Below are positions 1 to 64,000 of a stretch of 64,000 bases of DNA, in pieces. A program made the translations under genes and the position numbers. The stretch comes from an uncultured Chloroflexia bacterium (GTDB taxonomy: Bacteria; Chloroflexota; Dehalococcoidia; GIF9; UBA5629), in contig CAWAQY010000004.1 in the NCBI GenBank assembly GCA_963784375.1, positions 56,825 through 120,824 of the forward strand. The letters are read 5' to 3'. Position 1 is the stretch's first letter. Each line of letters opens with the position of its first letter. The notes beneath the pieces were generated by a model. The model did no database searches and was not told the DNA's origin. It worked only from the letters and a program-made list of their open reading frames with translations.

Positions 1-386
1 AAAGCAGAGCTTAAAATTGATACTGATGAGCCGATTGTCATACTGCAGCCGATTCCCTGAATGATTCGAAATGAGATAATTATAGTACTGGAATGTGCCA
101 GAGCACAGAAAAAAGAAGAAATGGCAAAGAGTAACATCCCCAAGAAAAATAGCTTTCTCCTGCCATAGATATCTGCTAAACTCCCGGCTGGAACCAAGAA
201 TGCAGCAATCGCCAATACCCATGCATTGTTAATCCACCCTAATGTTGCTGCCGGGATGCCGAGATCTCTTCCTATTGAAGGTAAAGCAATATTCACGCAC
301 GGGTTCAACAGGGCAGTGGTGAAATTAACTAAACAGACTATCAGCAGCGTAAAATTTTTATTTGTATTTTCCGTTTCGTGTTCCAT
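1..386 (-). CDS. MFS transporter (DHA-type), N-terminal part; gene runs off the window start
   Basis: The reverse-complement translation starts MEHETENT, continues ...VNIALPSIGRDLGIPAATLGWINNAWVLAIAAFLVPAGSLADIYGRRKLFFLG and has MFS motif-A-like GRLAD/GRRK. It is a paralog of the MFS genes at 19310-20687 and 29442-30838. It is absent from the ORF track because it is truncated by the window edge. Confidence 0.7.
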   Translation of the reverse strand, partial: MEHETENTNKNFTLLIVCLVNFTTALLNPCVNIALPSIGRDLGIPAATLGWINNAWVLAIAAFLVPAGSLADIYGRRKLFFLGMLLFAISSFFCALAHSSTIIISFRIIQGIGCSMTIGSSVSILSSA

Positions 387-912
387 TTGCGCATACATTC
401 TTGAACAAGTTTAAATGAAAATAAACATTTATGGAAGGCTACGAATCATCGAGGGACTAACGTATCTGTTATAGTTTTGAAAAAGCGCCTGGGAACGCCA
501 GGCTCTTCAATAGGACAATACATTTGTATTAGGTTATTGCCGGAAGATCTGGTTGCAAATACAGTCTGCCTTTAGGCAGGAGTAATATATTTCTTAGTTC
601 CAGACTCATTTACGGATAATATCCCCTTTTTTAACTTGTATTGGATATTTCAAGCTATATGGGGATACGCAAAAGACGATAATGCCTCTGTGAGCAAGGG
701 AGGAATGACTGCGTTCCGTTTGAAAGAGAAACTCTTCCTAGCCGCCGTGATTTTGGCAATAGTAATGGTAATTTCTTCTTTGTGGCTGTTGCTGGGTATT
801 GGGCTTTTAGTCATTGGGTTTATTTGCCTAAATAACCTCTGTGATGCGCTGAACAACCTTAATTATCGAGGAATTGAAGAAGGTTGCAGGTGTCCTGCAG
901 GGGAAGCCGCCG

Positions 913-1302
913 CTATTTCTTCTCCAACATGGCACTAACCTGTTTGAGTAGCGCGTCCGGGCTTACCGGCTTATCAATGTACCCTTCTGCATCAAGCTCA
1001 AATCCGGCGCTGACTGGGATGTTTGTTTCGCCATGGTGCTGCGCAAAGCTGGTCAGGATTATGACCGGGATCTTAGCCAGTTTCGGGTCCTGTTTCAGCT
1101 GTTTGCAGACTTGGAATCCGTCCTTGGTGGGCATGATAATGTCCAGTAGAATGAGGTCGGGTTTTTCCTGCCGGGCTTTTTCCATGCCTGTGTCGCCGTC
1201 AAGGGCTGTAACGACCCTGTACTTGCTCTCAAGTACCTTCTTCGTGGCTTTAACAAAGACCGGATCGTCATCAACGAGAAGGATTTTCGCTGGTTCTGCC
1301 AT
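913..1302 (-). CDS. single-domain response regulator (CheY-like receiver)
   Basis: LLVDDDPVF...DLILLDIIMPTKDGFQVCKQLK has the receiver D-D-K signature. Its stop overlaps the start of the upstream kinase gene at 1302, which suggests translational coupling. Confidence 0.85.
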   Translation of the reverse strand: MAEPAKILLVDDDPVFVKATKKVLESKYRVVTALDGDTGMEKARQEKPDLILLDIIMPTKDGFQVCKQLKQDPKLAKIPVIILTSFAQHHGETNIPVSAGFELDAEGYIDKPVSPDALLKQVSAMLEKK

Positions 1303-2900
1303 TAATTACCTCCATATGCCGTATTTTTTGTAATTGTCGGGCTGGTAGAATTTACAATCCTGTGTCTTCGCAGAGCTTTTTCAACTCTTTGAAGGAGTAC
1401 TGTCGGCGAAATAGGCTTGTTTACATAATCATCAACTTTCAGGTCAGATTGAGTCTCCAACTCGTAACGGCGCCGGCTGCTCTCCTCTCTGATGGCGCTG
1501 AGAATAATGATCGGAAATTTCCGCTCTTTTAGTTCTTCAGACCGTTTGCACACCTCAAACCCGTCCATCTGGGGCATCAGTAGGTCGAGTAGAAGGATGT
1601 CGGGCTCTTTCTCCTTAATTTTCTCCAACGCCTCTTCGCCATTTTGTGCCGTGCGTACTTTGTAGCCTTGCGACTCCAGTAAGACTGAAGTGATACGACG
1701 TATCTCTGGGTCGTCGTCCGTGAGCAGGATATCGGCCCCGACAAAGGTATGCTGGTCCGGTTCGCCGTTCGCCGTTTCGGTCTCCAGCACTTTTGGCAGA
1801 TTGAAGCTGAAGCGGCTGCCTTTGCCGGTGTCAGGATCGGGGCTCTGTACCCAGATGGAGCCCCCGTGGGACTCGATAAGCTTCTTGGCGATGGACAAAC
1901 CCAGGCCAGCGCCTTCGGTCTCTACCCTGATCCCGCGGAAGAAATCGTTGAAGAGTTTTGGCTTGTCCTCCTCGGGAATGCCGATGCCGGTGTCTGCTAC
2001 GTCTATCTGTACCCTGTCCGTTGTCTCCTTCGAGGTGATAGTCACCGAGCCGCCATTTGGTGTGAACTTGACCCCGTTGCTGAGAAGGTTGGTGAGCACC
2101 TGCTGAAGCCGTTTCTGTGCACCGAGCACTGGAGTTAGCTGTTTCGATGCGTTATTCACGAGGGAGACCCCCTTGGGCCGTGCCAGACCAACGACATCAC
2201 CCACCGAGTCCTCGATCACCTGGTAAAGGTTGACCTTCTGCAAATCTGTCGCTTTAATCTCGGCATATGAGATATCGAGGATATTATCGATCATGTTGAG
2301 CAGGTCGGCAATCCGCTCCTTGCCGGCCAGGAGGAGCTCCTTTTGCTCTAGGTTGACTTCCCCGGCAAATCCCCCGGCGACAACTTCAATGGTACTCTGC
2401 GCAGTTGCGAGCGGGGCGCGGAGATCATGTGATGTGACAGAGAGAACATGTCCGAGAGTGTTGACTGTGCGGGAAAGTCGGCTGGAGACCACACGGATGA
2501 CCTCCCGGAAGACTTCGTAGCCGAACTCCTTGTCTTCATCGCATAGTTTGCGGACGGATTCGGCATCAAAGACGAGCACCTGGCTCGTTTCCAGAGCGGT
2601 GCCGGACGCAGGAGCAGGCAGATTGAGAAAAATAGTCCAGCCGATAAAACCATTGTTGCCAACGACATCAATCATGGCCTGTCGTCTCGTTCTGAGGCCT
2701 ATTCTTATCTCTATCTCAAGCGATACTTTTCCGTTGGTTACGATGTAAAAGTTAGGTAGAAGCGTGCCTTCTGTGAAGAGCCGCTGACCGGCGGCGAAGG
2801 TCTGTTCGGTAGCCAGAGTGGCAAGCTTGTCTATCTGCTGGTCAGTCAGGTTCCAGAAAAGCTCGGACTTCTTAATCAGCTCTGTTTTTGACGCAGCCAA
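1302..2900 (-). CDS. hybrid sensor histidine kinase with N-terminal cyclic-nucleotide-binding domain and C-terminal receiver
   Basis: The N-terminus has a cNMP-binding-like fold (FWNLTDQQIDKL...GQRLFTEG...FYIVTNGKV). It is followed by a HisKA H-box (SHDLRAPL), HATPase motifs (DTGIGIPEE...GAGLGLSIAKKLIESHGGSIW) and a receiver (ILLTDDDPEIRR...ILLLDLLMPQMDGFEV). Confidence 0.85.
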   Translation of the reverse strand: MAASKTELIKKSELFWNLTDQQIDKLATLATEQTFAAGQRLFTEGTLLPNFYIVTNGKVSLEIEIRIGLRTRRQAMIDVVGNNGFIGWTIFLNLPAPASGTALETSQVLVFDAESVRKLCDEDKEFGYEVFREVIRVVSSRLSRTVNTLGHVLSVTSHDLRAPLATAQSTIEVVAGGFAGEVNLEQKELLLAGKERIADLLNMIDNILDISYAEIKATDLQKVNLYQVIEDSVGDVVGLARPKGVSLVNNASKQLTPVLGAQKRLQQVLTNLLSNGVKFTPNGGSVTITSKETTDRVQIDVADTGIGIPEEDKPKLFNDFFRGIRVETEGAGLGLSIAKKLIESHGGSIWVQSPDPDTGKGSRFSFNLPKVLETETANGEPDQHTFVGADILLTDDDPEIRRITSVLLESQGYKVRTAQNGEEALEKIKEKEPDILLLDLLMPQMDGFEVCKRSEELKERKFPIIILSAIREESSRRRYELETQSDLKVDDYVNKPISPTVLLQRVEKALRRHRIVNSTSPTITKNTAYGGN

Positions 2901-3326
2901 TTATGCTCTCCTCTGTTCGTTCGGGGGGCTCTGTTCCAACAATAATAGCTTATAATCATTCGGAGCGCAATGAAAAATCCGTGTTTATCCCTTAAGAATG
3001 AATTCTTCGTCAATACGTTCCTCGGAATAACTTTTGGAACAAAGCCGTCGGCAGGTGTATTATCCGAGTTGCATTATAGCACAGGAGCAATTTTCACTAC
3101 AAAAGTCTTCGGTGCAATTTAATTTGATTCAATACGACTAGTTCGAATTCCATTTACGGTAAACACAAAGCTGGTTTTCAATTTGAGGGGTAGTTGATTA
3201 ATTATGAAGATTTGATTTGGTACTTTGAAAAGCCTGATACCTCTATAACAAAAAGGAGTCTGGGATTAAATCCCCAGACTCCTAATAAGGAGGGTTTAGT
3301 GCCGTCTTTGTTCAATATAAACGTAA

Positions 3327-4803
3327 CTATTTTTCCTTCAGTATTTTCAATGCCTTTTGTCTGGATTCCTGGGACCAGCTTTCAAAGTTCAGAATATCTG
3401 GAATATTATTAGGATCAGTCAGATGCCACTCGAATGGGAATCCGGCATCGATTACCACCGATGATCCGCCTTTTTGTTTTGTCACTCTGTCCTCCCATGA
3501 GTTCCTGGGCACGAGAGCCAAAGCTCCACCCCTGTCTTTGATAATCTGGATGCTCCGCTCCGGGTCGCTCCTGGTTGTCAACGCCCAGATAACCTGGTTA
3601 ATATTGGTGGGGTCGACATCATCATCAACGACGATAATCCAGGATGCTGCAGCGGCGATAAGGCAATGCTTATGGCTCCAGATGGCACTGGCGATTATTT
3701 GAGGTAGCCCGGACATTACTCTTTTGGCAGATACAATGCATAGCCCGACGCCGAAAGCGTGCGGGTGGAAAAATAAATCCTTTACACCGGGGATTTTCAA
3801 AGTATCGATCACATGGTTTTTCAGCAGGGCGGTACCGACAGGTGCTCCAGTTTATGCTGTCATCGGTCATCGGTGTTGATTCCATCGAACCGGTGTGTAT
3901 GGGATTATTCCTGTGGGTGATACATTTTACGTGGAATACCGGTTTCGGGAACTCAGCACCTCCGTAATAGCCGGCGGCTTCACCAAAGGGACCCTCCATC
4001 TTTAATTCGTCTGTAGGGACTTCCCCTTCGAGAATTATTTCGGCATTTGCGGGAACCGGGAGATCATTTGTCTCAGCTTTGATCAACTCAACGGGCGCTT
4101 GCCTCAATGCTCCAGCCATCTCAACTTCAGAAACACCTTCATCAAATGGCGAAGCTGATACAATCGGGTGGGTGGGGTCTTGCCCGATCACCACCGCCAG
4201 CGGCATCGGTTTGCCCAGAGCTTTGTATTTCTCATAGAGGATCCAGCTATGTTGTCCCGGAATGACCCACAACCCTGTCGTATTTTTGTCATGAATTCCC
4301 ATTCTATACATGCCCCAGTTGACCCAACCGCTATCCGGGTCTTTCATGATAACCGTATGGAAAGTACCGATATACCTGTGGCCGTCTTTGGCGTGCCATT
4401 TCGGTGTAGGTAGTTTAAAAAGGTCAACATCTTTTCCCTTCAGGATGTTTTCTTTGCAGGGTCCGCTTTTGACAATCACAGGCTTGACCGGATGCTTGGC
4501 ACGCTGGCGCCAGGTCTCGATGATTTCCCGAGCCGGCGTATTTATTGGAAGGCCCAGTGCCAGAGCGTATCTTCGATAGCTGGCTATGGTGTTAGTGAAG
4601 AATCTGCCGCCGGGATATCCGGTTATGTTTTCAAAAATGACTGCCGGAGCATTAATTCCTCCGGTCTCCCTATCAATCAATCTTTTTGAAATTGCCCCTA
4701 TCTCCTCTTCCCAATGTACTTCTTCTTTTATCCGCAGCAGCTCTCCCTCGCTCTCAAGTTTAGCCAGGAATTCCCGCAAATCTTTATACGCCATTAATCT
4801 CAA
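3327..4803 (-). CDS. UbiD-family (prFMN-dependent) decarboxylase; frameshifted near 3810-3860
   Basis: The N-terminus MAYKDLREFLAKLESEGELLRI is the canonical UbiD start, and the body matches UbiD/3-octaprenyl-4-hydroxybenzoate carboxy-lyase throughout. The C-terminal 161 aa continue in another frame (3327-3812). The local repeat tcatcggtcatcggtg at ~3855 could be a small duplication or an error. Confidence 0.8.
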
Positions 4804-4871
4804 TTACTCCATTATATTTTTAATTGCTGATGATCGATTAGAAACCCATGGAGGAACTAAATTTCACCAAT

Positions 4872-6312
4872 TCATTTCAGCGATGGCTCTTTTGCCGCGT
4901 TCTTGCCAGCGGCAAGCCCCTGGGAAGCGGAAGCAGAGGTCATTACCCCCAGTAAGTACGTTTTTGTGCACAGGCCGCCAGTTACTTCCCCGGCAGCATA
5001 GAGTCCCGGAATAGGTTCGGCATATTGGTTTAATACCTGGCCCTTTCCGTTTATCTTTAAGCCGCCTTTCATAGAGGTGGTTGAAGTAACGCATCTCACA
5101 GCGTAATAAGGTCCTTTATCTAATTTGAAAATCGGTGTTGGAATCCCGCCTTTCTGTACCCTTCTGCCAAAGACGGTATCGTAACCCTTTTTATCTATAT
5201 CCGAATTATATTTTTCTATCGTTTTGCTCAGACCTTTGGCATCGATACCGGCAATGTCGGCCAATTTTTCCAGAGTGGTTGCTTTCATTTGCTTGCAACG
5301 TTCCAGGGCAAGCATGAAATCTTTGCCTCCACCTTTGGCATAAGCTTCGCCAGCCGCCAAAATATCTTTCCTGGTTTTATCGCTCCAGATAATAAAGTAA
5401 CCGCCCGATTGTTGCATACCGGCTCCGGTCATGGGCCCATAGAAAGAGTCAGGATACGACTCATCGGCAAACCTTTGCCCTTTAGCGTTTACCATGATCC
5501 CACCGAAATTAAGTGCTCTCAGGGCATTGGAATGGGTTACGGCATCAACCGGCCAGGCCGGTGCAACAGCCTTTCCTATATCCTTTGTGGCAGCACCTAC
5601 AGCCAGCCCCATCTTTAGCCCGTCGCCCATATGGCTTGGAGGCATCACCGGTACGCAATCCACCATGTCAGGGGCGAACTCAGCTACCATTTCAGCATTT
5701 CTGCCAAATCCGCCGCTGGTTATAATTACGGCTTTCCTGGCTTTAAAATATTTAGTCTTGCCGCCCGCGGTAACTATGACTCCAGCCACTTTCCCCGTTT
5801 TGGGGTCCATGATCAAGGCGGGTAGCCCTGTGTTCGTTGAGTATCTCCACACCTTTTCTTCTCGCCCTATCTTCCAGAGCCTTGACTATTTTCAAACCCA
5901 TGTTACCTATTGATAAGGAGCCCAGGCCTCTGGGGACGCTGTGGCCTGGTAGATGAATTACCCCTGGGAATTTTACACCCTCATCCCGGATCATTTTGTA
6001 AACTTCAAGCTGGTTGTCGGCATAAGCTCTGGCTATTTCCGGTTCAGCTCCGCTTACTTCTACCATATCCTTGTAAAGAATTTCGGGTGAATCTTTAATC
6101 CCTTTTGCTTTTTGCTCGTCACTGCCTGCAGTATTGAAACTGCCCCATACCATCCTTAAGCTTCCACCGCACATCTTCCTTACTTCAAGTACAGTCGCGT
6201 TCAATCCTGCCTCGGCAACCTTTATCGAAGCCGGCAGCCCTGCGGTTCCTCCTCCAATGATAATGACATCGGATACGTGGTCCCATTTTTTTGGCATTTC
6301 TGATGCTGACAC
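4872..6312 (-). CDS. FAD-dependent oxidoreductase (fumarate reductase/succinate dehydrogenase flavoprotein-like, FAD_binding_2); frameshifted ~5760-5850
   Basis: The N-terminus has a dinucleotide fold VIIIGGGTAGLPASIKVAEAG..LE. The C-terminal part (4872-5852) carries ...VIITSGGFGRN..., GLYAAGEVTGG. The two ORFs overlap in different frames. Confidence 0.75.
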
Positions 6313-6336
6313 TGATTTTTCCTCCTCTTATTATTT

Positions 6337-6645
6337 TTATTTACTTTTGGAATGAAGCCTTTTCCATTTTTCCAGCAATTGTTTGCGACTCTCTTTGAAA
6401 TCCGGGTCCGGAACAGGGGCTCCTACCGGGCAAATCTCGGCGCACCTGGCCGAATCTCGAAACCCGACACATTCGGTGCATTTTTCAGGGTCGATGACAT
6501 ACGCGTTTTCGCCTTCACTGATTGCTTTGTTGAGGCACTCTACCTGGCACACACCGCACGCTAAACAGTCACTGTTAATTTTGTAAGCCATTGTCTTCTG
6601 GACTCCTCTATTGATTAATCGTTTGATATTTGGAAGAATGTACAA
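6337..6645 (-). CDS. 4Fe-4S dicluster ferredoxin-like protein
   Basis: Two cysteine clusters are present: CLACGVCQVEC and CTECVGFRDSARCAEICP. Confidence 0.7.
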   Translation of the reverse strand: MYILPNIKRLINRGVQKTMAYKINSDCLACGVCQVECLNKAISEGENAYVIDPEKCTECVGFRDSARCAEICPVGAPVPDPDFKESRKQLLEKWKRLHSKSK

Positions 6646-6891
6646 ATATCTGTTTTGTATATTGACAAATAACCAGCGGATTTATTAGTATAGAAATTAC
6701 AGTGAACCTATCTTACGCGATATCGCTTGAGATATGTTGGTCATTTTATAGGAAAAATAAACCGTTTGTCAAGGGTTTTTCGGGGATAAAACTAATAAAT
6801 TTTTCGTTGCCATTTAAGGCATACAATGTAGAAATATGTAACAAATGAACATATAATAGAAACGCTAATTGAGGATATTGAGGACACAAAA

Positions 6892-7402
6892 ATGCCAAAG
6901 AGCGATAAAAACAAGATTGTGAATAAAGAGGCATTTAAACACCGTACATCTCTGGACAAGGACTATGGTTTGTGGGTGCTTTTAAATCAGGCCAGGGATT
7001 CGGTGCACAAGGCACGGGAAAAAGAGTTGATGCAGTACGGTATTTCCAGCAGTCAGGCTGCTGTCATGTTTATTTCGAAGATGATTGATAGTGAAGTAAC
7101 CCCTGGCGAAATATCCAGGTGGCTCTTGAAAGAACCTCACACGGTTTCTGCTATCATTATCCAGGATGGAGAAGCAAGGTCTTGTAAAAAAAATGAAAAG
7201 TAAGGGCAAGAATAATAGCGTTAATATCTCCCTGACCAAAGCGGGAGAGGAAGCGTATATCAATTCCGAAAAAATCCAGTCCCTCAAGGATATAATATCA
7301 AAATTAAATGCAGATGAGATCGAGCAGTTAAGCTCTCTTTTAGCCCGGTTGCGCGACATCGCCATAGACTATACTTCGCGGTTCAGGGTACCTTTCCCAT
7401 AA
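6892..7402 (+). CDS. MarR-family transcriptional regulator (frameshifted ~7150-7170)
   Basis: It is a paralog of the 41855-42352 MarR (…YGISSSQAAVMFI…TPGEISRWLLKEPHTVS // MEKQGLVKK…LTKAGEEAY…LSSLLARLRD). It has two ORF pieces in frames offset by one and is divergent to the UbiD/flavoprotein/ferredoxin genes. Confidence 0.75.
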
Positions 7403-7556
7403 GTTTGTTCTTACTACTATACCTCTATAATTCTATTCCTTATTCTCCGTTTATTTTCATTAGTTCTGCGCATCTTTTAATTTTCGAAGATATTTCTCAA
7501 CAGGCATACGAGGTGCTAGAATTAGTAAAACAATAGTTATTTCAAAGGTATAAAAC

Positions 7557-8483
7557 ATGCAGGTCTTAAAAGATAAAAAGATAGGCATTGCTTTGGGTGG
7601 TGGTGGTGCTCGCGGATATTTCCATATTGGAGTTCTCAGTGTACTGGAAGAATATGATATCCATCCTCACATAATAGCGGGCACCAGCATGGGATCAATA
7701 ATCGGGGCCCTCTATTCCAGCGGCCTCAGTGCCGGAGAAATAAAAGAAATGGCAGTGGGTATGGATTGGAGGAAGCTCATAACCCTGGCAGATATAATCG
7801 TCCCCCTTAGTGGCTTGATCCGGGGTGGAAGAGTTACTTCTCTCCTTAAGTCCATAGTGAAAGCCAGGACATTTGCTCAATTGAAGAAAAACTTTGCCTG
7901 TGTGGCGACAGACCTCAATACTGGCGAACAGGTAGTCTTAAACGAAGGTTCGCTGATTGAAGCCGTCAGAGCCAGTTGTTCAATACCGGCTATTTTCACG
8001 CCGGTAAACTTGAAAGGACGATACCTTATTGATGGAGGTCTTGTCAACGTGGTTCCGGTCAGTGTGTGCCATGATATGGGTGCCGATTTTGTAATCGGAG
8101 TAAATGTTATTCCGGGACCGAGGGAGAAAGTATCCATGCAGGAAGCTTTTGAGAAGTATAAAAGCTACCAGATGCATTCCGCTCTTTCTGAAAATGAAAG
8201 CAGCACCTTATTTGATAACGAAATCAGTTCCCTGTTTGCCAAGGAGCCCAGGTTGCATGACGTGGTAAGCCAAACACTTTCGATAATCGAATATCGAATA
8301 GCCATGGAAAATCTGAAGCAGGCTGATATCGCGATTACCCCTTTCAATGGAAACATCGGATTCTGGCAGTTCAATAGGGCGGCAGATGCCATAAATGCCG
8401 GGGAGATATCTACAAGGTTGGCTTTGCAGAGAAGCGATATAGCCCGCGGCATAATTGACCAGCAACGTTCGACGGTCTTGTAA
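7557..8483 (+). CDS. patatin-like phospholipase (RssA family)
   Basis: It carries a GGGARG oxyanion motif, a GTSMG (GxSxG) nucleophile elbow and DGGLVNVVP (the catalytic Asp). Confidence 0.85.
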   Translation: MQVLKDKKIGIALGGGGARGYFHIGVLSVLEEYDIHPHIIAGTSMGSIIGALYSSGLSAGEIKEMAVGMDWRKLITLADIIVPLSGLIRGGRVTSLLKSIVKARTFAQLKKNFACVATDLNTGEQVVLNEGSLIEAVRASCSIPAIFTPVNLKGRYLIDGGLVNVVPVSVCHDMGADFVIGVNVIPGPREKVSMQEAFEKYKSYQMHSALSENESSTLFDNEISSLFAKEPRLHDVVSQTLSIIEYRIAMENLKQADIAITPFNGNIGFWQFNRAADAINAGEISTRLALQRSDIARGIIDQQRSTVL

Positions 8484-8525
8484 TAGTCGGGCAGGCAGTT
8501 TGTTTGACCTGCTAAGGAGGTTACC

Positions 8526-8819
8526 TTGGAAAAAGAAAATTCCGATAGAAGAAATCCAGGAAAGGATTTTCGCACTATGTTTGAAGCTTTTGGGAAAGCC
8601 ATGAGCGAAGTATTTAATGATCCCGAACTGAAAGAAAAGGCAAAGGAAATGGGAGAAAGCATATCCAAATCCGCGGAGACATTTGCCAGCAGATTCAAGG
8701 ATGAAGATGTAAAAAAGAAATTCAGCGAGGCGGGTGAAGCAGCCAAGGAATTCGGGAAAAGCATGGCCGATTATTTCCAGTCGGATAAAAAGAATAATGA
8801 TAGCGATAAGCAAAAATGA
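8526..8819 (+). CDS. small Lys/Glu-rich hypothetical protein
   Basis: An RBS (aaggagg) lies 7 nt upstream of a TTG start. The protein is low-complexity and KE-rich with no recognised domain. Confidence 0.4.
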   Translation: MEKENSDRRNPGKDFRTMFEAFGKAMSEVFNDPELKEKAKEMGESISKSAETFASRFKDEDVKKKFSEAGEAAKEFGKSMADYFQSDKKNNDSDKQK

Positions 8820-8909
8820 AGGTTGCGGGACATTGCATAAGCGGTCAAACTACACAGAATGCAATTTAATTGCCAGCATAATACTCTGGTGATTCAATTA
8901 CTTTAATCG

Positions 8910-9497
8910 ATGTCTAAACCGCAGTGGAACCTTCTCTACCTTACGGGCAGAACACGCTGGAATACAGGAATCACTCCTCCCGAGCTTGTGGAAGTTATTG
9001 AAGGAGGGCAAATTCCTCCTGGTCGCGCTCTGGATATCGGGTGTGGCACCGGTACCAATACAATTTACCTGGCGAAGCATGGTTTTCAAGCTGTAGGGGT
9101 CGATGTCGCTTTTCTGGCGATTATTCAGGCAAGGTATAAGGCATGGCGGTTGGGACTGCCGGTGAAGTTTTCAACCGGAGACATTCTCAAGCTGGGATTG
9201 CCCGAATACCCCGTTCTTAGCGCTCCCGTTGATTTTGCCCTGGATATCGGATGCCTGCATTCCATGGGAACAATGCACCTCCAGTCTTATACCTCAATGT
9301 TGCTGCGAGTTTTGGCTAGTGGAGGGTTCTACCTTCTCTATGCCTGGTGGCCGCATGAATTACAGGGACGCCCGGTCGGGCTTAAACCTGAAGAATTGAA
9401 AGCAGCTCTGGGTAACAGTTTTCATGCTATCTGGACTCGCCAGGGTGAGGAGGGCGGAATACCCGCATTTTGGTACTTGTTTCAAAAATTGTCATAG
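8910..9497 (+). CDS. class I SAM-dependent methyltransferase (TPMT/tellurite-MTase-like)
   Basis: Motif I is present (ALDIGCGTGTNTIYLAKHG), followed by an acidic loop (VGVDV). Confidence 0.7.
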   Translation: MSKPQWNLLYLTGRTRWNTGITPPELVEVIEGGQIPPGRALDIGCGTGTNTIYLAKHGFQAVGVDVAFLAIIQARYKAWRLGLPVKFSTGDILKLGLPEYPVLSAPVDFALDIGCLHSMGTMHLQSYTSMLLRVLASGGFYLLYAWWPHELQGRPVGLKPEELKAALGNSFHAIWTRQGEEGGIPAFWYLFQKLS

Positions 9498-9512
9498 GCA
9501 ATCCTGTTAATA

Positions 9513-10331
9513 TTACCTGACGGGTTTTATTGCTTTAGCGGCGATGAATTGTCCGGTAAGATATCTGGTAGGCTTGTTTTCAAGCCCATCCAATAAACCC
9601 AGTATTTTTCTGGCAAAAATAATAAGTCGGGTAGATTTGAGCCGGCGTACCAATAGTAAAAATGCTCTGACAAAGAAGCGTGGATTATGAATAATTGCCG
9701 TGCAATCAACGACTTTCAAACCCACTGTTACCAGCCCCTTTTTAAGCTCTCTTATACTACAGGTTTCACCGATAAAAAAATGATAGAGCCGCAAAGCTAT
9801 CCAGATCCTGAAAAAAGGCTCGGTTATATTACCCTTATTGTCCATTGTAATAATAAGACAGCCACCGGGTTTGAGAACTCTGCCTAATTCGGATAATGCT
9901 TCCAGGATTTCTTTCTTGTGATGGAAATGATCTAATGTTGAATCGGAAATTATCAGGTCGAAGGATTCATCAACAAATGGCAGCTGCCGGACATCACATG
10001 TCATATAATTAGCCTTTGCCTCCGGAGCGTGATGTGCAGTTGCTGACTTGGCCAGATATGTCACTTTGGTTGAAATATCTATTCCTGTGATAGTGGCGTT
10101 TGTTAGCATTACGTTCCAAAGAAATGATCGAGAAGGGTCAGTAGCTTCGGCAAAAAGATCGGTCTTGAGAATCCTGGTGATTTGATTGTTACCAATCCAT
10201 CTGGATATCAGTTCGGAATGTATGTTTCGGTATTGTTCAGCGAGCAGAGAGTCGAAACCGCTTTCCCCGGCTACTTTCTCCGCGCAAAGGTTCCAGTATT
10301 CTGCTTCAGCTGCCCTGGTTATTTCTTTCAT
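9513..10331 (-). CDS. class I SAM-dependent methyltransferase
   Basis: Rossmann MTase motifs are present: ...ITGIDIS..., FDLIISDSTLDHF and VLKPGGCLIITM. It lies downstream of the radical-SAM gene on the same strand. Confidence 0.7.
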   Translation of the reverse strand: MKEITRAAEAEYWNLCAEKVAGESGFDSLLAEQYRNIHSELISRWIGNNQITRILKTDLFAEATDPSRSFLWNVMLTNATITGIDISTKVTYLAKSATAHHAPEAKANYMTCDVRQLPFVDESFDLIISDSTLDHFHHKKEILEALSELGRVLKPGGCLIITMDNKGNITEPFFRIWIALRLYHFFIGETCSIRELKKGLVTVGLKVVDCTAIIHNPRFFVRAFLLLVRRLKSTRLIIFARKILGLLDGLENKPTRYLTGQFIAAKAIKPVR

Positions 10332-10407
10332 ACTTTTACACGATGACCATCTTAACCAGTATAATCCCCTTCAGACAATTGCTTCTTTTTAAAATATATA
10401 GACTTTC

Positions 10408-11403
10408 TTATAGAGCAGCGAATGAACAATTACTACACGATTCTATTGCTTTATAATTCTTGTTTACTATCAATCGTCTTATTCTGTTGAATTTATCTGA
10501 ATTCCATATTTCCCTCAAAGAAGATTCTTTTGCATTGCCAACAACTGTACTTCTATTCCAGTCGTTGCAGCAAATAATCACATCTCCATTGAAAAGGACG
10601 TTCATCTGGTAGAAAGGCATTTGACACCCTGCCCTGCGTTGAAGAGGTAATACTAAAGATCTACGAAGCCTGGAAAAATATCCTTTCGCATAGTAACCCT
10701 GATTAGACCTGAGGCTATCGTAATTGGGGAGGGTCCCTGCTCTGTTGGTTAGTTCCAGAACCCTGGTGGCGACCCCCATTTTATTCCAAAATCGCACTGC
10801 CTGGTATACCTCGTTCTGATTTTGCTCAGTGAATATAAAGGACAGTATTACTTTTTTTCTCATTTCTTTGTTTGATAAAAGGAAGCTTATGTTTCGCATA
10901 ACCTTCTCATAGTCCAGCCCGCAGTTGATGCGCTCGAACATTTCTTTGGAATATGCATTGAGGCTGACAATCAAACAATCAAGATTTGAGAGTAATATAT
11001 CAGTCAAAGTGAATCGATCCAGTAATTCTCCGTTAGTAACCAGTGTGGCTTCCTTGCCGGGGCTTTTTGATTTAAAGTATTTGATGAACTCAAAAGTCCT
11101 TTTATCGAGGAGTGGCTCATTGTGCAGTTCATACACAATTCCACACAGGAGCTGTTCCGGTATTGCTTCATCAACAATTTTACTGTGAAGATCCCGGGTC
11201 ATTGTCCCATGGACCAGGTTTTTGCTTATGCTATGATAAGGGCAAATTGAACACTGGCCATTGCATCCGGTTAGTGTTTGAATCTGTAATCTTAAAGGAA
11301 AATCCAGGCATTGGCCAGTTCTTTGAAATTTGAAATAAGTCCGGGCCAGGTAAAAATACAAAGGCAAATGCCAATATGCAAATGGATCTTTCTTGATTCT
11401 CAT
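10408..11403 (-). CDS. radical SAM / SPASM-domain protein
   Basis: A CNGQCSIC (CxxxCxxC) motif follows the N-terminal region. A C-terminal Cys-rich SPASM-like segment is present (GDVIICCNDW...CSNCSF). Confidence 0.75.
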   Translation of the reverse strand: MRIKKDPFAYWHLPLYFYLARTYFKFQRTGQCLDFPLRLQIQTLTGCNGQCSICPYHSISKNLVHGTMTRDLHSKIVDEAIPEQLLCGIVYELHNEPLLDKRTFEFIKYFKSKSPGKEATLVTNGELLDRFTLTDILLSNLDCLIVSLNAYSKEMFERINCGLDYEKVMRNISFLLSNKEMRKKVILSFIFTEQNQNEVYQAVRFWNKMGVATRVLELTNRAGTLPNYDSLRSNQGYYAKGYFSRLRRSLVLPLQRRAGCQMPFYQMNVLFNGDVIICCNDWNRSTVVGNAKESSLREIWNSDKFNRIRRLIVNKNYKAIESCSNCSFAAL

Positions 11404-11505
11404 TTTCCAATAGTATATATCTAATTCTGGCAGGGCGCGTATTCAGGCTATGATTGATTATCATGTGCAATGATGCTAGAATCAACGTACTGATAGGAAG
11501 TTACT

Positions 11506-11883
11506 ATGAGCGATGAAATGGGCATGATATACGACCAGGGAGGGCAAGCCAGGTTAATGATATTTCCTGACGGACGACTAATGGATTTCAGGGGTAGAAG
11601 CATTGGCTTCCTGGATTCGGGCAGTGTTTATGATTATAAAGGGAATCATTGCGGATGGTATGAAGAGGGAATTCTCAGGGACAAGAGCGGTGATTGTGCA
11701 GGATTTGGCGATGAGGTAGTTGATACATTACATCCCTCATTACCCCCAAAGAAGGTTAGATCTACACCCAGTCTGGTCGAAATAGAACCAAAGCGGCCGG
11801 AAATAAGAATAAATCCACCCCGGATTCGCCAAACAACTAACTGGTCTACCTGTTCCCCGATTTCATTGTTCTCTGAGCCTTAG
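11506..11883 (+). CDS. hypothetical protein
   Basis: It is an ORF in the intergenic region and no domain was recognised. Confidence 0.35.
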   Translation: MSDEMGMIYDQGGQARLMIFPDGRLMDFRGRSIGFLDSGSVYDYKGNHCGWYEEGILRDKSGDCAGFGDEVVDTLHPSLPPKKVRSTPSLVEIEPKRPEIRINPPRIRQTTNWSTCSPISLFSEP

Positions 11884-11946
11884 CAGCTCCATTTTCAGTT
11901 GACCTACAATGTTCTTGTCACTAATTTGGTATGGTAAATCAACAAT

Positions 11947-12141
11947 ATGAAAGGTACAAATCGTTTCAATATTAAAGCGGGTTTGAAGGTCTCAATAGTT
12001 TTGAAGGAAGACCAGCGCGCAGGAAAATTAACTGAAGGGATAGTTAAAGATATTCTGACTCATTCTTCCGATCACCCCTATGGTATCAAAGTCCGCCTGG
12101 AAAGCGGACAAATCGGCCGGGTGAAACAGATAATAATTTAA
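11947..12141 (+). CDS. ywbE: YwbE-family (DUF2196) small protein
   Basis: Sequence KVSIVLKEDQRAGKLTEGIVKDILT...GIKVRLESGQIGRV matches the YwbE family. Confidence 0.6.
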   Translation: MKGTNRFNIKAGLKVSIVLKEDQRAGKLTEGIVKDILTHSSDHPYGIKVRLESGQIGRVKQIII

Positions 12142-12170
12142 AACCATTCATATAGAGAAAGGCACGTTGA

Positions 12171-12623
12171 TTGTCTGCGATATTTGTCGATGCTGATTGC
12201 TGCCCGGTTAAACAGGAAATCTATCGAGTAGCCAAACGGTATGGATTAAAAGTGACTATGGTAGCTAACGCGCAGGTCAATGTACCCGGCGAAGATTGGC
12301 TCGAAATGGTTGTGGTGAGTGAACGTTTCGATGCGGCTGATGATTGGATAGTAGAGCATATTGCACGTGATGATATTGTAGTCTCCGGGGATATCCCGCT
12401 CGCTTCGCGATGCCTCAAAAAGGGAGCCCGGGTTGTAGGACCAAAGGGTCACGTTTTCACGAGGAGTTCCATCGGCAATACGCTGGCTAATCGGGATCTA
12501 ATGTCTCATTTGCGTGATATTGGAATAATGACCGGAGGCCCGGCTCCCTTCACCAAGAGGGACCATTCCCGCTTCCTGCGAAGCCTCGACGGGATCATCC
12601 AGGCCATCCGGAATGGGAAGTAG
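12171..12623 (+). CDS. yaiI: YaiI/YqgE-family protein (UPF0178, DUF188)
   Basis: It aligns along its full length with E. coli YaiI (IFVDADCCPVKQEIYRVAKRYGL...VANAQ...DIPLASRCLKKGA...RDHSRF). Confidence 0.7.
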   Translation: MSAIFVDADCCPVKQEIYRVAKRYGLKVTMVANAQVNVPGEDWLEMVVVSERFDAADDWIVEHIARDDIVVSGDIPLASRCLKKGARVVGPKGHVFTRSSIGNTLANRDLMSHLRDIGIMTGGPAPFTKRDHSRFLRSLDGIIQAIRNGK

Positions 12624-12752
12624 TCACTCCAACATTCATTTCAGTAGCCTGGTCTACCGGTCGCACTTTCTAACCGCACTTAACATAGGATTGCTCTTCT
12701 CAGTTCACATATCGCGACCGAAAAAACGACAAAATCTGCAGGCACATCATTT

Positions 12753-12763
12753 TGGTATATAAT
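12753..12763 (+). promoter_or_regulatory. putative extended -10 promoter element (TGgtaTATAAT) upstream of small ORF
   Basis: The sequence tttggtatataatga lies ~40 nt upstream of the RBS (aaaggag) and ATG at 12800. Confidence 0.3.
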
Positions 12764-12799
12764 GACATGACAGAGTGCAAAATAACAAAGGAGCTGAAA

Positions 12800-12979
12800 A
12801 TGGCAGAATTTGACTCGACAAAAATGGATAATGCAGCCAATGATGCATCGCTGGAGTTTGAAAAACTGATCGAAGCAAATCCAGATGGTGTTAAGGCTGT
12901 TCAAGATTGGGTAAAAAAATGGGTAGCGTCGGCCGGCTATAAGCGTCTTGGGAAGATCCTGGCCGAAAAATGGGAGTAG
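12800..12979 (+). CDS. small hypothetical protein (59 aa)
   Basis: The ATG at 12800 is preceded by aaaggagctgaaa. The longer track ORF from 12752 lacks an RBS. A hairpin plus T-tract follows at 12986-13011. Confidence 0.4.
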   Translation: MAEFDSTKMDNAANDASLEFEKLIEANPDGVKAVQDWVKKWVASAGYKRLGKILAEKWE

Positions 12980-12983
12980 GTTA

Positions 12984-13011
12984 TCGCAAGCGAATCTTGC
13001 TTCTCCTTTTT
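12984..13011 (+). terminator. putative intrinsic terminator (gcaag-cgaat-cttgc + ttctccttttt)
   Basis: A short stem-loop is followed by a T-rich run. Confidence 0.3.
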
Positions 13012-13067
13012 AACCGGTGGAATTACTAAGTAATTTAGTCTGATTTCGACCTTGGAACCGAGGCTCA

Positions 13068-13322
13068 ATGGCAAAGATTAAATTAGATTTGCATGACATT
13101 TTTAATAGAGGCATTAAAATTGATGCAGAACTTCACCGGGCTATAACGGAAGCTGTGGAGAGGAAGATAGATTTAGTGGAGATTATTCCCGGCAAGGGAT
13201 CAGGCCAATTAAAAAAACGAGTTTTACGCTTCCTGTCCCAGCCGGAGATCAAAATACTTTATCATCGTGTGGAGAAAGACGATAAGAATTTTGGCAGGAT
13301 TTTCGTACATTTCAAGCACTAG
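13068..13322 (+). CDS. Smr-domain protein
   Basis: The Smr signature is present (LDLHDIF...AITEAVERKIDLVEIIPGKGSGQLKKRV). Confidence 0.7.
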   Translation: MAKIKLDLHDIFNRGIKIDAELHRAITEAVERKIDLVEIIPGKGSGQLKKRVLRFLSQPEIKILYHRVEKDDKNFGRIFVHFKH

Positions 13323-13331
13323 ACCATCACT

Positions 13332-14090
13332 TCATAGATTATCTACAAAACGATCAATAAAAATCGTCATATTTTTCCTCGCCTGCCCGGCGTTTCTAGA
13401 GAGGTTGAATAATTTAATAAGATTCTGAGGATGTGTAGCCAAACGGGGAATTGCCAGTTTCCACTGTATGGCGCCATGGGAGTCTATAAAATCGATGGGC
13501 AAACTATCCCGGAGAGTGTCGGAAATCGCCCTGATAGCGATAAATGGAATCTGCCTGGCGAATGCAATTTGGGCGATCCAATAGTTTTCCATTTCCACGA
13601 CATCTGCACTGAAAGCGTTGAATAGAGCCTGTTTCTCCTCCTGGGTTGAGGCAGGTTTAGCCACGGTTACACTGCTTCCCTGGTAAAACCTGGTGGTTTG
13701 GCTTTGAATGGTTTGTTTGGCCAGAGCAATGAGAGAATCGTCTGAATTATAGTACTTACTTTTTGACGGTGTTGGTATTGCCTCATGCTCTCCAGCGCAA
13801 CAAAGCGTTACACAGATTACGATATCGCCAATCTTTAAGTGTTCGGTTAAAGCTCCGGCAAAACCAAGGGATATCAGGGCAGTTACCGGATAGTGGTCCA
13901 GAGCGAATCTCGTTGCCTCTTCTGCCTGATTTTTGCCTATTCCGGTTTGTACCAGCACAACATCTTTGTTTTTATAACTACCTTGGTAGAAATGACAGTC
14001 ATTCCAGCTGGATGTTTTATCGAGAACCATATGATTCCGGAGGTCTTTTATCTCCTCTTTTAAAGCTCCCATGATGATTAGCATCAACAA
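13332..14090 (-). CDS. PNP_UDP_1-family nucleosidase (MTA/SAH nucleosidase or futalosine-hydrolase-like)
   Basis: It aligns with MTAN (IIMGALKEE ~ IIGAMEEE; TGIGK; VEMEN; AIRAISD). Confidence 0.65.
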   Translation of the reverse strand: MLMLIIMGALKEEIKDLRNHMVLDKTSSWNDCHFYQGSYKNKDVVLVQTGIGKNQAEEATRFALDHYPVTALISLGFAGALTEHLKIGDIVICVTLCCAGEHEAIPTPSKSKYYNSDDSLIALAKQTIQSQTTRFYQGSSVTVAKPASTQEEKQALFNAFSADVVEMENYWIAQIAFARQIPFIAIRAISDTLRDSLPIDFIDSHGAIQWKLAIPRLATHPQNLIKLFNLSRNAGQARKNMTIFIDRFVDNL

Positions 14091-14368
14091 TATCCTTTAA
14101 AAAATGTAGTGATTATTAAAAAATGCTCTTTTCAATTTACCTAGTCCGATTGAAATTGAAGCAATCTTTCCTATTATAGCCTTTTCGATGAATTATGTGT
14201 TGTACTTCACCTGAAATCCACATTTCCTTTTCCTGAAAGATGTCACACAACCGGGCTGAATTGAAATAATCTAGTTACGTGCTTGACTACCCGGCTAAAT
14301 TGTTACTATTATGCAAGGGACATAGAGATAATTTTTTCCTGCCGAACAGGATTTCGAAAGGGAGACAA

Positions 14369-14900
14369 ATGAAACCGAGGTTCTATTTTGGTTTACTATT
14401 CCTTTTATGTAGCGGATTGCCGTTGATAACTGGATGTGCAGCTAAATATAGTTTGTCTATAGCGCCGACCCCTGACCGGGGAGGAAATATAATTTTGTCG
14501 CCCACCGTACCCGAATATAATTCGGGTACGCATGTCACGCGCAACTGCCCAACCCTTACCAGGTTGGCGGTTCAGTCACTGGAGTGGCGCAGTCGAAAAA
14601 GAATCTGGCAACAAAGTCTCCGTGTTGATGGACAAGGACAAGACCATCACCGCATATTTCGTAAAAACCTATTCACTATCGGTGACTACCGATCCTAAAG
14701 GGGCCGGATTACTTTCTGCGGGGAGCGGCGATTATGATATGGATACCGAAGTCGTTATTGATGTTCAACCTTACTTTGGCTGGCGCTTCGATAAATGGGG
14801 TGGTGATGTTTCAAGTACCAACAATCAAATCATAGTCAGGATGACTGGCGATAAAAAGATAATCGCTTACCTCATTAAAGATGAAGCAGATCAGCGTTAG
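14369..14900 (+). CDS. lipoprotein with two divergent InlB B-repeat (Listeria-Bacteroides repeat) domains; frameshifted ~14540
   Basis: A signal peptide with a lipobox is present (LPLITGCAA). Repeats GWRFSHWSG...ITAYFVK and GWRFDKWGG...IIAYLIKD are present. There are two overlapping ORF pieces. Confidence 0.65.
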
Positions 14901-15256
14901 TGTGATGGTTTTTCTAATCGCTCATCGAAAATGCCTTTTGCTGCCAGGAGATATTTCTTTAATTTTTGCTGATGTCAGTTGAATTCTGCTTGCGATAAAA
15001 GTTGCGTCCTTTACCAAGGTTTAGGAGATAAGAAAAGTGAGTGAAACCATTTGAGTAGGGTATCAAAATCCACAAAAATCTATGTAGCACTTGTTGTAGT
15101 TCTGGCAATTTCGAATGCGGTACAAGTCCTTTTGCCTTCCAACCCGAGCCTTGTGCCGGCTGCATCGCTTCCTGTATCCTATACCGGTTATGGCATTGGT
15201 GACCGCTGTCAATAGCTTTTGTCCCATACGGAGCTCTTGGCTTCATCGGGCTTACA

Positions 15257-15805
15257 TTGGCACGGAGGCTGGGATTCAGTTCCATCTGGAGTCCCGCAGT
15301 AAGTAACCGGCAGAGGTTTTTAGCTCCGGGCGCCATTGGGGTAGTGCTGGGGTTGTTTATAATTGTATCGGACGTCATATTCAGTGGGTTCAATGGAGTC
15401 GGCAGATTACAGCATCCGGCCTTTCCATCATCAATCTTTGCATCATTGAGCGCAGGGATTGGCGAAGAGATTTTGTTCCGTCTCTTTTTCATTTCCTTTT
15501 GGGTCTGGCTGATATCCAGCGTGATCCTGAGGGGGAAAGGACGTAATCAGGTTTTCTGGATTATCACCATCATTTCTGCTCTGGCCTTCGCCATTGGGCA
15601 TATCCCGGCTTTGATGGTGCTTTATAATTACACATCTTTCGATCAGATAACCCCGGCCCTCCTCGCTGAAATCGTGCTTCTTAACGGGTTAATTTCGATT
15701 TTTGCCGCCTACTACATGAGGAAATACGGGTTTCTGGCAGCGGCAGGAATCCACTTCTGGACAGATATTGTATGGCACGTGATATGGGGAGCCTTATCCC
15801 TTTGA
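15257..15805 (+). CDS. CPBP-family intramembrane metalloprotease (CAAX protease-like); N-terminus probably further upstream in other frames
   Basis: The CPBP motifs are present (GIGEEILFR, FAIGHI, FWTDIVWH). TM-like segments in shifted frames at 15050-15300 suggest additional frameshifts. Confidence 0.7.
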   Translation: MARRLGFSSIWSPAVSNRQRFLAPGAIGVVLGLFIIVSDVIFSGFNGVGRLQHPAFPSSIFASLSAGIGEEILFRLFFISFWVWLISSVILRGKGRNQVFWIITIISALAFAIGHIPALMVLYNYTSFDQITPALLAEIVLLNGLISIFAAYYMRKYGFLAAAGIHFWTDIVWHVIWGALSL

Positions 15806-15936
15806 TTCAAAGCAGACTACTATTGGTCATCTTGTTATAGTTATTTTAGATTTTAGCTGGGCTTTTTATTATTATTTTTGAGTTCAGTCATATACTTAAT
15901 GCGACAGGGATTGTTCACTAACAAAAGGAGTTTTGG

Positions 15937-16950
15937 TTGGTCTGGCTGAAATTCATCATTTGCCTGAGTGTGATAATAGTTGCCGGGAGCAAACTTGCGA
16001 AATACGGCGATATCCTCTCAGACAAAACCGGATTAGGTCGCGCCTGGGTAGGGATGGTTCTTCTGGCAGCGGTTACGTCCCTTCCTGAACTGGCTACTGG
16101 AGTAAGTTCCGTAGCTATTGTAGACAGACCAAATCTCACTGTAGGTGACTTGTTCGGTGCCAACATGTTCAATCTGGCAGCGATAGCAATTATAGATATT
16201 GTCTATCGCAGCGGGCCTGTACTGCGATATGTAGGCACCAGCATTATACTTAGCACCGCAGGTGGGATTTTTATCATCGCTATGTCGGCTGCGTTTCTGT
16301 ATCTGGCTCATAACAATATGCAATTCAGCTTGTTCAATTATATCGGGATTTACTCTCCGGTCCTTTTGTTGCTTTATCTTGCAATGCAATACATTCTATT
16401 TCGTTTTGCGAGAAAGCAACCACTCGAAAAAAGCGCGCAGCCATCAGTGGGCAACCAATTTAATTCACGAAAAGTTTATGTTTATTTTGCACTTGCGGCA
16501 GTGGCAGTGATTGCCAGCGGCACATGGTTGGCATTTATCGGTGAGGAGATAGCCGGTGTAACCGGGATCAGGTACAGCGTAGTGGGCACTCTGTTTCTAG
16601 CTCTTGCCACTACCGCACCTGAATTGACGGTATCTATCTCGGCTATTCGGCTCGGGTTCCCTGACCTGGCAGTCGGCAATCTGGTTGGCAGCAGTTTGTT
16701 CAATATGGGTGTTGTAATCTTTGTCGACGACCTGTTCTACACCAAAGGACCTTTACTTTCAGCTGTAAGCACAGAGCATATTTTTACCGCGTTTGTTGCC
16801 GTTATGATGAGCTGTATAGTGATTATTACTCTGATCTTTCGTCCTAATCAACCGTTCCGACGAATCTGGATTGGTGTAGATGCCATTTTGCTTTTGATTC
16901 TCTTTATCGGAGCATATATTGTGTTATTCAACCTCGGTCAAACTTCTTAG
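15937..16950 (+). CDS. Ca2+/cation antiporter (CaCA family, YrbG-like)
   Basis: Two alpha-repeats carry GTSLPE-like motifs (TSLPELATGV...GDLFGANMFN and TTAPELTVSI...GNLVGSSLFN). Confidence 0.8.
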   Translation: MVWLKFIICLSVIIVAGSKLAKYGDILSDKTGLGRAWVGMVLLAAVTSLPELATGVSSVAIVDRPNLTVGDLFGANMFNLAAIAIIDIVYRSGPVLRYVGTSIILSTAGGIFIIAMSAAFLYLAHNNMQFSLFNYIGIYSPVLLLLYLAMQYILFRFARKQPLEKSAQPSVGNQFNSRKVYVYFALAAVAVIASGTWLAFIGEEIAGVTGIRYSVVGTLFLALATTAPELTVSISAIRLGFPDLAVGNLVGSSLFNMGVVIFVDDLFYTKGPLLSAVSTEHIFTAFVAVMMSCIVIITLIFRPNQPFRRIWIGVDAILLLILFIGAYIVLFNLGQTS

Positions 16951-17089
16951 CGAATAAGGAATATGTCGTAAGATAAATTATAGCTGGAAGATGAATTCAG
17001 AAAGGCAGAAGTCGAGAAAATGGGCCTTCAACTTTTCGGGAGATAAGAGAAATCGCGAAGGAACAAAAATTTATTTATCGAGTGTGAGT

Positions 17090-17605
17090 TTATTTTGCAA
17101 GCGCAATTTCTACCGCTTCATCAACTCTTCCCGAGTATTGATTCTGCGCTTTGTCGTAAATGAAGGCCTGAGTTATTGTTTCTTTGCCTGCGCTCAAAGT
17201 TGATTTTAATTCTTCAAACGGAAAGAAATAAGTAGATCGTTTTCTCCCCGGCACTATTACTGGCAGCCGTGAACTTATGAATTCGGAAAAGACCCGTCTA
17301 TTGTAATTTGTTAAGAACCAGGCTTTCTGCACGTTAATGGTAGGGCTGCTTTCATTGACAATCGTGAACGCAAGCAATTGCTTACTTTCCGGATCAGATT
17401 TGATCGGCTGAGGGACAAGCTGAACTCTGACCTTTGCATAGGGTTTCCCTAATGCTGCAGAATATGCTTTGACAAACGCGTCCCCGATATCCAGCATAAT
17501 CCGAGATGGATCCATGGCTGATAATTGTACCATAATGCTGCGGAAGATGCACCAAGTCGAAATAAATCCGTTGGCTGAGCTTGTCGAAGCCATATTCAGT
17601 TGCAT
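17090..17605 (-). CDS. hypothetical protein
   Basis: It is a 171-aa ORF between convergent neighbours and no domain was recognised. Confidence 0.35.
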   Translation of the reverse strand: MQLNMASTSSANGFISTWCIFRSIMVQLSAMDPSRIMLDIGDAFVKAYSAALGKPYAKVRVQLVPQPIKSDPESKQLLAFTIVNESSPTINVQKAWFLTNYNRRVFSEFISSRLPVIVPGRKRSTYFFPFEELKSTLSAGKETITQAFIYDKAQNQYSGRVDEAVEIALAK

Positions 17606-17743
17606 ATGTCATCTATTTAGGCGTTATAATTATTTTAGGAATCCGGGGGTTTTATCACAATATCTGATTCTTTTGATCTACAGTGCGGAGACACAGGTTC
17701 GATTCTTTCTGAAAAATCTTGTTTTTGATGGTGAGGTGACAAC

Positions 17744-18850
17744 ATGGACTTCATTTCAATAGCCCGGCAAGCTCTGGTAACTGAAAAGTTTGCTGCCGCC
17801 ATCTACTCATACCTGGCGGAAAAATATAAAAATACAGCAACCGGCAAGGCTTTCAGCGAAGTATCCGAAATGGAGCGAAGACATATTTCTTTCTGGTCGG
17901 ATTTTTTGCAAAAAAGAGGCATTGATACCTCGTCAATCGGATATAGTTCTATAAATTTTATTCTCAATAAGCTTCTATTGAGAATTATCGGCAAGTCGCT
18001 CACCTTGCGCATCATGGAAAATGGGGAAAATCAAGCCGTAGACCTTTATAGTTCAATACTTGAAGAGCATGGACTCAGCGATGAAGAAAGGAAAAAATTG
18101 ACCGGTGTCATTGCCGATGAACTTGTCCATGAAGACATATTAATAGACGAACAAACGAACTTGGGGAGTTTGACTGCGTATATCAAGGATGCTGTCCTTG
18201 GCGTCAGTGATGGCCTCGTGGAAATACTCTCGGTGACAACGGGATTAGCCGGTGCCACCGGATCGCCTTTGGCAGTAGCTATAAGCGGCCTGGTGGTAGC
18301 AGTTGCCGGCGGTGTATCGATGGGAATCAGCACTTTTGCCAGCACCCGTTCTCAAAGACAGGTCCATGAAGGAACTTTAAAAAGACTGGTCTCCGCTTCA
18401 AAATTTGTGGGAAACGTTTTTAAACAAAGGGTGCTGGATTATCTTGTTAAAATGGGTTATAGCAATAAATTATCTAAAGAAATGGCGGAAGAGACAGCGC
18501 AGAATACCCGCCTTCTTTCCAGTACCGTTGCTGAGCAAGAATACGGTCTCAAAGAAGAGAATCTAGGCGACCCAACAAAGGCCGCACTTTATGGTGGATT
18601 TTCTAACTTAATAGCTGGGCTTATACCTCTGGCTCCTTATTTTTTCATACCGGATATCACCAGAGCAGTAATAGTTTCGCTTTTCCTGGCCATTATGTCT
18701 CTGGCAATCACAGGATTTTTTGTATCCGTCATTGCCTACGTGCCGCCGGGGAAGAAGGTAGTAGAGATGATTGTAACGGGAGTTGTGTCTGCAGCCATAA
18801 CCTATGGCATCGGCAGAATAGCCTCAGTCTTTCTGGGAGCGAATGTTTGA
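17744..18850 (+). CDS. ferritin-like/rubrerythrin domain fused to VIT1/CCC1-family metal (Fe/Mn) transporter
   Basis: The N-terminus is ferritin-like (FAAAIYSYLAE...EMERRHISFW). The C-terminus is a VIT1 membrane domain (AVLGVSDGLVEILSVTTGLAGA...). Confidence 0.8.
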   Translation: MDFISIARQALVTEKFAAAIYSYLAEKYKNTATGKAFSEVSEMERRHISFWSDFLQKRGIDTSSIGYSSINFILNKLLLRIIGKSLTLRIMENGENQAVDLYSSILEEHGLSDEERKKLTGVIADELVHEDILIDEQTNLGSLTAYIKDAVLGVSDGLVEILSVTTGLAGATGSPLAVAISGLVVAVAGGVSMGISTFASTRSQRQVHEGTLKRLVSASKFVGNVFKQRVLDYLVKMGYSNKLSKEMAEETAQNTRLLSSTVAEQEYGLKEENLGDPTKAALYGGFSNLIAGLIPLAPYFFIPDITRAVIVSLFLAIMSLAITGFFVSVIAYVPPGKKVVEMIVTGVVSAAITYGIGRIASVFLGANV

Positions 18851-18881
18851 TATTTAAGCAAATATCTACATAAAAAGAGAA

Positions 18882-18912
18882 GGCTGGATGATTATCATCC
18901 AGCCTTCTCTTT
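18882..18912 (+). terminator. Rho-independent terminator
   Basis: A perfect 10-bp stem (ggctggatga / tcatccagcc) with a 3-nt loop is followed by ttctcttt. Confidence 0.6.
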
Positions 18913-19061
18913 AATGGAGGGAGGTTTAAGTAATAATGTTTCTGGTATCCTGATCGCTAGTTATTAGTGTAGCAAGAGTTTGTGTGAACGATGTGGGGGA
19001 AATATGAAATAGTTATGAAGATTAATAATTCCTGATATACTAGAACAAAAAGAGGTGACAA

Positions 19062-19274
19062 ATGGACCTGTTAAATTCGATTTATCCTTGGATGGCAATA
19101 ATTATTCCCATCTTTCTGGCATGGACTTTACCCTGGAAAGCCGTGGCTTTGTGGAAGGCAGCCCGCAACAGACAGCTGGTGTGGTTTATCGTTCTGTTTC
19201 TGGTGAATACGCTGGCAATTCTTGAGATCATCTATATATTTGCCTTCAGCAAGAAGAAGACAGATAACGCCTAG
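19062..19274 (+). CDS. small membrane protein (2 TM)
   Basis: An RBS (agaggtg) precedes the start. The protein is hydrophobic and 70 aa long. Confidence 0.4.
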   Translation: MDLLNSIYPWMAIIIPIFLAWTLPWKAVALWKAARNRQLVWFIVLFLVNTLAILEIIYIFAFSKKKTDNA

Positions 19275-19309
19275 GATGGAATTGCGCTCAAGATTGTTTG
19301 CTGGGATTA

Positions 19310-20687
19310 CTAGCTTTTAACTAATTTACCCCTGGCGGCAGATATACAGACGCAGCAGAGGCAGAGCCCTGAAAATAGTATAAATGCCATTTTTATACTT
19401 TCCACGAAGGCAGAATAGTATTCCGGTGTCACCTGCGCCGTGCCCATGTAAAGGGAAAACAGCAGCAGGACAATACCCATACTCAATGTCATTCCTATGT
19501 TCCTGGTGGTCACGTCCATGGAAGCAACGACGCCAAAATATTTCCTTTCCACCGAGCTCATCACGGCATTGGTATTCGGGGCAGTAAACAATCCGTGACC
19601 GGCACCGATCAACATCGTGCTGACTATGATCACGGGCAGAGCAGCGTCTGTAATCCCCGCAACCAGGAGCAGCAACCCCACCAGCACTATGCCAATGCCG
19701 ATTGATACGATTACCCTGGGCTGAACCCGGTCGGAAAGTCTGCCTGCAAATGGAGAGAGGATCGCCTGGGAAATGGGCTGCGCTACCAGGACAAATCCGG
19801 CATCCTGGGGGTTGAATCCCTTGATATACTGCAAATAGAGGCTCAGCAACAACGGGATGGCATAGACCGAGCAATAGTAAATCAATTGGGTTAAGTTAGA
19901 AAATGCAAACAACCTGCTCCCGGTCAATAAATGGATATTGAGAATCGGGCTCTCAGTTTTCAATTCCCAGACTCACAAATACCGCTAATACCATGATACC
20001 CAGCGCAATAATCCAGGGCCCCCAGGCTGAGAGAAGTGAAGAAAACCCGTACATGATGCAAAATAATGTAATGCAAAAGAGCCCTGCGCCGACAATATCG
20101 AAATGCTCGCCTTTAGCCTCCGCCCATCTCCCTTTCACCCTGGAAAATATCATAATCAGGGACGGCAATTGAAAAATAAAGTAAAACAGGAAAACGCTTC
20201 TCCATCCCAGGTTCTGGGTGAGTACTCCTGCCACAGTAGGCCCGATTGAAAAACCCAGGGACACCATGGCGGCATTAATTCCCAGCACCTTTCCCCTCTC
20301 AGCAGCAGGGTATCCCGATGTGAGCATAGCGATAGCATTGCTGTAGGCTACGGCAAGACCTACTCCCTGCAGTACCCTGGCTATAATCAACATCCAAAAT
20401 GACGTTGATAAAGCCGATAAAAGTGCTGATGCCGTGGAAACGACCAGGCCTGCGATAAATAACCTCTTTATCCCCCAGACATCAGCCAGCCGTCCCAGAG
20501 GGAGTAAGAAAATGGCTGAAGATAGCCCGAATGCCTGAGATACCCAGCCCAGCTCTACGGCATTCATGGATAGCTCAATGCCCATCGCCGGCAAGGCAAC
20601 ATTAACACCGGTCACAATAACTGGACCTGTCAATGATGTTATTATGGAAATAACCAGGATGTAGTGTTTATCTCGATTTTCTGACAT
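19310..20687 (-). CDS. MFS transporter (DHA-type); frameshifted ~19960
   Basis: The N-terminal piece has ...LPAMGIELSMNAVELGW...PLGRLADVWGIKR. The C-terminal piece is in another frame. It is a paralog of 29442-30838. Confidence 0.75.
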
Positions 20688-20849
20688 AAAGCTTTGGGTT
20701 TACCGCCTCTCGATTTGTAATGAAAGGCGGGTCAATTGCTTAAAGAACTATTCCCGTTAACCGTGCCCAATTGTATCATTTTTACACTCAAAGTTTATGC
20801 TGGGAAGCCGATTGTGATAAAATCATAGAGCCTTTTCAGGAGACAAACT

Positions 20850-21620
20850 CTGCAAATATTAGTCACCAACGATGATGGAGTCTATTCCGATGGCCTTTGG
20901 GCACTGGTCAAAGAGCTTAAGGATATCGGGAAAGTAACTGTTTCTGCCCCGGATAGGGACCAGAGCGGGGTCGGCACTGCTGTATCCCTGCGGCAGCCTT
21001 TACGGTTTAAAGAGATAAAGGCTCCGCTAAGCGGCGTGAAAGCCTATTCCGTTGAGGGCACCCCCGGCGATAGTGTGATCCTGGCACTTCAGCATGTGGT
21101 TAAGGAAAGTGTAGACCTGGTAGTCTCCGGTATCAATGAAGGCCCGAACCTGGGAAATGACGTTTTCATTTCCGGAACCATAGGTGCAGCGCTGCAGGGG
21201 TATTTCTATGGCATACCGTCAATCGCTATTTCGGTAGCTGCATTTGAATCGCTTAATTTTAAAGTAGCCGCTGCAATGGCGAGATTGTTAGCTGAAGGAT
21301 TTCAAAAAAAACTATTGCCTAAAAGACTTCTGCTCAATGTAAATGTACCCAATCTGCCGGCGGAAAAAATCGGAGGCATCGAGATTACCAAACTGGGTGA
21401 CCGCAGCTTTACCGATAAGATTAACACGGGACATGACGGCAAGCGGAATTATTACTGGATCACCCGCGGCGTGCCTGAATGGAGCGTGGAAGCAGGCACA
21501 GACGTATGGGCTTTGGAGCAAAACCGGATTTCGATCAGCTCTTTCCCCGATCCGGCTAATTTGAACGGCCATAACAAGCAATTTTTTAAAGATATCGCAT
21601 CCGAACTTCTGGGAAAATAA
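20850..21620 (+). CDS. surE: 5'/3'-nucleotidase SurE (start uncertain, possible CTG/alternative start)
   Basis: The protein starts LQILVTNDDGVYSDGLWALV... and contains SAPDRDQSGVG. These are the canonical SurE N-terminal motifs. Confidence 0.8.
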   Translation: MQILVTNDDGVYSDGLWALVKELKDIGKVTVSAPDRDQSGVGTAVSLRQPLRFKEIKAPLSGVKAYSVEGTPGDSVILALQHVVKESVDLVVSGINEGPNLGNDVFISGTIGAALQGYFYGIPSIAISVAAFESLNFKVAAAMARLLAEGFQKKLLPKRLLLNVNVPNLPAEKIGGIEITKLGDRSFTDKINTGHDGKRNYYWITRGVPEWSVEAGTDVWALEQNRISISSFPDPANLNGHNKQFFKDIASELLGK

Positions 21621-21655
21621 CCCGGATTCCAAAATAAACAAAGAGGAGAAAGCAA

Positions 21656-22948
21656 ATGTCAGAAATTGTAATTGTCAGTGGAGTCAGGACGGCTATAGGT
21701 AGTTTTGGTGGTTCTTTGAAAGACGTTCCGGTAGTAAAGCTGGGAGCACTGGTTATCAAGGAAGCTTTAAAAAGAGCCGGATTGAGACCGAAAACCGGTA
21801 GTAAGTTATTAGGCTATGCACCGCAACCGTTAAAGGATGCAGGAATAGTAGACCTGGAGAAAAAATATCAAGATTGGGACAGCTCGCTCAAAGAGGTGCA
21901 GGTGGACGAAGTAATCATGGGAAACGTTCTTTCGGCAGGCCAGGGGCAGAATCCCGGCAGGCAGGCAACAATCCAGGCAGGATTGCCTAAAGAAACCAAC
22001 AGTTTTACAGTGAATAAACTCTGCGCATCCGGTTTGAAAGCAATAGCCCTTGGCGCTCAAGCCATAATGACCGGCGATGCCGAGATTATCGTGGCGGGCG
22101 GCATGGAAAATATGAGCGCTGTTCCTTATGCAATGCCCAGGGCAAGATGGGGGTACAGGATGGACCTGAATGGTGTAGGCGATGTCCTTGACCTGATGGT
22201 CTGGGATGGACTTTACGAAATATTTTACGGTTATCATATGGGTATGACCGCTGAGAATGTAGCGGCGAAATATGGTATTACCAGGCTAGACCAGGATGAA
22301 ATAGGGCTGCTCAGCCATCAGACGGGCCAGGGCTGCGATTACACAGGGTATTTTCAAGCAGGAAATAGTGCCTGTAGTCATACCGCAAAAGAAAGGCGAT
22401 CCCATCGTTTTCGATACCGACGAGCGGCCCATGGACACATCGCTGGAAAAGATGGCGAAATTGCCCACCATATTCAAAAAAGACGGCACGGTCACCGCAG
22501 GCAATGCTTCCGGTGTAAACGATGCCGCGGCTGCAGTAGTGCTTATGAGCAAAGAAAAAGCACGTGAGCTGAAACTGGAACCTATGGCAACCATCAAATC
22601 GTTTGCGTCGGGTGCAATTGATCCTGCTTACATGGGCGTAGGCCCTATTCCGGCTGTAAAGAAAGCTTTGGAAAAAGCCGGGTTAAGCGTTAAGAGATAT
22701 GGATGTCATCGAGCTTAACGAAGCTTTTGCCTCCCAGGCAGTAGCCTGTATGAGAGAACTGGGCATGAGCAAGGACAATACTAATATGCTGCGGCAGCGG
22801 CATTTCGCTGGGACATCCCATAGGCGCTACCGGTGCCAGGCTCATGGTTACTCTTCTGCATGAGATGAAGCGGAACAATCACAAGAGAGGCCTGGTAACC
22901 ATGTGCATCGGCGGCGGCCAGGGTATGGCCATGATCGTGGAAAGATAA
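21656..22948 (+). CDS. acetyl-CoA C-acetyltransferase (thiolase II); at least 3 frameshifts
   Basis: The active-site Cys region is present ([13 protein letters not shown]). The C-terminal motif [12 protein letters not shown] sits in a third frame at the gene end. Confidence 0.8.
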
Positions 22949-22958
22949 GGGAGCATTT

Positions 22959-23576
22959 TTGACCCAGCTAATTATTATCAGGCACGGGCAAACGGAGTGG
23001 AACCGGGTGGAAAGGTTTCGGGGCCGGGCGAATATTGACCTTGACGAGGTCGGCAAAAAACAGGCCGAGGCTAACTGCCCGGCGAATTACGGAATGGCCT
23101 GTTTCAATGCTCTACTATAGCCCGTTGAAACGTACCGAGACTGCTGCAGGTATTATTGCCGGACGGCTTAATCTTAAATCACAGCCTTTGCCGGGCATCA
23201 TGGACTTTGACTATGGTGAATGGCAGGGGCTTACTCCGGAAGAAGCAAAAGCAAAAAACGGCTTCGCTCTATACGCAGTGGTTTGAGAGCCCTCATCTGG
23301 CAAAATTCCCCGGAGGCGAAAGCCTTGGATGACCTCCGCCAGCGGGCAGGAAAAGCGGTCGACGAGGTGATACAACGAAATCCAGAGGGAACCGTTGCCG
23401 TCTTAACGCACAAGACAGTAATTCAGGTTTTATTACTGCATTTATTAAAGTTGGATAACTCCCGTTTCTGGCAGATGTCGCAGGATGTATCCGCCATCAA
23501 TATGTTCGAGGTTAAAGATGGACTCCCCTATGCCCGCATAATCAATGATACCTGCCATTTGAAAGATATAAGGTAA
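22959..23576 (+). CDS. histidine phosphatase family protein (phosphoglycerate-mutase/alpha-ribazole phosphatase-like); frameshifted
   Basis: The RHG motif is present (LIIIRHGQTEWN). Later segments (LYYSPLKRTETAA..., ...AVLTHKTVIQVLL) lie in other frames. Confidence 0.7.
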
Positions 23577-23670
23577 AGATCATTGATATGCCGGTGCTAC
23601 AATGTTAAAGTATTCCAGGTAAATCATAGTGTCATCAGGCGCATAATTTTCTGAGCGGCAGGAGGTTGAT

Positions 23671-24701
23671 TTGAAGAGAAAAGTGGGCATTATCAATGTT
23701 ACCGGCTATGCCGGCTCCGAACTGGCACGTTTGCTTTATAATCATCCGGAGGTAGAACTGACCTCGGTTACCGGCAGGAGTGCTGCCGGTCAGAAGCTTG
23801 CCGATGTTTTTCCTCATCTGGCTGATATCGATTTAACCGATAACTTCTGAACTGGAAGAAGTGGATATTGCTTTTTCTGCCATGCCGCATAAAGCCAGCG
23901 CTGAGGTAATAGTGCCTCTGATTAAAAAGGGAGTCAAGGTCATCGACATCAGCGCTGACTTCAGGCTTAAAGATGCGTCAGAATATCCTGCCTGGTATGA
24001 ATTTGCTCATCCCGCTCCCGATCTCCTGCGAGAAGCAGTATACGGATTGCCCGAGTTACATCGTTCCGCAATTGCCAAAGCCAGACTGGTAGCAAATCCC
24101 GGGTGCTATCCCACTTCGGCTTTGCTGGCATTAGCACCATTGATGAAAGAAGGATCTTATCAGCCGGATATTATCGTTGACAGCAAGTCGGTGTTTCCGG
24201 CTCGGGCAGGACTTTGAGTATGACCACGCACTTTTGCGAGGCAGCGGATAATGTCAGCGCTTATTCGTTGAAAGGACATCGCCATCTGCCGGAAATAACC
24301 CAGGAATTAAAGGTTCTGAACCCAGGACTATCTCCGTCAGTTCTTTTCGTACCGCATTTGATACCCATGACCAGGGGTATCTTGAGCACCTGTTATGTCA
24401 AAATCAAAGCGTGATAAGCTGGCTAAAGTAAAAGCTGATTTACTATCCATTTACCGGGAATTCTATAAAAAAGAACCTTTCGTAAGGGTAGTTGATCAGC
24501 CTCCGGGAACCAAGCAGACCCTGGGCAGCAACTTCTGCCTTATTCACCCTGCTTTTGATCACAGAACAGGCACTGCTGTGATAATCAGTTGTCATTGATA
24601 ACCTGGTAAAGGGTGCTGCTGGACAAGCCATTCAAAATATGAATATAATGGTTGGCTTTTCCGAGAAAGCAGGGCTGGAAGCACTTCCCGTTTATCCCTA
24701 G
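23671..24701 (+). CDS. argC: N-acetyl-gamma-glutamyl-phosphate reductase ArgC; multiply frameshifted
   Basis: Supporting motifs are [28 protein letters not shown] (catalytic Cys) and a C-terminal [18 protein letters not shown]. They are spread over 4 frames. Confidence 0.8.
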
Positions 24702-24707
24702 TAAGAA

Positions 24708-24783
24708 GCCCCCATCGTCTAGAGGCCTAGGACACGAGCCTTTCAAGCTCGCGACACGGATTCGAATTCCGTTGGGGGCACCA
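24708..24783 (+). tRNA. tRNA-Glu (anticodon UUC)
   Basis: It folds as a cloverleaf with acceptor gccccca/tgggggc, anticodon loop cuUUCaa, T-arm acgga-ttcgaat-tccgt and a CCA end. Confidence 0.85.
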
Positions 24784-24804
24784 ATTAGTTCCGGGGTAAA
24801 TATC

Positions 24805-25580
24805 TTACTTCAGGTGAAGTGATCTCAAGATTCTACCACCAATAAATCTAAGATGTGAACGTTTAACGCTGCACTTATTACACAATTCATAGCCAGGATG
24901 ATAATTTTGTTTTATCTCCTGGTAGCTGTCAGTGAACAGGTTGCCTAATTTATGTTGTAAACCAAAATCCCTGCAGCAGAGATATACATCTCCATTCGGT
25001 AGCATGGTAAAATCGGGATTGTCCCAATTGTAGCAATGCCCGCCCCTTTTCTCTTTAAGTAGAAATCCCCCTGGTGACGTTTTCTCTATTATCCGTTCGG
25101 AAATTGTCATTCATTATTTTCAAAGAAATGTTTGGTACAGTTTGTAATGCAGTGAAGATATTGTTTTTATTTTCTTCAGTTATTGGTATTTTCATAGTTA
25201 TGCCCATCCGGTAAATGAAGGCAAAATATTAAAAACGGGTAGGTCATTAATTCTGTCAAATCCTCGTGACTGATTCCACAAAGCGTAGTGAATAGCATTA
25301 AAGGATGTTGCTTCTCATGAGCAAGGCGGATGAATTTTATTGAATCTTTGTTCGCAAAAGGCTCGCAAAAACCTGAGAAGGCGATTGGTAGTTTAGGGGG
25401 CAAATGCTCTAATACAACAGTAAAATCATCTACAGATAACGTTTTGTTCTCATTTCCATAGTTATTTACTGTTATTTCTTGCGGGCAATATCGCAAACAA
25501 CCCACAGGACACCCGATTTTTGTGGTAACTTCCAGATATTCCAGTCTTTCCAAATCAACTACCAAGGATGCCATCTCCAC
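24805..25580 (-). pseudogene. radical SAM/SPASM-domain protein, split into two ORFs (paralog of 10408-11403)
   Basis: The upstream piece has a Cys-rich segment CPVGCLRYC. The downstream piece has a SPASM-like LPNGDVYLCCRDFG...CNKCS. Both pieces align with the 10408-11403 protein. Confidence 0.5.
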
Positions 25581-25629
25581 AGGATTAATTCACGACGATT
25601 TTCGCTCAAATTTTATCACTCTCGGTCAA

Positions 25630-26574
25630 TCAGTATTTAACACGGGATAGATCGATAAGTTTAAAATAGATATTGTAAAACGTACAAAATATCGACTGTC
25701 CCAGAAATGACAATAACGCGGCTCCGGCATATCCGATCCTGCAGTCCGTTTTAACAGCTTTTACTATATAACCTCTCCCCTTCAAAATCTCTCCTCCATA
25801 GACATAAAGCCAGCCGATGAAATACCAATAATTTGCTAAAATGCTTTTATGTTTTTCTATATCCTGCTTATGTTTATTCAAACAATACTCCAGGGCATGA
25901 GCAATATCAATTTTAGCATGAGAAAGCCCGGCCACATTGAATTTCGAAGGACTATCCGGGTGATAGTGCATTATTAACATGGGCTCCTTAATGTAGTTGA
26001 ACCGGTAATATTTTGCCAGCCTGATGAATAAGTCCGTATCTTCTGAATGAGAAAGACATTCATCAAAGATTCCTGCATTATCGAAACATTCCCGGCGTAT
26101 TAAAGTGGCTCCCATTCTCAGGCCGTTTCCCAATTTATAGATATTCTCACTTTGACTGGAAATTTCCCGGCACGATACATACATTCTCTGCTTTCCTTTT
26201 ACATCCCACCTGGGCCCATAGATCATCCCCACCTCTTTTGAACAATTTTCTAAAGCACCTACATATTTCTCAAGTTTTTCAGGTAGATATTCATCGTCGT
26301 CATCAAGGAATGCTACATATTTCCCCCTGGCAGCCATAATTCCCATATTTCGTGAGGCAGACACCCCTTTATTTTGGTCAGCGCGGATATATCTAATACG
26401 TTCGTCTGCAAATAGCTTGATAGTATCCTCCGTATTATCAATTGAAGCATCGTCCACAATAATTAATTCAAAGTCCTGGTATGTTTGATTCAGAACGCTT
26501 CGGATTGCCCTCGAAATAATCTGTGCTCTGTTATGCGTTGGAATAATAACACTGACAGTTGGATTTTTAGCCAT
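25630..26574 (-). CDS. family-2 glycosyltransferase
   Basis: GT2 signatures are present (VSVIIPTHNRAQI...LIIVDDASIDNT, DDDDEY). Confidence 0.8.
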   Translation of the reverse strand: MAKNPTVSVIIPTHNRAQIISRAIRSVLNQTYQDFELIIVDDASIDNTEDTIKLFADERIRYIRADQNKGVSASRNMGIMAARGKYVAFLDDDDEYLPEKLEKYVGALENCSKEVGMIYGPRWDVKGKQRMYVSCREISSQSENIYKLGNGLRMGATLIRRECFDNAGIFDECLSHSEDTDLFIRLAKYYRFNYIKEPMLIMHYHPDSPSKFNVAGLSHAKIDIAHALEYCLNKHKQDIEKHKSILANYWYFIGWLYVYGGEILKGRGYIVKAVKTDCRIGYAGAALLSFLGQSIFCTFYNIYFKLIDLSRVKY

Positions 26575-26710
26575 TTTTACACTTCAAATTTAATGGAGCA
26601 GTCTGTGGCAGTCGTTGTCGAAGGTATTTTATCATTAAATATCGATGGAGTTAATTCGGATAATCCTCGAATGCTTATAAATAGGTGAATGACCAGACTA
26701 AAATAGGGGA

Positions 26711-26782
26711 GCCCCCATTGTAGGCCTGGGGCACGTGCCTTTCAAGCTCGTGATACAGATTCGAATTCCGTTGGGGTCACCA
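26711..26782 (+). pseudogene. degenerate second copy of tRNA-Glu(UUC) (pseudo-tRNA / att-type direct repeat)
   Basis: It is about 80% identical to the 24708-24783 tRNA. It has a shortened D-arm and mismatches in the acceptor (C2:U71), anticodon and T stems. Confidence 0.6.
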
Positions 26783-26902
26783 CAATTATTCAAATCTAAC
26801 CCACTCGTAGTATAAACTCTTACTTTTTGTCCATTTTTGCGATTTTAATTTGTGCTTACGACTTTCCCATATTCGAAGTGAGGAACGTATAATGATTACA
26901 CA

Positions 26903-27109
26903 ATGCCAAAATGTGGCGGAAAAGTAGTCATTCAGGGATTGGGGTGTAAACCCTTAAATATCCCAATAGAAAATATTTATGACGCTTTAAAGGCATATCG
27001 TGGTGTGGAGGCAACAGCGGAAAAACTGGGATGCAGAGGTTATATCTTCAATAAGTTAAAATCGAATGGGATGAAATTGAAAGATGTGATTAGGTTCAAG
27101 TTAGCTTAA
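26903..27109 (+). CDS. small putative helix-turn-helix protein
   Basis: The segment ATAEKLGCRGYIFNKLKSNG resembles an HTH. It lies just after the pseudo-tRNA in the low-GC island. Confidence 0.35.
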   Translation: MPKCGGKVVIQGLGCKPLNIPIENIYDALKAYRGVEATAEKLGCRGYIFNKLKSNGMKLKDVIRFKLA

Positions 27110-27252
27110 TGAGTTGGCATCGAATGAGATAAGAATCTGATAAAAATTCTACTCACACGATGGAAGTGATACAATTGTCCAAAGAGATGAAATAAATATG
27201 AAAATGTGGTAGCTATTATCAAGGCTCTCATTGTTAAATTAGGAGGAAGGGC

Positions 27253-28080
27253 GTGGAACATACGATTAAGAATAACCTCAAGAAAAGCAATATCCCAAAA
27301 AAGTTAATCGGCAAGTTGTGGAAGCTATTTGGCTGGATAGCATTATTTTTATTAATTCTAGTTCCAATTGCTTTTTATCTCGAACATTTATTTCCTGATA
27401 ATTATTGGATTTATGCCGTTATGGGATTATCGGCTTTAATTACTTTAGTTATAATCTTCTATGGAATCGTAGCTAGGCAATACAGGGCTTTTTATTTCAC
27501 ATTATTTCCTCTAGCTGCATTGGTGTTCTTTACTCTTTACAATTATCAATATTTAGCTAATATATTAAATCCTTGGGCAGCAATAATGTTTGCCTTGGTA
27601 GCTATTCTTACAATCCTAGAAAATAACCTTCTCACTAGGGAAAGGAATAATCTATTCTCCAAACAGCGGGCTGAAGATAGAGATTTAGATTTTAAGAGGC
27701 GTTCATTGGATGAAATAGTAAAATGGACTAAGGAAATTTGGAAACTAATATTGATATCTAGAAAGCTTACCCAAACGAGTCTGATGGAATTGAGAGAAGT
27801 GTTACAAGTTCAAGAGATAGAAGGTCATTGGATGAAAGAAACCGCAGAAATTTTCGAAGCTGATTATACGAATATGGTTCTTGCAGTTTCCCACGTTCGG
27901 ACAAATCTTCGAACATATTTAGAAAAAATAATAGACAAGATGGCCGAATGCGAGGGTCTCAGCAATCCTGAAAATGCAATTCTGCAACTCTTGAATTCTC
28001 GTGAGCACTACACACTTATAGGTTCTTTAAGCGTTGTTCTTAATACAGCTTTCGCTGTAAAAAAAGTTTATAAGCTATAA
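27253..28080 (+). CDS. hypothetical membrane protein (N-terminal 4 TM + C-terminal coiled-coil-like region)
   Basis: An RBS (aggagg) precedes the start. The gene has AT-rich codon usage and no recognised domain. Confidence 0.45.
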   Translation: MEHTIKNNLKKSNIPKKLIGKLWKLFGWIALFLLILVPIAFYLEHLFPDNYWIYAVMGLSALITLVIIFYGIVARQYRAFYFTLFPLAALVFFTLYNYQYLANILNPWAAIMFALVAILTILENNLLTRERNNLFSKQRAEDRDLDFKRRSLDEIVKWTKEIWKLILISRKLTQTSLMELREVLQVQEIEGHWMKETAEIFEADYTNMVLAVSHVRTNLRTYLEKIIDKMAECEGLSNPENAILQLLNSREHYTLIGSLSVVLNTAFAVKKVYKL

Positions 28081-28357
28081 TCAAGGTAAATTTGAAATTG
28101 CCAACTTACTACTATTTTCCCTTTTCAAAGCTTCATGGGAACGAAGCATATTATCATGAATATTCAATTGGGGTTCCGCCCCCCGCTTAGGTTGAACTTA
28201 CTCGATACTTCTTGAACCTGGCTTTATAACTGGTATCAATATGTATCTAGTCTATGGCAGGGCGTATCAACAATTGTGTTTCTACGAAAACCTAAATTCC
28301 AAATACATTGATTTGATCTTGGTTCCGTCCCCAGGTTTTAACCCCGTTTACAAACTT

Positions 28358-29068
28358 TTAAAGAAACTTTGTGTTTAATCGGAAAACATCTGAGTCGCAA
28401 AGTTGCCGGCGATTCCTACGCCCATCTTGCGGAAAACAGGATTCATAATATTTTGCCGGTGGCCGGGAGAATCGAGCCATCCCTGAACCAGGGATGCAGC
28501 AGTGTTGATAACCCATGGCAACATTTTCCCCTACACAATGTGCTCCACATGTCTGGATACTCGTGGTCGCCCTGGCATCAAAACCTTCGTGGCTCATTAC
28601 ATTAGTTTTTACCATATCCAGGCTGTGCTGAAGAGCCAGTGAATCCAGAACGCCATCCCTGACCACCACCCCTAACCCGTTTGCTGCCCTCGCTTTATTT
28701 ATCAAAACAAGGACTTGTCCCTCCATGGATGGGTCCTGCGTCTGATTGAGAGTATTGTTGCTATTATTCTGGCTTTGTTGCCCTTCAATGAATAAATAAG
28801 CCGGTACATTTAAAGACTTGTTGATTGAGGGTTGGGTTGTCTGGGCTGATGGTGTTGACGGTTGTTGACTTTGCACGGGAGCTGTAGGGGGCTGTGCCGG
28901 GGCAGGCGTCTGCTGCTTAATGATGGTGGGTGGTTCAACCTTATTTTGGGTTTGGGGAACCTGAGGAGATTGAACGCTGGTAACTTTAACAGGTAAAGGC
29001 TCATCACAGGCCAGAGTGCCTGCGATTATTATTACAAATATAATAAATAGCTTAATAATCCTGTTCAT
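28358..29068 (-). CDS. secreted CAP/SCP (PR-1-like) domain protein with Pro/Gln-rich linker
   Basis: A signal/TM segment MNRIIKLFIIFVIIIAG is followed by a PQ-rich linker. The CAP-like core is NKARAANGL...HS..M...SHEGF...GENVAMGY. Confidence 0.6.
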   Translation of the reverse strand: MNRIIKLFIIFVIIIAGTLACDEPLPVKVTSVQSPQVPQTQNKVEPPTIIKQQTPAPAQPPTAPVQSQQPSTPSAQTTQPSINKSLNVPAYLFIEGQQSQNNSNNTLNQTQDPSMEGQVLVLINKARAANGLGVVVRDGVLDSLALQHSLDMVKTNVMSHEGFDARATTSIQTCGAHCVGENVAMGYQHCCIPGSGMARFSRPPAKYYESCFPQDGRRNRRQLCDSDVFRLNTKFL

Positions 29069-29441
29069 GATTGTCTCATTGTTTTAAAGAGATGATTTCC
29101 AGTGTCATTAGATTATATACACGTAAATAGGTACAAAGTAAAATAATCGACAACAATATCTCCTACCCGGAGGTTTTAAATTTGGGAAAATAGCTCTGAA
29201 AATGAGAAGTCAACCGATTTAAATCGGTTGACTTCTCCTAAGGGGGTTGATATGAAGAAAGCTCCAGTGCACCGCCGAAGCAAATATTCATTACATCAGT
29301 TACATTCTAATCTCAAAAAGTAAAAATACCGGTAAACAAATGATAAATTACCATCAATATTTGGTAAAAATAAAGTAAATTCCGCTACAATGTACGCTGT
29401 TTGCCTTCTTGTAAATTGGAACTGGATACTGCCTTTATAAA

Positions 29442-30838
29442 ATGGATAATTCATTAGATAAGCGTTTTGTACTGGTTATTGCTGCTCTGCCGAATTTCCT
29501 GTTCCCTTTCATGTCTACGGCAATGAACGTGGCATTGCCATCGATAAGCACGGAACTATCAATGAATGCTTTCTTATTGGGGTGGGTGGTGACCGGATAT
29601 CAGCTTGCCTCAGTAATTCTGGTATTGCCTATCGGCAGGCTGCAAGATATTTACAGCAGGAAAAATATTTTACTTGCCGGGGTGTTCCTTTCCACGGCTA
29701 CCTGCCTTATGCTGATGTTTGTTAATTCAGCTACCGAGCTTATTCTATTCCGGGTACTCCAGGGAATCGGAGGAATAATGAGCTTTACCACTTCCATGAC
29801 GATCCTGATTTCGGTCTTTCCGGCAGGGCAAAGAGGCAAAGCCCTGGGTTTTCTTTCCGCCGCAGCTTATGCCGGTCAATCTGCAGGTCCATTTGCAGGG
29901 GGTTTGCTTACCCACTATTTCGGCTGGAGGAGTATTTTCCTGGTAGGAGTACTGATAAGTTTGTTAACAGTCGCTCTTATTTTCTGGAAATTAAAAGGAG
30001 ATTGGGTTGAATCCAAAGGCGAAAAGTTTGATATACTCGGGACCAGTCATACTTGGTTTCGGCCTATTTGCCACGATATACGGACTGTCATCTCTTCCGG
30101 ACACTTCAGGATTATTCCTTGTTGGAATTGGTGTTGCAGGCCTGGTGGCATTTGTTTTCTGTGAATTAAAGGTAAAAAGCCCCATCCTGAATATAGACCT
30201 GTTCAGGAAAAACAGGGTTTTCGCTTTCTCCAGCATGGCAGCACTGATTAATTTCGGAGCAACCTGGCCGGTGGCTTTACTGTTGAGCCTCTATCTGCAA
30301 TACATCAAAGGTTTCGATCCGCAGATAGCAGGTTTCGTACTGATAACCCAGCCTGTAATCCAGGTACTTTGTGCTCCTCTCGCTGGAAGAATATCCGACA
30401 GGATTCAACCACGAATCGTTGCCTCAGCAGCTATGGCTCTCACCACAATCGGTCTTATTATGTTCTCTTTTCTGGATGCAGGGACAAGCATAGTCTATCT
30501 TCATCAGCACTCTGGTGCTGGTAGGGATAGGATTCGCCTTTTTTGGCGCTCCGAACAATAATGCAATCCTGAACTCAGTAGACAAGAAGTTCTACGGAAT
30601 TTCCTCGGCTATCATCTCAATGATGCGGCAGCTAGGGGTAATTATCGGCATGGGCACGATTATGATGTTGTTCTCAATCTACATCGGCAAAGCGCAGATA
30701 ACTCCCGAATATTACCCGCTTTTTTTGATTATAATGAAACTTGGATTTTCAATTTTTGCAGTGCTTTGTTTCGTAGGGATTTTTGCTTCTCTTTCCAGGG
30801 GAAAAACAAAGAATCAACCGGCCGCAATTGAAATTTAA
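29442..30838 (+). CDS. MFS transporter (DHA-type); 2 frameshifts
   Basis: Three overlapping ORF pieces are present. The motif PIGRLQDIYSRKN is found. It is a paralog of 19310-20687. Confidence 0.75.
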
Positions 30839-30888
30839 TTTGTCAATAGTAACTTCAGTTGCTTTTGAGATCGCCATCTCTAAGCAGG

Positions 30889-31176
30889 TTAAACGTTTAA
30901 TCTTTCCATTAAAGACAGGCTGAAGATGAGAGTAAACACGGTTACGATAAGTATTGCAATCATTCCATCAAGTTCTATTTTTCCATTGATCATCAAATAG
31001 CAGGCGAATACAATAGCTGCGGTACCGAAAGCGATCAGAGCACCTGCAGCAATTTTCCGCCACCATTCACCGATTCGCTCGAGCTTCCTGGCTGCAACGG
31101 CCGTTACCTGAGGTTCCTTAATACGTTCCATTTCAATATCTCCTAGATAATCAGAGTTCATTGTGCCACATGGCAA
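30889..31176 (-). CDS. small membrane protein
   Basis: It is a 95-aa protein with 2 TM segments. Confidence 0.35.
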   Translation of the reverse strand: MPCGTMNSDYLGDIEMERIKEPQVTAVAARKLERIGEWWRKIAAGALIAFGTAAIVFACYLMINGKIELDGMIAILIVTVFTLIFSLSLMERLNV

Positions 31177-31246
31177 TAAGGTACTGTTTTGTGGGGAACT
31201 TAAGTACCGGTGCTCAAGTGTCGCCGCGAGGTAAAGCAGGAAGAAA

Positions 31247-31684
31247 TCAATTCATCTGGAATGGGATCGCTATTTCTTCAACATCGTTTACCGAAAGAAT
31301 TACTTTGTAAGTCCCGCGAGGCCAGCCGTTGGCAAAACGTCTCATAAACATCGCCATGCGGCCTTCTGTTTTCACAAGTTCAGTCCAATTATCGATAACA
31401 TAATTATTTACTTCCGTTACCTCTCCCTTAACGTATATCCACTGGGCCGATACGCTCACGCCGAGGGAACCTTTGAGAGGCAGGAAAGAACAATATATCT
31501 GGGAGGGGTCAGTAGTAAATTTGACGGTGGGGTTAACCGGGTTGAGCTGTTTATCAAGTTCGGCGGATAACGCTATCTCTTTAAGGGAATTTGAATTAAA
31601 AGTGACAGCGCCGGTACAACTGATAATCGATAAAACAAACACCAGTAGAACCGTAAGGACACCCAATAGTTTGTGAGATATCAT
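31247..31684 (-). CDS. secreted hypothetical protein
   Basis: An N-terminal signal/TM segment is present (LLGVLTVLLVFVLSIISC). Confidence 0.4.
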   Translation of the reverse strand: MISHKLLGVLTVLLVFVLSIISCTGAVTFNSNSLKEIALSAELDKQLNPVNPTVKFTTDPSQIYCSFLPLKGSLGVSVSAQWIYVKGEVTEVNNYVIDNWTELVKTEGRMAMFMRRFANGWPRGTYKVILSVNDVEEIAIPFQMN

Positions 31685-31702
31685 ATGTTCATATTCCTCA
31701 AC

Positions 31703-32704
31703 TTATCTGGTTAATTCTTCCTTTGTTTTTTCAATTTGATTTATAAACACCGGATCGGTCGCCAATTTCATAGCACTTAACAGATCAGCTTTTGCCAGGG
31801 TATTTTTGCCCTGTGCCTGATAAAGCAAAGCTCTGCGGTAGTACGTTAACCCCGAATCGGGATCAAGCTTAATGGCAACATTTAAGTCATTGGCCGCCGC
31901 TTCGTTGTTTTTCAAATTATAATATATCCAACCTCGGTTGGCATATGCTTCAGCGAGGGAAGCATCAAGAGCGATGGCCCGGTTAAGGTCATTAAGGGCT
32001 TTGTCGAGTTGATCGTCAGCCAGGTAGGCAGCTCCTCTCATGCTGTACGCAATGGCTGAATCGGGAGCTCTGCTAATCGCTTTGTTCAGGTCTGCTATTT
32101 CCATGGTTGTCCACCCTTTGGATGCATATATTCTGGCTCTTTCGATATATGCTTCGGACATCTGCGGTTCAACATCAATAGTCTTACTCACAAACGCAAG
32201 CTGCCTGGATGAGCCGCCCCTGCTGCCTGTAAGCTACACCGAGGCGATAATATGCCAGCCCCATGTCGGGTTCTATGTCTTTTGCCAGCATCTGGTCAAT
32301 ATTAAGAGCGTTGTCCATGTCCGCCATTGCCATCTGCATTGAATTCAGCAAACTATAGGTAAGAGCACGGGCAAAATATGCCTCAGCGAAACGTGGAGAA
32401 AGCTCAATTGCCCTGCTCAGGTCTGCAGCGGCAAGTAGAATAAAGATGGTTGGCAGCGATAAGCAATGCCTCTCTTGTAGTAGGCATCAACGAACTGGGT
32501 ATTCTTTTCGATAGCTTTAGAGTATTGGGAAATGGCTTCCTGCCATTGCTGCCCGGCTGAATAGGCATCTCCTCGTTCAACAAACGTTTCCGCTTTTTCA
32601 GAGCAGGAAGCAAAAGCTAAAGTAGACGCGAAAAGTATAAGGAGGACTGAATTAACAAGCTTAGCGTTCAACGGTTTAAAAATCTCGTTGGGGAGAGAGC
32701 GCAC
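31703..32704 (-). CDS. TPR-repeat protein; frameshifted
   Basis: Multiple TPR units are present (AYANRGWIYYNLKNNEAAANDLNVAIKLDP...). The N-terminal piece with a signal sequence lies in another frame. Confidence 0.6.
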
Positions 32705-32754
32705 CTGATCTTACCCCTTACCATTTTTGAGTTATTATACTCAATTTCTAATGG

Positions 32755-33559
32755 TTAAGGGGGATTTGGACAAAGCGCGCCGGTACTATCCAGTCTGTTT
32801 CTGCCGATTTCAAGTAACTGCTTTTCGGCGGTTGAAGACAATCCAAGATCGGGTATAAGTCTTTCCATGTCTTCAAATTTGCCGAACCCACCCAGATAAC
32901 CGTTTACTCGCGTCGCTGCCGTAGAATTTGTCAGATCGTTATCATCCGGGTATTTCATCTGGAATTCTCTGAGAAGCCAGGGATACATTTTCAGATAGTA
33001 TTTCTGGTGATAATCCTCAGCTAGATAGAATGTTAGTATATGGTTTGAGCTCGGTATATACCTTCTGTCCCAGCCTGGTTTCTTCCTGTTGCATCGATTC
33101 CAGAGCTAACCTTTTTTGTTCTTCGTTAGCATAAAAGATTATTGACTTGTACTGAGTCGAATCGGACTCATAAACCGGGAAGTGGCTTTGCCAGAACACG
33201 GTGAGCAATCCCTGGTAGGAGATAACAGCGGGGTCGTAATCAACCTGGACAGTTTCGCTATAGTCACCGATTTTATAGTATGTAGGATTGTTGGAACTAC
33301 CGCCTGCATAGCCGACCCTGGTACGTATTACACCGTTAAGACTCCCGAACTGGGAGTCCGATCCCCAGAATCAGCCTAATGAAAAAGTCGCAGTTTCAAT
33401 TTTAGCTGGAGTTAAAGTATCAACCAATGGAATTTCAGACGTAGCCAATGTCATGCCGGTCTCCTGTTCAGCTTTGTTCGCACAAGCCCCTAATGCAGAA
33501 GGCACTAACAAACTGGCAAAAACCAAAATCAGTATCACTATATTTTTCATCATATTCAA
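32755..33559 (-). CDS. secreted/lipoprotein hypothetical; frameshifted into 3 pieces
   Basis: A signal peptide with lipobox-like LGAC is present (MMKNIVILILVFASLLVPSALGACANK). Confidence 0.4.
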
Positions 33560-33749
33560 TCTCTCTTTTCAACATAAACCTTCTAACGTGATTATATTTT
33601 ATCGTTAAAAAGGCTTCGGGTATGTGACTTCTGTCTCAGAAATATAAATAATACATCAGTGATGGAATGAAAGCGCTGGGGCAAGTAAATTCTGGGGAAA
33701 GATGCTTGGATTTTAACTATATCTAGGTATGACCCATCGTCGAAGTGTA

Positions 33750-34076
33750 CTAAAGGTTGCTCCACCTGGTTTTTAGCAGTTCCTGTTCGACAAGATAGAG
33801 CCTGCCGTCCTCGGTCGTTTCCACTACTTTGATATGCATCAACAACTGCAGAGCCTTGGGCTTATAATCTCTTAGTTTCATCATCCTGTCAATAAAACTC
33901 GGCGGTTTCAAGCCAAGTTCGTCCACAAACTTAGCATTACCGGGACTTAGTGCCCCATGCTTGCGGAAAATCTTGATTACTTTAGGGCAAGCCATAGCTA
34001 CCATGAGCTGGGGTAGAAAGATCATAGCTGCCAGCAAGACTATGACCATTCCAATTATAATTGCCCAATCATACAT
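33750..34076 (-). CDS. hypothetical membrane-anchored protein
   Basis: It is a 108-aa protein with a single N-terminal TM segment. Confidence 0.4.
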   Translation of the reverse strand: MYDWAIIIGMVIVLLAAMIFLPQLMVAMACPKVIKIFRKHGALSPGNAKFVDELGLKPPSFIDRMMKLRDYKPKALQLLMHIKVVETTEDGRLYLVEQELLKTRWSNL

Positions 34077-34154
34077 GAGACTTATCTCCTCTCGAATTTG
34101 CCCTTCATTTTACCCGATTTACAGAAAGCATGGAAATACAATTAACTGGACATG

Positions 34155-34742
34155 CTATGTCAATTTGAGAATCTGCTGCTTATGTTCTTCCAATGCTTTT
34201 GTGTACTGCGCATCGAGCTCATTGCTGGCTCTACGCCATTCATCCTGGAATTGCTGCTGAATCTGAACTTCCAGATTAGCGGCACCGCCCGGGCGTTGCT
34301 GCAATGCCTTGGCGGTTTCCTGGATTTTCTCCTCGAAATTTTTCTTAAACGTTGCAAATGTTTGCTGGCGTGCCTGATCGTAATACGACAGCAGGTTGTT
34401 AATAAGCTCAAAGATCGTATCAAGCTGTTTCTTATTTTCTTTGAGTAATCTTATTCCCGCCATCGCCCTGCTGGTGACTTTCTTGTCAGTTTCATTATGA
34501 GGAAGGCTTATGTTCCTCATGAATATTTCGTGAGCCCCCTGGACAATGTATTTCCTGCCTTCATTGCCTTTATATTTGTTTAATTCCGCATCCAGATCAT
34601 ACTTATCATCCTGTGTATATTTAGCAGCCATAGAACTTCCCAGCGGAATAAACTCAAGCTGCTTTAGTTCATCCTGAGTCGGTTTCCCAAGCAGCTCGGC
34701 TTTTTCCATTGCTTTTTCCCAGGCGCTTTTCATTTCTCCCAT
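34155..34742 (-). CDS. hypothetical protein (charged, helical)
   Basis: It is 195 aa long with no recognised domain, and lies upstream of 33750-34076 on the same strand. Confidence 0.4.
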   Translation of the reverse strand: MGEMKSAWEKAMEKAELLGKPTQDELKQLEFIPLGSSMAAKYTQDDKYDLDAELNKYKGNEGRKYIVQGAHEIFMRNISLPHNETDKKVTSRAMAGIRLLKENKKQLDTIFELINNLLSYYDQARQQTFATFKKNFEEKIQETAKALQQRPGGAANLEVQIQQQFQDEWRRASNELDAQYTKALEEHKQQILKLT

Positions 34743-34763
34743 TGCAGTCCTCCAGTTTTAATT

Positions 34764-35222
34764 TTAAGAGATATCAGATATGCCCCACCTTTTTCGATAT
34801 GCCTGTTTCAGTCCATTAAAAAGTGATTGAAACGATGGAGAAGTTATAGTATCGGTGGTCATGATATAAGCATCTTCACCGTTATCTGTATAGTAATGGC
34901 GGCGAATGCCCGCAGTATTAAACCCATATTTCTGATAAAGTGACCTTGCCAGATCATTCGAAACACGTACTTCGAGTGTAACTACCTGGGCTTTAAGCTG
35001 AAAAGCAAGATCAATGAGCGAAATAAACAACCCTTCTCCCACTCCCTGTCTCTGGTAGGTGCTTCTTACTGCAACAGTGGTAATATGTTCCTCCCCGGCC
35101 ATTAACCAGCAGCCAGCCATTCCGATGACACATTCGGTCAACGATCCCTGCACTACCGGTGTGGTATTATCCCGTATTGAAACCTCTTTTGAACCTATCC
35201 CAGATATTCTCCTTCTTATCAA
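34764..35222 (-). CDS. rimI: GNAT N-acetyltransferase (RimI-like)
   Basis: The acetyl-CoA-binding motif is present (...VRSTYQRQGVGEGL...LEVRVSNDLARSLYQKYGF). The N-terminus may be frameshifted. Confidence 0.65.
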   Translation of the reverse strand: MIRRRISGIGSKEVSIRDNTTPVVQGSLTECVIGMAGCWLMAGEEHITTVAVRSTYQRQGVGEGLFISLIDLAFQLKAQVVTLEVRVSNDLARSLYQKYGFNTAGIRRHYYTDNGEDAYIMTTDTITSPSFQSLFNGLKQAYRKRWGISDIS

Positions 35223-35616
35223 GTTTCTAATCCCGATTTCATGGTAAACTCATTACATTTATGTGCAACAATGTAATGGGCGAGGCTATTACTGTAACTC
35301 TTGTTTAAGCGAGGAATATGTGGGATGCGGCCATTGCGAGGGAAATGCCTCACGGTCAAGTTCCAGGGCCTGCGTGATATCCCTTTCCTCCATAAAACGG
35401 ATTAAATAATCAAGATTTTGTTTTATCGTAGCCATTTGACAATACCAGGAAAATTGTAGCACATTTCAAAAGGACATGGTGAGTTTTATCGCTGATTATT
35501 TTTCCTCTCCAAATTTTCTAGTTTACTGTATTTGTTGCGTTTGCTGACTGACTATAACTCTATTATTTTATCATGGGCTTGGGTATACTATTACTACAGT
35601 TTACCTAACTTTGTGG

Positions 35617-35961
35617 AGGTTGCCCATGAAAGAGCATGTCGTTGCCGAGATTTCGGTGGTTCCTCTGGGTACTGCAGGGAACCAGTCTCAGCCATTTTGT
35701 TGCAGGATGCACTGAGATACTCGATGGTATTAAAGATGTCTCATACCAGTTGACGCCAATGGGTACTATCATAGAAGGTTCCCTGGATAACAGTACTCGA
35801 AGTGGCCGGGCTATTACACGAAGCACCATTTAACAAAGGAGCTTTCCGCGTGCTCACCACTCTAAAAATTGATGATCGTAGAGATAAGAAAATAACCATG
35901 GATAGTAAAATCGAATCCGTGTTAAAGTGGCGGCCGAATACCCGGACAGGTAAGAAGAATT
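35617..35961 (+). CDS. MTH1187/YkoF-family (UPF0045) protein; frameshifted
   Basis: The sequence VAEISVVPLGT...SLS..VA...L...YQLTPMGTIIEG matches the MTH1187 family. Confidence 0.55.
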
Positions 35962-35964
35962 AAA

Positions 35965-36893
35965 ATGCCGCGACATCAGCGTTCAATTAGCCCCGTTGAA
36001 TAAAAAGGGGTTGTTGTTAGCCAACCCGATAATGACAGCCGCGGGCACTTCTGGCTATGGCACCGAATGGGATGAGCTGTTAGATGTTCAACAGCTTGGA
36101 GCTGTCGTCTGCAAAGGCACAACCCTCAAGCCGAGAGACGGCAATCCTCAACCGCGTTTGATAGAGACATCTTCAGGTCTGCTTAATTCGATCGGCTTGC
36201 AGAATATCGGGGTTGAAGCTGTAATAAAAGAAAAGGCTCCTGTCTGGAAGCAGTGGCGGGTTCCGGTTATTGTCAATATCGCCGGGGAAAGCATCGATGA
36301 ATACTGCAAGAGTGGCTGCAAGACTCAATGGTGTCCCCGGTATCAGCGGCATCGAAGTTAATATAAGCTGTCCCAATGTCAGTTGCGGCGGAATGGAATT
36401 CGGGATTGACCCTGAGGCCTCTGCCAGGGTTACCAGCGCCGTCAAATCTGCAACGGATTTGCCGGTTATGGTAAAACTCAGCCCTAATGTAACCGATATT
36501 ACTGAGATAGCTCTGGCAGTAGTCGAAGCAGGAGCAGATGCTATAACTCTGATTAATACGTTGCGCGGGATGATGATTAATACCGACAGGGGGAAACCTT
36601 CCCTGGGCAACATAATCGGCGGGCTTTCAGGACCTGCAATCAAACCTGTTGCCCTCTACATGGTGTACAGGGTTGCCCGTGCAGTCAAGGTGCCGGTGAT
36701 CGGATGCGGCGGAATTGCCTGCGCTGAAGATGCACTGCAATTCATTATGGCCGGTGCCAGTGCAATACAAATTGGAACGGCGGGCATGGCGGATCCGGCG
36801 CTATTCTTGAAAGTGCTCAAGGGAATTGTGCAGTATCTTGAAACCAGGAAAATAAAAAAGCTTAAAGATATCGTGGGAATCGCCAGCGAATAA
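35965..36893 (+). CDS. pyrD: dihydroorotate dehydrogenase catalytic subunit (class 1B-type PyrD); frameshifted, start uncertain
   Basis: Supporting motifs are LANPIMTAAGTSGYG, IEVNISCPNV, GLSGPAIKPVAL and IGCGGI. Confidence 0.8.
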
Positions 36894-36906
36894 TATCCTG
36901 CTCTCC

Positions 36907-37317
36907 TGTTACGTGGCAAAGACAACTTTCTTTTTTATAAAGTCGGCGATTTTATTTGTCGGGGTGCCAGGGCCGAAGACAGCTTTTACTCCTATTTTCT
37001 TCAGAGTATCGACATCCTCATCAGGTATGATGCCGCCGGCAATGACCATGGCATTGGTCGAGTCCTTTTTTCCGGAGGCCTTCTACAATTTGGGGAAATA
37101 GTTCCAGGTGAGCACCGGAAAGGATACTGAGTCCAACGACATCCACATCTTCCTGGATAGCAGTCTCAATTATCATTTCAGGCGTCTGACGAATGCCTGT
37201 ATAAATAACTTCCATGCCAGCATCCCTGAGTGCCCTGGCAACTACTTTGGCTCCACGGTCATGTCCGTCGAGTCCCGGCTTGGCTACCAGAACCCTGATT
37301 CTTCTCTCTTCTACCAT
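36907..37317 (-). CDS. cobalamin-binding domain protein (methylmalonyl-CoA mutase small/B12-binding subunit); frameshifted at C-terminus
   Basis: The sequence [35 protein letters not shown]...[13 protein letters not shown] carries the DxHxxG B12-binding motif. Confidence 0.8.
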
Positions 37318-37377
37318 CGGATTTCTCCTTCCATGCTTAACACGTTTATTATTTTCCTGACGTAAATTCGGGACTGA

Positions 37378-37791
37378 TTAATGACATCCTTCTGTTATCT
37401 CTGCCAGCTCAATGAGCACACCCCGGGTTGATTTAGGGTGCACGAACCCGATTTTCCCAACCAGGCCTTTGCGGCTTTTTTTATCGATAAGTTGATAGCC
37501 CTTTTCAGCTATTGTCTTTAAAGTAGAGTCGATATCATCAACTTCGAAGCAGATGTGATGTATCCCTTCTCCCTTATTCTCAACGAATTTGGCAACCCCG
37601 CCGTCTGGATCAATCGGTTCCAGCAATTCGATTTCGCTTCCATCACCGATGGGTATCAGGGCGGCTTTTACACCCTGCTCAGGAATGGTTTCAATTTTGC
37701 TGGGTTTAACACCAAAGAGGTTTTCGTAAAGCTTAACCGCTTCATCAATATTTTTAACGGCAATCGCTATATGGTGAACTTTTTTGATCAT
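37378..37791 (-). CDS. mce: methylmalonyl-CoA epimerase (VOC/glyoxalase family)
   Basis: The sequence HHIAIAVKNIDEAVKLYENLFG...GIHHICFEVDDID matches the epimerase family. Confidence 0.8.
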   Translation of the reverse strand: MIKKVHHIAIAVKNIDEAVKLYENLFGVKPSKIETIPEQGVKAALIPIGDGSEIELLEPIDPDGGVAKFVENKGEGIHHICFEVDDIDSTLKTIAEKGYQLIDKKSRKGLVGKIGFVHPKSTRGVLIELAEITEGCH

Positions 37792-37854
37792 ATATTTTCC
37801 TCTTGTGCGTTGTGAGCTATCGTGGAACTTGTCTGGAATTATTCTTCACTTTTA

Positions 37855-39510
37855 TTAAAATACCAGATATTCCTTCTGTGTTCCGAATACCTGACGAAGA
37901 ACATCGCACATTTCACCAATGCTGGCGTAAGCCTCTGCGCATTCCAAAAATGCCGGCATGGTATTTTCCTGGCTTTGTGCTGCGTGTTCCAGATTTTTCA
38001 AGCTCTTTTGAACCCGGCTATTGTCCCTTGTCTTTTTCACTTTGGCGAGCTGCTCTACCTGTTTTTCCTCCTTTTCCGGATTAAACTTGAGGAGAGGTAT
38101 CCTGGGGTAGGGTGACACGAATTTATTCACGCCAACTACTATGGATTTGCCCTCTTCGATATTCTTTTGCTGGCGATATGAGCTTTCCTGTATTTCTCTC
38201 TGCTGGAACCCTTCTTCAATAGCTGACACCGCACCGTTCAGACGGTCGATTTTAGCAATATATTTCTCTGCTTCCTTTTCCAGGGAATCGGTAAGCGATT
38301 CTACGAGGTAAGATCCGCCAAGGGGGTCGATCACATCACCTACTCCATTCTCAAAGGCCAGCAATTGCTGGGTGCGGAGGGCAATCGTTACCGCGTCTTC
38401 GGTAGGTACTGCATAGGCTTCATCAAAAGAGTTGGTATGAAGCGACTGAGTTCCACCAAGAATCGCTGCCAGGGCCTGAATTGCCACACGCACCACATTA
38501 TTATAAGGCTGCTGCGCAGTGAGTGTGCAGCCGGCAGTTTGAGTATGGAAGCGGAGCATCAGCGAACGCTGGTTCTGCGCCTTAAATCTCTGGCTCATTA
38601 TCTTGGCCCAGAGTCGGCGGGCAGCTCTGAACTTGGCAACTTCTTCAAATAGATTATTATGACTGTCAAAGAAGAATGAAAGCCTGCCGGCAAATTGGTC
38701 TACGCTAAGGCCGGCATCGAGGGCTGCCTGGACATAAGCAATGCCGTTTGCCAGGGTAAAAGCTATTTCCTGGGCTGCAGTGGCACCGGCTTCGCGGATA
38801 TGGTAGCCGCTGATGCTGATAGTATTCCAGTTCGGCACGTTCTTGCTGCAATAAGCAAATATATCCGTAGTCAGGCGCATGGAATGGCGCGGCGGGAAAA
38901 TATAGGTACCTCTGGCTATGTATTCCTTAAGGACATCGTTCTGGGTTGTGCCGTTTAGTTTATCTGGGCTCACGCCCTGCTTTTTAGCCAGGGCAATATA
39001 CATACCAAGCAAAACCGGTGCAGTAGCATTTATGGTCATCGAGGTACTGACTTTATCCAGTGGGATTTCTTTGAACAGAACCTCCATATCTGCCAGTGTA
39101 TCAATGGCAACTCCCACCTTGCCGACTTCACCTCGGGAGATGGGATGGTCCGAGTCATAACCTATCTGTGTAGGCAGATCAAATGCGACGCTGAGGCCGG
39201 TTTGTCCCTGATCCAGGAGATAACGATAGCGGCGGTTGGATTCTTCAGCAGTGGCAAAGCCGGCATACTGGCGCATGGTCCAGAATCTGCCTCGATACAT
39301 GGTTGGCTGGATTCCTCTGGTAAAGGGATGTTCACCGGGATAACCCAGGGAAGCCTGCATAATCAAAGCTTCCCATGTCTTCGGGGGAATACACGGGTTC
39401 CAGAGTTATACCGTCTCCGGTTTCAAAACTCTTTTGCCGCTCAGGTTTTTTAGAGAGTGCAGAAGCGAAAGTGGAACCTTTCCACTCTTGCTTGTTTTTG
39501 CTGGGCATGG
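37855..39510 (-). CDS. methylmalonyl-CoA mutase large (catalytic) subunit; N-terminal frameshift ~39366
   Basis: The 503-aa piece aligns with the MCM catalytic domain ([25 protein letters not shown]...). A further roughly 48 aa of N-terminus lie in another frame. Confidence 0.85.
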
Positions 39511-39658
39511 TGTGCCTCCTGATAAATCCGGGTGATAATATAGAGCGGATATTCTAGCACAATAGCAGAAGCTAAACCAACCGAGGTATCCAGGCTAAAT
39601 CTTGCGTCACGCCAAAATTGACGTCAGTGGATAGTATTTGCTAGAATCGGCTTCTTCA

Positions 39659-39798
39659 GGGGATATAGCTCAATTGGGAGAGCGTCCCGATTTGATCGGG
39701 AAGGTCATGATCTCCCACTTGTTGAAGAGGGGATATAGCTCAATTGGGAGAGCGTCCCGATTTGATCGGGAAGGTCATGATCTCCCACTTGTTGAAGA
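39659..39798 (+). repeat. two perfect tandem 70-bp tRNA-like units (acceptor 5'-half + D-arm + anticodon-like hairpin + 3'-acceptor-like, no T-arm)
   Basis: The units are 39659-39728 and 39729-39798. The 5' 26 nt are identical to the 5' end of the adjacent tRNA-Ala. The hairpin tcccg-atttgat-cggga replaces the anticodon arm, and atgatctccca resembles the tRNA 3' end tatctccacca. Confidence 0.7.
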
Positions 39799-39874
39799 GG
39801 GGATATAGCTCAATTGGGAGAGCGCTGCGTTCGCATCGCAGAGGTCGGGGGTTCGAATCCCCCTATCTCCACCA
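39799..39874 (+). tRNA. tRNA-Ala (anticodon CGC)
   Basis: It folds as a cloverleaf with the G3:U70 Ala identity pair. The anticodon loop is uuCGCau, the T-arm is ggggg-ttcgaat-ccccc, and it ends in CCA. Confidence 0.85.
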
Positions 39875-39892
39875 ATGTGTTTTAATATATTT

Positions 39893-40139
39893 CGTAATGT
39901 TTTACGCATATATTCTTCAAAGTGAATTGACCAGACAATACTATATTGGCTCAACTCAGGATGTAACTACGCGAATAAAAGAACACAACGCTGGTAGGAC
40001 CCCTTCAACAAAAGCACACCGCCCGTGGAAAGTGGTTTATACCGAACCTTTTAACTCGCTGAGTGAAGCAAGACAAAGAGAACGTCAGATTAAATCCTGG
40101 AAGAATCCCAAATATATGATCAAAACCCTCGGAATATAG
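39893..40139 (+). CDS. small GIY-YIG nuclease-superfamily protein (UPF0213/YhbQ-like)
   Basis: The GIY-YIG core is MFYAYILQS...YYIGSTQDVTTRIKEHNAG...KSWK. Its last codons and stop lie inside tRNA-derived sequence. The track ORF 39744-40139 is an artefact that runs through the tRNA. Confidence 0.7.
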
Positions 40140-40248
40140 CTCAATTGAGAGAGCATCGCGTTCGCATCGCAGAGGTCGGAGGTGCCGATTTTATACGGCA
40201 TCCCGCATGAACTATGAATCGGGTGTTCGAATCCCCCTATCTCCACCA
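40131..40248 (+). pseudogene. degenerate tRNA-Ala(CGC) copy carrying a 41-nt hairpin insertion between variable region and T-arm
   Basis: It is homologous to 39799-39874 on both sides of the insertion. There are mismatches in the acceptor, anticodon and T stems. The insertion forms a 7-bp stem (ggtgccg/cggcatc). Confidence 0.6.
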
Positions 40249-40298
40249 TAAATTAAAAAATTCGGCAATGTTTTTACCACGAGCTATAATTATGGTCA

Positions 40299-41501
40299 TC
40301 AATCACGGACACTTCGCTCCTCGGAAACACTTATGGCTCGCCATCCTGTCTCCTTTATAAAAACAACAGCGACAATGCCCAATAATGCTAACGATGCCCA
40401 AAAGACAAAGGGTAACCCATAGCTGATGTTGGCTAAGCTGTTGCCGAGCGGGGGTGCTCCAAACCCACCTATTTGACAGATGGCAATCACCAATCCTATA
40501 GCTGTTGCGGAATATTTCACCCCTATTTCCTTGTTCTCCAGGCACAAGGTAGTGATTAATGGGGGACCTATACCAAAAACACTCAATATAATAACAATGA
40601 CCCATACCAGTTCATTATGTGTGATGGACAGCAGACCAACGCCGATACCACCCACAGCAAATGCCCCAAAAAGACAAAATTTTCTCGAGCCAATCCTATC
40701 GGATAAAAATGTAAGCGGGATAACCACTAAAGCACTCATACCGCTGTAAATAGCCAGCGTCCCGTCAGCCGCCGCGGCATCCCACCCATTCCCACGTAGA
40801 TAAAGAGGTAGGAACCCGGCCATCCCCTGGACGCAGCCATAATAAGCTAATAGACAAAGTCCAAGCAGCCAGACAGCTTTGATGCGTAAAAGATGTGAAA
40901 ACGCCTGACGGAAAGGAAATGGTTTGACAACATCAGCAGACTTAACTTGAACTGGTTCCTTTACAGTGAGCAGCCAGAGCAAGCTAAATATAATGCTCAC
41001 ACCTCCGTACAGAAACAGCACATTTTCCCAGCCGCCGAGCCACGGTGAGAGGATAGTGGCACTAATGAGCGGACCAAGTGCGAATCCAAGTCCACCACCT
41101 GCTCCCATCAACCCCTGGGCAAGTCCCTGCTGTCGCCATGATACTGACAAGCCGGCAACCACAGTTATAGCAGGTATGCTTGCAGAACTCAGGACGCCCC
41201 ATAAAAAAGTAGTTACCATCAGACTTACAAAGTTGTCTGATAATCCCCTGAGAGCACCCGTTAGTCCTGCCAAAAAACAAAAGAGAACCAGGGTGCGTTT
41301 GACACCCAGCCGATCGCAGAGTAACCCGCCTATCGGCATAATGAATATGCTGCCAAATGAAATCATTCCCCAGACCATTCCTACCTGTACCAGGTCCAAT
41401 CCCAACTCCCCGGATATCTCCTTAAATAAAACAGGCATGCACCTCATCGGCATGTTTACGGCAAATCCAAAAGTGCACGCTGCAGGATAAGTACATACCA
41501 T
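40299..41501 (-). CDS. MFS transporter
   Basis: It is a 400-aa protein with 12 TM segments and MFS motif A-like GGLLCDRLGVKR. Confidence 0.75.
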   Translation of the reverse strand: MVCTYPAACTFGFAVNMPMRCMPVLFKEISGELGLDLVQVGMVWGMISFGSIFIMPIGGLLCDRLGVKRTLVLFCFLAGLTGALRGLSDNFVSLMVTTFLWGVLSSASIPAITVVAGLSVSWRQQGLAQGLMGAGGGLGFALGPLISATILSPWLGGWENVLFLYGGVSIIFSLLWLLTVKEPVQVKSADVVKPFPFRQAFSHLLRIKAVWLLGLCLLAYYGCVQGMAGFLPLYLRGNGWDAAAADGTLAIYSGMSALVVIPLTFLSDRIGSRKFCLFGAFAVGGIGVGLLSITHNELVWVIVIILSVFGIGPPLITTLCLENKEIGVKYSATAIGLVIAICQIGGFGAPPLGNSLANISYGLPFVFWASLALLGIVAVVFIKETGWRAISVSEERSVRD

Positions 41502-41854
41502 CTAATCTGTGGGGGATTACCAGTTTCAGCTAAAGACAATTGTCCTCTTAACAACCTTGCAATGTTTTGCAAAGACTACGTCGTGATTCTTTGGAGAATG
41601 GAGTTAGTGTCTTATCGTGCAGAATTTTCGTGTTACATTGTATTCCTGTGTTATATAGTCAGTCAATCATGTAAAATCGCTAAAACTTTTAAATGATTTA
41701 CTATGTTGTCCCGGTACGATGCCACCTTTGTTTCCGACAACAAGACCCTTTTGACTTCGGAAGAGGTTCCAAAACTGTGTTCAGTAGTTTAAAAAACACA
41801 AAATGACGAAAAGTTTGGAATGCTCTATTCCAGGCAGTTATTGTGTGGCCTATG

Positions 41855-42352
41855 CTACGGGAAAAACACTGTGTTTCTCTTGGTGAGGGCTTGTAACGCC
41901 TTGCCCCGTATCTTTTCTAATAATGAACTTAGCTGCTGGCGCTCTTTTTCGGAGAGGCAAGACATTAGTTCTCGGATTGACTCTCTTCTCATTGAGTGTT
42001 TATAGGCTTGCTCTCCTTTTTTTGTTAATGCAATGTGTACCTCATTCTTTTTTTTGCCTAAGCCATTAGTCTTACTCACGTAACCTTGTTTTTCCATCCT
42101 GGTCAAAATTTTGGAAACCGAATGCGGTTCTCTTAATATCCACTTCGATATTTCACCAGGTGTAGATTTTCTTTTTAGTTTACTAAGAACCTTAACAATA
42201 AATAGGACCGCAGCCTGCTCAGTTGTAATACCATATTGACTGAGTTCTCTACTCCTCACTCTGAATACTGTGTCTCTCGCCTGGTGAAGTAACCACCAGG
42301 TTTTAAAATACTTATCTTTTGAAAAATAATCTCTCATCTTAACCCTAAACAT
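41855..42352 (-). CDS. MarR-family transcriptional regulator
   Basis: The wHTH is present (YGITTEQAAVLFIV...PGEISKWILREPHSVSKILTRMEKQGYV). It is divergent from the molybdoenzyme gene. Confidence 0.8.
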   Translation of the reverse strand: MFRVKMRDYFSKDKYFKTWWLLHQARDTVFRVRSRELSQYGITTEQAAVLFIVKVLSKLKRKSTPGEISKWILREPHSVSKILTRMEKQGYVSKTNGLGKKKNEVHIALTKKGEQAYKHSMRRESIRELMSCLSEKERQQLSSLLEKIRGKALQALTKRNTVFFP

Positions 42353-42488
42353 TCAATATCGTTGATACCTATAAGTTATTCTCCCCTGCACATAAATCTT
42401 ATATGCAAAGTTTGAGTAACTGCTATTTCTTTACTCAGTAATATTTTAGCACGTGTTGAAAATAAAAAGCTAGGTATTTACAAAACTA

Positions 42489-42517
42489 TTGACAAGGAAT
42501 GTGAGATAAGGTAATAT
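42489..42517 (+). promoter_or_regulatory. sigma70-type promoter (TTGACA-17 bp-TAATAT) facing the molybdoenzyme gene
   Basis: The -35 element is consensus and the spacer is 17 bp. The -10 element matches the consensus in 5 of 6 positions. It lies about 140 nt upstream of ATG 42658. Confidence 0.5.
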
Positions 42518-42529
42518 TGTGCATATTAT

Positions 42530-42555
42530 AGTTCCATGGAATATGTTATGGAACT
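42530..42555 (+). promoter_or_regulatory. inverted repeat agttccat-N10-atggaact (contains palindrome ttccatggaa); candidate MarR operator
   Basis: A perfect 8-bp inverted repeat lies immediately downstream of the -10 element, in the MarR/molybdoenzyme divergent intergenic region. Confidence 0.45.
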
Positions 42556-42657
42556 TATCACAGGCAATATCATAAAGTGCTTGTTCGACTCATTATAGTT
42601 GAACTAATTAACAAGTGTTTATTACCAAAACATAGTCTCTAAGAGGAGTGAACTAAA

Positions 42658-45413
42658 ATGTCAGACAGAAAAAATGAGTTAAAGGCTCGACCTGAGGCTA
42701 TACCTGCTAAAGGATCAGAATCAGAGGGGGCGGAGAAGACATTCATAAAAGCACTCGGCCTTGGTGGTGTGGTTGGTGGAGGGGCTCCCTGCGCGGTTGA
42801 TGTTAAAGATGGAAAAATAGTCAGGATTAGACCGTTCCATTTTGACTGGAAATATGACAAGAAAGATTTCAATCCCTGGCAGATTAAGGCGCGGGGTAAA
42901 GTTCTTAACGCGATTTTAAAATCACAACCATCCCCTTTCTCCATGGCCTACAAGAAACGAGCTTTTTCTCCCAACAGAATTAAATATCCCTTGAAGAGGG
43001 TTGACTGGGACCCTAACGGCGAGAGAAATACCCAAAACCGTGGCAAGAGTAAATACGTCCGAATTTCGTGGGATGAAGCCACCGATATCGTCGCCAGTGA
43101 GCTAAAGAGAGTGCAAAAAAAATACGGGCCATATGCTGTTATGGCACAAATAGACGGACATGGGGAAAGTAAGTTATTGCATTTTCCTCATGGCTGTCCG
43201 GCATTGCTCCTTAGTAAGATGGGAGGTTTCACCCAGCAGGTAAGACAGCCGGATAGCTGGGAAGGCTGGTACTGGGGAGCAAAACATGTCTGGGGGGAGG
43301 GAAGTGTGGGTATGATGGACCCGGCGGACAATATGATAAATGATATATCGCAGAATAGCGACATGGTACTGTGGTGGGGAGGCGATCCGGAAACAACACA
43401 ATGGGGGATGACCGGGCAGACTGTGAGTCGTACATGCTATTTCTGGTCAGAAATTGGTATAAAACAGGTGTATATTTGCCCTGATCTGAACTACGGAGCC
43501 GCGATCCATGCCGATAAATGGATCCCTATACTGCCTAATACGGATGCTGCTCTGCAACTGGCAATTATATATATCTGGATAAAAGAAGGGACCTACGATA
43601 AGGAATACGTGGAAACACATTCCGTGGGTTTCGACAAAGTTCAAGCATATGTTATGGGTAATGAAGATGGAATTCCCAAAACACCTGAATGGGCATCTCC
43701 CAAATGCGGTGTCCCGGAATGGACAATCAAAGCCCTGGCGAGAGAGTTCGGCTGCCAAAACTACCTCAACGCCCATGCTGCTGGAGGTGGCATGATAAGG
43801 GGGCCATACTCGCATGAACCCTGCAGGTTGGAATGCATTCTACTGGGGATGCAGGGGCTGGGAAAGCCAGGAGTTCACCAGTTCCGAACAACTCAGGGAA
43901 AGCCCAGAGCTGATGTGCCTCATATCTGCTCGTTTACCATATCGCAAGTTCAGGGTGCGGTTGGGAAGAAGGATGACCCAAGAGCAAGATCTTCTTTTCC
44001 AGAGGTATGGTATTACAGCTACGGTTGGGCCGAGTACTAGCGAACCAATAAATCTCCCCATGCTTTCGCGGGTTACTCTCCAGTGCTTCACGAAACAGCA
44101 TATTCCCAAAGACTCTCATCCAGGAGGCGATACTTAATCCGCCTATCAGCTATTGGGGTACCGGAGCAATTATGGATGCAACTGAAGGCCAGTTCGTGAA
44201 ATATAACTATCCGATACCCAAAGAAGAAGGCGGCACAGAAATACACATGATATGGACCGATACCCCATGCAGGACTACCTGCTGGAATTGTGGTAACAAG
44301 ACATTGGAAGCAATGGAAAGCCCCAAGATTGAATGCATTGTCGCCCAGCACCAGTGGCTTGAGAACGATTGCCTGATTGCCGATATAATCCTGCCGGTTA
44401 GTACCACGTTAGAGGTAAATGATATCACGACCAACACCAGGTGGGGTGAGGATATCCAGAGTGCGGGACTTCAAAGGCAAGCCATTGGGCATGTCGGCGA
44501 GTCCTTGAGCGACTATGAGATTGTGCTGGAAATAGCCAAAAAGCTGGGACTTTATGAGGAGGTTTCGGGGGGTAAGTCCGAAGAAGAATGGATTAGGTAC
44601 ATTTTTGATGTACGTTTTAATTTATCAGAGCATCTCAGCTGGGAAGAATTCGAAAAGAAGAGTTACTATCCCTTTCCTACCGCCCCGGATTGGGAAAAGG
44701 ACCCGGCTGGCTTAATAAAGTTCTACAAGGACCCCGAAGCCAATCCCTTACCGACGCCGTCAGGTAAACTGGAGTTCTACTCCGAGAGATTAGCCAGGCA
44801 CTTTCCTGATGATAAGGAGAGGCAGCCCATACCGAAATGGATTGAAAGAGGGGAGACTCATGATGAAAGAATCTCCGGTGAAAGGGCTAAGAAGTATCCA
44901 CTGCTCATGATGTCCAACCACCCAAGGTGGAGAATGCATGCTCAGTGCGATGATATAAGTTGGACGAGGGAAGCCCCAACCTGTAAGGTGAAGGGTCCGG
45001 ATGGTTATATGTATGAGCCTCTCTGGATACACCCCTCAACTGCTGCGAAGAGAGGTATTAAGAATGGAGACATCGTCAATGCTTATAACGAGAGGGGAGG
45101 TGTCCTTTGCGGCGCCTATGTGAGTGAGAGAATAATGCCTGGGGTAGTATCTGTGGACCATGGGGCAAGGTGTGACTGGATAATATACGGAGAGCTTGAT
45201 AGAGGTGGTGCTATTAACCTCATAGCTCCAAATGCTGTAACCTCGAAGAATTGTAACGGACAGGCCACCAGCGGCTTCCTGGTTGAGGTTGAAAAGGTAA
45301 CCCTGGCCCAGATGGAAGAATGGAAGAATCGATATCCGGAAACCTTGAATAGAGAATATCACCCGGCTTCCGGACTACGCTTTAACGCCTGGGTTGAAGG
45401 AGGTATGGAATAA
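42658..45413 (+). CDS. molybdopterin (bis-MGD) oxidoreductase, pyrogallol-phloroglucinol transhydroxylase large-subunit (AthL)-like; at least 3 frameshifts between 43900 and 44170
   Basis: It aligns with Pelobacter acidigallici AthL along the whole length, with no N-terminal Fe-S motif and no Tat signal. Matching segments include WQIKARGK~WKIEARGK, DPNGERNTQNRG~DPNGERNPQLRG, RISWDEATDIVASEL, PDSWEGWYWGAKHVWG, DKEYVETHSVGFDKV...GIPKTPEWA, GMQGLGKPG and the C-terminal NGDIVNAYNERGGV~NGDLIRAYNDRGSV. Confidence 0.75.
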
Positions 45414-45621
45414 ATGAAAGTTTTTATTCATGATGTTTCTATCTGCAATGGAACATGTCAAAAGTTATGAGCTCAAAGCTTTTTAAAACAAGTCTTTATA
45501 AATTGCAGATTGTAAATGCATAAGAGTAAAGATATAATGTTAGTTGTTATAACTACCCTGGCTAAATCATCTGTACCACAATTTCTTTGAGCGGAGCTAA
45601 AGAGCGGAAAAGGGCCTTGCT

Positions 45622-46359
45622 TTGACAGACTCAAAAGATGAAGATATAAGAATCCGCGCTTCCGCTATTATCGAATTAGGCAAAACGAGGCAGCGAGAAG
45701 CCGTAAGACCATTAACCACCATTCTTGAGGACAAGGACGAGGTTGAATGGATAAGAGCGTGCGCAGCCATCGCCCTGGGAAGAATATCCGGTGATGAAGT
45801 AGTGCCTCCGTTATTACATGCCCTGCGAGAAGACAGCCCGATGGTATGCAGGTGTGCAATTGTGGCTTTGGGTGACACGAAAAACGAGCGAGCGATACAA
45901 CCCCTCAAAGAGATTCTTGAAAATGTCCTTAAGATAGACCTTCATGCCCTGACCATAAAAGTATTGGGGAATATCGGCGGTCCGGAAGTTACTTCACTAT
46001 TAATTCAGGCTTTGGAAAGTGCCAACAGCCAGGTCAGATGTAATGCTGCCTGGGCACTCGGTGAGCTTCGAATCAGGGATGCTGTTATTCCTTTGCTGAA
46101 GCTATTGAAGGATGATGATACGTGTCTGCGGGCAGTTGCCGCCTCTTCGTTAGGTTTGATAGGAGATAAACGAGCCGTCGAGCCATTAATAGAAACCTTA
46201 AGCGATGAGGCTGAGACGGTAAGGACAGTTGTGGTTTCCTCTTTAGGTTATCTTGGCGATAGACAGGCAATCGAACCACTTAATAAAGTTCTTGATGATA
46301 ATAGTCTGCAGGTACGGAGGCAAGTGGTTATATCTTTGGACAAACTCCAGACGGCATGA
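45622..46359 (+). CDS. HEAT-repeat (PBS-lyase-like) protein
   Basis: At least 6 repeats of the A.ALG...AV..L type are present. Confidence 0.7.
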   Translation: MTDSKDEDIRIRASAIIELGKTRQREAVRPLTTILEDKDEVEWIRACAAIALGRISGDEVVPPLLHALREDSPMVCRCAIVALGDTKNERAIQPLKEILENVLKIDLHALTIKVLGNIGGPEVTSLLIQALESANSQVRCNAAWALGELRIRDAVIPLLKLLKDDDTCLRAVAASSLGLIGDKRAVEPLIETLSDEAETVRTVVVSSLGYLGDRQAIEPLNKVLDDNSLQVRRQVVISLDKLQTA

Positions 46360-46432
46360 AAATCGATATCGGTAGACACAATAAATCCAGGATATTTGGC
46401 AATTGCCGAATATCAAAAAAGGAGCACGTATA

Positions 46433-47921
46433 ATGGATGACAGGAAATCGGAACTGGAGATGTTAGTTGGCAAAAAAAATGTTTTCGATGATCGGGAAAT
46501 GTTGGAACGTTATTCCAGGGACAATAGCTTTGCCGCTGCAATGTTGCCGGAGTTTGTGGTAAAACCGATCAATGGGGATACCATTCAGAAAATTGTCAAT
46601 TGGGCTAAAAAAACCAGGACACCTCTGATTCCAGTAAGCTCGGGGCCACCACACTTTCATGGCGGCACGGTCCCCGGCGTTTCCGGGAGTGTCGTCATCG
46701 ACCTCAGTGGAATGAAAAAGATTATTAAAGTTAACCGCCGAAACAGGTTAGCAATAATTGAGCCCGGTGTAACTTATGGCGAGCTACAGCCAGTATTGGC
46801 GAAGGAAAATATGCGGCTTTCTATGCCATTACTTCCACGGGCTAAAAAGTCCGTTATAGCCAGTTTATTGGAGCGCGAACCAAGGTTAAACTGCCGTTAC
46901 CAGTGGTCTTCACTTGATCCCTTGCGCTGTCTTGAAATTGTATGGGGTGATGGAAACAAGTTCTATTCAGGTGGAGTGGGCAGCTATCTATCGGTAGATA
47001 AAGAAGGTGATACAAATTTCGAAGAACAGTTTAAGCAGGAGAAATGGCAGGTAGACCCATCAGGTCCCGCACAAACTGATTTCTACAGGTTCCTTACAGC
47101 GGCCCAGGGGAGCATCGGAATTGCCACCTGGGCATCAGTGAAATGCGAGGTTTTACCCGAAATTCACAAGACTATTCTTTGTACCTGGTAAAAAGCTCGC
47201 TGATCTGATTGATTTCACTTACAAACTGCTCAGGTTCCGATATGCTGATGAGCTTTTTATAGTGAACGGAGTGAACCTGGCATATATGCTTGGGAATACC
47301 CCTGACCAAATCCAGACACTTAAGAAGCAATTTCCACCGTGGATTGCCATAGTCGGGTTAGCTGGCCGGACTGAGCTGCCAGTTGAACGAGTCGAGTTCC
47401 TCGAAAAAGACATCGCTGAAATCGCTAAACAATTCGGCCAAGAATTTGTACAAAAGATACCGGGAGTTGAAAGCTCAAAGGTGTTGGACTCGTTAATAGG
47501 TCAGCCTCGCGAACCTTATTGGAAACAGGGATATAAGGGAGGATGCCAGGATATCTTTTTCATCACCACCCTTGATAAAACGCCCGATTTCTTAAAGACA
47601 ATGTACTCGGTAGCAGAAACTTCAAGTTACCCGACTTCAGATATTGGCGTGTACATACAACCTCGGCATCAGGGTGCAAATTGTCATTGTGAGTTCAACT
47701 TACCTTACGTTCCCGACGAACGCGACGCATCCTCGATTAAGGCTCTCTTCATTAAAGCCAGCCAGGCGCTGTTGGATCAGGATGCATTTTTTACCCGGCC
47801 TTACGGTATCTGGGCTGAAATGGCCTTCAAACGAAATGACCAGAACACCCATTTACTAAAGAAAATAAAGGAAACCTTCGACCCTAACGGAATAATGAAT
47901 CCGGGAAAGTTGTGTTTTTAG
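46433..47921 (+). CDS. FAD-linked oxidase (FAD_binding_4, GlcD/D-lactate dehydrogenase-like); frameshift ~47190-47260
   Basis: The PCMH-type FAD domain is present (VVKPINGDTIQKIVNWAKKTRTPLIPVSSG...). The C-terminal motif FDPNGIMNPGKL is also present. Confidence 0.7.
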
Positions 47922-47973
47922 GTCTTCCTAACAATGTACGTTCCGAAAGTTAAAATCAAAAAGGAGGAATAAA

Positions 47974-49206
47974 ATGGCACTAGAAGATTACCGGGCTGAT
48001 AAGGAAAGATGCAGTCTCTGTTCTTACTGCAAATGGATTCCACAGGATAAGATCAAGAGCTGGAGGTTTGCTAAAGGCTGCCCCAGCATTGCCTACAGCA
48101 ATTTTAATTCTTATTCAGCACGAGGACGTTTTGCTGTTGCCCGTTCACTGCTGGACGGAAAAGCTGAATATACCGATAGAGTGCTGGATATAATTTATAA
48201 AGATTTGAGCTGCGGTTCCTGCGATGTAAGCGACAAGGTGTGCCGATATAACCTGGAGCCGCTGCAAAACATACTGGAACTAAAAGCCAGAGCTGTCATG
48301 GACGGTCAACTTCTGCCTCAGCATATCCCCATCATTGATAATCTCAAGAAAGAAGACACTATGATGCTGGGTATGGTTAAAGAGAAGCGCGGTGAATGGG
48401 CAAATGGTCTGGATGTCAAGGATCTTACTAAAGAGAAAGCTGAGATTGCCTTTTTTGCCGGCTGCCGGTTCAGTTATGACCAGGAGTTGTGGAAAGTGCC
48501 GCGGGCGGCGATAACTCTGTTTAAGAAAGCCGGGGTTGATATCGGGATTATGGGGCGTGATGAAAGCTGCTGTGGCGGCCGAGCTTACCAGATGGGCTAC
48601 CAGGGAGAATTCGTAAAATTTGCCGAAAATAATATCGAAGCCTGGAAAACAGCAGGAATAAAAACTGTTGTCACATCCTGCTCCGATGGCTACTATACCT
48701 TTAAGCGTCTCTATCCCAAGCTGGGCTCTAAAGTTGAAGTGCTGCATACCGTGGAGTTCGTCGAACGCCTCATCAAGCAAGGTAAATTAAAGTTCAAGCG
48801 GCCTGTTCCAATGACGGTAACCTATCATGACCCCTGCCATCTGGGCAGACAGGGAGAGCCATATGTTCCCTGGAACGGCAAGGAAAGGAAAATCTTCAAC
48901 CAGGTGGTGATATATGACCCGCCGAAGCCCAGGTATAATGGGGCCTGGGGAATTTACGACCCGCCCCGAGAAGTGCTTAAGAGCATCCCCGGTCTAAAGC
49001 TGGTGGAGATGGAAAGAATCAGGGAGTATGCCTGGTGCTGCGGTGCCGGTGGCGGTTGTATTGATGCCTATCCTGAGTTTTCCGACTGGACGGCCGGGGA
49101 AAGAATTGAGGAGGCAAAATCAACCGGAGCTGAAGCTATTGTAACCGCCTGTCCCTGGTGCGAACATAGTTTCATCGATGCTGTCAAGCGGATGGCGGGA
49201 AGATGA
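47974..49206 (+). CDS. Fe-S oxidoreductase with two CCG (Cys-rich) domains, HdrD/GlcF-like
   Basis: The N-terminus has CSLCSYC. Two CCG motifs are present (FFAGC...CCGG and YHDPCHLGR...CCGAGGGC). Confidence 0.75.
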   Translation: MALEDYRADKERCSLCSYCKWIPQDKIKSWRFAKGCPSIAYSNFNSYSARGRFAVARSLLDGKAEYTDRVLDIIYKDLSCGSCDVSDKVCRYNLEPLQNILELKARAVMDGQLLPQHIPIIDNLKKEDTMMLGMVKEKRGEWANGLDVKDLTKEKAEIAFFAGCRFSYDQELWKVPRAAITLFKKAGVDIGIMGRDESCCGGRAYQMGYQGEFVKFAENNIEAWKTAGIKTVVTSCSDGYYTFKRLYPKLGSKVEVLHTVEFVERLIKQGKLKFKRPVPMTVTYHDPCHLGRQGEPYVPWNGKERKIFNQVVIYDPPKPRYNGAWGIYDPPREVLKSIPGLKLVEMERIREYAWCCGAGGGCIDAYPEFSDWTAGERIEEAKSTGAEAIVTACPWCEHSFIDAVKRMAGR

Positions 49207-49324
49207 AGGTCTTTGATATTATCGAACTGGTCAGCAGGCGACGAATAGTTAGCAATCCAAAAGATTTGAAGTTTTAGTTTCGAGGTTATAGGATCAAAAC
49301 TTAAAGTGAGAAGAGAAAGGAGAA

Positions 49325-50894
49325 ATGGCTAATTCGAAAGAAATATATCAGGAATTCGAAGCCATCGTAGGACCGGACAACATTTCGGATGATCCCGCCG
49401 TGCTGGACACATATGTGACTCCTATGGCGCAGGCTCAGCATCATATGGGGCCGGTTTATGGTGTAACTACACCCAGAGGATTGGCTATTTTGATGCCCGG
49501 AAGCACAGAAGAAGTCCAGACGATAGTCAAAGTTTGTAACAAATACAAGATAAAATTCCATGCCGCCAGCACATTCTGGACATCACGCGCAAATATTTGT
49601 GATGACAATGCTATTACGCTGGATATGAGACGCATGGACCGGATTCTGGAGATAAATGAGAAGAACCAGTATGCCGTAATCGAGCCTTATGTGATCGGCG
49701 CCACGCTTCAGGCTGAGGCCATGAAGGTTGGTTTGAATACTACTATTATCGGTGCCGGCTCCAGCTGTTCTCCTCTGGCCAGTGCCTGCTCCAACGGCGG
49801 TCCATCGCCCTTTGCCCTATATGGCGGTCTTACCCGCGAGAATCTACTGTCTTTTGAATGGGTAATGCCGAACGGCGAGATTCTGAGGTCGGGGTCTCTG
49901 GGGAAGGGTTGGGCTGGTTTTGTGATGATGGGCCGGGCCTCGGTATTAGAGGACTAATGATGGGACCCAGGGAAGTATGGGAGCTATGGGCGTATTTACC
50001 AAATGCGCGATTAAGCTGTTTCCCTGGCCGGGGCCTGCCGGATTTCCCAGTGACGGAATAATCCCGGCTTATAAAGCCATGCTGCCACCTAATATCGTGG
50101 GACATACATTGGCCTGGCCATCCTGGGAAGCTTATGCCAACGGTCTTTACAGAATCTGGGATAGCGATATCAGCGGTTATTATTCTCACCGGCAATATAA
50201 TATGTTCGGCAGAGACCTCAAAGGGGCCATGATCAAAATCCTGGCCGACCCAACCAAGACACTTAACGACCTCGAGGAGCTGATGAAGGACCCGGAATTA
50301 CGCAGAAAAACAGAGGAGATGAAACGCGATTTTCAGATTATTCTGGCCGGTATGACGCAGAGGGATATCGAATGGCAGGAGAAAGTCCTGGACAAAATAC
50401 TGGCCGAGACCGGGGGCTGGAAAGCATCTCTGATGGAAGAAGCCGGTATTAAAGACTGGAGCCTGCTCTTCTTGCTCAGGTTGGGACATAAGAATTTGAA
50501 TTTTGTTTTTGCCGGCGGCTATGAAGGTTGTTTTGGGATTGGCGGAGTTCCGGATTATTCCTGCCCCAAAGTTGAAATGGCAGGTGAGTTCAAACGGAAA
50601 TGGGAACAGGAACACGACGCTTTCGTGGCGGCTGGAGGAGATTGTATGATGGGCGGTATGGGCGGTATCGGAGGCGGAGGGATAACCGCCTGGGAGAACT
50701 TCACTCATTTTGACTCACACGATGCAAAATCGGTGAAGGAAACACATGAATTTTTTGAAGCTACATCCAAGTTCGGCAAAGAAAACGGACTGGGCGCAAT
50801 GGAGAGAATGTACGCAATATCCAGGCGGGATGACGGCTACGGATTGACTAAAGAAGAGCAGGAGAAAAAGGCATCGGCTTCGGCAAGCCTTTAG
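49325..50894 (+). CDS. FAD-linked oxidase, VAO/PCMH-family-like (approx 520 aa); 2 frameshifts ~49900-49980
   Basis: The FAD_binding_4 domain is present (TPRGLAILMPGSTEEVQTIVKVCNKYKI...). A long C-terminal substrate domain follows. Confidence 0.65.
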
Positions 50895-51205
50895 CATACG
50901 AATACCAGTGGAAAATCAGGGAGTTTCTTGATCCTAATCATCTTGGCGATACCTATTACGTGACGCTAGAACCAAAATAAATAATAAAATTATTATAAGA
51001 AACGGGTTTACTAATTTAAACAATCCATCGGAATGTTACCTCCCTTTGCAAACCTTAAAATAATTGGTAGCGTTTTGGACACACTTCGAGGTTAAAACAA
51101 GAGAAGGAATCCGTGTTTCTAATTTGACCTAACTTGATTCGACCTTTTATCGGCGTGTGATAAAGAACGAAAGGACCCTATAATCATCTTGACGCTCGCC
51201 GTGCC

Positions 51206-51442
51206 TCAATTTAATGGTGACTTCTGTTGTCTTTCCCACTTTTCGAAAATGGCCTGAGCAACCCAGGTTGCTACCGGAAGCCCAAGAATGGTGGCTGCAC
51301 CTCGCGCTACTCTCCATGCGAGGATGGGCAGATTCTTGATGTGGATATCTGTTGTTGGTCCGTTCTTTTTGATTTTGAGCTTCTCCATGCGAAGTCCTAA
51401 AGCGGGTGACGAAGTATCTGTTAGTGTATGTAATGGTTTCAT
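51206..51442 (-). CDS. ribbon-helix-helix (Arc/CopG/FitA-like) antitoxin-type protein, orphan
   Basis: The segment TDIHIKNLPILAWRVARGAATILGLPVATWVAQAIFE resembles the LHIRNLPDEL... RHH family. Confidence 0.35.
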   Translation of the reverse strand: MKPLHTLTDTSSPALGLRMEKLKIKKNGPTTDIHIKNLPILAWRVARGAATILGLPVATWVAQAIFEKWERQQKSPLN

Positions 51443-51682
51443 ATCAATGATCTCGTCGTATTGTTGACAACTGTTACGGTGACTTAATCATGCCATTTTT
51501 TAATCTCATTTCTTATTATCATAAGGCATGACTATGGAAATATAATTAAGATTTTGTGAAATTTATATGGAATTCGCTAGAAACAAAGCCTGGCCAGTGG
51601 ATTTAGGAACCTTGGAAACTTAATAATGATTTTGGTGATAAAACTGGCTTGTAGCACAACGGTGTTAACTGATAAAACGCTG

Positions 51683-52693
51683 CTACCACTCAATAGTATC
51701 AATTTGTTTAACAATACCCATGCTAGCCCAAATAGAAGGCAACCCTGGCTGCGGGAAAAGGCTTCTGGCTATGTAATCTTTCCCGGTTACCACATCAACG
51801 ATTTTGTCTGCATTAATACCAGGTCTGAAATCAGTACAGTCAATATATACCAAGCCATGGTCAATAGTTTGGAATGCATTGAGAGCGTGCCCACCGCCGG
51901 TAGGATTACTTTTGCTTGGTCCCACCTGAATACAAACATACGCCGCTCTAATCCCCGCGGACTCCGCATCGTTATGAACTCTTTCAGCAAAATCAGCGCA
52001 AACAAATTTCCCCAAAACGTAAGGAATTTGATCGGTATTATCTTTATAAAGGAAAGATTTTAGTTGCTCCCAGGTTGGATTGGAGGCACCGGGATTATTC
52101 TTGAGTATTATGAGATGCCCATCCGCACCTGCTACCACACCTCTGGTTACACGAACATATTCTTCATTTGGTTTTAAAGTATTACTATTTGTGGGATTTT
52201 GAGCGGACTCGTATGTGGTCTGCGCCTGTTGAGATATGGTTATAGTAACCTGGGGCATATTTTGTATCGTTGGAGGAAGACTTGCTGCATTTTGATTCTT
52301 ATTGGCATCAACAACAGCGAAATCTGCCCTATTTACAACCAGATCGACATTTTCAGTGATCTTCCCTCCAGTACTTAATACATCATTTACCACATCATCA
52401 TTTGAAATGATTAAAGAGACCGAAGCCAATGCTACTACACTCAGTACCGTGCAAAGTATCAAGGCTTTTGAGATAATCCCCAAATTTACTCGTTCAGTAG
52501 TATTGTTTTCATTTGGCCTACCAAACAAGTTCGGCGTTTTTAGCTTATAGGTATCATTTAGTTGGCCAATAGTAAATCTCATTTTACAATAGGGATTAAT
52601 GCATTCGTATAATCCCCAGTTAGGGTTAAACCAGAGCGACGCGTTGCCGCAATTTAGACATCTACAGTTACTCATCATTTCCTTGCCCCTCAA
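51683..52693 (-). CDS. zinc-ribbon + TM + transglutaminase-like cysteine-protease-domain protein
   Basis: The N-terminus has a zinc ribbon (CRCLNCG...CINPYC), followed by a TM helix. The C-terminus has the transglutaminase-like core (VCADFAERVHNDAESAGIRAAYV...GGGHALNAF...IDCTD), which supplies a Cys-His-Asp triad. Confidence 0.55.
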   Translation of the reverse strand: MRGKEMMSNCRCLNCGNASLWFNPNWGLYECINPYCKMRFTIGQLNDTYKLKTPNLFGRPNENNTTERVNLGIISKALILCTVLSVVALASVSLIISNDDVVNDVLSTGGKITENVDLVVNRADFAVVDANKNQNAASLPPTIQNMPQVTITISQQAQTTYESAQNPTNSNTLKPNEEYVRVTRGVVAGADGHLIILKNNPGASNPTWEQLKSFLYKDNTDQIPYVLGKFVCADFAERVHNDAESAGIRAAYVCIQVGPSKSNPTGGGHALNAFQTIDHGLVYIDCTDFRPGINADKIVDVVTGKDYIARSLFPQPGLPSIWASMGIVKQIDTIEW

Positions 52694-52883
52694 TGATATT
52701 CTGCTTTTGTGAAGGCGAGTTTACTTCAGGTTGCCACCAAAATAGAGTTCCACACTTCCTGCAGAGTTTATCACCCGGGATAACTGGATACATGCATTCA
52801 GGGCAGATATAGTTTTCTTGCATTTTATTCTTACCGATAGTTATCTTCCGACTGAAATATATGTTTACTTCACTTTTTTGCAT
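52668..52883 (-). CDS. double zinc-ribbon small protein
   Basis: The pattern YICPECMYPVIPGDKLCRKCG is present. The real start is probably the internal M (MQENY). Confidence 0.5.
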   Translation of the reverse strand: MQKSEVNIYFSRKITIGKNKMQENYICPECMYPVIPGDKLCRKCGTLFWWQPEVNSPSQKQNIIEGQGNDE

Positions 52884-53338
52884 TCGATATGCTTATTAAA
52901 AAAGCCTTCCAGTAGTTTGGGAATCTCAATACTCATTGGAGTCACAGGGCCGTGTCGTGATGAACTTTTACTCTGGGGAACGGTTCCATGATTAGCATTT
53001 ATATGTCGCTGCTGTTGGCGTTGGTTCAGATTTGTTGACACCGATTCCTGACTATCAACTGTGGGCCGAGGCCGTCCGGACTGTTCATGCCATCCTGGTT
53101 GCTGGTACCATGTTTGTTGCTGCCCGTTATTCTGATGACCGTGCAAGAAAGGTAGCGAAGGAGGTATTTGCTGCGCTACCCAATTTAAGCTAATGCCACA
53201 ATTACCACAAAACCTGTCTCCATAGGACACCGGTGCCCTACAATTGGGACAATAATCCGTCTGCCACATGACTGCTACTCTTTCTTTTGAGAACTGCTTC
53301 ATCCATAACTGTTCTCTACTATAGAAACGATGTAGCAT
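52865..53338 (-). CDS. double zinc-ribbon protein with Gln-rich tail
   Basis: The pattern YCPNCRAPVSYGDRFCGNCG is present. The real start is probably the internal M (MWQTDY). Confidence 0.5.
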   Translation of the reverse strand: MLHRFYSREQLWMKQFSKERVAVMWQTDYCPNCRAPVSYGDRFCGNCGISLNWVAQQIPPSLPFLHGHQNNGQQQTWYQQPGWHEQSGRPRPTVDSQESVSTNLNQRQQQRHINANHGTVPQSKSSSRHGPVTPMSIEIPKLLEGFFNKHIECKKVK

Positions 53339-53600
53339 GATTAAAAGTTTACGCCCAAAATATTACAACCATGGTGCAAACCGCAGGGTACACTCCCAAT
53401 CTGTTACCCCTTTTTGACAAAAAGAGTGTAATACCTTATTCTTAATAATGCCATCGACTATTGGCGGTGAGCGTTGTGCAAATAGAATACTAAAGAGCGC
53501 TTGGATCAGTAATGACCGAGACGTGGAATAGAGCGGTTGATTTTAGGCCTTCTCGGCAATGCTGAGAAGGTTTTTTATTTTAAATGCAGACTTAAATCAC

Positions 53601-54497
53601 ATGAAAACGATAGGTTTTATCGGTGCCGGAATTACAGGGACATCTTTAGCTGTACGCCTTCACCAAAAAGGCTATCGGATCACTGCAGTATCCAGCCGGA
53701 CTCTCTCCTCCGCAGAAGAACTAGCTAAAAGGATACGAAATTGTCAGGTCTGCAATTCAGCTCAAGAAGTTGCCGATAAAGCTCAGTTTATTTTCATCAC
53801 TACACCGGATGATAGTATCAACGAAGTAGCTATCGGGGTTCGCTGGCACAAAGGGCAAAACGTAGTGCATTGCAGCGGAGTTCATTCTACAAGTATCATT
53901 GAATCGGTAACACAATGTGGAGCTAAACCAGGCTGCTTCCACCCTTTGCAGACTTTTGCCGGTATAGAAAAGGCTATTGAGAATCTACCCGGGTCTACGT
54001 TTGCCATCGAATCTGAAGAGCCACTTTTAACCATGCTTAAGGAAATGGCTACGGTAATAGGGGGAAACTGGGTAATTCTTAAAGCCAGTGATAAAATACT
54101 CTATCACACCGCAGCGGTCTTTGCCTGCAACTATCTGGTCACCCTTATTAAACTTGCTACTGATTTGTGGCAGGACTTTGGAGTATCGAGAGAACAGGCA
54201 ATCAAAGCGCTCATGCCTCTGCTTCGGGGTACTTTGAGCAACATTGAAAACATCGGTTTGCCTGGTTGCCTGACTGGTCCCATTGCCAGAGGAGACTTGG
54301 GCACCATTAGAAAACACCTTGAGGCATTAGAAGCAGATAAGCCTCATCTACTGAATAGTTATAGTCAACTGGGGTTACAAACTATACCCATTGCTCTTGA
54401 GAAAGGGAAAATTGATTTAGAAACAGCGCAGGAGCTGCAAGCACTATTAATGAAACAAATACAGGGAGTACTCGAATCGCCAGCGGTTGGTAAGTAA
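53601..54497 (+). CDS. Rossmann-fold NAD(P)-binding protein (F420/NADP-oxidoreductase N-domain + DUF2520-like C-domain)
   Basis: The dinucleotide-binding motif is present (IGFIGAGITGTSLAVRL). The track ORF starts earlier, at 53559, without an RBS. Confidence 0.6.
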   Translation: MKTIGFIGAGITGTSLAVRLHQKGYRITAVSSRTLSSAEELAKRIRNCQVCNSAQEVADKAQFIFITTPDDSINEVAIGVRWHKGQNVVHCSGVHSTSIIESVTQCGAKPGCFHPLQTFAGIEKAIENLPGSTFAIESEEPLLTMLKEMATVIGGNWVILKASDKILYHTAAVFACNYLVTLIKLATDLWQDFGVSREQAIKALMPLLRGTLSNIENIGLPGCLTGPIARGDLGTIRKHLEALEADKPHLLNSYSQLGLQTIPIALEKGKIDLETAQELQALLMKQIQGVLESPAVGK

Positions 54498-54581
54498 GAT
54501 AGGAATTCCTGATTCTATTCAATAAAAAGCGGGCAACCTTTAATGGTTGCCCACAAGCTCAATTCACGATACCCGGATTAT

Positions 54582-55584
54582 TTATAATCCTGAGGATTTC
54601 AATACACGTAATGCTCTCAATGTTACCCATTTATTGGGTTGCTTCTTAGCACCAAAATTAACCCATGTTTTACCGGTATAGTCATATTCTAACAACCAAC
54701 GCCCCAGGGCATCTTGCTTCTCATTGATTATCTTCATCGCTTTTGCCAACCGTGGATCATTGCCATAACCTAAACCGACTAGAGCTTCAACAATCTGCAA
54801 TAAGTCCGTCACATAGAAGACCGGAAAACCGAACTTCCACCAATTCCCACTGGGTTTATTGCTATAGCCGCAGGGATAATCCGCCTTTGCCGGGTCTGTG
54901 CTGAAAAGAAAATCCACTCCTGTGTGAATGGCATTGTCGATCAAGGGCGTCCTTTTTCCTTCGGCAATTTACTGAAAGCAAGCATCACTTTTACTGCCCC
55001 CCAGGCACAGGGCAGTTTATTATTTGAACCGCAGGCGAAGTTTGGTCCGCATTTCCCGGCATAGTAGCGCACCGGGGCCTCTTTATCTGTCATTGGCGCT
55101 ATACCTTCACCTGTGACGCTTCTTGCCATCCACTCAAATGTCTTATCTAAACGAGAGTCTTTACAACCCAAATCCAGAAGAGAGGCACAAAGATTACCTT
55201 GCAAACAGTCCACTGTCCCCGAAGGAAGTCCGTTCACTGTGAATTGCCCGTTTTCCGTCAGAGCATGATCCAGTACATAAGAGCAGGCAGAGGTTATTCG
55301 ATTGTCTATTTCAAGGGATGCACCAAGTTGGGCTAATAAGATAACCGACCACACCGTTCCAGTGTATTTGGGATAGTATCCTGCTCCCGGTTTTTCCCAG
55401 TACCCTTCTTCTTCATATTTGATAGAACTTGTGCAATCTGACCTTTTTCATGCGCTTGCTTCTTGGCCGTCGCCAATTCCTTTGTATCGGCATCAATCAG
55501 GTCACGTAAAGCAAGATATCTCACGCCTATATCGTCTGGTTCCAGCAACCAATCAACTGGTTTTTTCTCCATCGTCCTGTTCAT
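54582..55584 (-). CDS. hypothetical protein, possibly alpha/alpha-toroid prenyltransferase/squalene-oxidase-repeat-like; split into 3 ORFs
   Basis: It has a QW-like motif (EKQDALGRW). Three consecutive overlapping ORFs are present. The call is weak. Confidence 0.3.
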
Positions 55585-55827
55585 ATCAGCATATTATACT
55601 TTCAAACCTATCGACTTCAAGGTTGGATAGTTAATGTAATAAACATCACGATGGTCTGCCACAGAGGTCGGCGTGGTTGTTGCCAATGCCGTGACGCCAA
55701 CATTTATCGCGCAGCAAGGGTCTACGCCCGCTCATTCGGAGGATATAGTCTGGTTTGATGGCAATGGAGATGGAAACGGTTAGACTTTAACGGTAAGTTA
55801 ATCAGAAACTATTGTTTTTTTTAGCAA

Positions 55828-56428
55828 CTAAGTTCTGATGATTGAGGTACGAAAGACTTTCCAAAGACTTTCGTATTTCTTTTCAAGGTTAAAATCATAG
55901 TTGCTTAAAGCCCAGATATTTACCAGTCCTTGTATCATACCAAACAGAATAAGTGCGGCTGCTTCAATATCTATATCCTCTTTGACCTCTCCGGTCTTTA
56001 TCCCTTCAGATAATAGATGTTTCAAGCTGATTACATAGTTATTTATGACCTCAGAAACCTTTTTGTTTAGTTTTTTATCGCCAAAACTGATAATTTCGGC
56101 TATAACCTGAAAAGATATACCTTTCCTTTGCTGTATTGTTGACAGATGGTTCTTTAACACAGTGTCGAGAAACTCTAAGCGAAGTGAAGTTTGTATAAAT
56201 ATGGTCGTTGATATCTGTCAGAAGGTCATCTGCAATTTGGTCAGCCAATCCGGACAAGACCTCACCTTTACTTTTAAAATGTCGATAAATAGCTCCCTCA
56301 GATATACCAACTTCTTTGGCGATTTTGCCAACAGTCACATGTTCACTCCCATGTTTTACCACCAGTTTTCGGGCAGCATCAATTATCTGGTCTTGCCTTA
56401 TATTTGATTTAAGACGTTTTTTAACCAT
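55828..56428 (-). CDS. TetR/AcrR-family regulator; frameshifted
   Basis: The N-terminal HTH is present (IIDAARKLVVKHGSEHVTVGKIAKEVGISEGAIYRHF). The C-terminal piece lies in another frame. Confidence 0.65.
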
Positions 56429-56980
56429 TCAGAATACCTGCAAATTATTGTACCCCTTTATCCTATCACAAAAGACACCCGATAACACTAATTTTCACAA
56501 CTTTTTTTAGGGTAGCTATGCCTGGGGTATTGACAAAGTAATCATTGTCGTTTAATATGTAAGCGTTTACTTTCTAAATATATATTTCATTTTATTTAGT
56601 AGTATTTTAGCGCTAACATAGCGACATTTTAACAAAAGAATCAAGGGGATATACAGTGGGGATTTTTAAAAAGAAAATAATTAAAGAAATACCAGGAGGA
56701 GCCTGGGGGCATTTAATATATACACATAAAATGGATGTTGATATCCTCGCGAGATGATATACGCTGTGTCGAGCGCGAAGGACTCCTTGAAGGTAAATGG
56801 AAGGTGCGTTTTCTCCGAGTTTTCAGCTTATCAGAAACAAAGGAGAAGGGAATAACAATTGATGGATGGGAAACTTTTGACCAGCATCCCGAACTGATAC
56901 TCTTCGAAGGCTATTGGCAGGAATATTCAAATGAGGCAAATCTTCAACGGAAAAGAACAATTGAATAATTTATTTTTAGA

Positions 56981-57181
56981 TTGAAAGGAGAACAGGAAAT
57001 GTCACAACAGAATGCACCAGAACAAAAGAAACCTGAAATAAAGATTGGGGAAGAAATAAAAAAGAAAAAAGGGTTCTGGGGAAAATTTATGACATTTTTG
57101 ATGATGGGTGGTTTTATTGTAGTTCTTATAGTTATTGTTGCACTATTTATTGCTATTTCATTGGTATTTAAGTGCAAGTAA
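56981..57181 (+). CDS. small membrane protein
   Basis: An RBS (aaggag) precedes the start. A single TM segment is present. Confidence 0.4.
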   Translation: MKGEQEMSQQNAPEQKKPEIKIGEEIKKKKGFWGKFMTFLMMGGFIVVLIVIVALFIAISLVFKCK

Positions 57182-57621
57182 CGAGGTAAATTCTCACATA
57201 TGCTCTGGCTTAGTCCATTTGTCTCGTTGCGCCCTGTGCTGATTAATGTTTTTACCTTAAATCCGTCTCTTCTAGTATGCTCTTTACCGCGAGGGTAAAT
57301 ATGCGGGCTTTTGAACCTATTTTATTTTAGAACCCGCCCGAGTTTCAGTTTATGTAGGCGATCAAGGATAAATGCTGGTCTCGCTCCCATCTTTTTTTTG
57401 TACAATTCGTGCAGTTTTTAACATTTAATTAATATTTTAATCCTACAATAAAAATATATCTCTATTCAGCAGAAAATACTCGGAACCTATAGTCTGATTA
57501 TTGACCTGATCAGCAAGGTATCCAGTTTTTTTATTTATAGACTAAATCTTAAAGGAGTAGACAAGTGGCACGGAGACAGAAATACACGAAGACACTAAAA
57601 ATAAAAAGGAAGTAGAACGCG

Positions 57622-58414
57622 GTGGCAAAAAGTTCTGGTTCTGAGGAGGGAACTAAGGCGCTTGCCATAAGGAAAACTGAAAGAAAAATGGAGCTGGCTA
57701 ACAAGCAGGAAACAATGACGCCTGTCAGAAAAAAGACCAGCCGTGCCATTAAAGCAAATTCAGTTGCTCTCAAGGTGTCCAGGACAAAATCGACCAAAGT
57801 AGCAAACGAAATTGGAGAATCGACGACAGAACTATCAAACGATAGATTAGCAGCCGCCGGCAATGGTGGGGTATTGGACGGCAATTCCGATAAAAAACGC
57901 AGCTCTTTTATTCCCAGGATACACTTTTCCGTACATTTTGATAGTATTATTATTAATTTTTTGTGCTGTGCCGATGATAGAAATTAGCTACCAGGTACCG
58001 GTTCCCTACCAGGCCGTTGAAACTTATACCGAACAAGAACCATATGTTGACTCTGTTTCTTATTCTGAAAAACAACCTTATACAACTACTCAAGCCTATG
58101 TTGTGAGCCAGCCCTACACGGTGACGGTGCCTTATGTGGTATATCCACAGCCGGTACCACCTCCTCCGACTACGAATAACGTCACTCCCCCGCATCCGCC
58201 TCTCCCTCCACAGCCACAGGTCTACTATCGTGAAGTTACAAAGTACATGGATGTAACGCAGTATAAGGACATAACCCAATATCAAGACATACAGAAAACA
58301 AGAAACGAAACGAAGGTCAGGCCTGTCCAGAAGCAAAGAACGGTAACCAGGATCAGGATGGAAACCCGGCACAAAGTCGTTCCGATTCTTTACTACCTGA
58401 TATCGTATGAATAA
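57622..58414 (+). CDS. Pro/Tyr/Gln-rich repetitive membrane protein; frameshifted, start uncertain
   Basis: It contains a TM segment and degenerate repeats of the (Q/E)PY(T/V)... type, a PPPPTTNNVTPPHPPLPPQPQ tract, and YKDITQYQDIQ repeats. Confidence 0.4.
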
Positions 58415-58531
58415 TAGGGTTGCACTTCCTCTCCCGCAAGGGGCGAGGAGATATGAGTATTTTTATGCAACTTGGTATTGATTAAGCTAAAGTTAAAACT
58501 GCCTCCTGATGTAAGAGTAGTCACTATTGCA

Positions 58532-59065
58532 CTAAGATAGCAGGTGGGTTATCAAAATCCTCAGACCGATAGCGATAAGTACTATTCCGCCTACCAGTTC
58601 TGCTCTTTCCCCAACTAATTTACCGGCTCTCCTGCCGATGAGGAATCCGATTGCTGTGATGATTAAGGCAACTATCCCGATTGTTACCGCTGGCAAGGGC
58701 AATATTTATATCCAGAAACGCAAAGGATAATCCTACAGCGAGAGCATCAATGCTGGTAGCCAGAGATAATGTAATCAGAACCAAGCCTTTGGTTACATCC
58801 GTCTTTTTGTTATCATCATCATCTCATGAAACGACTCCCAGATCATTTTACCGCCGATACCGGCCAGCAGGAGGAAAGCCAGCCAGTGGTCAAAACCTGA
58901 AATAAAATCAACAATGGTGCGGCCTGCCAACCAACCCAGGATTGTCATCACAGTCTGGAAAATTCCGAAGGATAGCGATACACGCAGCACCTGTATGCGG
59001 GAGATGGTTTTCATGGCGATACTGCTGCTGATGGCTACCGCAAAACAGTCTGCAGAATAAACCAA
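58532..59065 (-). CDS. mntP: manganese efflux pump MntP; frameshifted
   Basis: The N-terminal 90 aa align with MntP (ADCFAVAIS...LGWLAG...DHWLAFLLLAGIGGKMIWE). The C-terminal part (…LATSIDALAVGLSF…) lies in two other frames. Confidence 0.7.
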
Positions 59066-59100
59066 GCGCTATAAGTCAGAATGGATAGTACTATCCATTT

Positions 59101-59646
59101 ATTCGCCTTTTATCTTTAAAGGTATTCCCGCTGCCAGGAAATAGACTTCGCTGGCATGACGTGCCAGAGCCTGGTTAGCCTTTCCCAGAAGGTCACGATA
59201 AATACGGCCGATCATATTATCAGGTACCAATCCCAGCCCCACTTCGTTAGAAACGATGATGCAATGTGCCGGCATGGCGGTTATAGCAGTGATCAGTTCA
59301 TTTATTTCGGCAGCAACCCGTATTTCGGCTTCACCGCACTGATTTCATTTTCCAGCAAATTTGAGATAAGCAGGGTAATGCAATCGATGATCACGACCTG
59401 GGCGTCGTTAGTTTTTGCGGCTTTCAGGGCTCTGCCCACCTGGCGAGGTGCTTCCAGCGTCCGCCATGATTCAGGACGGTTCTTTTTATGTTCTTCTATT
59501 CTGGTCTTCATTTCTTCGTCCAGGGGTTCTCCGGTGGCGACGAAAACGACTTTCTTTCCCAGCTGGCCGGCGAGTTTCTGGGCAAAGGTACTTTTGCCGC
59601 TGCGGGCACCACCCAGTAATAGTATGATTTTTCTCTTGTCCGGCAT
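59101..59646 (-). CDS. cobU: adenosylcobinamide kinase/adenosylcobinamide-phosphate guanylyltransferase CobU/CobP; C-terminal frameshift
   Basis: A P-loop is present (LLLGGARSGKS). The C-terminus continues in another frame. Confidence 0.8.
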
Positions 59647-59648
59647 TT

Positions 59649-60388
59649 TTATAATCTCCAGAACAATAACAGAATTATGAGTACCAGCACCTCCGATATC
59701 TCATTGAGCGCTCCATAGACATCGCCGGTAAGCCCCCCCAGTCGAGAGTTAAAATAGCTGGCAATGCCAAGAGTAATCAGCCACAGCGCTGCCATAAGCG
59801 CTAAACCCCACCAACCAAGCAAAGCTACTGAAACAACTAGTGCGACAACTGTGGCTACGGTCATTCTCTTCCACGTTGCCCCCTGCTTGAATGCCAGCCC
59901 CATTCCTGAACTCTTGGCATAAGGGAATGTCGTAAGGGCTGTGACGATTATCCAGCGACTCAGCGTGGGCATCAATAACAGTGCCGGCCCCAGTAACCAT
60001 ACTGGTAAGTGACGATAATGAAACATATTTTAAAAGAAGAAGCAGTATGGCGGCGATAATGCCAAAGGCACCTACGCGGCTATCTGCCATGATTTCCAAT
60101 CTTCTTTCCCGTGTTTTGCCGCTGACGGTACCGTCGAAGGTATCCATTAACCCGTCAAGGTGATGAGCACCGGTCATGACAGCCAGGGCAATTATGAGCA
60201 GGACGCTGGTCACAGGCCGGGGCAAAATGAAAGATAAACCATAGTTGAGGACAAGCAGCAGTCACTCCCAGCACAAGCCCTACCAGCGGGAAATAAGATA
60301 ATGAGCGGCCGAAGTCCTCTTTGCCTTTCCCCCAGCGCTGAGGCAGCGGGAATATGGTGAGAAATTTGAAAGCAGTGAGAAATCCCAT
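59649..60388 (-). CDS. cobS: adenosylcobinamide-GDP ribazoletransferase (cobalamin synthase) CobS; frameshifted into 3 pieces
   Basis: The sequences FLTAFKFLTIFPL... and GAHHLDGLMDTFDG... match CobS. It is a membrane protein. Confidence 0.8.
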
Positions 60389-60393
60389 CTGTA

Positions 60394-61468
60394 TTAAGCT
60401 CCCTGTTTCTTCAATGATTCTGCTTCGGATACCCCCGCATCAGCAAAGGTTGCCATCTGGGTCAGTATTTTCACCGAAGCTTCGGCAAGGGAAATACCAA
60501 GTGCGGCACCGGTGCCTTCTCCCAGGCGCATATTCAGTTTAAGCAGCGGTTTTAATCCAAGGTATTCCAGGAGGAGTTCATGCCCTGGCTTCTGCAGAAA
60601 GGTGAGCTGCAATGAGATATTCTTTCATCCTGGGACATAATCTGGTGGCAATAAGCGCAGCGGCGCCGGAGATAAAACCGTCGACGACCACAGGAATTCT
60701 GTGCGCGGCCCCTGCTACTATGACACCGGCCAGGCCGCCAATTTCAAAGCCGCCGACTTTGGCCAGCACGTCAAGGGCATCGGTGGGGTCCGGTTTGTTC
60801 ACTGCCAGCGCTTTTTCAATTACACTCACTTTGTGAGCTAGCTGTTTGTCATCGATGCCGGTGCCCCGTCCGGTTATCTTGGCTGCGGGATAACCGCTGA
60901 AGGCGGCAAAAATAGCGCTGCTGGCAGTAGTATTGCCAATGCCCATATCACCGGTACCCAGGATATCCAGCCCCTTGCTAACCTCAGCCTCGACCAGCTC
61001 TATACCTGTTTCTATCGAATCAATTGCCTGCTGTCTTGTCATTGCGGGCCCCTGTGCCATGTTTTTAGTGCCGAAGTCGATCATTTTGCAAATAAGCCCG
61101 GGCGTTGGCGGGAAGCCCCCAACCACCCCCATGTCAACCACGATGACACGTGCGCCGATATGCCGGGTAAGAACATTGATACCAGCACCACCGTTTAGGA
61201 AATTGAGCACCATCTGCCGTGTTACTTCCTGCGGGTAAAGCGTTACTCCTTCGGCAACCACGCCGTGGTCAGCCGCCATGGTGATAATAGCCTTTTGTTC
61301 CAGTGTGGGTGAAGGATCAGCTTTGATGCCGGCAATTTGAACGGATAATTCTTCCAGCCTGCCCAGGCTGCCATGAGGCTTGGTCAGGTTGTCCTGACGC
61401 CGGCGGGCAGCTTCCATTGATTTGTTATCAAGAGGTTGTATTGAATCGAGTGCCTGTTGTAATTTCAT
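60394..61468 (-). CDS. cobT: nicotinate-nucleotide--dimethylbenzimidazole phosphoribosyltransferase CobT; C-terminal frameshift
   Basis: A 296-aa piece aligns with CobT (HGVVAEGV...GDMGIGNTT). The last 72 aa lie in another frame. Confidence 0.8.
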
Positions 61469-61562
61469 TTACATGCTTTTTCTCCCCAATGTTATTTCAT
61501 AAATCTTTTGCATATCGAGGTTTTTTCTGACTACGTCAGCCAGTTTATCATACTGCTCTTCT

Positions 61563-62987
61563 TTATTCAGGGCAGTGGTCGAGGCTTGCAGGCAGCCCCC
61601 GAATCTGTCTCAACCGGCTCAGGAATGCCCTGGTAAAATCGGCATTGTGGAACACTCCGTGAATATATGTCCCCAGGAGCAGGCCGCTGGAGCTGATAGC
61701 ACCGTCACAATATTCTTCCTCTCCGGCAGGTGTTTCCACAATTTTAAAAGCCGGAGGATGGCTCTGATTGCTGGTCTGTCCCATATGTATTTCGTATCCG
61801 GTGACCTCCAGTCCATTCATACCCTGAAGCAAGCCGGAATCGGCAACCACCTGCGCTTTTACCTGGGTGGTGGTTTTTACACTGGCGAATATAGTTTCAT
61901 TATCCAGCAATCCCAGACCTTCCGCATATGCGTCCTTGCTCTCAGTATTCTGTGGGTCAGCTATACTTTTGCCCATCATCTGAAAGCCGCCGCATACACC
62001 TACTACCGGAGTCCCCGATTTAGCCTTATCAATGACAGCTTGGGCCAAGCCGCATTTGTGAAGGTAGTTTAAGTCAGCGATGGTGGTTTTAGTGCCGGGC
62101 AAAATGATCAGATCAGGATTATTGAGTTGCGAAGAGTGGTTTACATAATGAACTGCACAGCCCTGTTCTTTGAGCGGGTCGAAGTCATCAAAGTTAGCAA
62201 TATGCGGCAAATAAATGACTGCTACCTGAAGCATCCCTTTGCCGGAAGAATCGTCCCTGTCGTCGAAATACACGGAATCTTCTTGGGCTATAGTAATGCC
62301 TCGATAAAAGGGGATAACTCCCAGCACCGGTTTGTGAGCGAGCTTCTCCAGCATTTTCAGCCCTGGATTCAGCAGCTCTATGTCACCGCGGAACTTGTTA
62401 ATAATAAGTCCTTTCACCGTGGCACGCTCCTGTCTGGTCAGCAGCTTTAATGTGCCCACCATCGAGGCAAACACTCCGCCGCGGTCGATATCACCCACCA
62501 GCAACACGGGGGCTTTTGCCATGAGGGCCACCCTCATGTTCACTATTTCCCTGTCTCTGAAGTTTATCTCGGCAGGACTACCTGCTCCCTCGATCACCAC
62601 GATCTCATAATGTGAGCGCAGTTTATTCAGGGAATCCCTGATTATTTCCAGAAGATGCGGCGTATAGCGGTAGTAGTCGCTGGCACTCAGGTTTTGGGCT
62701 ACCTTGCCCAGGACAATTACCTGTGATCTGGCATCTTCTTCCGGTTTGAGTAGAATGGGGTTCATGTGGATTGACGGCTCTACGCGAGCTGCTTCAGCCT
62801 GAGCCGCCTGGGCACGGCCGATTTCGCCGCCTTCATTAGTAACGAATGAATTGAGCGCCATATTCTGGGCTTTAAAAGGAGCAACGGAGTAGCCGTCCTG
62901 CCGGAAAATGCGGCACAGGGCGGCAACCATAATGCTTTTGCCTACCGATGAGGCAGTCCCCTGAATCATGATTACTTTGGCTGGCAT
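61563..62987 (-). CDS. cobQ: cobyric acid synthase CobQ/CbiP
   Basis: The N-terminal ATPase is present (IMIQGTASSVGKS). A C-terminal glutamine amidotransferase domain is present (GVCGGFQMMG). Confidence 0.85.
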   Translation of the reverse strand: MPAKVIMIQGTASSVGKSIMVAALCRIFRQDGYSVAPFKAQNMALNSFVTNEGGEIGRAQAAQAEAARVEPSIHMNPILLKPEEDARSQVIVLGKVAQNLSASDYYRYTPHLLEIIRDSLNKLRSHYEIVVIEGAGSPAEINFRDREIVNMRVALMAKAPVLLVGDIDRGGVFASMVGTLKLLTRQERATVKGLIINKFRGDIELLNPGLKMLEKLAHKPVLGVIPFYRGITIAQEDSVYFDDRDDSSGKGMLQVAVIYLPHIANFDDFDPLKEQGCAVHYVNHSSQLNNPDLIILPGTKTTIADLNYLHKCGLAQAVIDKAKSGTPVVGVCGGFQMMGKSIADPQNTESKDAYAEGLGLLDNETIFASVKTTTQVKAQVVADSGLLQGMNGLEVTGYEIHMGQTSNQSHPPAFKIVETPAGEEEYCDGAISSSGLLLGTYIHGVFHNADFTRAFLSRLRQIRGLPASLDHCPE

Positions 62988-63004
62988 ACTATTGGAATAA
63001 ATCC

Positions 63005-63802
63005 TTAATTATCTCTATTAATATTAGTTCGAACTACAAGAGTAGCCGGTAGCTTATTAACCGGATGGGGACAAACGCAGACATCGACCCCGTAGACATC
63101 TTTAATGGTCTTGGCGTTCACTACGGCCTCAGGTGTTCCCTGGCTATAGATCATCCCGTTGTGAAGTATTACCAGGCGGTTACAATATTGAACTGCCAGG
63201 TTTAAATCGTGCAGTGCAATTAACACAATCAGGTCTTGCTCGCGGCAAAGCCGGAGAACCAGTTCTAATGTTTCAACCTGGTAGTTAATATCGAGATGTG
63301 CAGTGGGTTCATCGAGGAGGAGTATTCTCGGTTCCTGCGCCAGGGCTCTTGCGATAACAAGCCGCTGTTTTTCTCCGCCGGAAATCTCTGCAATCCTTCT
63401 TTCTGCCAGATGTTCGGTGTGAGTTGCCTCCATGGCTTTTTGAACAATAGCCAGATCTTTGTTGCTTTCATATCGCAGCAGCCCAAGATGAGGTGTTCGT
63501 CCCATCAATACTAGCTCCAGTGCAGTAAACAGATCAGGGAGTACCGGATTCTGGGGAACTATCGCTACCAGCCGGGCCAGGTCATTGTGTTTAAGCTGCT
63601 CGATTGTGTGTCCATCGATATAGATATGCCCTGTCTGGGGCTTCAACATGCGAATAATACTTCGGAGCAGGGTGGATTTCCCTGAGCCGTTTGGGCCGAT
63701 TATGCCTACGAGTTCACCGGGAATTGCTTCCAGGTTTATATTCCTGAGAATAGTTTGCTTGCCATATCCCAGGCTGACCTGGTCTAATCGTAAAGCTAAC
63801 AT
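63005..63802 (-). CDS. ABC transporter ATP-binding protein (FepC/BtuD-like, iron-siderophore/cobalamin importer family)
   Basis: Walker A is present (GPNGSGKST), followed by the ABC signature (SGGEKQR) and Walker B (LLLDEP). Confidence 0.85.
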   Translation of the reverse strand: MLALRLDQVSLGYGKQTILRNINLEAIPGELVGIIGPNGSGKSTLLRSIIRMLKPQTGHIYIDGHTIEQLKHNDLARLVAIVPQNPVLPDLFTALELVLMGRTPHLGLLRYESNKDLAIVQKAMEATHTEHLAERRIAEISGGEKQRLVIARALAQEPRILLLDEPTAHLDINYQVETLELVLRLCREQDLIVLIALHDLNLAVQYCNRLVILHNGMIYSQGTPEAVVNAKTIKDVYGVDVCVCPHPVNKLPATLVVRTNINRDN

Positions 63803-63808
63803 TTAAAA

Positions 63809-64000
63809 TAATACCTTTTTCTTTTTTCTCAGCAGGTACAGGAAGAATGGTGCTCCGATAAATGCGGTTATCACTCCGATCGGTATTTCCGTTGGTGCCA
63901 TCACGGTGCGGGCGGCAGTATCAGCCAGTATCAAAAAAATGGCTCCGGAGAGAGCAGCCAATGGAAGCAGAAAACGATGATCAGGTCCCCAGAGAATGCG
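63809..64000 (-). CDS. FecCD-family ABC permease (BtuC-like), C-terminal end only (gene continues past window end)
   Basis: The reverse-complement translation gives ...[52 protein letters not shown]. Confidence 0.7.

Follow-up and report, generated by a model that had tools for sequence, protein, structure and literature searches.

What does a row of three short zinc-ribbon reading frames encode when the last of them also carries a membrane helix and the motifs of a thiol enzyme? The locus in question lies in a 64,000-nucleotide stretch of DNA from an uncultured Chloroflexia bacterium, analysed here as a whole and referred to as the window. The initial annotation had read it as a three-gene operon whose arrangement resembles small membrane-associated zinc-ribbon adaptors partnered with a protease. 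Our analysis favours another layout, which we consider probable, namely two genes: a stand-alone gene A, and a second gene, split by an indel into ORFs B and C, for a membrane-anchored papain/transglutaminase-like enzyme.

In their longest forms the three ORFs follow one another on the minus strand at positions 52865-53338 (A), 52668-52883 (B) and 51683-52693 (C). As annotated, all three begin close to a CxxC...CxxC motif; the only other ORF of 60 aa or more with this pattern in the 64-kb window is ferredoxin-like. The overlapping or abutting stops and starts that had been reported hold for B and C, which overlap by 11 nt, but not for A and B, which are separated by a gap of 41 nt if the likely starts (ATG 53269 for A and ATG 52823 for B) are taken. 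No terminator was predicted between A, B and C. From its likely start, gene A (52865-53269, minus strand) encodes 134 aa, compared with 145 aa in the public record, and ORF B (52668-52823, minus strand) encodes 51 aa, compared with 71 aa for the longest form from 52883. ORF C (51683-52678, minus strand) encodes 331 aa from ATG 52678, its longest form starting at TTG 52693, and the 331-aa protein P0001 is 100% identical to it.

The description of A and B as double zinc ribbons did not survive closer analysis. Each holds four Cys, enough for one ribbon, and matches to DZR (PF12773) scored 24.7 and 20 bits against a cut-off of 27.3 and covered only model positions 25-45 of 45. Since there is a single ribbon in each, A and B are not double-ribbon proteins. 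The A ribbon, CPNCRAPVSYGDRFCGNC (53198-53251, minus strand), reaches the cut-off of Zn_Ribbon_1 (PF13240; 25.6 bits, cut-off 25), whereas the B and C ribbons fall below every Pfam cut-off; that of B, CPECMYPVIPGDKLCRKC (52752-52805, minus strand), which is followed by a short tail, has sub-threshold matches to Zn_ribbon_3 (PF13248), Zn_Ribbon_1 and DZR. The pattern CPxC-x10-FCxxCG recurs in A, in B and at the N-termini of fused homologues.

The relation of B to C turns on their junction. The stop of B overlaps the ATG of C at a run of four G residues (CCCC on the plus strand; 52686-52689, minus strand), and deletion of one G from this run merges B and C into a continuous ORF of 379 aa. Residues 5-379 of the merged product align with residues 2-427 of P0005 in one HSP (E 1e-95), and B, once one G is removed, lines up collinearly with the ribbon at the N-terminus of single-polypeptide relatives, the B ribbon sharing 37% identity with P0005 residues 2-44. 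By itself, B had no detectable homologue in the homologue search and was absent from the protein collection by exact look-up. Judged by this alignment, ORF B most likely belongs to gene C as its N-terminal part, severed by a frameshift, and the 1-nt indel, an assembly error or a recent mutation, most likely sits in the G4 run. The claim of three consecutive genes on one strand stands for the ORFs as they are written in the contig but is not confirmed for genes, as B and C merge upon the loss of one base. We also observe that C has an ATG of its own, preceded 7 nt upstream by the Shine-Dalgarno-like GAGGGG, and that this start and its overlap with the stop of B would also fit two translationally coupled genes.

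Such coupling is what a genuine three-gene operon, with the small ribbon proteins A and B as adaptors or regulators of a membrane-anchored protease C, would lead one to expect, and the shared strand, the short distances and the uninterrupted spacing between the three frames agree with it as well. So do P0002-P0004, in which A-type ribbons are fused to C-type proteins, a link of the Rosetta-stone type that suggests joint function. The neighbourhoods of related genes, however, speak against an operon. A ribbon ORF is tightly coupled upstream in only 2 of 82 related loci, and no gene for the C-type domain lies downstream of the A-like genes in any of 14 metagenome loci, where the downstream genes differ. 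These counts, the want of homologues for B, the fusion of B to C by one G fewer and the many frameshift-split genes in the window together make the operon quite improbable. The initial annotation had tied its operon call to co-conservation of the three genes; since they are not co-conserved, that call fails on its own terms.

Broken genes are indeed frequent around the locus: at least seven further genes of the window are divided between frames, among them UbiD, MFS and flavoprotein genes, at about one break per 7 kb. The frameshift between B and C may thus be real and part of general gene decay, leaving a B-C pseudogene or only a truncated C translated from the internal ATG. Not all of the breaks fall at long homopolymers (the FAD_binding_2 junction is one example), which is less typical of pure homopolymer error, and C lacks about 70 residues, with extra TM segments, that its closest relatives carry. 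Nevertheless, decay seems unlikely to us, given that the C-terminal domain is intact over 160 aa with all invariant residues kept, and that breaks of this frequency in essential-type genes would fit long-read indel errors better. As the contig contains many frameshifts, a row of short neighbouring ORFs on it calls for a check of collinearity with single-gene homologues before it is read as an operon.

Gene A has a different standing from B. The ATG at 53269 is the start conserved in its homologues, and two of these, P0122 and P0123 (141 aa), share 60% and 51% identity with A over 99% of its length. The contigs that carry P0122 and P0123 are too short to extend into neighbouring genes. A-like proteins of 68-122 aa are also encoded at the JGI loci L086-L095. 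The Gln-rich tail ascribed to one of the small proteins is that of A, which is rich in Gln, Asn and Pro. It runs towards a C-terminal amphipathic motif, VTPMSIEIPKLLEGFFNKH (52889-52945, minus strand), that is conserved in P0122 and P0123 together with the stop; the 11-residue hydrophobic moment of each protein peaks at this motif (0.61-0.64). Residues 1-48 of P0004, a fused homologue, match the ribbon of A with 60% identity. From these comparisons A is a genuine conserved small protein, encoded by an independent gene and belonging to a small family of stand-alone proteins. Its product would be a small cytoplasmic protein in which a Gln/Pro-rich linker follows a single zinc ribbon and leads to a conserved amphipathic helix at the C-terminus.

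The anatomy of protein C is as the initial annotation had outlined it, with a zinc ribbon, one TM helix and transglutaminase-like core motifs. The ribbon, CLNC-x15-CINPYC (52586-52660, minus strand), predicted to be cytoplasmic, is modelled with two short strands (residues 15-18 and 23-26, pLDDT about 90). It is followed by a transmembrane helix at residues 66-92 (52403-52483, minus strand; Kyte-Doolittle 19-residue mean 2.75), part of a modelled helix of residues 66-102, and by a low-complexity, presumably extracytoplasmic stalk at residues 93-171 (52166-52402, minus strand), delimited by a pLDDT below 50 and the P0005 alignment and containing a conserved juxtamembrane motif, ENVDLVVNRADF. 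The remaining 160 aa form the C-terminal domain (51686-52165, minus strand). The positive-inside signal at the TM helix is weak (2 vs 1 Lys/Arg), which counts against an outside location of the domain; the wider family speaks for it. Of 227 family proteins, 208 have a hydrophobic segment ahead of the domain, 14 carry a lipobox, and in 67 the first TM segment is preceded by two or more CxxC motifs. Where the domain is fused to other modules, these are of extracellular kinds (PKD, fn3, Big, CARDB, BACON, ricin lectin and CAP). These features of the family suggest that the C-terminal domain of C lies outside the cell.

Within this domain, the motifs FVCADFAE, GIRAAYV, GGGHALNAF and LVYIDCT contain the predicted catalytic residues Cys227 (51998-52000), His264 (51887-51889) and Asp280 (51839-51841), all encoded on the minus strand. 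None of the three residues varies in 79 homologues, and the triad proposed from the motifs holds up as a prediction. An AlphaFold (AF2) model of the domain (pLDDT 94.9, pTM 0.90) has the order helix(Cys)-strand-strand(His)-strand(Asp), with Cys227 at the N-terminus of helix 227-240, His264 on strand 262-271 and Asp280 on strand 275-281; in the numbering of the domain model, helix 63-76 starts at Cys63 (= Cys227), His100 lies on strand 98-107 and Asp116 on strand 111-116. The model thus has the arrangement characteristic of the superfamily: a helix that begins with the Cys, and after it consecutive strands of an antiparallel sheet that bear the His and the Asp, in the order C-H-D. In Foldseek searches against the PDB the best match was TglA (9crn; prob 0.98, E 0.024), and further top matches were PeiP, arylamine N-acetyltransferases, 3isr, TG3, FXIII, TG2, VASH1 and PMT toxin, with TM-scores of 0.3-0.44. 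Most of the top 30 matches have the transglutaminase/papain fold, all of them weak. Matches in BFVD included a phage 'transglutaminase', an 'Agglutinin C-terminal domain' and a 'Papain fold toxin 1'; neither in the PDB, searched with full-length and domain models, nor in BFVD was there a match at E 1e-3 or better. Taken together, the model predicts a papain/transglutaminase-type thiol-enzyme core in the C-terminal domain of C. An arylamine N-acetyltransferase-like function was considered and rejected, since a reaction that depends on acetyl-CoA is hardly plausible in an extracellular setting.

One could also regard the domain as a non-catalytic binding module in which the Cys, His and Asp are conserved for structural reasons, in keeping with the fact that no characterised enzyme is matched significantly. 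The invariance of these three residues at the canonical positions of the fold, among homologues only about 35-50% identical, makes this highly improbable, and we infer both the catalytic activity and the substrate class of the domain from its predicted core.

The family to which the domain belongs is large: clustering at 50% identity yields about 3000 clusters, and 326 sites occur in GTDB species representatives. Dehalococcoidia account for most of the best-matching GTDB sites, and further ones lie in Methanosarcinales, ANME-1 and Bathyarchaeia. Dehalococcoides mccartyi has a homologue, P0060 ('DhcFL2_04155'). Searches of Pfam, NCBIfam, PHROGs and PADLOC with the C protein or its domain returned nothing useful, and sequence searches of the PDB with the single protein, a full-length profile and a domain-only profile gave no relevant match. 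The Pfam Transglut_core model (PF01841) did not match the domain at E up to 10, nor did it appear among the top families for two sets of 79 and 130 family members (209 in all); in the strict sense, therefore, the domain does not belong to Transglut_core. A scan of the 130 members gave three near-threshold matches to PF15644 (papain fold toxin 1), including P0125 (22.5 bits) and P0126 (21.0 bits), which stay below the gathering cut-off of 24.1; in these two proteins, each with two tandem copies of the domain, the match spans the stretch from just after the catalytic Cys to the Asp. C itself did not match PF15644, and an hhalign comparison of the family profile with PeiP was negative (probability 0.15%). 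A literature search on S. pyogenes TglA, Dehalococcoides transglutaminase-like proteins and zinc-ribbon/transglutaminase architectures found nothing relevant. We regard the domain as a new family, so far without annotation, of an enzyme superfamily that is already known. When the two nearest neighbours on each side were clustered for 80 loci, synteny was seen only within one closely related lipoprotein subgroup. A role in a defence system was rejected, there being no PADLOC match and no conserved neighbours.

If B and C are indeed one gene, the intact product would be a single-pass membrane protein of about 379 aa, with two cytoplasmic zinc ribbons and a TM helix, beyond which a disordered stalk would lead to the extracytoplasmic 160-aa domain. 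There the Cys thiolate, activated by the His, would attack the carbonyl of an amide or isopeptide bond in a protein of the cell surface, giving a thioester intermediate that may be resolved by water, as in a peptidase, amidase or deamidase, or, less likely, by an amine, as in a transamidase. In the latter case the domain would act as a genuine transglutaminase, cross-linking surface (S-layer) proteins, and not as a hydrolase. It shares the same Cys-His-Asp core with these enzymes, TG2, TG3 and FXIII are among its Foldseek matches, and it would be displayed outside the cell in Dehalococcoidia, Methanosarcinales and ANME-1, lineages that rely on protein surface layers. Hydrolases (PeiP, 3isr, VASH1 and PaJOS) and the deamidase family PF15644, however, match equally well or better, and most characterised prokaryotic transglutaminase-like proteins are hydrolases, which leaves cross-linking improbable. 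More speculatively, and as an idea to which we give little credence, the family might comprise minimal extracytoplasmic Cys-His-Asp enzymes for the processing or cross-linking of surface layers, coupled to an intracellular signal or partner by cytoplasmic ribbons acting either in cis or in trans, the latter through A with its amphipathic membrane-binding helix. At least some of the lineages with the family have an envelope made of protein layers in place of murein.

Should the enzyme assignment prove true, the papain/transglutaminase-like superfamily would gain a sizeable branch that has so far gone without annotation. Its members would be exposed on the surface of organohalide-respiring Dehalococcoidia and of methane-cycling archaea, groups in which little is understood of how the envelope is made. 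Thousands of 'hypothetical proteins' would be annotated by a Pfam-type model of the domain.

Among known systems, the transglutaminase-like superfamily (PF01841; 3isr, TG2/TG3/FXIII and S. pyogenes TglA, 9crn) has the order Cys...His...Asp in common with the domain, including a Cys that starts an alpha-helix (FVCADFAE) and a His (GGHALNAF) and an Asp (LVYIDCT) on successive strands. The domain described here differs in being much smaller, at 160 aa, and in having a conserved N-terminal element of its own, GADGHxIxLxNNPxAxNPTWxEL...DxTD. The pseudomurein endoisopeptidases PeiP/PeiW (MEROPS C71, PDB 8z4f) are likewise Cys-His-Asp hydrolases of the transglutaminase fold and act on the archaeal cell envelope from outside. 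PeiP is the second-best Foldseek match in the PDB, but only at E 0.25, and it has N-terminal pseudomurein-binding repeats where C has a zinc ribbon and a TM helix. Papain fold toxin 1/glutamine deamidase (PF15644) is the sole curated sequence model to come near the family, although its members are toxin modules of polymorphic toxins, a context unlike that of the family here. TgpA of Pseudomonas aeruginosa is a membrane protein with a multi-TM N-terminal domain and a periplasmic transglutaminase-like domain that is a bona fide Transglut_core, and it has no zinc ribbon. A few members of our family have faint TgpA_N matches in a multi-TM region (E 0.2 or worse), and the likeness of TgpA to C lies in the combination of an N-terminal membrane anchor with an extracytoplasmic transglutaminase-like domain.

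Three consecutive ORFs occupy the minus strand: A (52865-53338; longest ORF 157 aa), B (52668-52883; longest ORF 71 aa) and C (51683-52693; 336 aa counted from a TTG). As the initial annotation had it, each carries a CxxC...CxxC motif near its N-terminus; there is one per ORF, namely CPNC-x10-CGNC in A, CPEC-x10-CRKC in B and CLNC-x15-CINPYC in C. Since the only other window ORF of at least 60 aa with such a motif is ferredoxin-like, three ribbon ORFs in succession are not a chance arrangement. The description of A and B as double zinc ribbons was wrong, however: their Pfam matches are to one-ribbon models, with DZR matched over the second half of the model only, and both are single ribbons. 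In the public protein collection, C is present as a 331-aa protein from an ATG at 52678 (P0001, 100% identical; residue numbers follow this form), A is recorded as a 145-aa protein (P0121), and B is absent, whichever of the two tested starts is taken.

The C-terminal domain of C belongs to a large and unnamed family. Neither Pfam nor NCBIfam matches C, and PDB sequence searches gave no match for the protein on its own or for profiles covering its full length or the domain alone. We found 307 homologues at E <=1e-3 in a 90%-clustered collection and 326 family sites among GTDB species representatives, while a domain-only profile retrieved 2995 cluster representatives (50% identity) at E <=1e-3 (845 of them <1e-30). 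The 80 best-matching loci are mostly from Dehalococcoidia, with others in Methanosarcina, Methanolobus, ANME-1/Methanophagales and Bathyarchaeia. What the family conserves is the final 155-160 residues, where the putative catalytic residues are indeed retained: Cys227, His264 and Asp280 are invariant in 79 diverse sequences, as are Asp229, Asp273, Asp291 and Tyr302, and among 130 cluster representatives the Cys227 and Asp280 columns are invariant and the His264 column is at least 90% conserved. Domain architectures vary, with tandem duplications and N-terminal AN1-type zinc fingers (proteins P0124-P0126 and P0203-P0253; locus L052, 1696-2037), and one subfamily has a ~35-aa insertion, YYGxAExxVDLxxIxxIIDG, between a DxTD...Y motif and the catalytic Cys.

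In the AlphaFold model of the domain (pLDDT 94.9, pTM 0.90), Cys227 starts a 14-residue helix, followed by the strand GIRAAYVCI, the His264 strand and the Asp280 strand; this helix(Cys)-strand-strand(His)-strand(Asp) order is the core that defines papain/transglutaminase-like thiol enzymes. The proposed transglutaminase-like character stands for the core and its conserved residues, but does not extend to Transglut_core membership or a significant Foldseek match. The best Foldseek match, S. pyogenes TglA (9crn; E 0.024, probability 0.98), was not significant, and TM-scores were 0.3-0.44. Despite these weak scores the fold dominates the list, with PeiP, arylamine N-acetyltransferases, 3isr, TG3 and FXIII, and further TG2, VASH1, the PMT C3 domain, SpvD and PaJOS; PeiP turns up in BFVD too, where other matches are to a phage 'transglutaminase', an 'Agglutinin C-terminal domain' protein and 'Papain fold toxin 1' proteins. 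The nearest curated sequence model, PF15644 (papain fold toxin 1, glutamine deamidase), matches 3 of the 130 members at E <=1e-3, yet the two identified, P0125 and P0126, score 22.5 and 21.0 bits where the cut-off is 24.1; each has the domain in tandem, and both matches run from just after the Cys up to the Asp. Every family-level test run fails. We read the domain as a family of its own, so far unannotated, within the papain/transglutaminase-like superfamily, and not as a member of Transglut_core, C71 or PF15644.

C is laid out as a ribbon (residues 7-31), a basic segment, a single, strongly hydrophobic helix (66-92), a stalk of ~80 residues with low model confidence, and the domain. Among 227 family proteins surveyed, 208 have a hydrophobic segment ahead of the domain, 81 have one inside the first 30 residues and 14 carry a lipobox. 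Family members are also fused to modules of extracellular type (PKD, fn3, Big, CARDB, BACON, ricin-type lectin, CAP and a trypsin-like peptidase). From this we infer that the domain acts outside the membrane and that the ribbons are cytoplasmic. At least two CxxC motifs precede the first TM in 67 of the 227 (30%), and ribbon-TM-domain is an architecture that recurs in the family. Between residues 93 and 171 (window 52166-52402), C has ~70 residues fewer than its closest relatives (P0002-P0005, 40-52% identity), in which they form extra hydrophobic segments that separate the domain from the first TM helix; the juxtamembrane motif ENxDLxVxRxxL is retained.

The idea of a three-gene adaptor/protease module found no support across genomes. 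A ribbon ORF abuts a family gene at only 2 of 82 loci (L047 and L052) and lies 170-930 nt further upstream at two more, neighbour clustering gave no synteny beyond a lineage-specific one within a single lipoprotein subgroup, and a C-type domain gene follows an A-like gene at none of 14 further loci in JGI metagenomes. By these comparisons, co-conservation of the ribbon ORFs with the domain gene fails. A itself is a real and independent gene: P0122 and P0123 (141 aa; 60% and 51% identity across 99% of A) share its ribbon, Q/P-rich linker, C-terminal motif (V/M)TPxxxEI(P/S)KLLxxFF and stop position. This motif has the highest helical hydrophobic moment of each protein (0.61-0.64), which suggests an amphipathic, possibly membrane-binding helix. 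On JGI contigs L085-L094 (e.g. L087 1040-2325, L094 4028-6919), A-like proteins with ribbon, Q/P-rich linker and an amphipathic EISKLLxxFF C-terminus form a small family of their own. Several are followed by a small N-terminally anchored protein (137-179 aa) and then an OmpR-type response regulator; on L085 and L094, which extend far enough, a histidine kinase comes next. Here as in the window, the gene after the A-like one encodes a membrane-anchored extracytoplasmic protein.

B, by contrast with A, is most likely not a separate gene, because a search of 5.8 billion clusters detected no homologue, the closest relatives of C carry A/B-type ribbons within one polypeptide, and a one-nucleotide deletion fuses it collinearly to C. 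In P0002-P0005 the C-type ribbon is preceded by one or two ribbons of the A/B type; A shares 60% identity with P0004 residues 1-48, and B shares 37% with P0005 residues 2-44. The 11-nt overlap of B (frame 2) with C (frame 1) surrounds a G4 run at 52686-52689, and deleting one G yields a 379-aa ORF whose residues 5-379 align with P0005 residues 2-427 in a single HSP (E 1e-95); the alignment with P0003 is similar. C has its own ATG, with a Shine-Dalgarno-like GAGGGG 7 nt upstream, which would also fit a true fission into translationally coupled genes, but we consider this improbable.

At least seven genes in the window are split, their pieces always in different frames, which comes to a break about every 7 kb. 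The seven span 19310-20687 and 29442-30561 (both MFS transporters), 49325-50894 (a FAD_binding_4 oxidase, apparently with two shifts within ~60 nt), 3327-4803, 4872-6312, 54582-55584 and 55828-56428; the other four genes encode UbiD (N-terminal and core domains, then UbiD_C), a FAD_binding_2 flavoprotein (model positions 1-170 and 166-408), a prenyltransferase-like protein (three pieces, one break at an A5 run) and a TetR regulator (TetR_N and TetR_C in separate ORFs). Some breaks fall at homopolymers (A5, T4), others do not; either the contig is prone to error (long-read indels) or the genome it comes from is decaying. Since the window is so rich in frameshift-split genes, the B/C split most likely shares their cause, be it assembly indels or real decay, and small-ORF 'operons' on this contig call for caution.

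Other features flank the locus. The divergent intergenic region upstream of A holds a strong terminator-like hairpin with a T-run (53545-53583, plus strand; 13-bp stem, 6 GC pairs), overlapping the longest-ORF start of a DUF2520/Rossmann-like gene (53559-54497) that probably starts at a Met at 53604. As no plus-strand gene lies upstream to be terminated, the hairpin may be a leader or attenuator element. Directly downstream of C is a putative 78-aa gene (51206-51442, minus) without a Pfam match. On the plus strand (47974-50894), a cysteine-rich, heterodisulfide-reductase/GlcF-like CCG-domain protein comes first and the split FAD_binding_4 oxidase second, and the pair look like a glycolate-oxidase/lactate-dehydrogenase-type module converging on C.

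The intact B-C product would be a single-pass membrane protein with an extracytoplasmic Cys-His-Asp domain, whose His-activated Cys227 thiolate would act on an envelope or secreted protein by attacking one of its amide or isopeptide bonds. The thioester would be resolved by water (peptidase, amidase or deamidase) or, less likely, by an amine (transglutaminase), while the putative cytoplasmic ribbons may serve partner binding or regulation. An acetyl-CoA-dependent N-acetyltransferase reaction is implausible, as the domain is placed outside the cell. Dehalococcoides lacks murein and is covered by a surface layer of protein, and S-layers also occur in Methanosarcinales and ANME archaea; this phyletic pattern hints, speculatively, at surface-protein processing. 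The C family is best described as a new, unannotated branch within a known superfamily. PeiP is among its structural matches, but hhalign of the family profile against PeiP was negative. TgpA and PeiP/PeiW are likewise membrane-anchored thiol enzymes with a transglutaminase fold, and the C locus would work alike.
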